64,000 bases of DNA. Source: Schizochytrium sp. TIO01. Its lineage: Eukaryota > Protista > Bigyra: Labyrinthulomycetes. Each line of letters starts with the position of its first letter. Within the stretch, counting starts at the first letter, position 1. A model generated the notes under the pieces. That model ran no database searches and was not told where the DNA came from. It saw nothing but the letters and a program-made list of their open reading frames with translations. The stretch covers positions 1,836,747 through 1,900,746 of the forward strand of contig SMSO01000037.1 in assembly GCA_004764695.1 (NCBI GenBank), in the 5' to 3' direction. Shown here in pieces: positions 1 through 64,000 of the stretch. The translations under genes were made by a program, and so were the position numbers.

Positions 1-2931
1 AGCTCCAATAAGTATCTAATAAAAGTAAGGACTCAGATGTCGTGATAATAATGTTATTATATTAAAAAGATTTGATGTATTTCCGAGTCAAGTTCAATTT
101 ATTTTTTCTTGGAATTTATTTTAATTTTTTAAATATTAAATTTTATTGGCATCAAAATTGGAGGAATTCTTAAAAGGTGTGCGAGGATCTCGGCGTTGGG
201 GCTACTATTGGCACATGGTTGTGAACATCGTCATGATAGTATTACCCTCTTGATACTTGCTACGGAATTCACTCTCTGAGGTGCTTAAAATCTTAGCACC
301 ATTGTACAAGTTCAATATAGTTGTGAGGCTATCGCCCAGCTCATACCAAGTCGATTCTTAAATCAGTTTATCGGATTGAAACCGTGCCTGCCAAACTATG
401 AAAGGGTTATATATTACTACTCTCCTTGTTCGGACGAATTACAAAGAGTCGGAGCCAAATTTATACAATCAGCACCTGAATCCACTCAGAAGCTTTCCCC
501 AGGAACTATGAAGATAGAGTCCAATTTGCTAAGGCCTATATGAAAAGGTGGTTTCTATTCCTCAAGGTACGGTGGTCCAGTCCAAGAGAACTAATTTATT
601 GTGCAACACAATTTGTCGAAGTTTCTTTTACTAATCGAAATGAATAACTTAACTGTGAACCCTGTCTTAATTTGTCGAGATTGTCCTTGCTGCCAATGGG
701 GGCTACCAGCGCCATTGTAACAAATTTCCAAATTAAGATACCTTGGTTGAGTGCGCATGATGATTTCCTGTTAGACCTCATACTTACGTAGGATATCAAT
801 AAGAGAGCATCAGTTCACGTCTTACCAAGACGTTCTGCATTGTTTCATAGTTAGGACTATATATACACTTGAGGTCGAGAAAATTGTGAATCTCATTTTT
901 TTCTGTCCATAAAAGGTTTCATGGTAGATGGCACCCCTTACACCTAAGATCACCCATGTATGCAGAATAGATACTGTAGACCAAATTTCAATGGGATAAA
1001 CGTAACTCCACATAAGTGCGTCTTCGTTTTATATATCGTAATCATGATCAGACCTAAGAACGATATGACTACAATTAGCCATGGAGCAAATAATTGGCGT
1101 TGGCTACTCTTTATAAAATCCTGAATATACGTTGTTTGTGCCATGGTTAACAAAACAACTAGAGCCTTACAACAACTGGCACTTTAGGGTGCGAAGGTAA
1201 GATCTCCGTCCAACCGTTCCTGAGTATTACTTCAACAGGCTTGAGGACAATTCCTCGAACCACTCCAATGTTGACGAGGATGGTTTTGCTGTCTAACAGA
1301 ATGTAACCATATGGCTTCCATCATACAGAAGTTCATTTTGACTCAGTTTCGCAAGACATAAATATATTACTCTGAGAAACCGACTTGTGAGATAGAAACA
1401 TAAATATATAGCGGTCCTCCTTTTAATATCTACTTTGATGTATCAGCTATTCACTTTGTATTGCGATGTTTGAGGAATCACTGAAGACTCCTATGCAAGG
1501 AATCCACGAAAAATTCCCTTCAAAGGCAGTATTTGGCACCATCGACGCAATTGCGGTGTTGGAGTGATATTTAAAAATGGTGGAATAGTTGCTGCACACC
1601 CAGAAGTCTTTAAAAAAACATTGCGAATGTCATTCTTGCATGCATCGATCGAGGTCTAGTAAACTAAATAACATTATAATTCGCAATTCTTTCAACTAGC
1701 TTTTGATATATATTCCCTTTCTGTTGTAATTACGTCAAGAAGAAAGCTTGACTTTCTCAAACTTTATAAATAAGAAGTAAAATCAAAGACTTTTCGGTGA
1801 CCTCAAGAGGACGATGTGGGTTCCTACTCGCTTGGTTACTTACAGCCGTGAAGTATTGGTCTTGACCATCAATCACGGTTGCTGAACAAAAGGTTGTGAG
1901 TTTTAAGAGCCACCTTTTTCTTATATTTCCTTGCAACTCACTTGTTTATTTCATTTTGACGGATAGACCAGACAGTAGGTAGATAGATGCCTAACACTTG
2001 GTACTACCTACCTATAACCTATCTATCTCTTCGTTTCAAGCAATCTCTGCCACTATTTTTTGATATGGGAACCAATCTGCACAAACTGTGCTTGCTACCA
2101 GGGGAAAGTCTTCAGAAGAGCTGATGCAAACCGAAGTAAACCTTTCGGCCTGTCTTCTAGGAAGAGGATCTAGTCCCGCCTATTCAAGCGTAAGAAATAA
2201 CAGAATTTCGCAAAGGTAAAAGAGCAGCAGCCGCAGCAGCACTTCGATCCTGTTTCCCTGGAGACTTCACAGTTCGGGTTCCCGACTGCTTCGTGAGAGC
2301 CCTCACCCAAAGCAAAGACATGTGATCAATATAAACAGGTACATCCTGATCCTCAACGACAGCAGCACCTACCCAGTGCAGCAGCCACCCAATCAGCAGA
2401 CTTGCCAGGAAGTAGTAGTGAGTAGTAATCTTGTTGTGGCATCATTATGCCGCCAAAAACCCGGCGAGCAGCCCAAAGTAACCAACCAGCTTAGTGGAGC
2501 GTTGACCCTTACATATTGAAAATGTCTGACTGCCTGCAGTTGAACGTTCGAAGCACGAGTCAGATCTTCGCTCTTGCAAGCCGGGCCTCGAGCTCTTTAT
2601 CCCTGGCTCTCCGTTCCCATTCTACAGGAACCGCCGCCGACGCAAGGCGCCTCAGCCGAGACCTGCCACAGGTTTAATGTAATGAATGCCAAATGCCTTA
2701 AACGGACACGTGTCCTCCTCCTCCTCCTCCTCCTCTTCGTGCAATATCCACCGCCAAAGCCACCGCGATCCCTGGCGTGTTTATGAACGAAGTTCGGGCT
2801 CGCGAACGACTCTAACGGAGTAAAGCGGGCGAATGCACCGGGAACCCAAATGCAAGAGCATGCTGATCAACCTGAGGATTTATTTCCGCCAAGGCCAAGA
2901 CCCATGCGAGAACCTCTCAAAGCTGGCCGAA

Positions 2932-3115
2932 GTATGCATGCATATTTGTTTCATACGAATGTACATATGTATGGATTTATGGATGTATGTTTGAGAAGTC
3001 TAAATGTATGGGTGTATGTATGGATGTATGGATGTATGTATGTATGTATGGATGTATGTTTTACACGTATGTATGTATGGATGGATGTATGGATGGATGT
3101 ATGGATGTGGATGTA
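2932..3115. repeat. Compound (ATGT/ATGG)n microsatellite
   Basis: Imperfect run of GTAT/GGAT tetramers. It generates the spurious MYV/MDV/WMY ORFs in the track. Confidence 0.9.
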
Positions 3116-3540
3116 CCAGATGGCAGCTAGCCAGCTCGCTACCGAATCATCAGTCTGAGCAAAACACGCTGTCTAACAGCGCAGGAACAATGGCTTCAGG
3201 ACTGCCGGCTTGCCAGAATCTACCACAAGCAGCATCCAGATCCAAGTCGAGCTTGGACACAGATCGCCGCGACGTCCGTGAATGAAACCAGCTGGCACTG
3301 TAGCATTGGTGGTGGAGCCCAACCTTTAGTAAAAAAACCGTGCTCAGGTTGGCCTCACTTTTGGGCGAAGAGCAACTTGTTACGAGTAATGTCGCCCTCC
3401 TCAGCGATGGAGCATCCACATCTCGAACATTTAGCACTCCCTGGTTTGGTCTATAGCATTTCATAAAACATGACAAGATTCCGGTTGTTAGTTGTTATTC
3501 ACTTAGGTACCTCCAAATTGTCAGGCCAAATCGAATTGTG

Positions 3541-3834
3541 GTTTGTCTGTTTGTTTGTTTGTTTGTTTGTTTGTTTGTTTGTTTGTTTGTTTGTTTGTTT
3601 GTTTGTTTGTTTGTTTGTTTGTTTGTTTGTTTGTTTGTTTGTTTGTTTGTTTGTTTGTTTGTTTGTTTGTTTGTTTGTTTGTTTGTTTGTTTGTTTGTTT
3701 GTTTGTTTGTTTGTTTGTTTGTTTGTTTGTTTGTTTGTTTGTTTGTTTGTTTGTTTGTTTGTTTGTTTGTTTGTTTGTTTGTTTGTTTGTTTGTTTGTTT
3801 GTTTGTTTGTTTGTTTGTTTGTTTGTTTGTTTGT
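3541..3834. repeat. Long near-perfect (GTTT)n microsatellite, ~73 units
   Basis: Continuous GTTT run with one GTCT variant at 3545-3548. It explains the FVCL/KQTN ORFs in all frames. Confidence 0.98.
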
Positions 3835-5040
3835 CACTGCGAAGGCAGCCTGGTTTCCGTGCAAGCCGAGCAAGGTTCTCGTTGGCGTCCTGCTGTCTCC
3901 GAGCTTCAGCTTGACTCCAGCAGGGACAGAGTCCAAGAGCTGATCGATCTCTACAGCTTTGGTTCAATCGCGGATGGTAGTCAGCAGGTAGGTAGTAGGT
4001 AGGTAGGCGCCTACGTGGCTGAAGCCCGCCAAGAACAGGCCGAACCCTGCTTTAATAAGCTGGCAGCTTGAAGCGCTCTGTGGCGAAGTAAATAACCCAC
4101 TGTAGATGGCCAGGGCAAACTAGAGTATTCCTATTCTTGATAGTATAGGGAGACGCAGTAGACTTTGTGAAGAAGTCTGCGAGTCTGCTTGGGTTTAAGG
4201 GAAGACTTTGGCGGTTTAACTTTAGGCTTCACTCTTTGCTTCAAGGGAAGGGGGCCTTGCGAATACAAGAGCGTCCTCAGATTAGGACGTAGTCTTTTCT
4301 GAGAGTTTTAGCTTTGGCGCCGCTTTCGGCTCTGTTCTTGTTCTTGTTCTCACGGCTGGGTACTCGAGTACCTGATACTGGCGGGTACTTACCACAAGGT
4401 GGGCCTATATCTAGACTGATTCCGCAGATCATGAAGCGTCATTGCTCATCATCAACCTCAAGCTTGAGGCCATTCTGCAACATCTTGAAGGAGTTCTTGA
4501 GACTTTGCTGTTTCTGCTGTTGGCGTCGTTAATGTTGTTGTTGGTACCACTGTTGAAGTTGTCGATTGAATTGTCATTCTAAGGATATAGTTTTTATTGA
4601 TATTATATAATTGTTACTCTTATCAATCTTATTATAATAGGTATACTACTACTGACTATGAGCAATATGGGAATGAGATGAAGCAGGCAAACAGTCGATT
4701 CCTCGAGCCGTGAGGCAAAACCCTTCAGGAGCTTCGTTTGTGGGGCGTGCGTGAAGACCCGTTGGGCGAGCTAGGCACAGAAAGGGAGCTCCTGAGAGAG
4801 TCTCGAACCTTATTACAACGACTGAAGCGTAGTTAGGACTGCCAGGTTGGCGTTGTTTGAGCGGATTGCGAACTTTGGGGCGTTGACGACTCTGACTTCT
4901 TCTTCTTCTTCTTCTTCTTCTCTACGATTGATATTGTTGATTTCTGCCATTCAGATCTGTAGAGATCAACTTGATACATTGGAGCTTCTTGGTTCGCGAG
5001 CTGCAAAACAACACACGGGGTTCTCGGCGAACGAACGAAA

Positions 5041-6357
5041 ATGCCAGCGCAATATACCAATTCTTATGCAGCTGCAATGAAAAGAGTCCCGAGTGAAAAT
5101 AACGGGCTCGACGGCGAAGGATTTGTTTCAAGACACGCCCCACGGCTTCCTGGATTCTCAGCTCAGCGTTTTCCAGTGGGAATGGGAAACTCGGGGTCTT
5201 CGTCGATGACAGATGCCAACCACAAAGACACGCAAACGTCAAGACAACGCAATACGAACACCAGAAAAGAAAATGCCATCGAGATTTTGGGCATCACTCT
5301 CGAGCTTAAGTGGTTAAGTCTCATCCTGCTCATCGTACAGAACACTGTACTTGTACTTGCGATGAGGTTTTCTCGAACGAACACAGCTTCGGATGGCATG
5401 CTTTACAAGTCATCCACCGCAGTTGTCATGGCTGAGGTACTGAAGCTCTGTATCTCTACCTACGGCGTGTACAAGGAGCGCGAAAGCAAAGGAGACTTTC
5501 TCGAGTTTGCCGGAGACGAGCTCACGAACCCAGATATCCTCAAACTCGCAGTTCCTGGCATTCTATATACCATTCAAAACAACCTTCTTTTCCTTGCTCT
5601 TTCCAACCTGGAAGCCGCAGTTTATCAGGTTACCTACCAGCTCAAGATCCTCACTACAGCCATGTTCAGTATCGCTATGCTAGGCCGGACCTTGTCCATG
5701 TATCAGATGCTAGCCCTTGTGATGCTCATGATGGGAGTGGCCATGGTGCAGCTTTCCTCTACCTCGGGCGGAGGTAATAAAGATCGGGCTTCTGAAGGTA
5801 ACCGTTTGGTTGGTGTGACTTGTGTTCTTCTGGCGTGTGTATCCTCTGGCTTCGCTGGTGTTTACACAGAAAAGATTCTAAAACATGGCCGCGTGGTGTC
5901 CTTGTTCACTCGTAACATGCAGCTCGCTGTCTTTGGTATTATCCTTGGCCTTCTCGGCGTGATTATGAATGATGCTGTAGACGTGTTTGAGCACGGCTTC
6001 TTTAGCGGTTACACGCCTATTGTATGGCTCGTGGTGATAGTACAGGCAGCAGGTGGTCTTATGATTGCTGTGGTGATGAAGTATGCAGATAACATTCTCA
6101 AGGGCTTTGCCACATCCATCTCCATCATTCTGTCCTCAGTATTGTCCAGCCTCTTGTTCGGGTTTTCTCTTACTTTGCAGTTTGTAGCTGGGACCACTGT
6201 AGTGATTGGTGCGGTCTTCCTCTTCGGGGTCAAGCCCCGCACGAAGCGCCATGAGTCGTCTTCGTATGATATTGAGCAGCGAGGTAATGCAGTTGGGCAT
6301 CGACCACTGACCTCAGGCAAGGGTGGCTCCCAGATCGCATCTATGTTGCGCGTCTAA
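5041..6357 (+). CDS. Nucleotide-sugar transporter, SLC35A family (UDP-Gal/UDP-GlcNAc/CMP-sialic acid type); true start may be a downstream ATG
   Basis: Family motifs LKWLSLILLIVQN, AVVMAEVLKL, LAVPGILYTIQNNL, YQVTYQLKILTTA, SSGFAGVYTEKILK, RNMQL, VMKYADNILKGFATS, plus many hydrophobic segments. Confidence 0.93.
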   Translation: MPAQYTNSYAAAMKRVPSENNGLDGEGFVSRHAPRLPGFSAQRFPVGMGNSGSSSMTDANHKDTQTSRQRNTNTRKENAIEILGITLELKWLSLILLIVQNTVLVLAMRFSRTNTASDGMLYKSSTAVVMAEVLKLCISTYGVYKERESKGDFLEFAGDELTNPDILKLAVPGILYTIQNNLLFLALSNLEAAVYQVTYQLKILTTAMFSIAMLGRTLSMYQMLALVMLMMGVAMVQLSSTSGGGNKDRASEGNRLVGVTCVLLACVSSGFAGVYTEKILKHGRVVSLFTRNMQLAVFGIILGLLGVIMNDAVDVFEHGFFSGYTPIVWLVVIVQAAGGLMIAVVMKYADNILKGFATSISIILSSVLSSLLFGFSLTLQFVAGTTVVIGAVFLFGVKPRTKRHESSSYDIEQRGNAVGHRPLTSGKGGSQIASMLRV

Positions 6358-7160
6358 CGGGCTTTCGCATTTGCACTCATCTTATGACTGTTTTTTAACT
6401 AGCTACCATGTATTCGGGCAGAGATGTGCAAGTTCTCGCCTATTGATGTTGCATATGAACAGCGCCAGCAAACCTGAAGCCAAATAGGTTTTTGGAAGAA
6501 AAAAATAAAAAATAGACAACTACAAAGCAAACTACAAAATCGCACCTTATAACGGAGGCACGTTCCCCATAGGAACGGTCGTCTGCAGATCCCCTAGCAT
6601 AGTCCTTATAACGCAGCAATCAAGCCCTTGCTTAGCACACAGCATCAGGAAGCTCTCTGCAAGTGGAGAGGACAAAAGAAAAACTACGAAACGATTAAAA
6701 GAGCAAATAACAAAAAACGATACGTCTAAGCAGCATCAAATAAACCCATGAATAAAGGCAGGCGAATGCTCGCAAACAAGAAACACAAGTAGAAAAGGAA
6801 TACTACGACGATCATATGAACTCTTGATTCTAAGAGTCACTGGCGCCCACCAAAACTCAACAATATTGAGGACAGCAAAACAAAAGAAAAAAGTGGTACT
6901 TCATTGGGCCGTCTAGCTTGAAGTCAATGTGATGACAAGTAGATAGATGTAAGAGCATAAATGTACAAACGAAAAAGGAGGAAGTAGCGACAGGTAAGGG
7001 TTCTCTTCTTTCTAAAAACTTTTATTTCTTCATCATTATGCTCCCTCTCCTCTGAACAGAAGCTTCGGACCTCCAACCCTTTTACTGAACTTCAGGTCTT
7101 TAGTCTGATCAATCACGCAACTCAACGCAACGGCAAATTTTGAAAATGTTGTCTCGAGCA

Positions 7161-8717
7161 TCAAACCATGGGCAATATCAAGGTCCATGCCAGTGATGTC
7201 GAAGCACGTTTTCCAGGCGACAGTACCGACTTGATTGTTCTCCAGCCAACAGGAAGTGCTGAGTAACCTTCCATCCGTGAGACCTCTTCTACAAGCTGTG
7301 AGAGGTTATCATCTCTTGCAGCATAGTAGTGTGGGTCAACAATGAGCAGCTTACTCTCCGCCATAGGGCGGCCAAGAGCAGTGCGTGCCGTGCCCGCAAT
7401 GACAAGAGCAAGGTTAGCACCACAAGCAACTACTGGAGTGTTAGCACCAACCAAATGCTCCTCGATTTGTGTGAATGCATCTTCATAGTCCCCATGTGCC
7501 CTAATAAATCGACAATCTACATCATATCGATCACTCAAGATCCATGAAATTTCTTGCGACCCAATCCACTGCTTGCAAGGCGGTTGGAAGTTAGTATCCA
7601 TCACATTCATTTCTTTAAGACGCTTCTGAACTTCGATAACATTAGGCACTAGCTCTTGTGTAGCATCTGTTGCTTTAGAGGGAGATTCAACTACGCTATA
7701 TCCATTATAGTGGAAATAACTCAACATCATTTGTAAGCTTCGGTATGCACAACCCCATCCTCGATCATCAAGATTTTGCATTCCATAATGATAATAGTCA
7801 AATCTACCTCTTACAAGATGTATTTTAGATGCGTCCACTTGGTTAGGCTCTTTTGCCCGCAAATGTATATTTGATCTTGGCAGGGGCTCTTTTTCGGTGG
7901 CGCAAAACACGAAATTGTGTACGCGGGAAACAGAGCTTGGGAGTCGGGAGCTTGCCGGAAGACCGAGTTCGCGGCGAATCCTTGTGATTCTGGTAGGATC
8001 TCGACAACCTCGAATGTGAACAGGCAAGCCATCATTTATCACATGGACCTGAATGTCAGCAGCAATACCTGAACTCCGTGCTACTAGTAGTTCCTGGTCT
8101 GCCATTTCAAGAAGTCTAGTAAAAGCTTGAGCACAGGTCGTATCTTTAGGTACCAATGTGCAAACCTCGATGCGGTGGAAGTCAGTGCCGAAACTGCCAT
8201 TGTTAGGGGTCTTAGTGCAGCAAAGCTGTACTCCTCGAGCGGGCATAGATGCATCTGAAGGGAGCATATATGGGATGAGGCGCACAATCACTCTATTTTG
8301 AAATTGGAGGGAGTTTCGGCAAGCAGCAAAACTATTTCCAGTTGACAAGACTTTGTCTAGCTCTAAGCTCTCTACTAAGGATTGTGACAAGTTGATATCT
8401 ACGCCCACAGGTACAACTTTAGAAGATATCGAAGACCTGAACGCCACAACATTTTCCGAGATGGTTTCAAGTTCTCCAGAAATTCGTAATATGAAGTTGG
8501 CCACTAGAACAAACTTATCTAAGTTGTTAGCGCTCCCTTCGGGGAGCTCGTTTTGCAAAGTCCCGGTTGATCTTTCCACATAACTCGACACGCCGCCTCC
8601 GACAGGAGACTTCAATGTGCCTCCGCAAGGTGCTGTAAGTGCTTGCAGCTTTGGAATCGGTAACTCTGCAGACACTCTAGGACGATCGGACGCACCGAAA
8701 GTCCCCTTTATCGACAT
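7161..8717 (-). CDS. UFSP2: UFM1-specific cysteine protease (peptidase C78, UFSP2-like with N-terminal extension)
   Basis: YYHYG..DDRGWGCAYRSLQ catalytic Cys box, WIGS.EI, and DPHY Asp/His box. Start placed at ATG 8717 in a GCCACCATG context rather than the TTG at 8759. Confidence 0.9.
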   Translation of the reverse strand: MSIKGTFGASDRPRVSAELPIPKLQALTAPCGGTLKSPVGGGVSSYVERSTGTLQNELPEGSANNLDKFVLVANFILRISGELETISENVVAFRSSISSKVVPVGVDINLSQSLVESLELDKVLSTGNSFAACRNSLQFQNRVIVRLIPYMLPSDASMPARGVQLCCTKTPNNGSFGTDFHRIEVCTLVPKDTTCAQAFTRLLEMADQELLVARSSGIAADIQVHVINDGLPVHIRGCRDPTRITRIRRELGLPASSRLPSSVSRVHNFVFCATEKEPLPRSNIHLRAKEPNQVDASKIHLVRGRFDYYHYGMQNLDDRGWGCAYRSLQMMLSYFHYNGYSVVESPSKATDATQELVPNVIEVQKRLKEMNVMDTNFQPPCKQWIGSQEISWILSDRYDVDCRFIRAHGDYEDAFTQIEEHLVGANTPVVACGANLALVIAGTARTALGRPMAESKLLIVDPHYYAARDDNLSQLVEEVSRMEGYSALPVGWRTIKSVLSPGKRASTSLAWTLILPMV

Positions 8718-11700
8718 GGTGGCTGCTCGGAGATAACGCGCGAAGGAGCAAGGAAACAAATATGATTAAGCAATGCTCAGTCGTACAGCACAGAATCAAG
8801 GAGCTAACCAAAAGCTCATGACAAGCCCTGATTAAGCTTTTCAACCTGTTGATTATCTTTCTTATTTCTTTTAGTTTTTTTTTTAGTTTTTTTATTTATT
8901 TATTTCCTTCTCTTAGGCTGGCCTGATCTGATTTGCTCATAGATCCTTTGTGGATGTTGAAATGGGGATGACATGGATTGTGATGAAACTTATGTATATT
9001 TGGAGAATTAAGTAAAAAGGGTTAGAGTTGTACTGTTTGCAACTTTGACAGCTTGTATTCATCATCAAGGCTTCACATCCGCAAACATTACTAGAGGTTC
9101 AAAACGACCCATTGTGGTACTCCTCTTTTAATGAATAGAGGGTGAATAATCCTCTTTGAAAACCATGGAGGTTAATTGGTGTGAACAAAACCGCCCCACT
9201 GAGTATTGTCTCACATTGTAAATGTGGTCTTCTTATCCAACTTCAGAGCAACAAAATATATTTGACCTTTCAGATATTCACTTTTGGGTCCTTACTTGAA
9301 TTTATGGTTCTTCTGTCCACAGTTTCTTTGCAAGACATTAAGTTTAGTGTAACTTAAATTAAAATCACCTAGGCTTTCGAACAGCATGCTATAATGTTGT
9401 GTAATGATACCGAGCAAGATAAACTTACTTATGGATGGTTTGACTTTCTGACAGAGGAAAGTAGAAAGACTGAGGTTGTGAAGAATAAGACGAATTTTAA
9501 TGCTATTAGCTTGTCGGTATTGGGCCTTTCATGAGTGTGCTCGTTCGTTAGCACTATTCTAATTGGAAACAAAGGAAGTGCCACAAAATTGAAAGGGAAA
9601 TTGATAACTACTAGATATGTTATTTTCTTTCATTTAGATCCATGCAAAAGTCTTTGACTACATGCTTATTCTTGCTGGTGACGAGGATTTCACCAATAAC
9701 AAAGACAACAACTAGACTCTATGCCTTGTACGAAGTCCCTTTTTAATAACTTGTACCGTACGATAGGAAAGACAAGTGGTTAGCGTGAAATGCCGTGTAC
9801 AATTAGTCATTTATTTTAAAAAGAAAATCGTTTTGCATTTTTAACTTTCCACTACAGTACGTGTCAAAATCTTCAGTTCCACCAGCGTTTGTATGATTAC
9901 AGCGAGATAAATCTTCATCAGAAGCATCCCGATCGGTTTGAGTAGTAACCTGACCTTGATTTAAAGAATAACAAACAGGTAACGGTGTTATTGTCAAGGT
10001 CATCCTTTCTCAATGATTAAAATAATATCTTGATTCAAAGGACTCAGCAACATTTATAAGAGCTCATACTAATTGTTCAAAATGATTCATTAAAATAGCA
10101 ATGTTTACTCGCATTGTCTCAAATATTTCTGTTCAGATTTATTTTAGCCAATACTCACGCAAACTACTCCCTGACTACACCAACATCACTTTTTGCCAGA
10201 CAATTAAAAACTAAGAAATTTAGTTATCATCGCATAATGTATCTATGGGGAATTAAAAAGCTTGAAGCCCATATCTATGCTCTTAACTACTATATTTTTA
10301 AAAAGTACTTTAAAATGATATATATATATATTTGTTTTTTTTTTTGTTTTTTTAAAAAGAGTTTTTATTTTATATGTATATAATCAAGTTCTAGTATCAT
10401 GATATTTAATTTTAATTAATATATATATTAAACATAAATGAAAACTATTATAAATCTGAGGAAAACACATAACACACACACACCTTATTAGGTCTTTAAG
10501 CCGAATCATCAGCATATAAATATGTTCAATATTATACTCGCGATGCTAAACTCAATCAGTAACGATCTTTGTAATGAATATAAATACATTTCAAATTATC
10601 CTTTATCAACCTTGTCCTCAATATTATGAACTAGGGTAGCTGCTAGTAGAAGCAAAGAGGCACATCTGAAAAAGCATCACCATAAATTCAGAACCATCTT
10701 CGTGCTGAAAGGGTGTATCTCATTTCCTCCATGCAGCTGCGCATTCAATTCTCAAAATTATGGCTTCAAGCGGTTTGTGATTGTCGTTTATGTAGTTCTA
10801 TCCATATATCCAAATATATTCATTCTATAGCGCAAGGAAACATTTTCGATTCTTTGTATTTAAAAAATGTTTTCCTTTCTCTCATTCGTTATTTGAGGTC
10901 ATACTTGACCTTTAAAATATGCACTCAAAATGACATACGAAAAGGCCAGTGTCCATGCAGATGCGTGGCTCTAGAGCTTGTTTCAAATTTATTGTATCTC
11001 CGCACCTGTAGTTAGCTCTTCACTCAACCTGGTTCCCGGGCCTTTTCACTCCGAAATCGCGGAGACAAGGCTGTTCGGTTCTAAAATAGACATGGACCCT
11101 TTTTCTTTTTCTTTTTTTACTTGAATAATAATAATAATATTACGAGCGAAGATTTGTCTTCGCTGTAGTCGCGCTGCTTCTGCTGAAGGGGAAACTGCCA
11201 TCGCTTGCGGCTTCTAACCCACCTGCGTGCACCGACGCCAGTAGAGAGGATTCTATATATGGGCTTCAAATAAATGCCTCGCAGACATTGTCTCTCACAC
11301 AGTGCCTCGCAGTTTTGGTATCAAAGGTGGAAGTAGGAAATGTTGGCGTTTTCTATCATTTCTTTAAAATTTAATGAAGCCTTGTGACCCCGCACTGATA
11401 TGGCGTACGCTGATCATAACTTTCCGTCTTTCCCGTTCGATCTTTCTGACAGAGCCTAAGTCAATCACGAAGGGTCGTTCCTCACGATGTGCGGGTCCTC
11501 TGGCCGCAGTTCTCAAGCAGTGCAGCGTGCTCTGGCGCTTGCGAAGCCGTACCGGAGTTGCAAGCCCACGGAGATTTACTTGTTTCATGGACGATCCAAA
11601 GAGAAGAAACGAACTCAGAACAGCGTAGACAACTCAAGAAAGCTTATGTATCATGCGCGATGCCCAGACCATCGGCGGCCCAATCCCAACAGCACTGGTG

Positions 11701-12547
11701 CCCTGCACGGCCCTCCCGCCCCTTCCGAGGAGCGAGCAAGCAGCATCAACAGATACTCTTCCATTCTCACTATTCAAGGTCGATACTACACGAGGCATTG
11801 TTGATTTATTGACCTATTCTTCATAGGCAGTCGTAGACAAAACACGAGACGCCTTTATGCATCCCAGCGCGTACATCCATGTTCTATACAGTAGGCGAAA
11901 CGTGAGGGCGATGTCTCCAGCGAGCGTACTCCGACGTCGAGGAGCGAGCTGGCTTCGAGCTGGCTGGAGAAATTAGAGCTTCGATAATCAGTGAGTGAAG
12001 ATGAGATTGAAGGAACAGAAAGAAGAAAGACGCGAATGAGCGATAGTAGGTATAGCATATATAGTAGGTAAGGTAAGATGAGGCGAGTACTAACTAAGTC
12101 CCTATAATGTACTAAAAAAGAATGAATGAGTTTCTCAGTAATGGCCCTAATAACAAACTTTTATTCATGAAGAAGAGAATATAGAGACCTAAGTTTTTTG
12201 ATTAATAATTTGTCGATTCATTCGTTTATTTATTCTTATTCATTCACTCATTCTTTCATAACAGGATCTGCGCAGGCGTGTCTATCTGCGCAGGCAACGT
12301 CGGTGCGGCGTCTCGCAGCGTCTCGCAGCCCGGGCTGCTGCGCGACCTATAGTCCGTCCGCCTCTGCGAGACGTGTCTGTCTGTGCTTTCTGGTACTACG
12401 TTCGTCCGTCGGCGGATAGACAAGTTTGGGATTCCGAGTTTGAACTTTGAACCCAGCGAGGCCAGCATCTTCATCGTCACGAGAGTGAAGCTGCAGAGAC
12501 CTCGTCGGCGGCCTTGAAGTCGGCTCCATAGCGTTAAAAATTACAGA

Positions 12548-15500
12548 ATGTGGGGCGGTGGCGGCCTTGGTAGCGCGCTGGCCGGCATGGCGTCGACCCT
12601 GCGTCTCTCGGAGCTCACATCCTCAAACTCCTCGACCTCATCCTCGACTTCGACCCAGAACTCTGCAGTAGCTCAAACCTCTACGCAGATATCATCTGCG
12701 CAGTCCCAACCATCCCATGTTACAACCGCTAGTCTTCGCACCAGGCTTGAGGCGCTTGTTCGGAGGCCAAGATCTGGTCAAGGAAGATACTCTCTGCAAG
12801 AAAGCCCTTCTGCAAGCTCCTCGTCGAGCCCAAATTCTTCAGAGCAGCTGGGGCTTCAAGGGCGCAACAGCAGTAGCATCAGAAGAGGTAGAACTGTAGA
12901 ACAAGATATTGGAGAAGGCACTGGAAGTGGGTTTAAATATCTTGAAGATCATGTAAATGAAGGCCTCAGCGGAGATCTCGGAGAACTTGGCTCCAGAATG
13001 GTACTCGAGGAAGATACTTCGGTTGAGATGGCGCAAGATGCGCTCTTGTATGTATTAGAGCAGGCGTGGAACGAGTCAAGGCTAGACGTGGATGTGGACT
13101 GCATGACCAGAGCTCTGAAATTGTGCGAATGGACTGCCATGGGAGGTCAGGACCCAGCGAAAGAGACTGCAAGGTTGCGGGAGGAATTTGGTTCCTCGTG
13201 GCCCAGGTGCAACCGCGTCTGGCTGAGCAATCATGTTGCGTATAGGTGCAAGGATTGTGGAACTACAGAGAGTTCATGCATCTGCGTGGAGTGTTTTGAC
13301 CCGGCAGACCACGAAGGCCATGATTTTCGCATTTACAAATCCAATAGCGGAGGATGCTGCGATTGCGGAGATCCGAATGCATGGAGGCCAAGCGGCAATT
13401 GCAAAGCCCATCGCGTAGACCCCAATGCCCCCGTTACTGGTACCGACGCTCTCCCGCCCACTGTGCGCCGTGGCACTAGCCTTGTTGTTAGCGTTCTGGC
13501 TAGAGAACTGCTTCTTTGTATTTGTGATGTACTTGCAGCTATCTCAGCCCCAAGGGAGCCCTGGCGAAAAGCTGCCGATCATACTTGGCACACAAGTCCC
13601 AATCTTGTACTCTCCAGCGGCACCCACCTCCACAACCTCACAGACCACGGTACGCAAGGAATTCAACATTTTAGTACTACAAGGGACAGTCATGTGGAGA
13701 AAAGGCAGAAACTCTTTGAATTTATTATTCGCTTTCTTACACAGCTTTGCGAACTCGGGCCTCCACTTCGTAGACTCATAGCTGAGGAACTTGTTACACC
13801 ATATAGCGCGCATCGCCCAGCCTCGGCGTATGCTTCCGAGAGCTTTGCCCAACATAGTTGTATTGAAGCGTTTATCCGCTTTGGCATTTTTCTTGAGTCT
13901 GATGTGCAAAAAGTTCTTGGTATCCTCGTTTTGCGCCTCCTCATTGATGATGACTTCAAAACGCATTATACAGATACATTTGTCACTAATTATGGCTACC
14001 TTATTACCAATTATCTACATGGCTCTAAAGTTGTCAGAGGAAGTATCAATGAATACCTGGACCGCATTCTTTGCCAGCTTTGCAACTCCACCGAACAGGT
14101 TCGCCACCTAGTCACAGGCCAGCCAACCGACATGTTAGGTATCACAGTTGACGCCATTCTCCAGCTAGGAAAAAGGGCGGCTGTGCCACGGCGTTTCGAC
14201 GTTGTCAGCTTGCCAAGGAATCGCAACTTGCCCAGCGATGGGGGGGACTCGGCAGCAGCGGCTGCAGCCGCAGCCTTGCGTGGACATCCAGAACCAAGGT
14301 CCTCTTCTCGACGGGCTCGCACTTTAGGGCCTGACGGAGGCTTCCCGCCCATGAGTAATTGCAACTTGGGCCATAACAACTCAAATGTCATGGTGGATGT
14401 GGCATCAGAAAATGTCGAAACACGCCTCTTTTACCGACTTATTATGGATTTACGTCTCCTACTTGTTCACGACACTGTCACCATTCATGGTATTATGCAA
14501 CGTCCTGAAATCCTCCAACAGGCTCTTACCATGTTTTCTATGCTACAAGAAATAAATCCCCAGACTCGCAAGGTCGATGTGCACTTAGAGTTCGAGAATC
14601 GTGCAACGTGGGAGGGTGCATTTTTGTTGGAAATGGAAATGGTTTGTGCCTTCTTTCGCCTGATTGATGGATTCAAGCAAGTGATGCGGGACAATCCAGG
14701 TGCCAAGCCCACGGCACTCAATGCCTTGCGCTCTACCACAAGGGCGCTTGTTCAGTGGTTAGAGAGTCAGGGCCTCACTGCACGACGATTTATTACCATG
14801 AGTACAGCGCATATTAAAGGTGGTGACCCCTTCTCGGGTGTCGTCGCGAGCCTCACGCACCTTGTCTCGTCAGGGAGCTACACGACTTCAATCCATATCC
14901 CGTTGCACCGTTTTTGGGCGGGCATTTTTCATGCAGCTATTGAAGAAACGGAGCCACGCACAACTTTGCGCAAGGTTCTCCAAGAGGGTCAAGGACATGC
15001 TCCTCCCACACCATCCGGTCTAATGGGCCGTCGTGACATGCTAGACATATTGATTGCACAATCTATCGACGCCCGAGAGCATCACGAAGGCGAAGATAGT
15101 AACTCCAGCATTACCCCTGCTGGCTTTGCTTGTCTAGTTGCAGAACACCCTCTCCGCGTCTTTTCAAAGCTTGCGCAAGTACGCTCGAGAGCGTGGATAC
15201 GTAATGGTGCCCTCGTTGAAGTGGAACCGCAGCATTATCTTTCTCGGTCGTGGTCTTGGTTTGCACACGACCTTGACCTTTTCACACTACAGTACTCCGC
15301 CTCCGTCATGGATGGCGACTCTTTCATCCGTTTCGTTGCCAAACGCTTTGAAGTCGACGAGGTCCTGAGCTATGCATGGACCCCAACGTCTGTGTTGGAG
15401 TCCAGTGGTACACTTAACGACTCTGCCCGTCGCAAGAGTCGCCGCCAGCGTCGCGCCGAGTCTGAGAAACTTGATGAGGATCAGCTTGCAGTGATGTGTG

Positions 15501-18500
15501 AGAGTATGCTTCATCTTGTAAGCGTTCTTGTCCATGACCGTACCCGTCTCGGCGAACGACCCAAAGAAACCCTACACAAACAGGTCATCCATGCTCTTGC
15601 TTCAAGTCCAGGAAGTAAACGCACATTCAGTGCAATTGAAGCATGTATTCCCCTACGTGTCCTCGAAGAGGGAGGGCGTCTGGAGGATGTTCTCGCCGAG
15701 GTAGCAGACTTCAATCCTCCTAGCGCTAAGGACACGGAAGGTACATACTCACTCAAAGAGTCCTATTGGACTAGCGACCTAGACTTGTACTATTCGCACT
15801 TCACAACAGAACAGCGACAGGTCATGGAAGAGAACTTCGACCTTTTTCATAAGAGAAAGCGCAAGCGCCGTGATATTAGCTCTAGCCTTGACAGTATTAC
15901 TGATGACGAAATCAGTCCGCGGAGCTCAGGAGATCGCTCACAGTCCATGTCCTGCACCACCGCATCTGCATCTGCATATGTTTGTCGTCTTATGGCATTG
16001 CCGCTAGATGCGCCCATTTACAAGTCTTTTTCCCATGTTCCGTTCAATCTCTTATTCTGCGCGGAACTTCATGGAACCATCTTCCGAGTTTTACATGCTT
16101 GTGTACGGGAGGAAGTTTCTGATGTTGTACTTGCCCGGCCAAGCATTCTTCTTGAAGCACTGAGTCTCCTCTATCAGGGCATCCTTCTAAGTACTGATCT
16201 TGATATGGTTGCCGAATATGAACGCGAACTTGTAGGCCATTTTCAAGATGCGTCAAATGACTCAAATGGTAAATCTTACGTTGGGCACAAACCTCGATCT
16301 AGAAGCTGTGACGGAACTATTGCCTGGACGTGGCCCAACACCGCCCTTCAGCGTTGCATGTCGGCCCCTACTGACTTGCGCGCCATGTCTATGTCTATCA
16401 ACCATCGCATTGACCACATCCAACACCGTGTTCGATTACCTTACCACAACCCGATCCTCAATGCCTGTGAGCTCGTGCCACTTGCTGAGAAACGAACCAA
16501 ATCTCCCAGTCGACAGGATGTCGATGGAGAGAACTCGCCGATACTAGCTCCTCGTGTTGCAAGTGATTCCTGTGTTGGTTCGCCTCCAACTCTCAGTGGG
16601 TCTCTCTCCGAGTGGTCTTGGCCTTCTCCATCTGGGCCTCTTGCTGCACCTTCTTCAGTGTCTTCATCGCCCTCTCTGTCACCATCTTCTCCGCCTTCAT
16701 CCTCCTCGATCCCCGTACCAGGGTCTCACACCGGAAGTTTAGGCGGAGCCATTGCTACAACACGACGGGCTAATAACACTACACAGACTTATGGGACACC
16801 TCAACTTGGTCCATCGGCTGTTGAATCCTTTTGTGATAAGTCAACCTTGGGATATCTCCCCGAACCCTTATGTAGCCTTGCACCTCGTGCTCGCGAGGAA
16901 CAAAGTGTTGGTGTCTCCATCTTTATGCTGCTTTTGCAACTCGTACAGAGTCAGGGCCGATGGGGTCGAGACGTACATGAATTAGCAGTGCTATTAGTAC
17001 AGGAGATCACTGAGCACATGCAAAAACTTGCACCTGGCTTACAAACGTTAAGTGACCATTTCATGAGCTCCAATACCTCTAATTCAACGGACCTAGCCAT
17101 GAACCGGAGAGCAACGAGCCCACAAGTTCCGACACCGCCGCGATCTGCTGTATTCGCGGCAGCCGTTGCTGCAAATGCGCTTAATCGTGCTAGAACTGCT
17201 CCATCTGCATGTACTACTAGCCCCAGCAAAGCCGAACCAGCTCAATCCCTCGAGTCTGCAAGCCCTGGCTTGAGTCTTACTGTTGGGCTACCTGTGAATG
17301 GAGTCTTGTCATCTCCTGACACATCAGACGCAGGAAGTACAAACACTGGCGCAGATGACTTAAGCAGTAATTCTTCTGCTACCAAAAAGCGCACAAAGAA
17401 GAAGAAGAAGAAATCATCCACATCGCAAAATGGACTAGACCAGAATGATCTTGCCTCCTTGTCACCTACGTTAAACGCCTCGGCTGCCAGGCAAGCTCGT
17501 ATTATGGCTAAATTCAAGAAACGCCAAGCAGCATTTCTCTCAAGCTCTGCTGGTTTGTCGACGCCCGACGAAGTAGAGAACACTTCACAAATTGAGGGTC
17601 AGCATGTGGAATGCGCTCTCTGTCGTGAACCTGCATCATTGAGTCGTACGATGGGAATTGTAGCTTACTCGGGCGTTGGTTCCGTGTCTGAAGCTCTCAA
17701 ACAAGAATATTTATTTGGAACCCCCATCCTTCAGAAGCCTGTTGGCGGTCCTCGCCACTCATGTGATACATCCTTAGTTCGTGCTTGTGGACACCATGTA
17801 CATTTTGACTGCCTAGAAACATACAAACAATCTCTCACAACCACGAACGATGTGATCGATGTAGAAGCAGACGAGTTTCGTTGCCCTATTTGCCGAAGCT
17901 TGGCAAACAACCTTTTGCCAATGTTTTATAAGGAAGACAGTGTTCCTTCCGCACTTGTAGAGAGATATCTTCAACGGATTCTTCGTGCAGCTGAACCTTC
18001 ATATGCAAGGGATGCAAAAAGGCTTGGACAGCTATTTCAGGAAAATTGTCTCCTAGCGATCTGCGCTGTGAATGATTCTGGCGCAAGTAACACCTTGCAG
18101 TCCTACGAGACCTTGGCTCATTTACTTCGATCTACCTACGAAGCTGTTCAACGTGTACAGGACGATGCAGAGCGACTGCAGGTGATTGAGGTTATCGAAG
18201 CTCAGATGGAGCGATTTGGCCTTGATGAAAACACTCCCTCGCCTTTTGAGCTATTTGGAAGTTGGCTCCTCCTTGGTGGTAAGGGACCCAAAATGGACTT
18301 TGCCAAGGAAACTCTAGCAGCAGCCATGGGACAAGTGATTGTTGCTCTTGCTGTAAACGCAGATGGAACATCTTTAGGTCAAGCCCTAAATGAACACGCC
18401 CATGAAACTGAGATGGTAAACAGTTCTTCCTCAACTTTGTTTACGATGATTAAAATGGCTGAGCAGACACTTGTCAAAGCTCAAATGTTGGGTAAAGCAT

Positions 18501-19423
18501 CCTCGTTTAAGCTTAAGATGCCAAGTGGATTTCCCAGCTTGGCCGCTCGAGCAGGAAAGCTTGGAGATATGCCAGTGGAAAAGGTAGTAGGAAGGTTGTG
18601 TGTTTCATTGATTCAGTCATTTATTATATCAATGGCTGCAGTCGAGTACCAGGGTCAGAGCTCCACTGGGCGCCGTTCTTGGCGATATGTGCATGAGGAC
18701 ATTCAAGCTGCCGAAGACGGTATTTTTGATTTAGAGAATGCTGAACTTGGCCTTACTGCGGAGATGATTCAAGAAAAGGTACAGCTGATTATCCAAGGAA
18801 TTATTTGTCCTCGGGGGGGCTTCTCTGATATGCATGAAGATAAAGATGAAATGATGGGAAGCAGTAACGAAAGAGGAAAGCAAGAAATTATTCAGCACCT
18901 TGCAGAGCCATCTCTGATATGCTCCGGTCGTCTCGAGCTTCCTGGGCTCCTGCAACTTCCTCAATTATACACAGACTTGTACCTGCGCTTCTGTGAAGGT
19001 GCAACCTCCCAGAATTTGCCAGTTTGTGAAACGTGCTCGCAGCCCCTTAGCACGGATACTGCAATGATTTGTCTTCATTGTGGAAAAACTCTTTGCTTAA
19101 GCATGACTTGTCAGCCGGGTGGTATCCAAAGACGTTTGACACGCCATGCACTCAATTGTACTGGCGTGGTGTGCAAAACAGTATGTGCTTTCCTCCCTGC
19201 GTATACCAGTTCTGCTTACGTTGTCATTAATAATACGCGAATGATGGAATTCGGTTCCGTCTATCTAGACTCGCACGGAGAGGCAGACCCCCTTTTGCGT
19301 CGGGGTAAACCACTGTATGTTTCTGATGCAAGAATGCAACAACTACGACGCCTGGTCTATGGTCTTGGGTTCACAACTGAAATGGTTGGAGTTCGCCGCA
19401 TATCACACTTTCTCGTAGAATAA
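12548..19423 (+). CDS. UBR-box N-recognin RING E3 ubiquitin ligase (UBR1/2/3-PRT6 family), 2291 aa
   Basis: UBR zinc finger (C..VW...AYRCKDC....CICVECF....HEGH...GGCCDCGDPNAW...CKAH), W.RNG motif, split RING (CALC...CGHHVHFDC...CPIC) and C-terminal CLHCG...YLDSHGE.D..LRRGKPL domain. Confidence 0.93.
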   Translation: MWGGGGLGSALAGMASTLRLSELTSSNSSTSSSTSTQNSAVAQTSTQISSAQSQPSHVTTASLRTRLEALVRRPRSGQGRYSLQESPSASSSSSPNSSEQLGLQGRNSSSIRRGRTVEQDIGEGTGSGFKYLEDHVNEGLSGDLGELGSRMVLEEDTSVEMAQDALLYVLEQAWNESRLDVDVDCMTRALKLCEWTAMGGQDPAKETARLREEFGSSWPRCNRVWLSNHVAYRCKDCGTTESSCICVECFDPADHEGHDFRIYKSNSGGCCDCGDPNAWRPSGNCKAHRVDPNAPVTGTDALPPTVRRGTSLVVSVLARELLLCICDVLAAISAPREPWRKAADHTWHTSPNLVLSSGTHLHNLTDHGTQGIQHFSTTRDSHVEKRQKLFEFIIRFLTQLCELGPPLRRLIAEELVTPYSAHRPASAYASESFAQHSCIEAFIRFGIFLESDVQKVLGILVLRLLIDDDFKTHYTDTFVTNYGYLITNYLHGSKVVRGSINEYLDRILCQLCNSTEQVRHLVTGQPTDMLGITVDAILQLGKRAAVPRRFDVVSLPRNRNLPSDGGDSAAAAAAAALRGHPEPRSSSRRARTLGPDGGFPPMSNCNLGHNNSNVMVDVASENVETRLFYRLIMDLRLLLVHDTVTIHGIMQRPEILQQALTMFSMLQEINPQTRKVDVHLEFENRATWEGAFLLEMEMVCAFFRLIDGFKQVMRDNPGAKPTALNALRSTTRALVQWLESQGLTARRFITMSTAHIKGGDPFSGVVASLTHLVSSGSYTTSIHIPLHRFWAGIFHAAIEETEPRTTLRKVLQEGQGHAPPTPSGLMGRRDMLDILIAQSIDAREHHEGEDSNSSITPAGFACLVAEHPLRVFSKLAQVRSRAWIRNGALVEVEPQHYLSRSWSWFAHDLDLFTLQYSASVMDGDSFIRFVAKRFEVDEVLSYAWTPTSVLESSGTLNDSARRKSRRQRRAESEKLDEDQLAVMCESMLHLVSVLVHDRTRLGERPKETLHKQVIHALASSPGSKRTFSAIEACIPLRVLEEGGRLEDVLAEVADFNPPSAKDTEGTYSLKESYWTSDLDLYYSHFTTEQRQVMEENFDLFHKRKRKRRDISSSLDSITDDEISPRSSGDRSQSMSCTTASASAYVCRLMALPLDAPIYKSFSHVPFNLLFCAELHGTIFRVLHACVREEVSDVVLARPSILLEALSLLYQGILLSTDLDMVAEYERELVGHFQDASNDSNGKSYVGHKPRSRSCDGTIAWTWPNTALQRCMSAPTDLRAMSMSINHRIDHIQHRVRLPYHNPILNACELVPLAEKRTKSPSRQDVDGENSPILAPRVASDSCVGSPPTLSGSLSEWSWPSPSGPLAAPSSVSSSPSLSPSSPPSSSSIPVPGSHTGSLGGAIATTRRANNTTQTYGTPQLGPSAVESFCDKSTLGYLPEPLCSLAPRAREEQSVGVSIFMLLLQLVQSQGRWGRDVHELAVLLVQEITEHMQKLAPGLQTLSDHFMSSNTSNSTDLAMNRRATSPQVPTPPRSAVFAAAVAANALNRARTAPSACTTSPSKAEPAQSLESASPGLSLTVGLPVNGVLSSPDTSDAGSTNTGADDLSSNSSATKKRTKKKKKKSSTSQNGLDQNDLASLSPTLNASAARQARIMAKFKKRQAAFLSSSAGLSTPDEVENTSQIEGQHVECALCREPASLSRTMGIVAYSGVGSVSEALKQEYLFGTPILQKPVGGPRHSCDTSLVRACGHHVHFDCLETYKQSLTTTNDVIDVEADEFRCPICRSLANNLLPMFYKEDSVPSALVERYLQRILRAAEPSYARDAKRLGQLFQENCLLAICAVNDSGASNTLQSYETLAHLLRSTYEAVQRVQDDAERLQVIEVIEAQMERFGLDENTPSPFELFGSWLLLGGKGPKMDFAKETLAAAMGQVIVALAVNADGTSLGQALNEHAHETEMVNSSSSTLFTMIKMAEQTLVKAQMLGKASSFKLKMPSGFPSLAARAGKLGDMPVEKVVGRLCVSLIQSFIISMAAVEYQGQSSTGRRSWRYVHEDIQAAEDGIFDLENAELGLTAEMIQEKVQLIIQGIICPRGGFSDMHEDKDEMMGSSNERGKQEIIQHLAEPSLICSGRLELPGLLQLPQLYTDLYLRFCEGATSQNLPVCETCSQPLSTDTAMICLHCGKTLCLSMTCQPGGIQRRLTRHALNCTGVVCKTVCAFLPAYTSSAYVVINNTRMMEFGSVYLDSHGEADPLLRRGKPLYVSDARMQQLRRLVYGLGFTTEMVGVRRISHFLVE

Positions 19424-19885
19424 GTCCGCTCGCACCATGGAAATCACCAAAAACTACTCTTTTCAGGACGGACTTTTCGGTCCGCGATAGTGGGCTCGAA
19501 TGGGTATTGAATTTTCATTTCATGCATGATGTAATATGATTTGTGCAGAAGCAGTTTACATTACTTTCGCTATTCAAACAACAAACTTTTCTCTATATTA
19601 TATCCTTTTGGGAAAACATCTATGATGGAGAAATCAAGTTGCGTTATTTCTTTAGCTATCGTTATCGTTACCTCCAGAAGGAGGATATTTCTATGACAAC
19701 AAATCAACAAATGGCGTAGTCCAGGAAACAATATATATATTTTTTATGTCTCGTCTTTGATGAAGGAAAATGCATATGTTCCTTGGAATCAGAAATACAA
19801 CAAATGTCTTTCATTGGTTCTTCATTTGGCTATTATTAACTGATTAGAAAAAGTTGCCGAGACAACTGGGCCTATTCCAATAAAA

Positions 19886-22800
19886 TCACTTGGCTTTTTC
19901 ACAATTATCCTGTTCTCCCTTTACAGTTTTGCTATCACTTGCAAACTCAGTCTGTTCTACCTGTTCCTTGTTACTAGAGTCGTGGTCTAACTTTGATACG
20001 GGTGCTACTGGTGGCTTCCCACGCCACCAGCGGCGTACCCATGAGACATCCTCATCTTCATTCACTTTCGATTCCACACCTTGTTGTTCTTGAGATTCTC
20101 CTGGTTTATTTGGAATGTCCTCACTTTCAGACGAGACATTATGGCTTGTCTGGTCCGAGAAAGTTTCAACATCGTCTACTGAAGCCTTAGAAAGAGGGTT
20201 GCACTGTAGTTTTGAGCTTCCGTTGGTAGTACCAACCTCATTTCTATCGACGTATGAAAACTCATCATCGCTTTCTGTTTGTGCTGCAAGGTCTGGCCCA
20301 TCTGCTGACTCCAAGTTTTCTTCAATAGCCTCTTCATTGTGGGTGGCTAGACTAGCCTCATTTCGGCTGGTAGAGTCCTGCGAGTCCTGTGGGTGTGCAG
20401 CATCTGAAATGGGCTGGGTACGACGCCAACGCCAAGGTCTCCATGATGAGTAGCTGTCATCTTGTTGCACCTCTGCTGGAAATTGAGATGAACTCAGTTC
20501 ATCAGTTGAATCTTTTGATAAGTCTTGTTCTAAAGGCTCTGGTGGCATGGTCGAGTGTGTTTCCTTGGGCAATGTCTTTTCTGGGAGACTATCTACATCA
20601 CTTCTGGTGTTTTCCTTTATGTTGCTGAAGTTAGAATCTGCCTTAGGAATAGGAGATTCAGACTTGGAATCAGAGGCTTCATCGCCTTGGTGGCTGTCTA
20701 CCTCGGATGCAACGTCTTGATGTATTGTCTCGCCATTAGCATCTTCTCTATCGTTGCAGCTGGCTTCTGCGGGCATAGGCCCGTTCACTTTTCCAGAGAT
20801 AGGCTGAGTTGATTCAGGTGCAGTATCAAGTTCATTTTTCTCTTCTTGAGGAATGATTGGCGAATCATCAGTCATTTCAGTGGGACCTACTGGAGAATCC
20901 TCACGAGCAACAATAGGAGATTCAGAAGTCTTAATTTTGCTATCTTCAATGGATCCTGCATTAGCGCAAGCAGAAGTGCCATCATTCTCATCAACCTCTT
21001 CAATCTCCACACTAGAGGTTTGGGCATTAGCTCTACCTTTCCACGGCATAACAGCTGTAAATTTAAGGCGAAACCATTGTTTCCACGAGTGCTGAGGGAC
21101 AAGATCACGAGAGTCATCGGCATCAACGCTGGCGCCGTCCTTTAATTGAAGATGTCCAAGGCCATCTGACTCAACAACAGTATCAACAGGAATGGTTTCC
21201 CTTTCTCCAGCTTTATTTCTAGAAAAGGATAAAATACCTTTGATGCGAGCAAACCACGTGTCATTCTCATCATAATATATTCCCACGTCAAACTCCAAGG
21301 GTTGACCGTGTTCATCTTCCAAAAGGTCAGGATTAGAGCCAAGACGTTCGAACTCTTGCTTCTCGCGCTTAGTAAAACTAGCTTGGACCCAATCTTTGAC
21401 CTTGACGAAAGAGGATGACGCATATTCTTGCGATCTGTGAACAGCGAACTCATAGTGTTCAAAGAAAGTAATTGCATCATACACTTTGGAACGAAGGCCT
21501 GAATCAATGTCAGGGATCAAGTAGAGCAGACGATGGCGACTTTCTAGAACTTCATGCCAGACTTGGCTCTCATGTGGAGGCGGAAGCGCTCGATTCCAAA
21601 GAACCTTAGGCAAAATCTGTAGCACGTTTGTAGTGATGAGGAAAGCTTCAAATGAAGACAGCCAATGGAAATGTGTAACCATACCCCAAAATAATCCCAG
21701 ACCGGTAGCGCCATATTGTAGAGAAAGCAATGCCCACGAAACATCGATAGGGGGCGTTGTCTTATCAAGCCAGAATAAGACGGAGTCTGGGCTTGAGACA
21801 ACGTGGCCAAGAGATTTAGCAGCATAAAGGATACCTTCGACGACCTTTTTGGGTCCTACCAATGACATGATAATGTCGGGTTTTCGAATCTCCTCAATCA
21901 GGATGTGCAAAGCAATTGTTGTGAGCGCGTTTAATGCATCACTGAGGCGTGCTAAAGCAAACGCGGAGCCAGAAATATTATTAAAGGCCTCGCTGCTATC
22001 ACTGAGTGCAATTTGCAAATCATAATGTTCTCCTACGAAAAGTAGTGGGGCTAAAGCCGATATAAAGGCCACCCCGTAAGTGTAAAGCACAATGATGCAG
22101 TGATATCCAATCCACAATAAGAGCGAGCCGACTACCCATGGGTTGTATGGCTTCAGCTCTGGCTTCGCACGTGAGATTATTGAATAGAAACCTACAAAAG
22201 CACGATGGGCATGGTAAAGCCCATCAAATGGAGATGGTCCGTTAAGATGTTGAATTGCGAGGGCAAAAGAGATTGATGTACCTCGAGCGGAGAGAAAATT
22301 CAGACCACCTCGGACACCAAGTGCAGCTGTAGATACCATCCAAGTCTGTTTTCGACCAATATGGTTGACGAGGAGAATAATGAGAGAAGCAACGCCAAAC
22401 AGCAAGGCTGCCTTGAAAGATACAAACAAAGACATGAGAATATGGTGAATTAGCCAAGCCGACCATGTCTCTGATCCATCAAATGTTCCGAAAAGATAGG
22501 AGTCCACTACCGGATGGGAAAGGAGAGTTCTTTGTACAGGCCCTACAGTGAGAGCACGCATAAGGAGGCGATCAAACGTCACCCACACCTTGGCAATGTT
22601 GATACTAAGAATTGGGATAAACCACACCAAGAAGGAAACCCATGCAATAGTAAGGGTCGGGCGTTCATCCTTTTTAAAGTGAGATCGTGCGCGCTCTTTA
22701 AGCTGCTTCGCTCTTTGAGCCTTTTCCCCGTTATTGGGCATAAAAGTGTCAGTAAAGAAAGCAGTATAAAGCAACCCTACAGCCTCCGGGACAACGCCGA

Positions 22801-23353
22801 GCAACAGGCCTCCGAGAACTCTTTTCATCAGAAAACTAGCACCACCCCTGGCCACAACTTGCCGTGCGATAATAGTTGCTGCAACCTGTACTCCAGATTT
22901 GCCAATTTTCTTGTAAATTTTGTCCATGGCTCCTGGACCTTGTCGTTTACGAATATTATCGTCTAGAAGGCACAGGATGATTTGACATTGAGTTGCGTCC
23001 TCACGAGCATCGTGGCCGTATATGGTCGCTGCTAGGGCTACAAATCGTAATTGCCGCCAGACAGACTCAAACTGATTGTAAAATATTGCAGCAGTTGATC
23101 CGACAAGAGGAACTTGCCCAACCACGACGATGAGTGCACTTCTCCACATAGATTCGGACCAGCTGGGTTTGCGAACAAAAATAAAGTGGGCAGCTGCTGC
23201 CACAGCTGCGTCAAGTTCGCCTCCGCAGTCATTCACAAAGCGCTTTGCCTCAGTGTCGAGCGGTCGCTCCAGAAAGCCCCCTTTGCCATCTGGTATCCCG
23301 TCAACAACCTTGTTCATAAGAACCGTGAGGAGCTTCTCAATTTGGCTCTCCAT
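19886..23353 (-). CDS. Unknown multi-pass membrane protein with EcsC-like N-terminal region and long acidic disordered C-terminal tail
   Basis: 1155-codon ORF from ATG 23353. QLRFVALAATIYGHDA...QIILCL resembles the EcsC-family core. It has several TM segments and an E/D/S-rich tail. Product call is tentative. Confidence 0.8.
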   Translation of the reverse strand: MESQIEKLLTVLMNKVVDGIPDGKGGFLERPLDTEAKRFVNDCGGELDAAVAAAAHFIFVRKPSWSESMWRSALIVVVGQVPLVGSTAAIFYNQFESVWRQLRFVALAATIYGHDAREDATQCQIILCLLDDNIRKRQGPGAMDKIYKKIGKSGVQVAATIIARQVVARGGASFLMKRVLGGLLLGVVPEAVGLLYTAFFTDTFMPNNGEKAQRAKQLKERARSHFKKDERPTLTIAWVSFLVWFIPILSINIAKVWVTFDRLLMRALTVGPVQRTLLSHPVVDSYLFGTFDGSETWSAWLIHHILMSLFVSFKAALLFGVASLIILLVNHIGRKQTWMVSTAALGVRGGLNFLSARGTSISFALAIQHLNGPSPFDGLYHAHRAFVGFYSIISRAKPELKPYNPWVVGSLLLWIGYHCIIVLYTYGVAFISALAPLLFVGEHYDLQIALSDSSEAFNNISGSAFALARLSDALNALTTIALHILIEEIRKPDIIMSLVGPKKVVEGILYAAKSLGHVVSSPDSVLFWLDKTTPPIDVSWALLSLQYGATGLGLFWGMVTHFHWLSSFEAFLITTNVLQILPKVLWNRALPPPHESQVWHEVLESRHRLLYLIPDIDSGLRSKVYDAITFFEHYEFAVHRSQEYASSSFVKVKDWVQASFTKREKQEFERLGSNPDLLEDEHGQPLEFDVGIYYDENDTWFARIKGILSFSRNKAGERETIPVDTVVESDGLGHLQLKDGASVDADDSRDLVPQHSWKQWFRLKFTAVMPWKGRANAQTSSVEIEEVDENDGTSACANAGSIEDSKIKTSESPIVAREDSPVGPTEMTDDSPIIPQEEKNELDTAPESTQPISGKVNGPMPAEASCNDREDANGETIHQDVASEVDSHQGDEASDSKSESPIPKADSNFSNIKENTRSDVDSLPEKTLPKETHSTMPPEPLEQDLSKDSTDELSSSQFPAEVQQDDSYSSWRPWRWRRTQPISDAAHPQDSQDSTSRNEASLATHNEEAIEENLESADGPDLAAQTESDDEFSYVDRNEVGTTNGSSKLQCNPLSKASVDDVETFSDQTSHNVSSESEDIPNKPGESQEQQGVESKVNEDEDVSWVRRWWRGKPPVAPVSKLDHDSSNKEQVEQTEFASDSKTVKGEQDNCEKAK

Positions 23354-24597
23354 AGTGCTGAAAAGCAGCGTGAGCAAACACGGGTCTGGTTAAGATACGT
23401 CTTTCAGCTTGGCACGATGTACACAGTGAGGTATTTTTTGAAGTACAGGCACGTTTAGGAACCCAGTTCCGGTCGAACCTCCTCCAAAAATTTTAGGCTT
23501 GATCTCCAGCTGCTGACACCTTTACAAAAACTCTTCAGGCGTGAATATATTGCGACCCCAATTTATATGTAAAGCTATTGCTGAGCAGCGTCCAGGTACT
23601 CAACGCCTTCTACTCGTTGACTCCGCGGAACTTGACGCTAAGCTGGTCACTTTGGCGGGTCAATTAGCAAAGCAACGTTGCAGCTCAGGTCCAAGATCCC
23701 GCCCGCTACGTAGGTCCAGCTCACCTGTCAGACCTCTGTTCCAGGTACCTCCAGGGCCGTTTTCAGTGGGGCCTCCGCCGGCGTGGCCGGAGCGGAGTCC
23801 CGAGAAGCTTTGCGGCGTCCACGCGATGAATTCTAACCTGTATCGAGTATGCAAGGAAAGTCAACAAAATAGGTAGTACGCCCTATAAAATTGAATGCCT
23901 TCTTTTATCAAAACTCTCTTATAAAATAAAATGAGTCATTGCTATTAAAAATAAAGTAAAATGTTTTCCTTCTTTATCCCAATGCTTTTTTGACCTTCTT
24001 TCATTAAAGCAATCAAGTTGTTTATCTTAGCGAGTCTATTCTAGCTGCATGTCGTGTGCATCTAGTTCCTGAGCATAAGGAGTTTGGAGACTCGCTCAGA
24101 GTGAGCTCTGCGTTGACTCTGACAAAGATTCTCCCCGTTTGAGGCTGTCCACAACTTGTGCGGGAAGTTGTTTTTCTACTACTTGCTCTTTGTTTCTCCA
24201 TGAAAAGAAGACGAACTTTCTTCGGCGCTGATGCGCGCCGGATGTTACTGTCCACTTTGCGAGCCTGCTCTCCAGGATGAAGAAGATGATGCAGACCTTG
24301 AGAACAGCACTCTACCTGGACTGTCCTATCTATGCGGCAAATTATCTCAGACATTATGAGCATTACATTGGCTATGTGGTCTGGTTTTCACATGTTGAAC
24401 TTGTACCAAGACGAGAATTTGTAACGATTTTGGTGTGTCAAGAAAGACCTCAGCATCGTAGACGTGCATTTTCCAAGGTTAGTGATCGAGATAAAAACAC
24501 TTTTTGAGGATGGGGGGGGTGTTCTTTGGTGGGCACATTTGCTTCGGGAGGCTGGGCATGCTGAATGGGGCAGCAGGTTAGACAGTACGAAAGTATG

Positions 24598-24642
24598 TAA
24601 GTAAAAAAGTAAGTAAAGTAAGTAAAGTAAAGTAAGGTAAGG
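24598..24642. repeat. (AGTAA/AGTA/GGTAA) short tandem repeat
   Basis: Degenerate taagtaaag/taaggtaagg run downstream of the PP2C gene. Confidence 0.7.
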
Positions 24643-24915
24643 TAGAGTTGAAGTGAGAAAAAGGGGATAAACGAAAACACGAGAATGATCACGGAGGTTA
24701 GATGCAAACTGCAAACAGCAATGGACTTTGATTGGCGGGCACAATATGATAGCTACACCTTCGGCATCCTTTGGGGAATGGGGTTATCGGGTGATTGTTT
24801 TTCATTTTTTGCCCTGAGCTGACAAACAAAAGACTCTTGATTTTGGGAATGTTGATGATGAAGTAGTTTTGATAGGTCTGCTGGTACCAACGCCATGTTG
24901 CCACGAAGCGGGAAA

Positions 24916-26241
24916 TTAAGATGAGGTCTTGTTCCTTGACCGTGTACGAAAGAGACGACTAGACTTAGTCTTAGATGGGTGGTGATGAGCTTTGGCACCA
25001 CCATCGGTAAAATAAGAGATGGGCTTAAGAAGAACAACACAGGCAGTCATATTATCAGCTCCAATTCCTTGAGCAGTTTGAGGGGAGTCGCAGATGCACT
25101 CTTCGAAGATCTCCTCGAGAATCGCGGACGTACGATCTTCTTCTCCCTTTGCAAGATGTTCATTGATAAAGGTTACTACACGTTGGTTAGTCATGACGTC
25201 GAAGACGCCGTCACATGCAATGAAGATGAACTCGTCCTCGTCGGAAAGGTCAAAGACTTTAACATCAGGCTCAGAGGTGATGATCTGTGCCGCAGGCGAA
25301 ATTTTTGGGTCTACCTTGTACTTGAGATCACCAATACTCCGAGAGAGATTGAGGTTACCGTTCACACGGCCTACCTCATTGACAAAGCCACCAGCATCGC
25401 GGATGCGCTTCAACTCCTTCTCTTGTGTGGGCTTGTGGTCAAGAGAAAGAGCCTTGGCAACACCACCTGAGCTCAAGACAGCGCGCGAGTCGCCAGCATT
25501 AGCGACGTAGAGTTTTGCTCCGTGCAAAAGACACACGACGGCGGTGCATCCAGCATCCGTGTACTTTGCGCCAACAATAGATCCCTCCTCCTCTTGTTGG
25601 CCAGCTTCCTGCTCATCCATTGACTTGAGCTTCATCATCTTCATGACGAGTTCGAGGGCCTCGGCCTTAGTAAGGCTACCCTTTTGCTCGGCAGCATCCA
25701 TACGTTGTTTGACATCAGCCTGAATACTCTCACGCGTTGCCGGGGTGCTAGCAGCAGCCGCAGCGCCAGCCCCATCTTTAGCTTCTCCACCCTCGCTATC
25801 ATCTTCATCATCTTCATTGCCATCACTGTGGTTCTCTGCAGAAGTGGTCACGGCATCATCCTGATCACGAAGCTTGGCAAGCTCGGCAGAGTTCTCTTCT
25901 AGACGCAGCATGTCATCCATGCGATGGAAGGCCTCAGCAAGAGCAGACTTGAAGTCTCCATTGCTGAAGGATTCGAGGGATAATAGCTCATCAGCGAAGT
26001 GGTTTGCAACAAAGGCAGAAACCTCTTTGCCACCGTGGCCGTCAAAGACTCCAAATATCGATACAGGTTCTCCATCAATTTCGGCGATACCCGGCTTTGT
26101 AATGTGTGCATCCTCCATGGTCTTGCGCCAGCCCTGCATCTCTGAGACAGCGTAGATGTGCTCTTCATCGCCTTCAATACTGACATACTGCCCATCGAAG
26201 GACTCCTTCGTAGTCACTGGTTTGTCCAAGTACGCACCCAT
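24916..26241 (-). CDS. Protein phosphatase 2C (PPM1G/PTC2-like) with acidic insertion
   Basis: MGAYLDKP N-terminus (myristoylation-type Gly2), MQGWRKTMEDAH, FDGHGG, ANAGDSRAVL, DHKP, LNLSRSIGD, ACDGVFDV, DNMT. Confidence 0.96.
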   Translation of the reverse strand: MGAYLDKPVTTKESFDGQYVSIEGDEEHIYAVSEMQGWRKTMEDAHITKPGIAEIDGEPVSIFGVFDGHGGKEVSAFVANHFADELLSLESFSNGDFKSALAEAFHRMDDMLRLEENSAELAKLRDQDDAVTTSAENHSDGNEDDEDDSEGGEAKDGAGAAAAASTPATRESIQADVKQRMDAAEQKGSLTKAEALELVMKMMKLKSMDEQEAGQQEEEGSIVGAKYTDAGCTAVVCLLHGAKLYVANAGDSRAVLSSGGVAKALSLDHKPTQEKELKRIRDAGGFVNEVGRVNGNLNLSRSIGDLKYKVDPKISPAAQIITSEPDVKVFDLSDEDEFIFIACDGVFDVMTNQRVVTFINEHLAKGEEDRTSAILEEIFEECICDSPQTAQGIGADNMTACVVLLKPISYFTDGGAKAHHHPSKTKSSRLFRTRSRNKTSS

Positions 26242-29019
26242 GATTGCTTGCTACACTAGTTCGCACACAAACAGCACGATATGTCCAAATAAACAACTAT
26301 AAATTTTAAGGCGACGTGACGAAAAGATTCGCTCGTCAGCAGCTTCTGAGATCAATTACTCCTGCTGCTCCTGCTGCTTCTAAAATTGTTGTTGTTGTCG
26401 GCCTGGACGATGATAATTATGTTAATGTTGCCGCTCTTTTAGTTGAACTAATTTATATATAAAAGGAACGTATATCCTACGCCTCAGGTACTCTTATTTT
26501 CCACGAAACTGATTCGAGCACCAGTTTTCGTCACGTTCGTCACTTTATCTCCGACCTGGCCCTGTGCTCAGATCCTCGGCGTGCCTTGTTCCCTATGCGG
26601 AAGGTGCGCCAGACTCGTTTAAGATCGGGGTCCGTCAGGGAAGGAGATTGCGATGGATGGATGACGTCAAACCTGGCAAACCACGAGGGCTTGCGTCGTC
26701 GCCGTGTGGTACCGCTTCTGCTACCTGTACCAAAGGCGCAGACAGAGTAACTCCGTACTGTTTGTCACAAAGGGACTTCGCGAGAGCGCGCCTGCGAGCG
26801 CTAGCGCCGCCCGACCTTGCTCGATCGAGGTGGTGAACGGAGTTTGCGCGCGGGGCGCTCACTGCTCATCCCTCTCTCTCTCTCTTTCTTTCTTTTTCTG
26901 AGTTTGTCTTATGAATAAATAAATAAATTACTCCCAGTGTAAGTACTACTAGGACCGCCTAAAGAACTCCTAACTACATATCTGTTAATCCACCTATCCT
27001 AAACTATAGCACTAATATCGCTATCTAGCACAGTGATTTTTTTTAATACGGACTTTTTTGTATTATTAAAAATTAAACAAACTATGAATTGAAAAATTAT
27101 GCAAAAACAAAAACAAAAAACAAAAAACAAAAGAATGTAATTGAAGACCTTGAAGAGTCTGAGTATGTATGTTACATACCCATGTCGAACAAAACGAATT
27201 GCAGGCGTTGTCTTTGTGGCCTTCGTGGCAACTTTGAGAGCTTTGGTTCGTGAAGCCCGAAGGCACCTACGCATGAAGAGATCGCAGCAGTAGGTAGGTG
27301 GGTAGCCTGAGGTATTTAGAACGTGGGCAGCTCGCAGGAAAGAGGGAAACACACTCACTCTTGAAGTAGGTACCGTAGTAGGTAGGTGCCCTACTGCCTG
27401 GTGGTGATTTGTTGTTTTGCTGCTATAACTTTCATAATAAACTAACTTCGTACCGGGTTCCGAGAGAGCTAAAACTGCTTTCTCGTGGCGAGGGCTCTTA
27501 TTTGATAGATGACTAGCGCTCCGTAACGAGTTAACTCATTGAAGTTGACAACCAAAAGCCAAACGTTGTAAGTAAGCTTTCACAGGATACTTAAGTCCAT
27601 TTAAAATTATGTCTCTCTTTTGAAGATCTGATGATATATGTATTTCATTTATTAAAATATAACCTTTTTTTCTTTTCTTTTTTTTTCTTTTTTTAAAGAT
27701 ATCATGACGTATTGATAATGACAACAATAACAGAAATGATTACTTTTATTGAAGGTACTGACGTACCTGCTTACTAGTACTACAATAGTACTTTTTATCA
27801 AAGTGGGAGGGAATGAAAAGAGCGCACTCTTAGATCGTCTTGTCGTCTGATTGTTCTTTTCTGCATGAGAAAGAGCCGCGCAACACAGAACTCGGGGCTT
27901 TAACTATGATGTCAGACAGGGGGTTTAGCATCGATATTACAGTTTATTTTGATATCAGTCAGCTCCGATGTCTTTAATCTCCAAATTTATCAGGGTTTTA
28001 CAAAACGCATAGGTAGCTTCGTTATTTACTTGTTTACTCATTTATTCAGGCGCCATTTGCTAAATTTGCGTGAATGAATGAATGAATGGAATGAATGAAT
28101 TAAATAACCTTTGTGATGTTGTGCTCTAAAGCGAACTTTCCTAATCTGCATTTAGCACAGCCGCTCTGTTCCCACAAACGAAATATCGCACCCTTTACAC
28201 AAGAAATGCGCAGGAGCTCAAGAACTTTCGCAAGTGCTGGCATCCTCACTGATCCAAAGTTAACGACATGAACCCATGAAAGAAAGCTTTCTTCTTCTGA
28301 AAGCCTTTCTAACTCATCAGTTAATAACTCATTCATTTCAATGGGGTGGCATCCTCCTCCTAACCACACTAGGTAGTACTGGTAAGCTTTATTGGATTTA
28401 AAAAAATATAAATAATTTTTATTATTTTATTTCTAAATGAAATAATAAAAATAGTACTATTCACTATTACATATAACGTGAGAAGTTACTTGGTACCCCA
28501 TAAGCATGTTACAGAGTCTCTGGCGAGTATGCTGAGTAAAACTGAAGGGTCCCGGAGTTAAGGGGCATCATGGGATTGAAGGAGCCATGTCACCAAGCGC
28601 CCGAGGCGACGGTCGAATTAAAAAAGCTGCAGTCAAGCTTGGGTTTTCTGATACTAAAACGAGCTGAAGGCCAGTTCGAGGGAGCTTCAAGTCGTTCCTG
28701 ACGCTAGGAAGAGACCCCCTTTGGTCTCCAACGGTACATTCCGAGCTCTCTGCCGTGCTGGGCTTCTCTTTGTTTTGCAATTGCAGGTTAATCAGACATC
28801 AGCAGTAACCCAAATAAACGCGCAGGTACCCGCACAATAAATTGCCAGTGCTCCCAAGAACAACAATGATGACCGCCTCTGATCGTGCCGAGCGAGGGCG
28901 TTCAAGCTGGCAAATTAATTCGCCAAGGGAGGCTTGGGCCAATTCGCACACGGGACGAGGATCCGCAAACAGGCCGAGGGTCATCGGCAGAGCAGAATGG
29001 TAAGAGCGACTTGAAGAGT

Positions 29020-29047
29020 CACTCACTCACTCACTCACTCACTCACT
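29020..29047. repeat. (CACT)7 microsatellite
   Basis: Perfect tetramer run. Confidence 0.85.
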
Positions 29048-30907
29048 GAGTACGTAAGTGCGAGTCTGCTGTTTATAGGATTACAGTTTTATAGTTTGTT
29101 CGTGTGACTAGAACTCGATAGGCGCAGGTAAAGAAAGCTACGAGCTATAATAGAGAATGCCAGCGCACACCTCTATTGAAGGATGAACTCGACTCGAGTC
29201 TTTGGCGAGTTTCCCTCAGTGCTCGAAGGGGCGAGCGAATGCAACTGCTCCAGGAGAGGAAGTGCGTCTCTCCCCCGCCCGTGATCCCCAGCATGGAATT
29301 GTTCCGAGGCCATGGCATTGCGTGGAGCGGGCTCGTTTGTCATCGGTGCTCGTCTTCGGAATGCAAAGCGCATTCCATCAGCTTTTAATGTGGAAATTAT
29401 GAAAAACTTTTAGTTTTGGAGAAGATTTTTAAGTTGTGAAACCTGAAAAACTAAAGAGAAATTGTTATTAAACACCAGCGTTCTGCTGATCCGTACTCTA
29501 GAGAGTAGACACGTGATGTATTAAGGAGAGTAAACATGAGTCTTCTGTAGTTTACTACTTCCGCTACGCTGTATTTTTTATTTTATTTTTCAAATTAGAC
29601 ACTTAAATAGATATATTATTTTTAAATTTAAAAAAAATAAAAAAAAATATATATATAAGATAGGTAGGTAGTACAGCATAAACCATAGCACCATCTCATG
29701 ACGATTACATCATCACCGGGAGTCAGGTGGTGATGTCGCAGCCGATTGAGACAAGTTGCCATCAAACAAAAAATCAATTCACAGTGACACCCTTTAAGAA
29801 AGAAGATCAACATCACGATAAATCAACTTGAGGCAGAATGTAGCTCGGGTGCAGCAGTGAAGAAACAAACATGAAAAGTGCGTTATGTAGTCAAGACTTG
29901 ATATTTGTTACTACCTACTACCGTATTAGTAGGTATGGCACCATATGCGACTTACTACTGATTGAAGATTTTGCTTGTAAAACACAACTTTGAGCATAGT
30001 GAGTAATGGAGTCTTCTGGACAGTGATGAAGTCAAATAGAGATTTGAAGGCTCGTTTGAATTTATAGATTCCTGCGACGCCTTCAAGTGGTCTTCTGCTG
30101 CCACAAAATATATTATTATTTACCGATAGGATATTTGCCAATAGCGGGTATAAATACATCATCATCCATTATCAAACGTACTATAGTCCAGAATGGCGAC
30201 TACTCAAACGATTGAACGGATATTTGTATAAGATACTTGGATGAAGGTGCGTAAAGTCTATCTTTCTTTTAAAGGTTAAACAAATTAAAACCTCGCTGCC
30301 ATGCTGTTTGCTTTCATGTTGTCCTACCTGCCTTCAATTTTAGAGTTTAGAGTTTGAAACAAAAGAGTTTTCATGAGTGCAGGACTCTCACCAGTCGGAG
30401 GCTACTCGTGCAAACCTTTTCACTTCGGTTAAACTCAAGGAAAATAATTGTGTGTGTGGTCAGAGCCTGAATTTTACTAAATTAAAGATGAGATGAAATT
30501 GGGATAGAAAATGTGGTGAAAACGGTGCGCGAGCACAAACAATATTGACAGAGTTGTAGAGGTGATTTGGTAAACCATCATACGAAGCATAGACCGAAAC
30601 ACCATCTCTACATTTATATTGTATGCTGTTACAACAGTCTTTTTGTCTATGCAAATATGTTATGGAAAGAGCTTTGCTGAAACCCTGGGTTACACCTGCC
30701 CAAAAGGTTTGCAAACCAAAGATATAAAAGCTAGAGCAGGCATCTTACGAACCATCAGTTGCGACAGGAAGCTCAACGTGTTCGCAAACAATGAACCATG
30801 CCACCAAAGTTTTATTCGGTTGTGTGTAGAGGGTGATAAACGCGAATTGCATACATGTACGCAAGAGGCAAATTGATGCGCTCTCTCATAGGATGCACGC
30901 CCGATTC

Positions 30908-32194
30908 TTATGCCTTAGGCTTCTTGGGCACGAAGGAAGGAATACCAGTGATGGCACGGCCAAGGATGAGCGCGTGGATATCGTGGGTACCCTCATATGT
31001 GTTGACAGCCTCGAGGTTCATGACGTGACGAATGACGTGGTACTCGTCAGAGATACCATTGCCACCAAGCATGTCACGGGCAGTGCGAGCAACAGCGAGG
31101 GCCTTGCCACAGTTGTTGCGCTTAATGAGTGAGATCATTTCCGGTGCCACCCTCTTCTGCTCCTTCAGACGTCCAACCTGAAGGGCTGCCTGGGATCCGA
31201 GCGCGATCTCAGTGGCCATCTCAGCGAGCTTGAGCTGCGGAATCTGGTTGGCAGCAAGCGGAGAGCCAAACTGCTTCCGGTCAAGCGTGTACTGACGGGC
31301 GATCTCGTAGCACGCATGAGCAGCACCCATGCTACCAAATGCAATACCGAAGCGCGCGTTGTTGAGGCAACTAAAGGGTCCAGTGAGGCCCTTGACGTTC
31401 GGGAGCATGTTTTCTGCAGGAACCTTCACGTCATCAAGGAAGATTTGGCCCGTGGTGGAGGCCCGGAGCGAGAATTTTCCCTCGATGACAGGGGTGTCGA
31501 TACCCGGCATGTCGCGCTCGAGAATGAAGCCTCGGATATCACCCTCGTCGTCCTTGGCCCAAATGATGAGAAGGTCAGCGATGGGCGAGTTGGTGATCCA
31601 GTTCTTGGAGCCGCTAAGAATGTAGGAGCCGTCCGCCTGCTTACGAGCACGGGTCTCCATACCGCTGGGGTCCGAGCCGTGGTTGGGCTCGGTGAGACCG
31701 AAGCAACCAATTAAGTTCGCAGTTGCGAGCTCCGGAAGGTATTTCTTCTTCTGCTCTTCAGAGCCCCAGTCATTGATGGGACCCATGACGAGAGAGCTCT
31801 GCACAGACATGGCCGAGCGGTATCCACTGTCTACTGCCTCAATTTCGCGAGCGATGAGACCGTAGCCAACGTAGCCAATGCCAGCACCGCCATACTCTTC
31901 GGGGACAGTGGGTCCGAGGAATCCGAGCTTGCCGAGCTCTGTCATGAGGTTCTTGTCAAACTTCTCCTCGCGGGTAGCCTTGATGACACCCGGGAGCATC
32001 TCCTGCTGTGCAAATGCGCGAGCAGCATCGCGAATCTGAATCTCCTCCTCGGTCAAGCAGCTCTCCAAGTTGAGCGGGTCTTCCCAGTTAAAGCCTACAT
32101 AGCCCTTGGAGGCGAGCTGCGAAGAGAAGGCGCGCTTCGCAGCAGCGCCACCAACCTTCTTCACAGGAACGCTTGCACCACGAGACAGCATCAT
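30908..32194 (-). CDS. GCDH: Glutaryl-CoA dehydrogenase, mitochondrial
   Basis: [88 protein letters not shown]. The basic N-terminal segment looks like a transit peptide. Confidence 0.97.
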
Positions 32195-35100
32195 TTTGAC
32201 CTCTTTTTCTTAGTACAGCTTGAGCACGAAGACCAAGCGCGTGTTCTTGAGCGATCAATTCTATTTCGGATTTGCTTGACTTTGTCTTCAGAATTGAGAC
32301 CCTTTGTACAACATCTATTATTAGGTATTTATTTTTAAATCTTTCTAAGCACTAGATAGAATGATTTCTTTTCTTTTTAATTTAAAAAAAAATCGTTCTA
32401 GCGAGCTCAATACTATGATACCTTTCAGAACACCAATGAACGATCCATAGCAAAATAAAGAGAACGGAAATAGCATTATTGCCTTCCTCTTAAGAGGCCT
32501 TTCCTGCTCATTCTGCGTAGTAACGAAATAAAAAACGTCTCCACATTATGAAATGACGCTAAGGCCGTCTCGTTAGCAGGTCTGGAAAAAGCCGTCGACT
32601 TTATTGAAAGAGCTGAGGGCCACTCAGACTTTCCCCATGTATTACTCATGCTCTCGCTTCAGAGGCCCATTCCACGCTGTTTCTTCTCATTCTCATCTTG
32701 AGCTCTCAAACTAACCTTGATCGCCCTCAGTAACAAGGAGCTATTTTCTTGCTATCATCGCCTTTTTACACATACAAACAAACTGCTTTACCTGAGGCTG
32801 TTCTCTACTATCATCTTAATTACTAACAAATGCCCCAATAAAAAATTATATTGCATTCATGGACTCATTGATCATCAAAATTAGTTTAAAAAAATTAAAA
32901 AATTAATTCCGCTCCTCATATCGATTCAGAAGCAAAATTTGTGTCGCATAATTCCCAGCCAACAAAGGAGGCAGTAGCTATGATAAGTCGCATGCGAGCG
33001 TACCTACACAGAAAGCCCCGCGAGCAGCGTTCACGTTGCATACCCTTTCCCGCTCGGAGGCCGGGACCGGCATTTCCTGCGACGAGCCGAACGACACCAA
33101 TAGACGGACGACCGGATACCGATGACCTATCTATCTATTTCTCTGGCATGTTTTTCCATCATGAAAAGATGGTTTTTGTGTAAAAACCTCTCTTCGTTTG
33201 TGGTGGGGATAATACCAGACGCAGGTAGCACCACCATTCGAGCAATTGGGTTTGATTTGATTTAATTAAAATAGGCATATACGAAAGGCAGCTTGTTGCC
33301 AAGGACCTAGAAGGATGTCTTCAAGTTGAATCTAACCGGGTGGATCAGACCTTGGAAAGACACTGCCATGATTAATTCAATTGAACACTACATTCTTGTA
33401 CCCTCACGTGCCAAAGGGACTGAATTGCGGCAGCAACGTCTCGGTATGAATTTGGCTGCCTGGGCTCCGTTCTCGACAGCGGAATCGCCACGCGTGTGGC
33501 GATCATATCAGTTGCCAGCGAATCTTGAAGCGGACCACTTGCTTGCTTGCTCATTGCGATCCCTCGCGCAGAGCGAGTTGCCGAGGTTGCGGCCAGCACA
33601 CCGAGAGACGGTTGGCGGACTTATTGGCAGAATCTGTCCTCGGAATGGTCCACGAACGGAGCTGCTGCAAGTGCGAGTTACAAATAGCAACAACTCCCAA
33701 ATAAATCTCAGGATTCATGTAACGTAATCCGAAGAGGTTCAAGCAATAGGCCTTTGTTAGGATTCAGAGAGATGAATATGAGGAACCAAAAACAATTGTT
33801 GCAGTTCGCACCCGTGCTCGACCTGTATTCGACGATAGTTTGTTTCTATGTTCATTTTCTATGGGGTTAAATTTTGCCGTAATCAGTCTCGTTGTTGACC
33901 ATTATTTCCACCACTAATTTGCAAAGTCGGCAACAGTGTGTGACAAGCTAACTGGAGCGATCGTCGAGACTCGAGGCGGCCGCGGCAGAGCTGACAGGCA
34001 GCGAAGTACACCGCCATCGCCATCTCCCGGGTATTTGTAAAAAGCTTCTCTTCGTAGCAGCAAAACACGGATTTTGCGAGGTGGCTCACAAATCGCGATG
34101 CGCCATCGCGGAGCGCTGCCTAGAACCGCTCCCGCTCCCGTCTTGAGGTTAACCAAAAAAAACGATACGTAGACTGCAAGGAATCGCCTGTCTGCATGCT
34201 GTGCATGTGCGCAACGCGGTCCTGCCGTGGACCGGAGAGAGCTCTTTGGCGGAATGCGCTCGCTTGCGCCATTGCGCGTTTTTGTGCGCAGAGAGCCGCC
34301 CTGCAAAGCTCTAAGTGAAAAAAGTGCGCAACCCAAATAAACGTACCCTCGTAGCTTACTCTTAGGAATAGATAGTCCTAGATACCAATCGCCAGGACGT
34401 TAAACGCACCGAGATGCTTACCTATCTAGGAAGTAGTAGGTGAAGAACTTGAACGAGTCCCTAAAGGAGTTACTCACACGTCATTGGAGAAAGGCAGTAC
34501 AACATCTCAGAACAAAAAACAAGTGACCGGCGTTGGGAATGTTTTGCGACAGGCTTCTAGTTTCCACCAAGAGAGCAGTGCTGAGAGGAGTTCTCTGATT
34601 CCGTTTCTTTTGGTTTCCCTTGAAAATAAGCATTGATGTTTTTACTATTTATTCACAGGCATGACTCGCGGTCGGGTATTTAAGTGCGTTAGATGCTACG
34701 AAAGGTCTTTTGTGGAGTCATATGCACAGCCCTTCATGTTATGTAGATTCATGCTAGCTACGAGCAAGTGCGACTGCTAAACGGACATTCTTCATGAGCT
34801 ACGGAAAATACACATTTACATTCCGTCGCTATGTTGAGACCATACTTTGGCCCTGGCTGTATTCTTCGACCACTCCACTGATTCCTTCCGAGCTTTTTAT
34901 TTTAATTAAAAAAATCTATAGATATGAATTATGATAAATCTATGTTAGGCCTATGCTAATGTAGACAACAAGCCTTCGCTCCAAATCAATCAATCTGAAG
35001 TCCTTTTGAGGAAACACGCTTCAATCATCGAAATCGGCAGGGAGGCCTGGGCTTAGAGCACGGCGTTGAGCTGGTGCACTGTAAGTGCTACGGCCTGATT

Positions 35101-36384
35101 GAAGGCTTTTGGCCCTCGAAAACAGTCAAACTGAAAAATAAATGTTACTTTGATCTTTGATGTTTGTTTGGACATTCCTCATACGCCTTTGGAATGTTTG
35201 GAGGAGTGGATGGAGGAGCATCGTAGCGATTAATAGTCGAAAAAGCTTCCATAAGCAAACCTCATGGTTGGATTGAACTTGCCCAACCCAATCTTCAAGA
35301 CTGCATCTCGGAGAAGCTGTACCTAATTACCCGCAGGTTTATATTTCCCTCGTCCTCCGCACTCAGCTATACGTACTTGACAACTTCTTTCACTTTGACG
35401 AAGGGGATCATTTAAGTTGCAGAATCAGCGTAAGACCCTTCTGAGCGTCAATGACTCATGTTCAACAACCTGCCAGTGAACCTCAAGTTATCCAGCAGTG
35501 AATAATATCTTACATTAGGGTACGTGCCACTATGCGCGTAGTATTAAAAGCTCTTAAGGCTTGCGAAATGGCCATGATAGGACCAATACGATGAATCTGG
35601 TACATAGGGCGATTCAACTTTTAAAGTGCCTAGTAATAGAACTGATGTGGCAGGACAAATATCTTGTATTTGAATGGATTGCCAAGGCCAACGCCCCGTG
35701 TCGTGTTGAGCGTATCGGTACGTCAGGCTTCCATCACAAGTGCAGAAAGTCCTTGGCCTTTTGTTTGCAGGTCCTGTTTCTTTATTGACTTCAAGATGTC
35801 GTAAAGAAATGACGCCACGAAGCTGGTAACTAGGATAGCTGAATATAGAGTGATGAACCTGAGGGAACCCTCTTTGTAGCACATTCATATGAAATGGAGG
35901 ATCGGAGTGACATACGCATGTATCATCACTAGTCCCACGTCACTGTAACGCCAGGTTGTAAACAGGTCGGTACAAGGAATAGGAAACTTAGGGATAATCA
36001 ACAAAGAGCTAGACGAGAATAGATGTGACTGCAGATTTCAAGTTTGCTGGTACGACCTACCCAATCGGGAGAAAGAGGTTTAATAGTATGATAATGTTTT
36101 CACATTCCGCTCATCTATCAAGGGTTCGAGATAGAAAGGGAGGCATTGACGAATGAATGATGCAAATGAGAAATGGCTTTTCCGTATTGCGACAGCCATC
36201 GTCATAGTGGATCTAACCACAAAGCTCGTTTTCATGCAGCCTCAAGGTCGGCATAAGGAATGTAATGCAACAAAGATCTTCGTAGGCTGCCCGAAACCTA
36301 AGATGACTATCGACTTGCGACAAGGCTTTCATTATAACTTAATACCTAATAGCAACAAGCAGTTAAGCGGCAGAACCGCAATTA

Positions 36385-36780
36385 AAGAGCATGGCCGCAC
36401 TAGGTAACTTATCAGCTGGCAGAACTAACTATCGTATTTCGTTCTTGATGCAAGCTAGCAATGCTTGCATAGCAAATAAATTAAGCTTTAAATCTTAGGA
36501 AGAAACATTTTTGGATGATGTACAAGTAGACCACTTCGTCTGGTGTGATATTTTACGAATTGGATGGTACTGTAATGGAAGAGCATGGCCCACGAGGTAA
36601 TCTATCAATTGGCAAGACCGACCATATCCTCTTCCTCCGTATCTCTTTCTTGATGCTAGCTAGCAATGTTTGCGCAGCAAATGCTTTAGGTTTAGCATCT
36701 TAAGAAGCAACATTTGCGAATTGATGTACAAGTAGGAGACCTCGCCTGGGCTGATATTTCTCCAATAGTAGTTTGCTGTG
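36385..36780. repeat. Diverged ~195-bp tandem duplication (2 copies)
   Basis: Copy 1 starts AAGAGCATGGCC at 36385 and copy 2 at 36579. Shared collinear blocks include TTCTTGATGC.AGCTAGCAATG.TTGC, ATCTTA.GAAG.AACATTT, TGATGTACAAGTAG and TGATATTT. Confidence 0.85.
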
Positions 36781-38241
36781 TATGGCCTACGCAAGGAGCT
36801 GACGAGCTGGAACATTGAGATTCAATCGCGGGCAAGTTCAACAAATATCCGCCTATCACATACTACCTATTGCAACTCTTCATGGGAAAATGCAAGTCAT
36901 AAGGAGATGTAGTACACAAGAGCGAATATATCCTCTGAGTACTAAATGAACGCTGCTCGAACAATCCTTGCACATAGGATCAGCGATTATGAGAACACGC
37001 ACTCCAAAATTCAAAAGCTTTCAGAGTGCTTATATGGGTATTGCCGCCCGAGCAATCCTCACAAATAAAACCAACAATTATAAGAACAGGCATTCCAGAA
37101 TTCAATCTTGATTTCCTTCTCTGCTGAGATCTAACATGTCTCTGGCATAGAAGTATGATCATCCTAGGACATGCAGTCTGCGAAAGGCTGGGCCCGAGGT
37201 AGCCCTGCAAGATTCCTAAATCCATAATAAGCTCCTTAGAATGGCTTGTATTTTTGAGCTTATAATTAAGCTTCTGCTAACCTCAAAGTCCAATTTAGAG
37301 GTGGGCTTATTTACGCACGTTGAATAGACTAGCATACATTTACCCTTCTTTCGCTGGAATGCTCAAGTGTGTTTGTCGCTGTTATCACATGTCCTAGCAT
37401 ATCTATCCAACATGCTCAGATATTAGCTATCATCAATCGGGCAGTTAAGGTACATATATATAAATGTTCTCCCTGGGCTTGCATGAGCTTGCCAAGAGCT
37501 CCTACTACATCTTGTTTACATGGTCTTTTGATGTGAGATCCCTGGCAGGCAGAGTAGGCTCACTACCTTGCTGTTCCTAGCTTAAGATTTGTGTCATAAA
37601 GAGTATCAAGATAGCAAGCATTTTATCAAAGAGTCACCTTTGAGCATTGGTATTTGCTCTCCAGAGAGGAAAGCTCTTGAGCTTGAATACTTAGAAACGC
37701 GCGCACAGTTCAATTATCGTCAACCATGAAGATTGATTCCGTATTTGTTGCAAAAATATGGTACAACCTTTTAAATAAGCCTTAGACAAAATAAGGATGT
37801 TCTCTCGAAGCTAAAGAGTATGAGAGTGATTGCTTTCTCTCGCAATCTAAAGGTCTTCATACACATTCGTTCCTGTCAGTCTGAAAGGTATCTACCTCTC
37901 CACACGCAATACCTAGCCCCCACCGACCAAAGTAGTACCAGTGCTATAAGTATGTTATACTCCGGTCAAGACGCTGCCTGGCACAAGCAAAGCAGTTCGC
38001 AGACGACGCCACCGCAGCGAGGCACAAACGATTCGGTCAGCGAGAACGACACCAGCAACTGCTATAGCATCCTCAGAGACTATCATAAATTACACTGTTC
38101 AAAATGGCGTAGCGGACCGAGGCGACAGGAGCCACCTGTCCCTGAGCTGGACGACCCCACCGACGGAGAAACGGAGGAATTGTGCAGCAAGATACGCTTC
38201 TATCGGCGAAACAAAACACAAAACTTAGAGAAGGACTCGAA

Positions 38242-38301
38242 GAGCTTGAGCTTGAGCTTGAGCTTGAACTTGAACTTGAACTTGAACTTGAACTTGAACT
38301 T
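38242..38301. repeat. Hexamer array (GAGCTT)4(GAACTT)6
   Basis: Directly visible. Gives the ELELEL/LSLSLNLN ORFs. Confidence 0.9.
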
Positions 38302-38649
38302 GAAGAACCTGGGCTTTTAGACCTGAACTTGAGATCAAAGTCGAAGAACCTGGAAACGAGATGCTCCTGGCTGAGGCTGGCTGGCCCAGGTCTACCCGAA
38401 TCGACGACCTGCTGAAGAAGGGAAAGCTCGCCCAGCCGTTTCGTAAATCTTCAGACGCCGCCGCTGCGAGCTTTCAACTTCGAGCGCTCGGCGTTTCGAA
38501 TTGCAGGCCAGTGAGGGTCGTGATCTCGAGCGAGGCCCTGAGACAGCGCAGCGAGCGCCGCGGTGGCAAAGGTACCCGGGTTCGCCGACGGAGGCGTCTC
38601 AGACGCTGTCGATCGCCGCCAGTTCCAAGCTCCAAGTCAGTCGCGCAGA

Positions 38650-38705
38650 GAATGAATGAACGAACGAATGAACGAATGAATGAATGAATGAATGAATGAA
38701 TGAAT
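38650..38705. repeat. (GAAT/GAAC)n microsatellite
   Basis: Tetramer run upstream of the first ALDH. Confidence 0.9.
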
Positions 38706-39831
38706 AAATATCTTGCGAGATCCTACCTTGACCGTAGGCACGCATGCCATGTGCCCAGCCGAGCACGGCATCAATCAAAAGCCGGGCAAGCCGCACGCCG
38801 AAGCTGCCCTCGACGTGCTGCGGCCCAAGTTTGTGGAGCTGGAATGGTTTATGGCCTCGAAAAAGGTAGTCTGCAGAAGGATTTTTCAAACTGCGCGGAG
38901 AAGAGAATAGAACAGAAGAGAACAGAAGAGAACGGAACAGAAGAGAACAGAACAGAAGAGAACAAGATAAGGTAGGATAAGATGGAACACAGGAAAGAGA
39001 ACAAAGAGAACTAGCGGAGCACTCAGTGGGCGGTAGCGGGCGGTAGCTAGTTGAAACGCTAGGCAGGGAGAGGAATTTGGTCCTGCGAGAACTCAGTCCG
39101 CCCGGACCAGCGGAGAAAGATACGGCTTCGCACGCTCCAAAAGTCAGGCAGTTAGTTTGAAGGAGATTTACAGTGCTTGTTTTCAGGGGCCTGGACAGGA
39201 CCATACTGGCAGGGTCCAGGAGCCACGAATGCCGTGTGGTTGATAGAAACATGGGTAGATAGATGGATAGATACATGGTGCGTGATGTTTTGGACCTCGG
39301 AAGAACTGCAAAATGTGGCGAAGGAAAGATTCCGAACTTGAAGTTTGGGCTGCTCTGCGCGACTTTGAGGGACAGAAAACTGAAGCTGGTTTGCAAGATT
39401 TGTCGACCCGTAGTCGATCCGTTCGTTTGTGTGAAAGTGGGTTGGGAGGGAACGACTTCAAGTGCTCGCCGAAAGATTTGGCTTGGACAGTAAGTACCTA
39501 CATAAAGACAGAGATCAGAGAAGCGTGCCTAGTAGCTAACTGGTTATCAGGATGGTTGCAGTGGGGGTAGGACTCGGAAGCTAGAAAGATCCACTCTGCT
39601 GTCTAGCATTCATCTAAGCAATAAAACTTGCTGGAAAGGGAATGACTGAAGAAAAGAACATCTGGTTTTCAAGATGCTTTAGAATACGACAAAGTGCAAA
39701 CTCGGACAGCAGCAAATCCAAAACGTCAAGGCGCAGCTCAACGAAAGCAGTGCGAGAACACTCGAACCCGAGGCAAGCAAAGCTGTAAAAGAGAGGAAGT
39801 GAAACTCAATTAAAGAGAATCTAAAGCCAAG

Positions 39832-41274
39832 ATGAGCGCCGGTGCCGGACAATTCGCAATGTATATCGATGGCAAGCCCGCCCAGGGTAGCCAGGAGCCC
39901 TTTAATGTCATTAACCCGTACGATGGCTCCGTGGTCGCCAAGGCCCCCACATGCGGAAAGGAAGACCTCGACAGGGCTGTGAGCTCCGCTCGTAAGGCCT
40001 TCAAGTCGTGGTCTACTTTGGGCTTTGATGAGCGCAAGAAGTACCTCGCTAAGATGGGCGATGTGCTCGCCAAGAACAAGGATTACCTTGTAGAGCTTCT
40101 TGTCCAAGAGCAGGGCAAGGGACGTATCCAAGCTGAAGGCGAGGTCTTGGCAAGCCAGGGCTGGATCCAGAATGCCCTTGACACGAAGAACCCGAACAAC
40201 CTTCAAGGCGATGGTGACCTCAAGGTACAAAAGACATACCGCCCACTTGGCGTGGTTGGCTGCATCACCGCCTGGAACTTTCCTATCGCTCTTGTGCACT
40301 TTAAGGTTTCTTTTGGTCTTCTCGCTGGTTGCACCTTAATTCTTAAGCCCTCCGAGAACACCCCGCTTTGCACCCTTGAGCTTGCCCGCCTCTACAACGA
40401 AGTGCTCCCTCCTGGTGTTCTCTCTGTCGTCACCAGTGAGAAGAAGGAGCTTGGCGAATGGCTTGTCAACCACCCGGGTATCGACAAGATCTCCTTCACT
40501 GGAAGCACTGCCACGGGTAAGCGCATCCTCGAGAACGCTGCTCGCTCCCTTAAGCGCGTCACCCTCGAGCTTGGTGGTAATGACCCGGCTATTGTGCTCA
40601 AGGACGCTGATCCTAAGCAGGTTGCCGCTGGCATCTTTCAGGCTGCCTTCTATAACAGTGGCCAGGTTTGCATTGCCATCAAGCGTTGCTTTGTGCACGA
40701 ATCTATCTACGATGCCGTCCTTCAGGCTCTCGTAGAGCAAGCTAAGAACGCCCCGTTCGGCAATGGCCTTGACAAGAACATCATTTATGGACCGATTAAC
40801 AACGCCATGCAGTACGACCGTGTGCGCGAGCTTCTCATTGATGCCCTTGACAACGGTGCCAAGATGCACTGCGGTGAGGTCCCCCCCAAGCGTGAGGATA
40901 CTAAGGGATACATGATCAAGCCTGCGGTGCTCAGTAACGTTAAGGAAGGTGTGCGTATTGTTGATGAGGAACAGTTTGGCCCTGTACTTCCAGTCATGCC
41001 TTACAAGACTGTTGAGGAAGCCATCGAACGTGCTAACAATACCGAGTATGGCCTTGGTGCCAGTGTCTGGACCTCTAACGCCGAGGCCGGTGAGGAAGTT
41101 GCTTCCCAACTCAATGCTGGAACTGTCTGGGTCAACACTCATGGTGAGATCGATGGCACCGTTGCTTTTGGTGGCGCCAAGTGCAGTGGCATGGGCCACG
41201 AGGGCGGCCCTGAGGGTCTCACGGCTTTTATGCAGCTTCATGTGATCAAGACCCGCCGCGCAGCTGCTCTTTAA
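39832..41274 (+). CDS. NAD-dependent aldehyde dehydrogenase, paralogue 1
   Basis: WNFP, KPSE, SFTGS, catalytic Glu in TLELGG, catalytic Cys in GQVC, EEQFGP, YGLGASVW, FGG.K.SG. Confidence 0.97.
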   Translation: MSAGAGQFAMYIDGKPAQGSQEPFNVINPYDGSVVAKAPTCGKEDLDRAVSSARKAFKSWSTLGFDERKKYLAKMGDVLAKNKDYLVELLVQEQGKGRIQAEGEVLASQGWIQNALDTKNPNNLQGDGDLKVQKTYRPLGVVGCITAWNFPIALVHFKVSFGLLAGCTLILKPSENTPLCTLELARLYNEVLPPGVLSVVTSEKKELGEWLVNHPGIDKISFTGSTATGKRILENAARSLKRVTLELGGNDPAIVLKDADPKQVAAGIFQAAFYNSGQVCIAIKRCFVHESIYDAVLQALVEQAKNAPFGNGLDKNIIYGPINNAMQYDRVRELLIDALDNGAKMHCGEVPPKREDTKGYMIKPAVLSNVKEGVRIVDEEQFGPVLPVMPYKTVEEAIERANNTEYGLGASVWTSNAEAGEEVASQLNAGTVWVNTHGEIDGTVAFGGAKCSGMGHEGGPEGLTAFMQLHVIKTRRAAAL

Positions 41275-42220
41275 ATTGTCAATTTTGATCTGTCTCACTA
41301 GACTTGCCTCTGCGGCAATTGTCCATTGGGTCCTGCAATTTCGTAAGGACTATCCTCATCTAGGATCCTCTCATTTTTATATCTAATTTCTAATATCTAT
41401 TTCCATTTCTCCTCATCCTAGCTTCGAACGTTTTAATGTTGCGTATTTTCAAATTATAATTTATACGAACCTAAACTATGCACTGAAAGTTTCCAAAGCC
41501 AGTTAGGTGCATTTGTGCATTAGCACCATTGTACTGATCTCAAAAAAATGCTTTCTGATTTTCTTGTAAATGCGGGTCATTGACGAGGGTTCGGACAGGC
41601 GCTTTCAATAATTCTCATTTTCTAAGCTCTCTCTCAAGGAATGTGTCGACCAGAACTTTCTCGCCCGCCATGTTTTTAATCCAACTAGATTTTCTCACTT
41701 GCTGTACAACACTACATTCTGTTGCCTCTCGACCTCTCTTCAAACGTGGTTAGTAGCACTCTGTCCATTCGTAGCACTTCCTGAGTCACTTGTAGCAGTC
41801 TTTCGCACTAATGTTCGTTCCTTCTAACCTAAACTATAAAACTACGCTAGGTGCTATGAGCATACCCAATTAGTAGCACCACCCATTACTATCTGGTAGA
41901 TACTGCTACCTGGCATCTTTTTAGACCAAAATGGCTAATAAATCATTATAGCTGGCGAAGAAGAATGCTTCGTACAAGTCTTCAGCTGCAGAAGCAATCC
42001 CGATATCGCCTCGCAGTTGCCTCGAGAGGAAGCTGTGTGCATACTTAGTGAGTAGTGTCTCCGTCCTTCTCATCGTGATACGGGTAGGACTTGGATATTC
42101 TGAGAGAGTGTGAGTCTGTGAGGTACGGGCGTCAATCCCACTGTTGTTTGTACTTCCGGTTGCCAGGAAAGGGCGGCTTGAGCCGGCAGTGTAGACGGTG
42201 ACGAAGACTTCAAAGCAGTA

Positions 42221-43684
42221 ATGCAGCAGGTTGGCAAACACTTGGCGGCGCAGGGCAGACGCGCGATGATTATTGGAGGGAGGCAAGTTGCGGGCAGTAA
42301 GGCCTTCGATGTGATCAACCCGTTCGATGAGTCCGTGGTGGGCCAGGCTCCGTCGTGCTCTCGCGAGGAGCTCGACGAAGCTGTGAAGGAAGCGCGCAAG
42401 GCATTCCCAGCGTGGTCCAGCAAGACCTTTGAGGAGCGTAAAGAATATTTGGGCAAAATGTCGCAGGTTCTCGCGGATAACGCGGATTCTCTGATTGAGC
42501 TCCTGGTGAAAGAACAAGGCAAAGGCCTCCCGCAAGCCAAAGGTGAGCTCCTCGGTAGCCAGGGGTGGCTCAAGGCCGCCATGAGGCTGGACAACCCCAA
42601 TAAACTACATGCAGAGGATGAGAAGAAGAAGATCCACAAAGTATACAGACCTTTGGGCGTGGTCGGCTGCATTACGGCTTGGAACTTCCCGCTTTCTCTT
42701 ATTCACTTCAAGATTTCCTCTGCCCTGCTTTCTGGATGCACGGTCATCGTCAAGCCCAGCGAGCACACCCCACTAGCCAGCCTTGAAGCTATTCGCTTGT
42801 TCAACGAGGTTCTTCCCCCCGGTGTCTTATCTATTGTGACCAGTGAGAAAGGAGAGCTTGGCGCATGGATGGTTGAGCACCCTGGTATTGACAAGATCTC
42901 GTTCACTGGAAGCACCCCGACTGGCAAGAAGATCATGGAGACCGCAGCGAAAACCCTCAAGCGTGTCACTCTTGAGCTTGGCGGCAACGATCCGGCCATT
43001 GTGCTCAAGGATGTAGACCCCAAGAAGGCTGCCAAGGGCCTCTTTGGCGCAGCTTTCGGTAACAGTGGTCAAATCTGCATTGCTGCCAAGCGTGTCTACG
43101 TGGATGAGGCTATTTACGAGGATACTCTTCAGGCTCTTGCTGAGATCGCCAAAAATGCACCCTTCGGCAACGGACTTGAGAAAGATGTCGTGTTCGGCCC
43201 TCTCAATAACGCGATGCAGTATGACAAGGTGCGCGAGCTTCTCATTGACGCGCTCGACAACGGCGCAGAAATGGTTTGCGGTGAAGTACCCCCTGCGCGT
43301 GGCGGCTCTTCTAAGGGCTTCATGATTAAGCCCGTGGTGCTCCGCAATGTCAAGGAGGGTATGCGCATTGTTGATGAGGAGCAGTTTGGCCCTGTGCTTC
43401 CAGTGATGTCCTACAAAACCATCGAGGAGGCAGTTGATCGGGCTAATGACTCCGAGTATGGACTTGGCGCTAGTGTGTGGACTAAGGATCTTGACAGGGG
43501 AGAGGAGATTGCTAACCAGCTCCATGCTGGCACTGTCTGGGTTAACACTCACTCTGAGATTGACGGCAGCATTGCCTTTGGAGGTGCCAAATGCAGTGGT
43601 GTGGGTTTCGAAGGTGGAGATGAGGGTCTCCTGGCCTTCATGCAGCTGCATGTCATTCGCACCAAGCGCAACGCCAAACTCTAA
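42221..43684 (+). CDS. NAD-dependent aldehyde dehydrogenase, paralogue 2, C-terminal PTS1-like AKL
   Basis: Same ALDH motifs (TLELGG, GQIC, EEQFGP). Ends ...TKRNAKL. Confidence 0.97.
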   Translation: MQQVGKHLAAQGRRAMIIGGRQVAGSKAFDVINPFDESVVGQAPSCSREELDEAVKEARKAFPAWSSKTFEERKEYLGKMSQVLADNADSLIELLVKEQGKGLPQAKGELLGSQGWLKAAMRLDNPNKLHAEDEKKKIHKVYRPLGVVGCITAWNFPLSLIHFKISSALLSGCTVIVKPSEHTPLASLEAIRLFNEVLPPGVLSIVTSEKGELGAWMVEHPGIDKISFTGSTPTGKKIMETAAKTLKRVTLELGGNDPAIVLKDVDPKKAAKGLFGAAFGNSGQICIAAKRVYVDEAIYEDTLQALAEIAKNAPFGNGLEKDVVFGPLNNAMQYDKVRELLIDALDNGAEMVCGEVPPARGGSSKGFMIKPVVLRNVKEGMRIVDEEQFGPVLPVMSYKTIEEAVDRANDSEYGLGASVWTKDLDRGEEIANQLHAGTVWVNTHSEIDGSIAFGGAKCSGVGFEGGDEGLLAFMQLHVIRTKRNAKL

Positions 43685-44210
43685 GTCCTAACTTGAGTTT
43701 GCATCGCCTTTGTAAGCTTTCCACAATAATAGTTTCTTCAAATAAAAGCAGTAATAACGTTTAGATGGAGGAATTTTAGAGCCCAAGAAGTCAATTTTGA
43801 TGCCGATAATTTTCTTTCGTTTCTTTTATATTAAAAATAATATATTCTTCAGATTTAACATTGCCGTCTGGCTATACTGGCCGTGTTATTCTTTTAAAAA
43901 ATAAGGTGATTTCTTCCTATCAATTGGCGGGGTTTTCTGCTTTTAAAGAATAATAAAAATATTCATGTTGAAAAAGTTGTTTAAAAATATATATCTAATT
44001 GTAATTGAAAATAAATAAAAAATAGTTAGTTGGCCATTTTTTAAATGAACGAAGAAGATAGATTCTGGGCGAGGAGTCTTCTTCGCTCATACACTGAACT
44101 ATTTATTATGTAATGAAAACTTGCTAAACAAGTCAGGGAACATTGGTTTGCATAATTTCCAAGAAGACGACCCATTGAGTTCTTTTGAACTCACTCTACG
44201 TGAAAATTCA

Positions 44211-44762
44211 CTATATGGCACCGTTCGTGACTTCGGGTTGCGGTTGGACACTGTCCTTCCCCACCCGTTCATTGGTTGCAAGCATCTTATCCAAATATGC
44301 TTCATACATGTTGTTCAGATCGCGCACCACCTTGATTTTATCATTCTTAGTTTAAAAGGCATCCTGATTCACGTCATCGATAATATTTTCTTTCTGCTTA
44401 AAACGCTCAAACTTATCCAAAGGTTTCGAATCGGCAAGAAGCTGTTCTAGTTGATCGTGATACTTTTTGGCCTCCTCCATCATCTTGTAAACGTTGTCCA
44501 CAACATACAATTATTAGTATGGTTAATGTATCAAAGATGAGAGGCGTCATGAAGTGCGTCCACAGCCTTTTGTAAGGTGGCTTTCCGAGCTGTGTCAAGG
44601 TCCGGTTCCAGTAATTTTCTCTCGGACCAGATAATGAGAGAGGGCACAAGGGCATCGCCCTCGGCTTTGAGGTCCAATGGATTGCCGCCCATACGTTCTA
44701 TCCCAACAGGCTCTCAAGATCTTCGAGGAATGCAAGACGGTGCGTTTCCATAGTTTCATATC
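44211..44762 (-). pseudogene. Decayed protein-coding relic of unknown family (may extend to ~45320)
   Basis: Hand translation of the minus strand gives protein-like helical segments joined by frameshifts, with in-frame stops at 44531-33 and 44352-54: YETMETHRLAFLEDLESLL / IERMGGNPLDLKAEGDALVPSLIIWSERKLLEPDLDTARKATLQKAVDALHDASHL*YINH / LYVVDNVYKMMEEAKKYHDQLEQLLADSKPLDKFERFKQKENIIDDVNQDAF*TKNDKIKVVRDLNNMYEAYLDKML. Confidence 0.55.
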
Positions 44763-46537
44763 TTTTTTATTCAGGAACGGGCCCCTTCAAAAAGAATGAT
44801 GTTTCTATAATAACTTTCGCAAGTCTGCTGCTCTCACGAGAAGTATTTGTCCACTACCCTTTGTAAAAAAATATATATGCTGCGATATGACCTTAACTGA
44901 GCTTCTCTGTGCTGCCAAAACACCACCACTGGTCAAGCTCTCAATCTCTAGCCCCAGGTGGCTATGCTATGCAAGCACTTAAAACTTGAGTAAGCTTTCT
45001 GGTACTTCATACTTTCCTAACTTGGTGAAGAGATAAACTGTCAGGATGGTACTCAGCAACGACATTTTGTCAGGTGGTTCTTGCTCGCTCAAAGCAGATT
45101 TCATTGTGAAAACTGAGCTTACCTATTATGTTTGTATAGAAGAAATCAGTTTGGCAGGCTCTCTTGCGCTTGTTCTTTAGCATCATACCTTAGCACTTAA
45201 TAGAAAGCCTCGTCGAATAAGTCTGCGAGATCAGATATGTGGGTGCTTCCTCTAATTCTTCAACACCAGCGCTCAGACAGAGCCCTGCTGCTCATTTAAC
45301 TCTCTTCGCTAGCTCATGCTGCTTATTTACTATTGAAAGCCTGGTTCTCTAAAGGCTTGCCTTGCTGGCGCAAAGGTAATAGTGCGCCCCATCGATACCA
45401 AAAGACAATCGCAAGCCTCCGCCCCTATTTTCAAAACGAGATTCGCCAAGCACATTTTGAGGTATGCTAGATAACATCAGAAAGCACGTTTCTTTCCTGC
45501 CGCTGCCAGAAGGAGGGCGTGCATCTTGAGCAGTAAGGCTTTCCAGCATCCTTTACAAATTGCAGAGACTGCCGCACATTCCCCCCTGAACACAAAATGT
45601 TCTTCAGATGGCCTCAAATGCACATGAAGCAGGCCACTATCTTTTCAAGGGCTCATTCAAAAGAGTTGCAACTACTCAGGAATTGGGCAACTTGGAAGAC
45701 GAGTATATATATTTGCAAGTGCATTAGGCCTTCTTTATTGGGACGAAGACCAAGTAAGTATCTTCTCTTCTCTCTCTTCGCTTCTCCATTTCATAATTAA
45801 TTGAAATTAAAATAATAGTAATAATAGTATTTATTATTATTTTATTTATTTTATTCTTAATATTTAGTAGAATAGAGGCAAACTCTTTTTGAACTTGGGT
45901 TATCCTGCTTTAGACGACGCTCTGATTGGGGTTTACGGGGAGTTTCAAAGAAAAGTGTTTTTTCTTGTTTAAAAAACTGTCCCAAAACCTATCGATTAAA
46001 AAAACAGCTTCGAGCTTCGCTTGGCGCAAGTAATATCAGTCGACGCCCTCACACCTGAGCACTTTGATCACCCAGCAAGTAAAAGAAGAAAGCCTATCGG
46101 GTATAAAAGGCACTTTGTGATTTGTAGGACTCTGACTTTTGGTTTGTTTTTGTTGCAATGCGCAAAGTATTTCCCGCCCTTTCTTTTCTTATCTTTTTCT
46201 TGAAAGTTTTACAAATGAAAATAGTGAATCGCACACACTAATCAGACAGTAAGATCAAAAAACGTAAAAGTTCGATAACTTATATTTCGATGTGATTGTT
46301 TCATATTAACCATATATTATGTTTAGTTAGATTATTAATAAGAAGTAGAGGTTAGATAAGAAAATGGGGAGGCCGAGGAACCGACAAGCTCCAAACACTG
46401 CAAGTGGAGCAAACCTCGAATACAAACCAGCAAAGTTCTTTCACCATCTCATTGGAAACACGCTAGTCGCTTACTTGATGCTTCAGGTGCTGACGCGTGA
46501 TTTGCGGGGGAGTATTGAAGTAATATACAGCTACTGT

Positions 46538-46562
46538 CTAACCTAACCTAACCTAACCTAAC
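46538..46562 (+). repeat. (CTAAC)5 array at the putative left end of the element
   Basis: Perfect pentamer run (TTAGG on the minus strand). Confidence 0.9.
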
Positions 46563-46691
46563 CAAGCCCTCATGTCCGACACATCCTGTGTATCGGACTG
46601 ACATCATACATTCATTCCTGCCTGTATCCAGACCTGAAACCCCAATAACTCATATATCATCCTCTTTCTCTTTCTCCTGAGTTCGTCATCC

Positions 46692-47356
46692 TTGTCAGAC
46701 TACCTCTCCACGCTTCACAGCTCAGGCTACTCTGCAATAGGAAGTTTGGGGTCTCAGCAAGCGCCCTTCGGGGCTGGGCCGACGGCGGACGCGTGCGCTT
46801 CGCGCGCTTCCCCGGAGGCAAGCGCATCTATGTCAGCGACGATGTTGAGCGCATCTTTGATTGCGGTTCCACCGGCCGCGAGCAACGCAGCTCTGGATGT
46901 ACCGTTATCTACGCCAGAGTGTCCTCAGTCAAGCAAAAGGAGGACCTCGAACGCCAGGTTGGCGATCTCCAGCGCGCCTACCCAGATGCTTCCGCCGTCT
47001 ACAAAGACATCGGTAGCGGGGTCAATTTCAAACGCCAAGGTCTGTGCTCCCTACTGGACGCCTGTGACCGCGGCGGAATCGGCCAAGTTGTGGTCATGCA
47101 CCGCGACCAACTTGCGCGAATCGCAGTCGACCTCTTGGAACACCTTTTCGAAAGATAAAATGTCAAACTCGTGGTACACGGCCAAGATGCACATGCCGGA
47201 GACTCAGACACCTTCACCAAAGACCTCCTCGGAATCATCACCGTCTTTGTGGCATCGCATCACGGAAAACGAGCAGCGCAAAATAGACGGCGACGACGCA
47301 GCGAGGAAGAAGCGAGCTCGCACGAAGGCGCGCAAGACCATCAAGAAAGAATATAA
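46692..47356 (+). pseudogene. tnpA: IS607-type TnpA (MerR-like HTH plus serine recombinase), disrupted
   Basis: Frame of ORF 46793 extended both ways reads RKFGVSASALRGWADGGRVRFARFPGGKRIY (HTH), VIYARVSS.KQKEDLERQ (catalytic Ser, 46910-46927), DIGSGVNFKRQGL, HRDQLAR, then in-frame TAA 47156-58, then NVKLVV...DLLGIITVFVASHHGKRAAQNRRRR. No in-frame ATG upstream of the HTH. Confidence 0.9.
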
Positions 47357-48635
47357 CCTTGTCCGTACCAGAAAGGTTAGGGTATATCCTACTAAAGATC
47401 AACGTACACAGTTGCTTAAATGGTTTGGTGTCACTAGAAGAGCCTACAATATTGGCGTTGCGTTTCACCGAGACATGGCGAAGGGCGAGAAAGAAGCCAT
47501 CAGATTGCATCAAGAAGCGTGCATCAAAAAGGATCGTAAGACGAAGCAGGTTTTGGTAGATGAAGATGGGAATCCAAAAACACATGGGGCACTTGGTGGA
47601 GAACTGAAGGCCGTCCGATATAAAGAAAAGAATGCTGCTCCTAAATGGGTTCTCGAGGTCCCACAGGCTATCCGTGATTCCGGGATTCTGGATTTCTTCA
47701 AGGCTATTAACTCGGGACGAGCCAAAAACGAAGAACTCGCTGTACAAAAGAAAGTCCATGAGCAATCTTTTTATAAGTTTCGGACCAAGCGTGATGAATC
47801 ACAGATTTTCGAAGTGAATGCACGTACCTGGAATTTGAAGAAATCAAAGACCTCCAACTTTCTAAAAGAATTCCGAACACGTAAAGAAGAGTTCCCCGAC
47901 CAGATTTCGAACGCCATGCGTGTGCAAATGAATCGCCTTGGGCATGTCTACTTCTGCTTCTTACGAGAAGAAAAAAAGCGTCCAATGGACCAGGCACCCA
48001 AGGCGCACCATGGTGTCATTGCTCTAGACCCGGGTGTTCGCTCGTTTCAGACGATGTATGACGCCGATGGCCGCGCCATTGAATGGGGCACAGGGAAAGA
48101 TTTTAGAACCATATTCTATCTCTGTCGCCGCGTTGATAAGATCCAAAGCAGCATTGATAAAAAGAAAACTGCATCCAGTGATAAAGACAATTTCAACACC
48201 CCCTTGAAGCGCGCCTTCTATCGCGCCCAACTCAAGATCAAGAACAAGATCACTGAGATTCACCGCAAGCTCGCGCTTTGGCTTTGTGAAAATTATCGTG
48301 TTATTCTCCTGCCCAAATTCGAAACCTCTAAGATGAGCAGGAGGATGGAGCGACGGATCTCCAAGAAGTCTATTCGAATGATGTGTCGTTGGTCCCATTT
48401 TGGGTTCCGCCAGGCTCTCATTCATAAGGCTGAGATGTTCCCGTGGTGCAAGCTTGTTCTTTGCCAAGAAAGTTACACTTCCAAAACATGCAATGAGTGT
48501 GGTACCCTCCACCATAACCTCGGGGCATCCAAGATTTTCCAATGCCCTAATCCCAAGTGCAACCATGTAGCAGACCGTGATGTCCATGCCGCAAGAGGCA
48601 TCCTTTTACGCTACCTATCCAAGGACATGATTTAA
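46830..48635 (+). CDS. tnpB: Fanzor2 / IS607 TnpB-like RNA-guided endonuclease (reading frame open from TTG 46692; first ATG 46830)
   Basis: OrfB HTH (RKVRVYPTKDQRTQLLKWFGVTRRAYN), RuvC-I VIALDPGVRSF (Asp codon 48027), Pro at the canonical RuvC-II site (ILLPKF, 48312), relocated Glu in CQESYTSKTC (48468), Zn ribbon CNEC...CPNPKC and RuvC-III DRDVHAARGI (48579). Confidence 0.93.
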   Translation: MSATMLSASLIAVPPAASNAALDVPLSTPECPQSSKRRTSNARLAISSAPTQMLPPSTKTSVAGSISNAKVCAPYWTPVTAAESAKLWSCTATNLRESQSTSWNTFSKDKMSNSWYTAKMHMPETQTPSPKTSSESSPSLWHRITENEQRKIDGDDAARKKRARTKARKTIKKEYNLVRTRKVRVYPTKDQRTQLLKWFGVTRRAYNIGVAFHRDMAKGEKEAIRLHQEACIKKDRKTKQVLVDEDGNPKTHGALGGELKAVRYKEKNAAPKWVLEVPQAIRDSGILDFFKAINSGRAKNEELAVQKKVHEQSFYKFRTKRDESQIFEVNARTWNLKKSKTSNFLKEFRTRKEEFPDQISNAMRVQMNRLGHVYFCFLREEKKRPMDQAPKAHHGVIALDPGVRSFQTMYDADGRAIEWGTGKDFRTIFYLCRRVDKIQSSIDKKKTASSDKDNFNTPLKRAFYRAQLKIKNKITEIHRKLALWLCENYRVILLPKFETSKMSRRMERRISKKSIRMMCRWSHFGFRQALIHKAEMFPWCKLVLCQESYTSKTCNECGTLHHNLGASKIFQCPNPKCNHVADRDVHAARGILLRYLSKDMI

Positions 48636-48763
48636 AAAAAATCATTTCATTGAGTCGCGGGTTAGTCTAACTAATCCGCGATCGGGTCTTAGACCTACTA
48701 TGAAATGCAAGTTTTGCAAATTTTGTAGTTTAAAATCTAAGAGAACTGTAGAAGAGGAATTTG
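48636..48763 (+). ncRNA. Putative Fanzor omegaRNA (scaffold ~48636-48743 plus flanking guide ~48744-48763)
   Basis: CATTTCAT 48643-50 pairs with ATGAAATG 48700-07 and encloses an 11-bp hairpin 48655-81 and hairpin 48684-96. TCTTAGA 48687-93 is complementary to TCTAAGA 48736-42. Lies directly 3' of the nuclease stop. Confidence 0.75.
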
Positions 48764-49783
48764 CATCGGGTTTGCGACAAAAGGTTCGGACTGAGTGCTA
48801 TGGGTAGCTCGAAAAGGGTGTTGTGAACGATCTTCACGAAGATGGCAAAGAGGGCGCAGAGGGATCGATTTGGAAGCGGATTACTGCCAACCCCTTCTAA
48901 AACAACATCGAATTGAACCCTGGCAAGTGGCTGTGGCTTCTTCGCCATCGTTTCCGGTGATTTATAAAATGTCGTAAACCTGCACAGGCAGCTCCAGCTC
49001 CTCAAGTTGCAAGTTGCGCACCAATTCCAACCTCGACTTGATGATCGCTCTGCAAAACGTGAACTTCAAAGCCCGGGATAAAGGACCTGAAAGCCGCTCC
49101 GAGTCTCAATACGAAGGCTCCGGCACCGCTAGTATGACAGGCTCAGCCAGGCTCAGTTCTGGACTGTGGCGCTCCGCAGCGCGTGTTTCTTGGCTCGTCA
49201 AGTTCGTTCACATGTAGACGAATAAATCCCAGAGTGCTGGCGGTCGAGACCTCGAGCAGCTTGAAGCAAGCGACTTGCTCGCCAACCTTTTGAGATTGCG
49301 CCACAATTTGCGCATGGCATGAGCCAGCCGAATGCCAGCCGTCTCCGACAGGCTGAAGATCTGCGAACAGCATTGATTGAATTGATGGGAAAGTGCGCCG
49401 CGCTGTCTGAGCGATAGCAGTATCCAGAGTGTGCTGCTCTCTAAGGTGACATGCGCGACGGTATCCAGGTAGGAGTTCCAGGGCGACAGTAAGGTTTGGG
49501 CAGGAAATGGAGCGAAGACAGTCCGGCAGTGCGGGATATCCATACTGGCAATAGCAGCTCGAAGGGGAAACCCTATTAGAGAACTCGCCCGGAGAGGACG
49601 ACCTGGTTGCAGTTGAGTCGAGCGAGGTGCTTGAGCAAGCAAGCAAGCAAACACGGAACTTGCAAAGCGTGAGAAAGGGCGAATTGATAAAGGCAGCAGA
49701 AGAATTGGAACGCAGAGGGAAGATAGTAGAGGGGAGGTAACAAGGGGATTTGAGCAGAAGAAGCAAAAGCAGCAACAGCAATC

Positions 49784-51241
49784 ATGAGTGTCACCACGGC
49801 AGCCAGCGGAAGATTTAATATGACCATCGATGGAAAATCGCATGAAGGCTCGGACCAGCCGTTTACCGTGTACAACCCGTACGATGGCTCCGTTGTAGCC
49901 GAGGCCCCGACATGCTCTAAGGAAGACCTTGATCTGGCGGTTGAAGGTGCTCGTAAAGCGCTCCCTGCCTGGTCTGCCAAGACCTTCGAGGAGCGTAAGG
50001 AGGTTCTCCAAAAAATGTCGGCCATTCTAGACAAGAACAAGGAAAGCCTGTCGAAGCTCCTTGTACTCGAGCAGGGCAAAGGTCTTCCCCAGGCCGAGTT
50101 TGAAATTATGGCAAGCCAAATCTGGTTCCAAAGCGCATTTAAGATGGAAAATCCTAACAAGACCCTCAATGACTCTGAACAGGCAAAAGTTCAAAAGACT
50201 TATCGCCCTCTCGGTGTTGTGGGCTGCATTGTTCCTTGGAACTTTCCCTTGGTCCTCTTCCACTTCAAGGTGCCTCTTGCGCTGCTCGCAGGCTGCACGA
50301 TTGTCTTAAAACCGAGTGAAAACACCCCTCTGAGTACGTTGGAGCTGGCACGTCTTTACAATGAAGTTTTGCCTCCTGGTGTTCTCAATGTAGTAACCAG
50401 CGAGCAGCGTGATCTGGGCGAATGGATGGTCGCCCACCCTGGCATCGATAAGATTTCCTTCACAGGTAGCACATCTACCGGAAAGAAAATTCTTGAGAAT
50501 TCTGCCAAGCACCTCAAGCGTGTAACTCTTGAGCTCGGTGGTAATGATGCTGCGATTGTCCTCGAAGATGCGGACCCCAAATCTACTGCTGCAAGCCTCT
50601 TTCAATCTGCCTTCATCAACAGTGGTCAGGTTTGTGTAGCCGTCAAGAGAGTTTTTGTTCCAGAGTCAATTTTTGATGAAGTTGTCAATGGAATTGCAGA
50701 GCATGCTCGTAATGCACCCTTCGGCAATGGGCTAGAAGAAGGTATGTTCTTTGGACCAATCAACAATGGTATGCAATACGAACGTGTGCGAGAACTGCTC
50801 GTTGATGCCCTTGACAATGGTGCGGAGATGGTTGTTGGCGAAGTGCCTCCTCCGAGGGATGATACCAAGGGCTACATGTTCAAACCAGTCGTGTTGCGCA
50901 ATGTGAAAGAAGGCATGCGTATTGTAGATGAAGAGCAGTTTGGGCCTGTCCTTCCTGTTCTTTCCTACACAGACATTGAAGATGCTATCCATCGTGCTAA
51001 TGATACTGAATACGGTCTTGGCGCAAGCGTTTGGACCTCAAACGAGGATGAAGGCGAGAAGGTTGCCAGCAGACTCAATGCAGGTACCGTCTGGATTAAT
51101 ACTCACGCTGAAATGGATGGGACTGTTGGCTTTGGAGGCGCAAAATGTAGCGGCATCGGATGTGAAGGTGGTTCGGAAGGTCTACTTTCCTTTATGCAGC
51201 TTCATGTTCTTCACACAAAACGTGCTTCTCCTCAGCAATAA
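49784..51241 (+). CDS. NAD-dependent aldehyde dehydrogenase, paralogue 3
   Basis: PWNFP, KPSE, SFTGS, TLELGG, GQVC, EEQFGP. Confidence 0.97.
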   Translation: MSVTTAASGRFNMTIDGKSHEGSDQPFTVYNPYDGSVVAEAPTCSKEDLDLAVEGARKALPAWSAKTFEERKEVLQKMSAILDKNKESLSKLLVLEQGKGLPQAEFEIMASQIWFQSAFKMENPNKTLNDSEQAKVQKTYRPLGVVGCIVPWNFPLVLFHFKVPLALLAGCTIVLKPSENTPLSTLELARLYNEVLPPGVLNVVTSEQRDLGEWMVAHPGIDKISFTGSTSTGKKILENSAKHLKRVTLELGGNDAAIVLEDADPKSTAASLFQSAFINSGQVCVAVKRVFVPESIFDEVVNGIAEHARNAPFGNGLEEGMFFGPINNGMQYERVRELLVDALDNGAEMVVGEVPPPRDDTKGYMFKPVVLRNVKEGMRIVDEEQFGPVLPVLSYTDIEDAIHRANDTEYGLGASVWTSNEDEGEKVASRLNAGTVWINTHAEMDGTVGFGGAKCSGIGCEGGSEGLLSFMQLHVLHTKRASPQQ

Positions 51242-51626
51242 GACGAATATCGCAGGTCCTGGGCTAAGTTAAGTAAGAAAGGCACTACATGATTCAATTT
51301 TGCTGCATCATTCAGAACGATAAAAGTCTTACACAAGCTTATGTAGAAACTACATTCATGATGAAAGAGACATCAAGCCCTTTTTAAAATTAAGTAAACG
51401 TATTGATTATATTCAAACCATTGGATTTTGCAACTTGAAGTACATACAACAAAGGTTATCTCATTCTATTTTCACCTTGACATTCTATATGCAAGAAAGA
51501 GTTGGCCAAATGCAACAGACACTTGAATATGTCCCTGGAATTGGATTAATGATTTGACGTGCAAAGTGCACAAGCAAGAGTAATTTAGTGGGGAGCTTTA
51601 GAAGGTACACGTAATTCTATTTAAAT

Positions 51627-54083
51627 TTATTTATGAGAATTTTTGGTGGCAAGAATGGCTTTAATGAAATCGCATTTGGCAAGATCAGGAACATCCTCCG
51701 AGAGTACCTGAAGACTAATGCGTACTTCTTGCTTAGCAATATGTTCATTCTCATTCATGCCCAAGACAACTTCTGTCTGCAGGAGTTGGGCTCCTTCTCT
51801 GGTTTCGTCTGACTCTTCATCAAGTATGTAAAGTTTTCGCAACACCTCAGGCCACAATGGATGAGCAAATACATTCAGTCCGGCTGTAGAATTACAAAAG
51901 TCCAAGACTAGAGACACAAGAGGCTGCATTTGATCTGCACTGTTTTTGGCATCTCCAATAGCTCGAATTAGAGGTCCAGAGATTGTCTGAAACATTTCCT
52001 TCCACACAAACCTCACCTGATCCTCATCTTGAGCTTCCTCTGTCTGTAAAAATGATAGGAGTAAGTGGTGAACAACATCTGCTTCCCCAGACTCAAGGAC
52101 CTTGTTGAATGAATATCCGTCGTTGGAATTCATTAGTGAATTGAGAATTAGAGCTGGGTCCCAGGACCGCGCCACAGCTACATGTTCTTTGGCAGCTTGC
52201 GTGACTGAATTTGTGGAATTGATAAATACACCATATGACTCAGGTTCAACAGAACCCAACATCTCATGGCGCCCTTCAAAACTCATGTTTGCTGCGCAGC
52301 AAATAAACAGAGGGATAAGAGACTCTCTTTCATGAAGCAAAGGCGCAAGCATGCAACACAGAAATTTACATGCAGACTCTCCAAATGTCCCGTGCTCTTT
52401 CAAAGCTTCATGAAGCAATAAAGAATCATTCGCAGCAACTGCGAGCCTTGCGAGTTGAATACGTACTTCCCACCACGAATCAGAAGCTAGTGCTGCCGTT
52501 TGGTGCAACAGGTCGGGAGTTGCAATATCATCCACTGTGTCGACACGCTCCAAAATACCTGCCAGAATGGCAAGAGCACAAGCCCGAACACTTGGACTAC
52601 AATGCGATAAGTTTTCGACAGCGAGGTCAACGAGGAAATAACATACTGTATCACTTGAAGTGAACGAAAGGTCCCGCTCAGCAAGGTTCATAAAGGTAAC
52701 AACACATGACAAGAGAGTCTTTTGTTTGCGAATCCGCTTTTGCAGTGTACGGAGCGAGTCATACTGAGCGATCAAATCATGTGGTGGACAGTATGCTGCG
52801 TAAATCGCCATGGCGGTAGCCCTTTGTTGAGGCATTCCATTGTTCATGATCACCTCCAAAGCGGGAAGAATGCTATCGAAAAAGACCGCGCGAGCTGCAC
52901 AGGAGTCCTCATCTGCAAGCAAACCTCCAACATCAGCTAGAATCTGCCCAGCTACGCGATTGTCTCGGTAGATAAGTACTGTGGCAAGTCTAGGGGCAAT
53001 CTGAACCCATTGCTCAAGATGCTCAAGCACACATGCCATGAGAATTTCTGATTGTGCATGTAGAGAATCGACAAAGTGATTAAGTTCTTCATCAGACAAC
53101 ATTGGGTTTGCAACACTCCCTGGTACGAGGCAGTCAAGGTCTGCTAGCAAATTTGGGATGGAAAAACCGGACTTTGGCCCCAGGGTCGCAGCTACAGCTT
53201 CTTCAAGAACAGCCATGGGTGACCTGGAGGAAGAACTCGTGGCACCGGATTTGGATTCAGCAGTTGAGCCTTCCAGGGTCTTAGATTCGTCAATGAGTGC
53301 ATCATGTACTGCAACAGATCCTCCAGATCCTAGAGGTTCAATATGACTTTGGCGCTTAGCCGCCCGCAATGACATAATGTCAGACTCTACAGATCGAATG
53401 TTCACAGCACCTGCTTTTACCTGCACTTGACTAGCAACTTTGGCAAGGGGGCGGTTTTCTCCACGTAACAGCTTCGATGGGCCCTTTGATACAGAAGCGG
53501 TTGATCGACCACTAAGTGCAGGTGCTCTTGCAGAGCTATGGTCTGAACCGTCTGTAGGTCCCCTAGGTGAGGCACCTGACTTAGACATTGGAGAGGACAC
53601 CTTGCTTTCTTCCGTTCTTGAATCGCTTATTTCTGAAAATCTTTTGCTCTTGCGTTCGCGCTCACGGGCTCGATTCCGTAATGATGCTGCTGTCACGACA
53701 CTTGGAGCAGTGTCGGTACAAATTTCGCGTGCTGTCAGAAATGTATATGCTGCATTCACAAGCTGGACAGAAGCCCCTGGAGCGCTTACCATGACACTCT
53801 CGATTAGTTTTTCTTGATTATCGACTCTGAAGCCAACTTTGTCAAAAACTAATTCAAGTTGGTGCCAATTATCCTCGCGAGCTGCGACCCGAAGGCCATT
53901 ATCGTAGGAGTGCATGTTAATCAGTTTTGGAAAGTATCGCGAAAACATTTCAGCCACAAGAAATCCATTTGAAAAGTCCCTGCGCACATTTTTAACTGCA
54001 TAGGCTAGGTCAAGGCCTTGCAACCAACGCAAAACCTCTCGGCTCAGCTGCTGGGGAGAGCTTTTCGTTGCTACATGGCTCAT
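51627..54083 (-). CDS. Calponin-homology (CH_2, SPATA4/SPEF1-like) protein with long helical/HEAT-like C-terminal region; probably flagellar/microtubule associated
   Basis: LSREVLRWLQGLDL...VKNVRRDFSNGFLVAEMFSRYFP..I.MHSYDNG...DNWHQL at the N-terminus. HEAT-like segments (SPSVRACALAIL, SDSWWEVRIQL). Start moved to ATG 54083. Confidence 0.82.
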   Translation of the reverse strand: MSHVATKSSPQQLSREVLRWLQGLDLAYAVKNVRRDFSNGFLVAEMFSRYFPKLINMHSYDNGLRVAAREDNWHQLELVFDKVGFRVDNQEKLIESVMVSAPGASVQLVNAAYTFLTAREICTDTAPSVVTAASLRNRARERERKSKRFSEISDSRTEESKVSSPMSKSGASPRGPTDGSDHSSARAPALSGRSTASVSKGPSKLLRGENRPLAKVASQVQVKAGAVNIRSVESDIMSLRAAKRQSHIEPLGSGGSVAVHDALIDESKTLEGSTAESKSGATSSSSRSPMAVLEEAVAATLGPKSGFSIPNLLADLDCLVPGSVANPMLSDEELNHFVDSLHAQSEILMACVLEHLEQWVQIAPRLATVLIYRDNRVAGQILADVGGLLADEDSCAARAVFFDSILPALEVIMNNGMPQQRATAMAIYAAYCPPHDLIAQYDSLRTLQKRIRKQKTLLSCVVTFMNLAERDLSFTSSDTVCYFLVDLAVENLSHCSPSVRACALAILAGILERVDTVDDIATPDLLHQTAALASDSWWEVRIQLARLAVAANDSLLLHEALKEHGTFGESACKFLCCMLAPLLHERESLIPLFICCAANMSFEGRHEMLGSVEPESYGVFINSTNSVTQAAKEHVAVARSWDPALILNSLMNSNDGYSFNKVLESGEADVVHHLLLSFLQTEEAQDEDQVRFVWKEMFQTISGPLIRAIGDAKNSADQMQPLVSLVLDFCNSTAGLNVFAHPLWPEVLRKLYILDEESDETREGAQLLQTEVVLGMNENEHIAKQEVRISLQVLSEDVPDLAKCDFIKAILATKNSHK

Positions 54084-55215
54084 TTTATTACAGTTGTATG
54101 TAAAGCGGGCTCGCACTATAACCGCAGAATTTAAATTGCACGCGCCTAAATTTTCGTCAGTGAGCTGCCTCAAGAGCTACCCCGCGAACCTCGATTTTAC
54201 GAAAATCCGCCACTACTCCTCAATTAGCACAGGTTTGGAGTTCACAAATATGCTGCTCTTCCCTCTTCTCTTCTAGAGCTTCCCAAACCGTCACCTTGAG
54301 GTGAGGCAAGCTCTCATACAGTTTGCCACACAAGTATATACATATACATGAATCGTTGCCCTCGCGCGTCAATGGTGTCGCCAAGCCTATTCCCCAAACC
54401 CAAACAAGCACCTACTCGCGAACTTTGCCACGCTAGACTTGTGCAATTTGCACAGGTGTGCATCATCAACGGTCCTTATAAATTCGGCGCAAATTAGCGC
54501 CGCAGTCTCGTGCACCCCTCTTTCCGCCTAAAGTTTCATCACTACCATGGTACCTAGCGCTTTGACTAGGCATTTTGTCTAGCCTTTTTTTTCTTTTCAA
54601 AGCCTAAATCGAAAATAAATGTGATTGCTTCGCTCAACTCCCACGCACAATTCATTAATCACTCAGCTTCAGTCAATGTAGGTATCTCTCTCTCCTTCTT
54701 TCTACTCTCTCCTTCGGCTTTATCTCCTTTACGAAGGTATGTGCAATCAACCTACTATGGAATTGATCATGTGCTCTCTGCACCTTAGAGAAAGAAAGTG
54801 TGGCACTAACTAAGTTTTGTAGAACAGAGAAAACGAAAGCAAACACCCTCCAAAAGCAAACGACAGCAATCAATGACGGGCATCATACCTCCATCAACAC
54901 AGCCAACGCTGCACACATTGCGCTCCTCACTTGTGAGAGGTGACTCGTGCACACCATGTCCGCTTAGCGCTGCCGAGGAAACGAAAGCAATCCAATTTGT
55001 GTGCTTCGAAATGGGTGTTTGGTCTCCGTTGTTCATTTCTCTCTCAATGTGCATTTGCCAAAGAGAACACACATTGGCATGGATCAAAAACCACGTCACC
55101 ATTTCTCTTCACCCAAATACTCCCCCGGTGTACCTCAATAGTTGCAAGAAATGTCTCAAAATAGAAGTCGATGATAGGGGAATATGGGACAGGCATGGGG
55201 GCACAGGGGACGTTT

Positions 55216-55372
55216 CCATGTGAAAGAAGATTTCGGGCTCTGGCGCAATCCCTGATCTCCAAGCCATCGCAGGGCTACAGAGACTGTTCGACCTGCCCCA
55301 CGAGCGCCTCTAATCGCTCGAAAGGCTCTGTGACTCCTGCGACCCGCGCAGAGACGGGCACAGAGACTTGGA
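55216..55372 (-). ncRNA. Candidate structured ncRNA with H/ACA-like boxes
   Basis: Nested minus-strand helices with G-U pairs, followed by AGATCA (ANANNA), a short hairpin and ACA. TTTATAAA lies upstream at 55447-54. No family recognised. Confidence 0.35.
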
Positions 55373-56009
55373 TAGTGCCTGAAGCACGAGAAAGGAGGGA
55401 AGAAGCACTTTTCAGGTAGTAGGTACCTGCTACGGTAAGAGGGGAATTTATAAATGCAAAGAGAGTAAAAAGAGAAAACCAGAAAAGAGAAAAAGCTACA
55501 GAGCCAATCCTCAAACGCAGCGCATCCCTCCCCGGCGGCGCGAACTCCGGAGCGTACGGGACCAGACCACACGCAGCGACCGAAAGTACCTCCACAGAGG
55601 CACCCGCTGCAAGGAAAGCGCAAGGCAGAACGCCGCTGCGACCAGCTCATCGACGAGGTAGTGTGCACGGAGTCCAACGCTCCGTCATCTATCTATATCT
55701 AGTCGCGTGAAACACCACAGCCTTCTTGCGTGCTAAACTTTCGCGAAAACCCGCACCCGCTGCACTCAAACTGTCATTTCCAACAGAAAAAGACTCTGCC
55801 TGTGGATTGGACTCAACTGCAGTTGATCAACGTTCCTGGAGTTGTGATATTTGCGTAGTGCAATTTAGATTAGCGGATCAATCATCAAATATTGCTTGTG
55901 CAGCAAATCTTGACAAACAAAGCGGCAATTGAAACAGCCACGACAACAACAACAACAACAACAACTCGTCCAGAAAATCTTGACCCCGTAGCTTCTAAAT
56001 ATCACTACG

Positions 56010-57140
56010 ATGGATATTGGAGGCGCAGACCCGAACCAGCGCCGTCGGTCTTCGACGGCTACGAGACTCGGTAATTTGATGGCAGGCCAGGCTGGGTCTA
56101 GCTCGAACGTTGTGCGCCGTCGTGGCAACAGCGCGCAGAACAGTGGCGATGTGAAAGGCCTTGTGCCTGATGACTTCTCTGTGGAAACTCCGGCCAGCTT
56201 GAACTCGGCACCGCTGTCTAGCAAGGACAAGTTTCAGACATGCCTGAAGAATAAGTGGTGCAAGCTGTTGCTCGCGCTTCTCGGCCTTTTGGTGGCTTAC
56301 GGAATTTTCGCCCTCATTTTTGATGCAATGCACAGCGAAGACCCATGTGTCGTGGCACGCCGCTCTTTGCACACCGTGCGCAGTTTTCCGCCTCGGCAGG
56401 ATGTTCCTGAGGACTTCAAGCAGGAGTTGCCCAAGATCATTCACCAGCAGTGGAAGGACACCCATATCACGAACCCTAAGTACGAGCTATGGTCCAAGCG
56501 CTGGAAGACCCTCTTTCCCGAGCCTGAGTACAAGCACATTCTCTGGACGGATGAGACCCAACGCCAGCTTATTGAGGAGCAGTTCAGCTGGTTTTTGCCG
56601 TACTATGATGGCTACAAATTCAACATCCAGCGTGCTGACGCCTCGCGCTATTTTATCATGTATGCCTTTGGCGGTGTCTACGCCGATTTGGATTATGAGC
56701 CTCTTGTGAACTTTTGGGACCACCTGCCGCAAGACCGTGTCAGTCTCGTGGAGAGTCCGTACCAGTACAACGAGCTTGTTCAGAACAGTCTTATGAGCTC
56801 ACCGCAGGGTGATCCCTTCTGGAAGCACGCCTTTGAGATCCTCGTGAAGCAGTTTGGCAAGCCCGTCCTTGCCGCCACTGGACCTGTCTATCTTGATATC
56901 ACCATCAAGACCAACCCGCACCCGTGGTACCCGCTTCCTTGCGAGAACTTCCACCGTATTCCTCTTGGCGAGCAGGACCAGTCTCCCTTCCTTACTCTCC
57001 TTCACCGCGAGGTTCTTGGCCGTGTATTCCCGATGAAGCAATGTGGTGACTACAACGATTTTGCCTGCCACCAGGCTAAACACCACAACACGGCTAGTTA
57101 CCTTGCAGACACTGGTCTTTTCAACTTGTTGTGGACCTAA
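56010..57140 (+). CDS. Glycosyltransferase family 32 (DXD motif; SUR1/OCH1-like), type II membrane protein
   Basis: Single TM (LLLALLGLLVAYGIFALIF), LPKIIHQQWK, LWTD, RADASRYFIMYAFGGVYADLD, NSLM, TGP. Confidence 0.92.
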   Translation: MDIGGADPNQRRRSSTATRLGNLMAGQAGSSSNVVRRRGNSAQNSGDVKGLVPDDFSVETPASLNSAPLSSKDKFQTCLKNKWCKLLLALLGLLVAYGIFALIFDAMHSEDPCVVARRSLHTVRSFPPRQDVPEDFKQELPKIIHQQWKDTHITNPKYELWSKRWKTLFPEPEYKHILWTDETQRQLIEEQFSWFLPYYDGYKFNIQRADASRYFIMYAFGGVYADLDYEPLVNFWDHLPQDRVSLVESPYQYNELVQNSLMSSPQGDPFWKHAFEILVKQFGKPVLAATGPVYLDITIKTNPHPWYPLPCENFHRIPLGEQDQSPFLTLLHREVLGRVFPMKQCGDYNDFACHQAKHHNTASYLADTGLFNLLWT

Positions 57141-58100
57141 GCTAAATTCCCTTTATGCCAATGCAATGAATCAAGAATAAATTCCGCCGTATCGTTTGCG
57201 AGTAAGCACATTGTATGGTCGAATTTCCCCTACATGTGGTGTATTCTTTACGCTAGAGCATGGAAATCAAGACCTGTTTTTCCTCTCAGAACGCAATCTG
57301 ACCGAAAATCTTCTGAGATGGCAGTCAAGACTTATCAGATCTACATCGATACCGATGGTTACATACAGATTCATCGAACGGTTGCGCCATTGCTGTTGTA
57401 GAGGATCAAGCTAATTTCTTTTGGTAGGTTCCTGACAGAATAAAGAGGGACTCTTACTCTCAGCCCTCTATCTACACTTACATTCTAGACCTGATTCAAG
57501 CTCTAGACTTTGCTTGCCATTCGTATTATTTCAAACTGTTCTGGCAGTCCAAACTTAACAACTTAAAACACTGATATCAAAAAAGGTAATAAAGAAAATT
57601 GAACAAAAACACAAAACACACAAAAAACAATGCTCTACTACAACTTCAAGGATTATGCCTACATCGAAAGTCGAAAATACAATTCTTTCGAAGGGTTGGA
57701 ACTAATCTAATATGAATCGGTTCTGGAGGAGGTTTTGTGACTGCAGTCCATGCAGAGTTTACGTACAGTTGGCATCCACCTCCATAACAAAGTGTACGCC
57801 GAATGTTTACTTTTTCACTTTGTAGTTTCTCTTTCTGCCTTTTCTCCTGCTGCTAATGGCCTCTCTTGCTAATACTGTTCGGGAAAGTACCCTTCAGCAT
57901 TAAAAACTTGGTGTAGTCATTGAATTATGATTCAATCTTGAAAGTTCAATTCTGATAGCAACAGATTCCCTTGCCTATAAACTATTTGAACAGCATGTGC
58001 TCTTGGCGCTTTTCTTTGCGCCATGATTACTTTGACAGAGAAAGCTATGCAATGATAAATGAAATAGGGGAAGCTAAGAAAGAGGTTACAACGGACTAGT

Positions 58101-59117
58101 TTATGCGAATTTCTTTCGCAGATGCGCAAGCATTGCCTGGTGCGATTCCAAAAGTGCTGATGATGTGGCAGAATTAATCACAGACGTGGGAATCCAACCG
58201 TTAAGGTTCATATTGTTGACCATTTCATACTTGAACGTATTGTCGCCAAGGGATGTAATCCTCATACCTCCGCCCGGATGGGAGGTTCCTAGCACGTATG
58301 TCTTATCTGGCTTGAGCACATTAGCGAGCCATGTTTTGTCTTTCTTAGGGTCCAATCCTACAGTTGCCGAAATTGAACCATTGTCTGGAGCAAGATGATG
58401 CTGCGTAGAACCATGGTATTTGACACGTAAATCAAAGAACTCCCGTGAGGAAATCGCTCCACCTGCTGCCGCATTAGTCACCATACGAGCAATCGTGAAG
58501 TGCTCCCCAAAAGATTTAACAATACTTCCCTCCTTTAGAGCTGTGTCCCACCCCTTGGCACCAACACGGCGGTCAAAGTCCATAAGCTCCGCTTCCAGCT
58601 CTTGAAGAGATTCAGCTCTACAAGTGCAGGTAACTTTCCATCGTTTTGTGGACTGACCTGGAAATTCTGCGCTAAAGACCTTGATTCCGTCTCTATCCTG
58701 TTCGAGCTGCCATGGTTTCCCATCGCAGGTGTGGTCTGCATCAAGGTTCTTTGCAAACTGCTTTAAAGAATGTTCAATACGCTCGAGGCCTGCCTTGGGA
58801 AGAACGTCTTTCTCAAGGGTTACCTTGGACTTATCTGGAACGGATTTGGAGACGGGCTTGGAGGCAGGCTTGGTTGATTCTGCTTTGGAGGCTATTGCGG
58901 AGGCCTCAGAGACAGCTAGAGCAACAAGCCACGCAAGCTGAGCCAGAATATAAAGCTCATAGCGTCCAGCAAGCGCAGCAAGGGCGGATATGGCAAGCGC
59001 GACATGTTTAGCAACCCCCTGGGCAGGCCCATGTAGCCAGATGTCCACGGAGAAGAGTGCAAAGAAAGCCGAGAAGGCCACCCGGCTGAGGAACCCAGCC
59101 TCAAAAACCGCACTCAT
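58101..59117 (-). CDS. START/SRPBCC lipid-binding domain protein with N-terminal membrane anchor
   Basis: W......DGIKVF, R...WD, AAGGAISSREFFDLR and NLNGWIPTSVIN motifs typical of START domains. Hydrophobic N-terminus. Confidence 0.85.
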   Translation of the reverse strand: MSAVFEAGFLSRVAFSAFFALFSVDIWLHGPAQGVAKHVALAISALAALAGRYELYILAQLAWLVALAVSEASAIASKAESTKPASKPVSKSVPDKSKVTLEKDVLPKAGLERIEHSLKQFAKNLDADHTCDGKPWQLEQDRDGIKVFSAEFPGQSTKRWKVTCTCRAESLQELEAELMDFDRRVGAKGWDTALKEGSIVKSFGEHFTIARMVTNAAAGGAISSREFFDLRVKYHGSTQHHLAPDNGSISATVGLDPKKDKTWLANVLKPDKTYVLGTSHPGGGMRITSLGDNTFKYEMVNNMNLNGWIPTSVINSATSSALLESHQAMLAHLRKKFA

Positions 59118-62009
59118 AGCGGATGTAGCAAGATAAACTAGCAGAAAGCGACTCCAGAGCCGGGATGACTCTGCAGAAGCTGAGGATGTCTAGCGCTCAA
59201 GATTGGATATTTTGATTTGTTCATTGTCAAAAACACTAACAAAGACTAAATAGGTAGGTACTATTATAACATTGTTAGCCTAGCTAGATATTATCAGAAC
59301 TTGAAAATGCGTTAATTTGAGGGAAGACTTAGGAGACATCTTGAAAGAAAGCCATGTTACGATAAGTAGGGGCATTGGCCTGAGGAAAGCATTTAGAAAG
59401 AAACTAACCATCAAATATCATAAGGTCAGCTCGTATACCTCGAAGAAAACGAGGAAAATACATAGGCCAACATCATTTTACATCATTTCGTAATACTGAA
59501 TTAGAACTTTTGGGGGGTTGGTTGTGGAAAGGTGCTTCTATGTCTATACTCTGAACCCTGATAATTTAAATTAAAGTTTTATATGAAGCTTGGTCTGAGC
59601 GTGGGATCTATGCCTTCATATCTTGTCCGATACATGCATGACATATGCAACTTTAAGTCACATGTTATGGCAATTATGTCTTATTGGTCTATGAAAAGAT
59701 TGGAGTTGTTTACATTGTGATACAGCTTTGGCTGAGTTTGCCTGCACCGAGTCTGCATGGGAGACTTGAAAGGCACGGGAAGTTTTTCATTTTTTAAAGA
59801 ACTTTCAAACAACTTTAACAAATGAACGATGTACACTAACCCCCCTGTTATAGATGCGCTGCATGTTAGTCCAATTGTCTTCAAGATGATCTACAGTATT
59901 AAAATTATATTTTTCGATTTCTCTAGTTATTTTTTTGTGTAGAGGAACTCAAGATCTACTTCAGATGTGCGCGTGGAAGGTCAATCAAGTATAATAATAA
60001 CCCTTCTCTGGCAGCGATAGCGCGCTTTTATCGCACTACGGCACACAAGCAAGATACTCAATCTATTCTCGACAAAAATATACAGAATTAGAAACGAATA
60101 GATAAATTTTGTTTGAGCAACTTTACACTTACTTGTTCATTGATCATGGTGAGGTCATCTATATTCTCATTCGATCGCGGCATGTAGTTAAGGCGGGTTT
60201 TATATGTGGAACTGTTGATGTCTTGAAAAAGATTATGGGCTCAAAATTTTCTGTGCATAGATACTGTAATTTGTAAAAAATATCGCCCATTTTCTGAACT
60301 AAATCCGGTTTGACGCTTTATAATTTTTTCACCATGTGAACATAAACTTGGGCAAGTTCGTTCATAGTTAATCGAAACTGTTTATTCTCAGTCTGCAGGG
60401 AGTTGTTTTGCACATGTCAAGAAGATTCGTTCATAATAAACAAGTTCGATGCCCAAAAGCTACACTATCAGCTGGGATTTCAAAATAGCAAAGGGTTGTG
60501 ATGCGTTCTTGCCTGTTTTTCAAAGAGCTATCGGGGGTTACGAAAGAAGATATAGATAAGAGTACCTTGTTTGACTGGGTAAAGTAGTAACACCCACGAT
60601 CAGTCCATTGGTCGCCGTTTCACTCAAAGCAAAAGGCCAAAAACAAAGCCCCACAGATTACGAAGCCTCCCTGAGCTTCACATAACTGACCAGATTCACC
60701 TTTGAACAGTACATCATAAGCAAACAAGTGCAAATGGCGCTCTCGAAACAGCTTTTATATTTGCCAAACAAGCACATCAACCTTTTGGTTTTATAGGAAT
60801 CTATCCGCCCTGCAAACTCGACCTGAGAAATATGATAAACTCGCCATGATGGTTTGTTTGATCGATGGACGATCGAGCGCTTGTGTCCTTCCAAATAGCT
60901 AGTCAAGGTACTTATCTACCTTAGCTGGCTTCAATTGCTCTTTAATTATTATCGTTTCTTTATGTTTCCATTTACTTATGTAGCATAATACATGGAAACG
61001 ATCTTGACGTTTTCAAGCATTTGATTTCTCAATCTACGAGTCAATTTTCAATTTTAAAATTCTTTTTAAATTAAATTCGTTACAAGATTATTCAATTTAT
61101 GATTATCCAAAAATAAAAAATTTAGAATTAAAAAAAAAAACAAAAAAAACTTCGGATAAATTATACATATAAATTTATAGGTACATCATAACAAATATAA
61201 CTATCCTATGATACTTAAGGGGAAAAGTAGAGTAAGTAAAGTAAGTGCACTTACTACTACATAGTAAGAGAGATCGCTGACAGGGTCTTATGGTATAGTA
61301 GCGAGGCTTATCCGAAGATCGAGAAAGACCTGCGCTCTTCGTTGTGTTCTTTCAGAAGGGAGTGGTACCTGGGGCACTGCGCAAAAACTGAAATACCAAC
61401 AGATACGTAGTACATCAAACTCGAGATCTTCAACTGATTCACAAACCCAGCCCAAGCTCAAGTTATTCTTCAAGTTCTTCAAGTTCTTCAGGCCTTCTTC
61501 TTTGACAAAATTAACTTGAACGACTTGTGATATGATCATTTCAAGATGCCTTAGAAGTTTCCTACCTTCCCTACCAGTAGTAGCTGTAACGCCCTAGATT
61601 TTTCACGAGCGATCGAAATCGAATGAGGTGCTTGTTTCTCCAGCTTATCCTGTGCCCATAAATCGAAGCTCCAGCATATCTGCATCTTCCGTGGAGCCTG
61701 CATCTCTCGACCCCCATCCTCAGCTCCATTTCCCCTCGAAATGTGCCCTCGAGGCACAGTCGCAATTACATCCTCAATCGCAATTACAAGAGATGCATTG
61801 CCGAGGAGAGGCGGCTGCTAGGCAGCGGTAGCCACCCCTACGGTTAGCTTCAGTTACGCTAAACGCTAGGCCTGGCGAGAGTGGCGAAAAGAGAGTGAGC
61901 AGGAAGAACGCAATGGAACAGCGAGCCGCGGAGAAAATTAGAACGAAAGAACAGAAGATAGCGAGGAGCAAAGATACTAAGGAAGAAGCAGGAAAGAATA
62001 AAGAGATGC

Positions 62010-62575
62010 GTAGATAGATAGATACATAGATAGATAGATGGATAGAGAGAGAGACAGATCAACAAAAACAAACTGATCCTCATAAAGGTAAGGGTTGTTA
62101 AAATAAGCAAAGTTTCTGTGTCGCCTCTAAAGAAGGAAACGTTCTAAATTATTTATTATTATGAAATAGATATTTGGATATATAGATATATAGAGAGATA
62201 GATAGATAGCGAATAGATAGATAGCGAATAGATAGAGAGATAGAGAGATAGAGAGAGATAGCGAATAGATAGAGAAGGAGAGCGAAAGGCGTGGGACCTC
62301 GAGGAACAGAGATGTTTGGGCCAAGATAGGCAGAAGCAGAGGCGGCCGGAGAGAGGTTTTGAAGAGGCAGAGGCGGAGGCGAAGGGAAGAAGGGGAATTG
62401 AATGAGCAGACAGACGCGCAGGCCCGGGGTAGGGAATTTGGTAAGAAGCAGGTAGAAAGGCGAAGAAGGAGGAGGGGGAGAAGAAAAAGAAGCTGAGAGA
62501 GAAGAAGGAGATAAAAGAAGAAGAAAGAAAGAAAGAAAGAAGGAAAGAAAGAAAAGAAAGAAAGAAAGAAACAAA
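62010..62575. repeat. Cluster of (GATA)n, GA-rich and (AAAG)n microsatellites upstream of exportin-7
   Basis: GATA runs at ~62010-62050 and ~62166-62272, AAAG run at ~62518-62572. Confidence 0.85.
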
Positions 62576-63344
62576 CCACGGATCCATCGAGACGGCAGAG
62601 GCGCCGACCGCACGAAGGGCCGCGGGAAGCCGCAGCAGGAGGAAAGACAAAGAAAGGCCGGGAGGCACTGCTAGAGGTACCGGAAGGTCAGGAAGCAGCC
62701 CTAGTGTCAGCTCGGGCGAGAGCGGGTTCGGAAGGGATTGATTGATCGACGCTCGCCGAATCCGGCGTGAAATCCGGCGTGAAATCCGCCGAAGGAGGCG
62801 TGGTTTGCGGCGAGGGAAGGGCCACGAAGCGCTGTAAATCGCACGCACAGCTTTGGGTGGAAACTTGGACCACGTTTACCCAGAGAGGACCCCAGACGTA
62901 AACCCCCAAGCACACGCGAGTCTACCCGAGGCAAACCGCCGCGAGGAGACCGCTCGCTAGGGGTTCCTATTGTATTGACTATCTGGCGGCTGCGGGAGCG
63001 ACATCGCTCTTGAAGAATATCTTGCAACCTCCAAGCTTAAGTTATCATCCACACAGGCTGTAGATTGGGACGGAGGCGTCGCATTCGCGATTTTGGAATA
63101 GTGAATTTTGACGCAGCTCTGGGCGTTTTCATATTCCGTGGGAAACCCATTTTCTGCGGTTGTTGTTTTCGTGGCGTTCCTTGTTAGATTTGCTGACTTG
63201 TGAGGGTCAATAAAACTTGAATCTTGCACTTACCTGGTGCTCAAGAGACTGTAGATCTGGAAACCCTCGCAAGGTTCCTCTATCTGGAATCAATTATCTC
63301 ATCTATCTTTTGGAGAGGTTGATTTCTCTGGCTGACACAACACA

Positions 63345-64000
63345 ATGGACGCGTCGGAACTGACCAAGCTAGAGAACCTGTGCAGTCTGCTGTATAGTGG
63401 ACAGCAATCTTCGCTGATTGAGCGGCTGGAGGCACAAAGATGGCTGCTGCGGTTGCAGTCGTCAGCGCAGTACCTTCCGCAACTTGAATACACGTTGGAG
63501 AACTCCAGCTCACCATTTGCATTGTTGTACGCGTCGAAGGGACTGCTGCTCATCTTGACCAAAGACTGGCGTAATGTGACTTCGTCGCAGAGGATCCAGC
63601 TCCAACGATTTTTACTGCAACGGCTTGCCCATGCATCGACAGACCCCAATGACTTTGTCACGAAGGCTACTATCCAGGTGCTCTGCCGGCTCACAAAACT
63701 CGGCTGGGTTTCAGATCCTGAGCTACGCGGGCTCATGAACGAGATTGTTCAGTTTCTGCAAGCCGGTGTTCAACACGCAGTGCTGGGCCTGCGCATTTTG
63801 ACAGACCTCATTACAGAATTCGAGCTCGGACGCACAGAACCATCAGGACGTCTTGATCCCGAGGGCCGCCAAGCTGCCCAGGCCTTCCGTGAGCAGGACG
63901 GCCTTTCCCGAGCATTCATGCTTTCTCTGCAAACCATGAACAGGGCCTTCAACTCTCAAGACCCATCAAGAGACCGACCTGTGCTCAAAGAGGCGCTTAA
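63345..64000 (+). CDS. XPO7: Exportin-7/RanBP16-like karyopherin, 5' part (runs off the window; not in the ORF track)
   Basis: Hand translation from ATG 63345 is open to the window end: MDASELTKLENLCSLLY...ERLEAQRWL...LENSSSPFALLYAS...FVTKATIQVLCRLTKLGW...FLQAGVQHAVLGLRILTDLITEF...RQAAQAFRE. This matches the XPO7 N-terminal pattern (LENLC..LY, RITKLGW). Confidence 0.88.
   Translation, partial: MDASELTKLENLCSLLYSGQQSSLIERLEAQRWLLRLQSSAQYLPQLEYTLENSSSPFALLYASKGLLLILTKDWRNVTSSQRIQLQRFLLQRLAHASTDPNDFVTKATIQVLCRLTKLGWVSDPELRGLMNEIVQFLQAGVQHAVLGLRILTDLITEFELGRTEPSGRLDPEGRQAAQAFREQDGLSRAFMLSLQTMNRAFNSQDPSRDRPVLKEAL

Follow-up and report, generated by a model that had tools for sequence, protein, structure and literature searches.

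The DNA between about positions 46256 and 48743 of the window, i.e., the stretch of 64,000 nucleotides from the thraustochytrid Schizochytrium sp. TIO01 analyzed here, is very probably a non-autonomous copy of a young transposon family of IS607 type residing in the Aurantiochytrium-like nuclear genome. It probably transposed recently, has kept the nuclease gene and the RNA region intact, and its 3' end would give rise to an omegaRNA used in homing. A first-pass annotation of the same DNA had already proposed a Fanzor2 nuclease in an IS607-derived element, and this assignment agrees with the profile matches, the predicted fold, the best structural match (9b0l) and the TnpA of a sister copy. Judged from its sequence, the system belongs to the known type IS607/Fanzor2, and the protein probably possesses Fanzor2 activity. 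By analogy with characterized relatives, RNA binding, guided cleavage, the requirement of a TAM and a role in homing would be expected.

The nuclease is encoded by a frame which is open throughout from 46692 to 48635 (+ strand, as are all features described below), in line with the uninterrupted ORF reported in the first pass. The TTG start at 46692, giving a reading of 647 aa, merely follows the convention of the ORF lister, the first in-frame ATG being located at 46830; the Fanzor2 gene is placed at 46830-48635 and encodes 601 aa (stop codon TAA, 48633-48635). The TnpB-like core starts with an HTH_OrfB_IS605 domain at 47367-47474 (Pfam, E 1.5e-8). In the 647-aa reading, this domain spans residues 226-261, and a Cas12f1-like_TNB domain (Pfam, E 3.1e-13) spans residues 571-637. 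The NCBIfam model guided_TnpB covers residues 182-593 with 90 bits, which is just below the NCBI cut-off. The three acidic RuvC residues previously listed as D446, E593 and D630 correspond to D400 (48027-48029, DPG motif of RuvC-I), E547 (48468-48470) and D584 (48579-48581, DRD motif of RuvC-III), align with the catalytic residues of L79, the Fanzor2 of Acanthamoeba polyphaga mimivirus (ApmFz2 or ApmFNuc), and are invariant among 46 relatives. Likewise, the proline said to occupy the RuvC-II site is Pro495 (48312-48314), which takes the canonical position of the Glu, with LLPKFE aligning to CIGKLN of ApmFz2, and the relocated catalytic Glu E547 precedes the first cysteine of the zinc ribbon by six residues. 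This rearranged RuvC site with a moved Glu has been described for Fanzor2 (PMC13565253, PMC11832414). The four zinc-ribbon cysteines were also correctly recognized and follow the pattern CxxC...CxxxxC (C554, C557, C572 and C577; 48489-48560); C557 is conserved to more than 90% among the 46 relatives, in which C554, C572 and C577 do not vary at all. The Fanzor2 family is under purifying selection, with dN/dS values of 0.16-0.42 between subfamilies.

A structure prediction, suggested earlier as a check, leads to the same protein family. The AlphaFold model (pLDDT 80.7) has the mimivirus Fanzor2 9b0l as best solved relative (phmmer E 4.6e-19, Foldseek E 3.4e-17), and the VIA comparison of model residues 72-601 with residues 53-518 of the 9b0l chain gave a Z of 21.6 and an rmsd of 4.2 over 429 residues. 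The ISDra2 TnpB structures (8exa, 8h1j, 8bf8) reached Z values of 18.5-19.1, and ApmFz2 was the best PDB match ahead of every TnpB and Fanzor1 chain. TnpB structures align only from model residue 175 or so onward. Residues 1-71 are predicted to be disordered, whereas residues 72-175 are modelled as structured with a pLDDT of 60-93, their alignment with 9b0l starting at residue 53 of the latter; the N-terminal domain (RuvC-R and thumb) that is absent from TnpB is thereby predicted to be present here. The basic patch formerly regarded as NLS-like does exist at residues 159-173, before the HTH. However, its counterpart in the alignment is residues 114-128 of L79 and the 'thumb', a basic part of the N-terminal domain of ApmFz2, not the NLS. 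In ApmFz2, the thumb contacts the DNA beside the TAM and the NLS is located further N-terminal (PMC11832414).

The extent of the element follows from the homology among its copies, which reaches further to the left than the range of 46531-48763 flagged before. That range has to be corrected on both sides, as 46531 falls inside a foreign insert of 294 bp and the last 20 nt represent flank, i.e., the putative guide. The left end (46256-46445), at whose first position the homology among copies begins, contains the tnpA ATG (46364) and tnpA codons 1-27. It is near-sharp; on the right, 25 copies end sharply with ...CTAAGAG. Directly 5' of the invariant left end, a junction motif at 46247-46255 (CAGTAAGAT in the window copy; family consensus CAGTATR) is a candidate for the target-site or TAM side; its positions are conserved to only 47-74% in 19 copies, and it varies even among copies which are otherwise 99-100% identical.

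A genome-wide copy search, likewise suggested at the outset, revealed at least 23 near-full copies with 80-100% identity in the 64-Mb genome, a multi-copy status that was absent from the first-pass annotation. The Fanzor frame is open in 15 of them, TnpA is intact in 10, and nine feature both. In a DNA-like run, the depth ratio suggests about 17-25 copies. The copies are scattered over at least 10 contigs, in unique DNA and at unrelated loci, and the IS607-type family is thus mobile. As recognized before, the element is located in a eukaryotic genome among ordinary genes: its flanks are single-copy host DNA, the neighbours comprise three tandem ALDH genes (70% identity of the neighbouring ALDH to Hondaea) and a CH-domain gene, and TTAGG telomere arrays occur at contig ends of the 64-Mb assembly.

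The previous description of a complete-looking system holds for the nuclease and RNA half, but not for tnpA. The ORF 46364-46546 starts with MGRPRNRQ, the same as the intact TnpA (232 aa) of sister copies, and the gene is split at 46446-46739 by the 294-bp insert, which derives from a Ty1/copia retrotransposon and represents its 3' end, with about 66 nt of internal sequence and a 228-bp LTR containing (CCTAA)5. The insert matches the LTR end of L056, which carries rve and RVT_2. In most copies it is missing and 46445 joins straight to 46740; an intron was ruled out, since this joined form also occurs in the DNA-like run. Five copies at different loci share the LTR insert, so the defective form must have moved after gaining it. 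The remnant at 46740-47158 comprises the end of the HTH and the serine-recombinase catalytic domain (Pfam Resolvase on 46793-47158, E 1e-14) and ends at a premature TAA (47156-47158), where sister copies have AAA (Lys). This stop cuts off the rest of the C-terminal part (helix E region; 47159-47356, in the frame of 46793-47158), the translation of which aligns with the C-terminus of intact TnpA. An intact sister TnpA (L013) scored 143.7 bits over the full profile of NCBIfam transpos_IS607 (NF033518; equivalog cut-off 110 bits). An IS607 serine recombinase with N-terminal HTH is therefore a feature of the family and not of the window copy, where it is interrupted and truncated. With its tnpA dead, the window copy needs TnpA supplied by sister copies; it is non-autonomous, only the nuclease and RNA half being intact.

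The family is transcribed. The MMETSP transcript ORFs P0001 and P0121 match it, P0001 (601 aa) being 100% identical over a query of 491 aa. Sequencing runs were examined as contigs, and their RNA nature was guessed. In three transcriptome-sized runs with such a guessed label, the element body showed depths of 10^3-10^4 vs. 0-4 for unique flanks. The 3' tail was 15-70 times less deep than the ORF in RNA-like runs, which could be caused by RNA processing or simply by an earlier poly(A) site. All runs have a C at 46833, where the window has a T, so the abundant transcripts originate from sister copies or another strain; in the RNA-like runs, no contig extends from the right end of the window copy into its own flank. 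Both observations would fit an idle passenger of intact appearance, i.e., an active family with a locus that yields no functional Fanzor2-omegaRNA complex, be it because the preceding LTR fragment and upstream ATGs impair translation, because no transcript reaches the flank or because selection has been lacking since insertion. The dead tnpA points in the same direction, as do the ACG in place of the Fanzor ATG used by sister copies and the three other ATGs that precede ATG 46830 on a full-length transcript. Nevertheless, such an idle state is considered unlikely, because no conserved residue is missing from the complete ORF and the window copy, being 99-100% identical to three to four siblings, is too young for decay. 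Moreover, the sense-oriented LTR fragment just upstream might itself promote transcription.

For the region downstream of the gene, a folded non-coding structure had been claimed. The sequence 48480-48743 folds with a z of -4.7, and none of 200 shuffles folded as well. Within it, the non-coding 3' tail, which extends to the right end (48636-48743, 108 nt), is a candidate omegaRNA scaffold, which may begin inside the ORF, and features two long hairpins (48654-48682 and 48698-48728) as well as a small GGG..CCC hairpin (48684-48696). In the tail hairpins, 94% of cells are paired across 26 copies vs. 30-44% in slid controls, and for the terminal 55 nt or so the alignment extends to relatives from metagenomes. 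In the two long hairpins, covariation did not exceed that of shuffled controls, the changes being mostly between GC and GU. The loop UCUUAG (48687-48692) of the small hairpin is complementary to 48737-48742 in the terminus CUAAGA(G) (48737-48743), the last bases of the element. This pairing of loop and terminus, a candidate pseudoknot at the end of the tail, covaries across four lineages, with changes in the relatives L045, L037 and L040/41 and none in L032. The 3' flanks of the copies diverge exactly at 48744, and the unique flank of the window copy (48744-48763, starting with AACTGTAG…) is single-copy in the genome. It would serve as putative guide of the omegaRNA, in parallel to TnpB and Fanzor2, in which the guide is read from the flank (PMC13565253).

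A full element encodes two proteins, TnpA (232 aa) and Fanzor2 (about 600-617 aa), on the same strand. In the mechanism proposed by analogy with TnpB and ApmFz2, the omegaRNA scaffold would form from the 3' part of the transcript, as far as …CUAAGAG, and would include the pseudoknot of the loop 48687-48692 with the terminus 48737-48742. The next 15-20 nt or so of flank, from 48744, would act as guide. Fanzor2 with its omegaRNA would next cleave the donor site emptied by excision, which presents the TAM in the 5' flank together with the guide-matching 3' flank, and repair of the break from a copy still holding the element would amount to restorative homing.

A serine recombinase should not create flanking direct repeats, and 16 of 19 copies have none above background. 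Exact direct repeats between their own flanks were found in L005 (13 bp), L015 (9 bp) and L018 (8 bp), at variable offsets from the conserved ends; in a control with flanks from different copies, the probability of at least 8 bp was 1.5%, corresponding to about 0.3 expected cases in 19. This excess might indicate that part of the spread took place without TnpA, with copies captured at staggered double-strand breaks, sometimes along with a few bases of donor flank, or copied ectopically by break repair. The breaks could have been made by Fanzor, and variable target duplications would be left. The retroelement 3' fragment caught inside tnpA is itself a sign of break repair, and variable TSDs of 7-19 bp were reported for Helitron2 elements carrying Fanzor1 (PMC3627910). 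Still, a contribution of this kind appears quite improbable, as the repeats are restricted to three copies and the majority has none, which fits the serine recombinase, while an A-rich target preference resembling the tip of the left end could inflate chance repeats.

The extra front part of Fanzor2 is dual-coded over tnpA: the stretch 46830-47356, in the +1 frame relative to tnpA, provides about 175 codons of the first 180 or so residues, which are outside the TnpB model. This overlap of ORF codons with tnpA in another frame was absent from the first-pass annotation. Over 226-279 codons, the +1 frame contains no stop in eight of eight lineages at 31-41% Fanzor identity, whereas the +2 frame of the same lineages contains 4-15. 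Furthermore, dS within the overlap is 3-5 times lower than downstream, its W-rich motifs are invariant in 13 relatives, and the overlap region alone as query retrieved 62 protein clusters, in all of which it occupies one and the same position within a protein of Fanzor2 size. The overlap is also modelled at pLDDT 60-93 and aligns with ApmFz2 from residue 53 onward, the solved RuvC-R/thumb domain that is missing in TnpB (PMC11832414). Against this background it is highly improbable that the overlap remains untranslated, with the true Fanzor starting at ATG 47160 and comprising 491 aa, and that the +1 frame is open as a by-product of tnpA composition. In favour of such a short form, this ATG comes directly after the tnpA stop in the window copy, disorder is predicted for residues 1-71 of the long form, many within-family pairs have a dN/dS near 1 for the Fanzor frame of the overlap, and up to 19% of the synonymous tnpA permutations made with single sequences retain an open +1 frame. 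The metagenomic clade L040-L044 shows the plain arrangement of bacterial IS607, in which tnpA stops about 160 nt before a nuclease without N-terminal extension.

Bacterial IS607 elements consist of the serine recombinase TnpA and TnpB, with the omegaRNA at the right end. The dual-coded family shares with them, e.g., ISXfa1 and cyanobacterial relatives, the order of tnpA and tnpB on one strand, a TnpA passing the NCBIfam IS607 equivalog cut-off (in a sister copy) and sharp to near-sharp ends, apparently without inverted repeats. In contrast, it resides in a eukaryotic nuclear host, its catalytic Glu is relocated and its nuclease carries the additional N-terminal part of about 180 residues, 175 codons or so of which are overprinted on tnpA. 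The cyanobacterial TnpB P0107 was among the matches, which fits the proposed origin of Fanzor2 (PMC10711439).

The closest structural counterpart, ApmFz2, agrees in the fold, the Fanzor2-specific N-terminal domain included, in the rearranged RuvC site, in the zinc ribbon and in a basic, thumb-like patch that precedes the HTH. It is likewise found in an IS607 context with TnpA, where a structured non-coding region is conserved on the 3' side and extends to the right end (PMC10530073, PMC11832414). Nevertheless, the identity is only about 18-20%, the N-terminus is longer here by about 90 residues, and the family is multi-copy in a host genome, whereas ApmFz2 occurs in three viral copies. Moreover, the 3' tail amounts to about 108 nt compared to about 200 nt reported for ApmFz2, and the likely target or TAM side is A/T-rich (CAGTATR) instead of GGG (PMC11832414). 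The same Fanzor2 architecture is present in the characterized eukaryotic nucleases MmeFz2, DpFNuc and NlovFz2 and in chlorovirus A625R-type 'transposases', and other Fanzor2 also form multi-copy families, in which the 3' RNA is conserved and a guide region of 14-15 nt varies (PMC10530073, PMC13565253).

Outside the host genome, no relative closer than 49% identity was found. A thraustochytrid Fanzor was not encountered in the searchable parts of papers and supplements, including the text of the census, and the earlier label 'uncharacterised' appears right for the family to this extent. Among the named relatives, a Durusdinium protein with the annotation 'transposase A625R' comes closest (46% identity). 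This name after a chlorovirus protein, the enrichment of Fanzor2 in giant viruses (PMC10530073) and the viral elements carried by Aurantiochytrium (10.1101/2023.06.15.545109) would be in keeping with an integrated giant-virus or mirusvirus segment instead of a host transposon, but this is extremely improbable, as a scan of viral contigs yielded no relative, the homologous unit comprises only about 2.2 kb with sharp ends and is dispersed in unique DNA over at least 10 contigs, and the neighbours of the window copy are host ALDH and cytoskeletal genes.

The unbroken + strand frame at 46692-48635 (647 codons counted from TTG; 601 aa from the first in-frame ATG at 46830) encodes a Fanzor2 protein, as the first-pass annotation had proposed and as the open frame, the Pfam domains, the catalytic residues and the closest fold now confirm. 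In the 647-aa reading, Pfam places HTH_OrfB_IS605 at residues 226-261 and a Cas12f1-like TNB (zinc-ribbon) domain at residues 571-637. The solved structure closest in sequence is 9b0l (mimivirus TnpB-like protein L79, known as ApmFz2; E 4.6e-19). Alignment with this protein bears out the D-E-D residues and the proline named from the sequence beforehand, i.e., the RuvC-I Asp in ALDPG (48027-29), the catalytic Glu in QESYTSKTC six residues ahead of the first Cys (48468-70), the second Asp of DRD (48579-81) and the Pro at the canonical TnpB RuvC-II Glu site (48312-14), all on the + strand. The rearranged RuvC site is as described for Fanzors (PMC13565253, PMC11832414). An AlphaFold model with 46 relatives as input (mean pLDDT 80.7, pTM 0.76) likewise finds its best structural match in ApmFz2 (Foldseek E 3.4e-17; VIA Z 21.6, rmsd 4.2, 429 residues), followed by ISDra2 TnpB (Z 18.5-19.1). 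In comparisons between subfamilies, the Fanzor-only part features a dN/dS of 0.16-0.42, and thus the nuclease was under purifying selection during diversification of the family.

The genome that includes the window (64.07 Mb, 37 contigs) holds at least 23 near-full copies of the element, 80-100% identical, in addition to fragments. Homology reaches its left limit at about 46247-46256 and its right limit sharply at 48743 (...CTAAGAG) in 25 copies, beyond which the flanks are unrelated. The gene overlapping Fanzor2 is an IS607-type tnpA. It starts at ATG 46364 and yields a Pfam Resolvase match at 46793-47158 (E 1e-14), one frame off the Fanzor ORF, with the serine-recombinase catalytic motif ...VIYARVSS... 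being read in this frame; a TAA follows at 47156-58, beyond which the same frame resumes to 47356. The intact 232-aa TnpA of the sister copy L013 matches the full profile of the NCBIfam IS607 transposase equivalog with 143.7 bits (cut-off 110). The Fanzor frame is open in 15 of the near-full copies and TnpA is intact in 10, with nine copies retaining both.

We regard it as an even call whether the Fanzor2-specific N-terminal domain (RuvC-R/thumb) arose, and is still encoded, by overprinting of about 175 codons in the +1 frame over tnpA, in the window family as well as in at least seven relatives of 31-41% identity. The recombinase would thus be encoded by the same DNA as the portion of the nuclease which braces RuvC and touches the DNA proximal to the target-adjacent motif (TAM). 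The reading of the first ~156 codons as a meaningless out-of-frame stretch, with translation starting at ATG 47160, was rejected on six results. Relatives at 36-49% identity comprise 578-642 aa and align across the N-terminal region, which features the invariant W-rich motifs ...FWT...LWSCT...YWS...NSWFT...SLW..ITENEQRK. In seven metagenomic relatives (Fanzor 31-41% and TnpA 37-52% identical), the Fanzor match is without exception in frame +1 relative to TnpA, with an overlap of hundreds of bases. The +1 frame is free of stops across the last 226-279 tnpA codons in all eight of eight lineages, with 4-15 stops in the +2 frame, and when synonymous tnpA codons were permuted, with the tnpA protein and codon usage kept, the +1 frame came out open in no more than 0.05-19% of the trials for each sequence. 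Among family members, tnpA shows a synonymous divergence in the overlap 3-5 times below that of the Fanzor-only part (e.g., 0.033 vs. 0.140 and 0.186 vs. 0.706), which is expected under dual coding since these sites are non-synonymous for the second protein. Residues 72-175 of the AlphaFold model reach pLDDT values of 60-93, and the alignment with ApmFz2 starts at model residue 72 (chain residue 53), whereas that of every TnpB or Cas12f chain starts only at about residue 175. ApmFz2 residues 53-130 form a solved N-terminal domain, in which the RuvC-R piece completes RuvC and contacts the omegaRNA, the guide RNA from the 3' end of the element, and the basic thumb adjoins the TAM (PMC11832414). 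Searched by itself against 1.84 billion proteins, the 120-aa N-terminal region matched 62 clusters, in each case at residues ~50-235 of proteins of Fanzor2 size. In copies free of the insert described below, no other ATG lies between that of TnpA and the Fanzor-frame ATG (+124).

In a metagenome clade (L040-L044), tnpA stops about 160 nt ahead of the nuclease, whose match begins only at residue 193. This is the plain IS607 arrangement with a nuclease lacking the N-terminal extension, and the clade is likely a sister group without the overprinted domain. The basic patch which had been taken for a nuclear localization signal (NLS) is present (residues 159-173 of the 601-aa form) and aligns with L79 residues 114-128, i.e., with the thumb; it may act as an NLS as well, which its position does not suggest. 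Neither the searchable Fanzor papers nor a full-text literature search yielded a mention of a tnpA/Fanzor overlap. If it is indeed undescribed, dual coding is the most interesting aspect of this element. It would explain the origin of the Fanzor2-specific N-terminal domain and physically tie the evolution of the nuclease to that of the transposase.

In most copies, 46445 is joined straight to 46740, and 294 extra bases (46446-46739) are confined to the window copy and four sister copies (L002, L003, L004, L024). The insert consists of ~66 nt from the 3' end of the internal region and the entire 228-bp LTR of a young Ty1/copia element, of which one copy (L056, G000:C33:1922400-1929000) features two identical LTRs 5609 bp apart and an intact pol ORF with rve and RVT_2. 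The copia LTR includes five CCTAA units, the telomere unit of the host. Such a 5'-truncated retroelement end within another transposon resembles cDNA capture in break repair. An intron was rejected, as sister copies and a DNA-like sequencing run contain the joined form as DNA. In the window copy, tnpA is dead because the insert brings stops into its frame and because of the TAA, which is AAA in sister copies. An alternative genetic code reading through this TAA was rejected as well, given the AAA of sister copies and the TAA at which the window Fanzor gene itself stops. The premature TAA is common to eight copies (the window copy, L002-L004, L006, L009, L011 and L024), which belong to subfamilies 96-100% identical to the window copy, with AAA in the others; in the Fanzor frame, the change results in Glu to Asp only. 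Thus, elements with truncated TnpA have been propagating for some time. The five insert-bearing copies occupy different loci and are 99-100% identical, and the defective form was therefore mobilised after the insertion. The sub-lineage including the window copy thereby records recent mobilisation, presumably by TnpA supplied in trans.

The invariant left end begins with (T/A)CAAAAA(A/C)CGT. The seven bases 5' of it are semi-conserved (CAGTATR) and vary among near-identical copies, a behavior to be expected of target or TAM-side DNA, which they may represent. In 18 of 19 copies, the flank past the right end begins with A or T. Exact direct repeats between the own flanks occur in three of 19 copies (L005, 13 bp; L015, 9 bp; L018, 8 bp), compared to ~0.3 copies expected from mismatched flank pairs. 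Their offsets from the conserved ends are variable, and one of the three has 10 additional nt of 3' sequence. Flanking direct repeats are unexpected for a serine-recombinase element, and a possible explanation is that these three copies were captured at staggered breaks or by ectopic break-repair copying. An empty, pre-insertion site was sought in the assembly and not found, both flanks of the window copy being unique.

At the right end of the element, the region 48480-48743 folds with a z of -4.7; Rfam yielded nothing relevant. Two hairpins specified by hand (48654-48682 and 48698-48728) are 94% paired over 26 copies, with 30-44% for slid partners. RNAalifold did not recover these long hairpins from the 26-copy alignment because dead copies have deletions. 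Covariation in the two hairpins was not above column shuffles and the changes are mainly GC<->GU; hence, the hairpins are compatible with structure and not proven. That the substitutions are G-U only is in keeping with an RNA of the + strand. Conservation within the element is highest in its terminal ~55 nt, which align even with metagenome relatives having only about half of the protein residues in common. The loop UCUUAG (48687-92) of a small GGG...CCC hairpin is complementary to CUAAGA (48737-42) at the end of the element. The relative L032 has the same pair, and in others both halves change: UCUUAAG/CUUAAGA in L045, CUCGA/UCGAG in L037 and UUACU/AGUAA in L040/41. In every lineage, the position of the second half is homologous to the right end or coincides with the point of divergence between copies. 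The complementarity between loop and terminus is the most telling feature of the RNA part and forms a candidate pseudoknot. In L040-L044, two copies diverge directly past AGTAAAG, which is complementary to the loop of the upstream GGG..CCC hairpin. In omegaRNAs of TnpB and Fanzor2, the scaffold is described as forming a pseudoknot with its 3' end (PMC13565253). The guide of the window copy would be the flank from 48744 on, which accounts for the extension of the originally annotated range to 48763. Besides, an inverted 9-mer is common to the left end at 46323-46331 (TTAGTTAGA) and the loop/arm of the first 3' hairpin at 48666-48674 (TCTAACTAA); these are possible TnpA binding sites.

The family is transcribed. 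Among MMETSP transcript ORFs, P0001 is a family member of 601 aa (100% identical across the 491-aa query), and P0121, with 617 aa, corresponds to the long ORF of insert-free copies. In addition, Logan contigs of four runs were compared with the element. In three transcriptome-sized runs, whose RNA label is only guessed, the element body is covered at a depth of 10^3-10^4 and the unique flanks at 0-4. A DNA-like, genome-sized run features ~47 in the 3' flank and ~800-1200 in the body, which corresponds to about 17-25 copies. In the RNA-like runs, the depth is 10-100 times below that of the body in the left-end piece 46265-46445, which holds the TnpA ATG, and 15-70 times below that of the ORF in the ~100 nt preceding the right end. 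The former hints at start sites inside tnpA, resulting in abundant short mRNAs for Fanzor and rare long ones for TnpA, and the latter at 3' processing or early polyadenylation, neither of which contigs can prove. Position 46833 is C in all runs and T in the window, and none of the Logan contigs of the four runs links the right end of the window copy to its own flank; transcription is thus attributable to the family rather than to the window copy. One contig of the DNA-like run X19 steps back 51 nt at the right end (joint 48744>48694), which points to a right end partly duplicated in tandem in one of the copies of that strain.

Based on established work on TnpB/IS607 and Fanzor2 (PMC13565253, PMC10530073, PMC11832414), TnpA from an intact copy would excise the element, Fanzor2 loaded with omegaRNA would recognise the resealed donor site through the TAM and the flank-derived guide and cut it, and repair from a filled copy would restore the element, the outcome being homing. 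Fanzor2 genes in IS607-type elements are a kind described since 2013 (PMC3627910). The present family is new in the sense that its closest outside relative is 49% identical. A thraustochytrid Fanzor was not found in the accessible literature and supplements, including the census supplements of PMC10432273, which hold no thraustochytrid names, and a scan of viral contigs revealed no relatives. Taken as a nuclease alone, the protein adds only incrementally to a family that is already well surveyed. Fanzor2 was shown to be an RNA-guided nuclease in 2023, and these proteins are compact candidates for eukaryotic genome editing. To our knowledge, almost nothing is known on their roles in their own hosts. 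The family described here is young, transcribed and includes nine fully intact copies in a culturable, transformable industrial protist, and excision, homing and guide use are therefore testable in the native host.

Of three tandem ALDH paralogues (39832-41274, 42221-43684 and 49784-51241), the first two lie to the left of the element and the third to its right, followed by a CH-domain gene and a glycosyltransferase; both flanks of the element are single-copy in the genome. Contig ends with long CCTAA/TTAGG arrays (G000:C3:1-292; C3:2322094-2322373) feature the unusual telomere unit TTAGG reported for Aurantiochytrium limacinum, for which a Nanopore assembly of 63.7 Mb exists (10.1101/2023.06.15.545109). 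Both the telomere unit and the ALDH match described next agree with Aurantiochytrium as the host. The ALDH downstream of the element is 70% identical to that of Hondaea fermentalgiana; further matches are protist proteins (MMETSP/JGI) at ~54-57%, and the best other named relatives are alphaproteobacterial at ~50%, which suggests an ALDH family of old bacterial origin.
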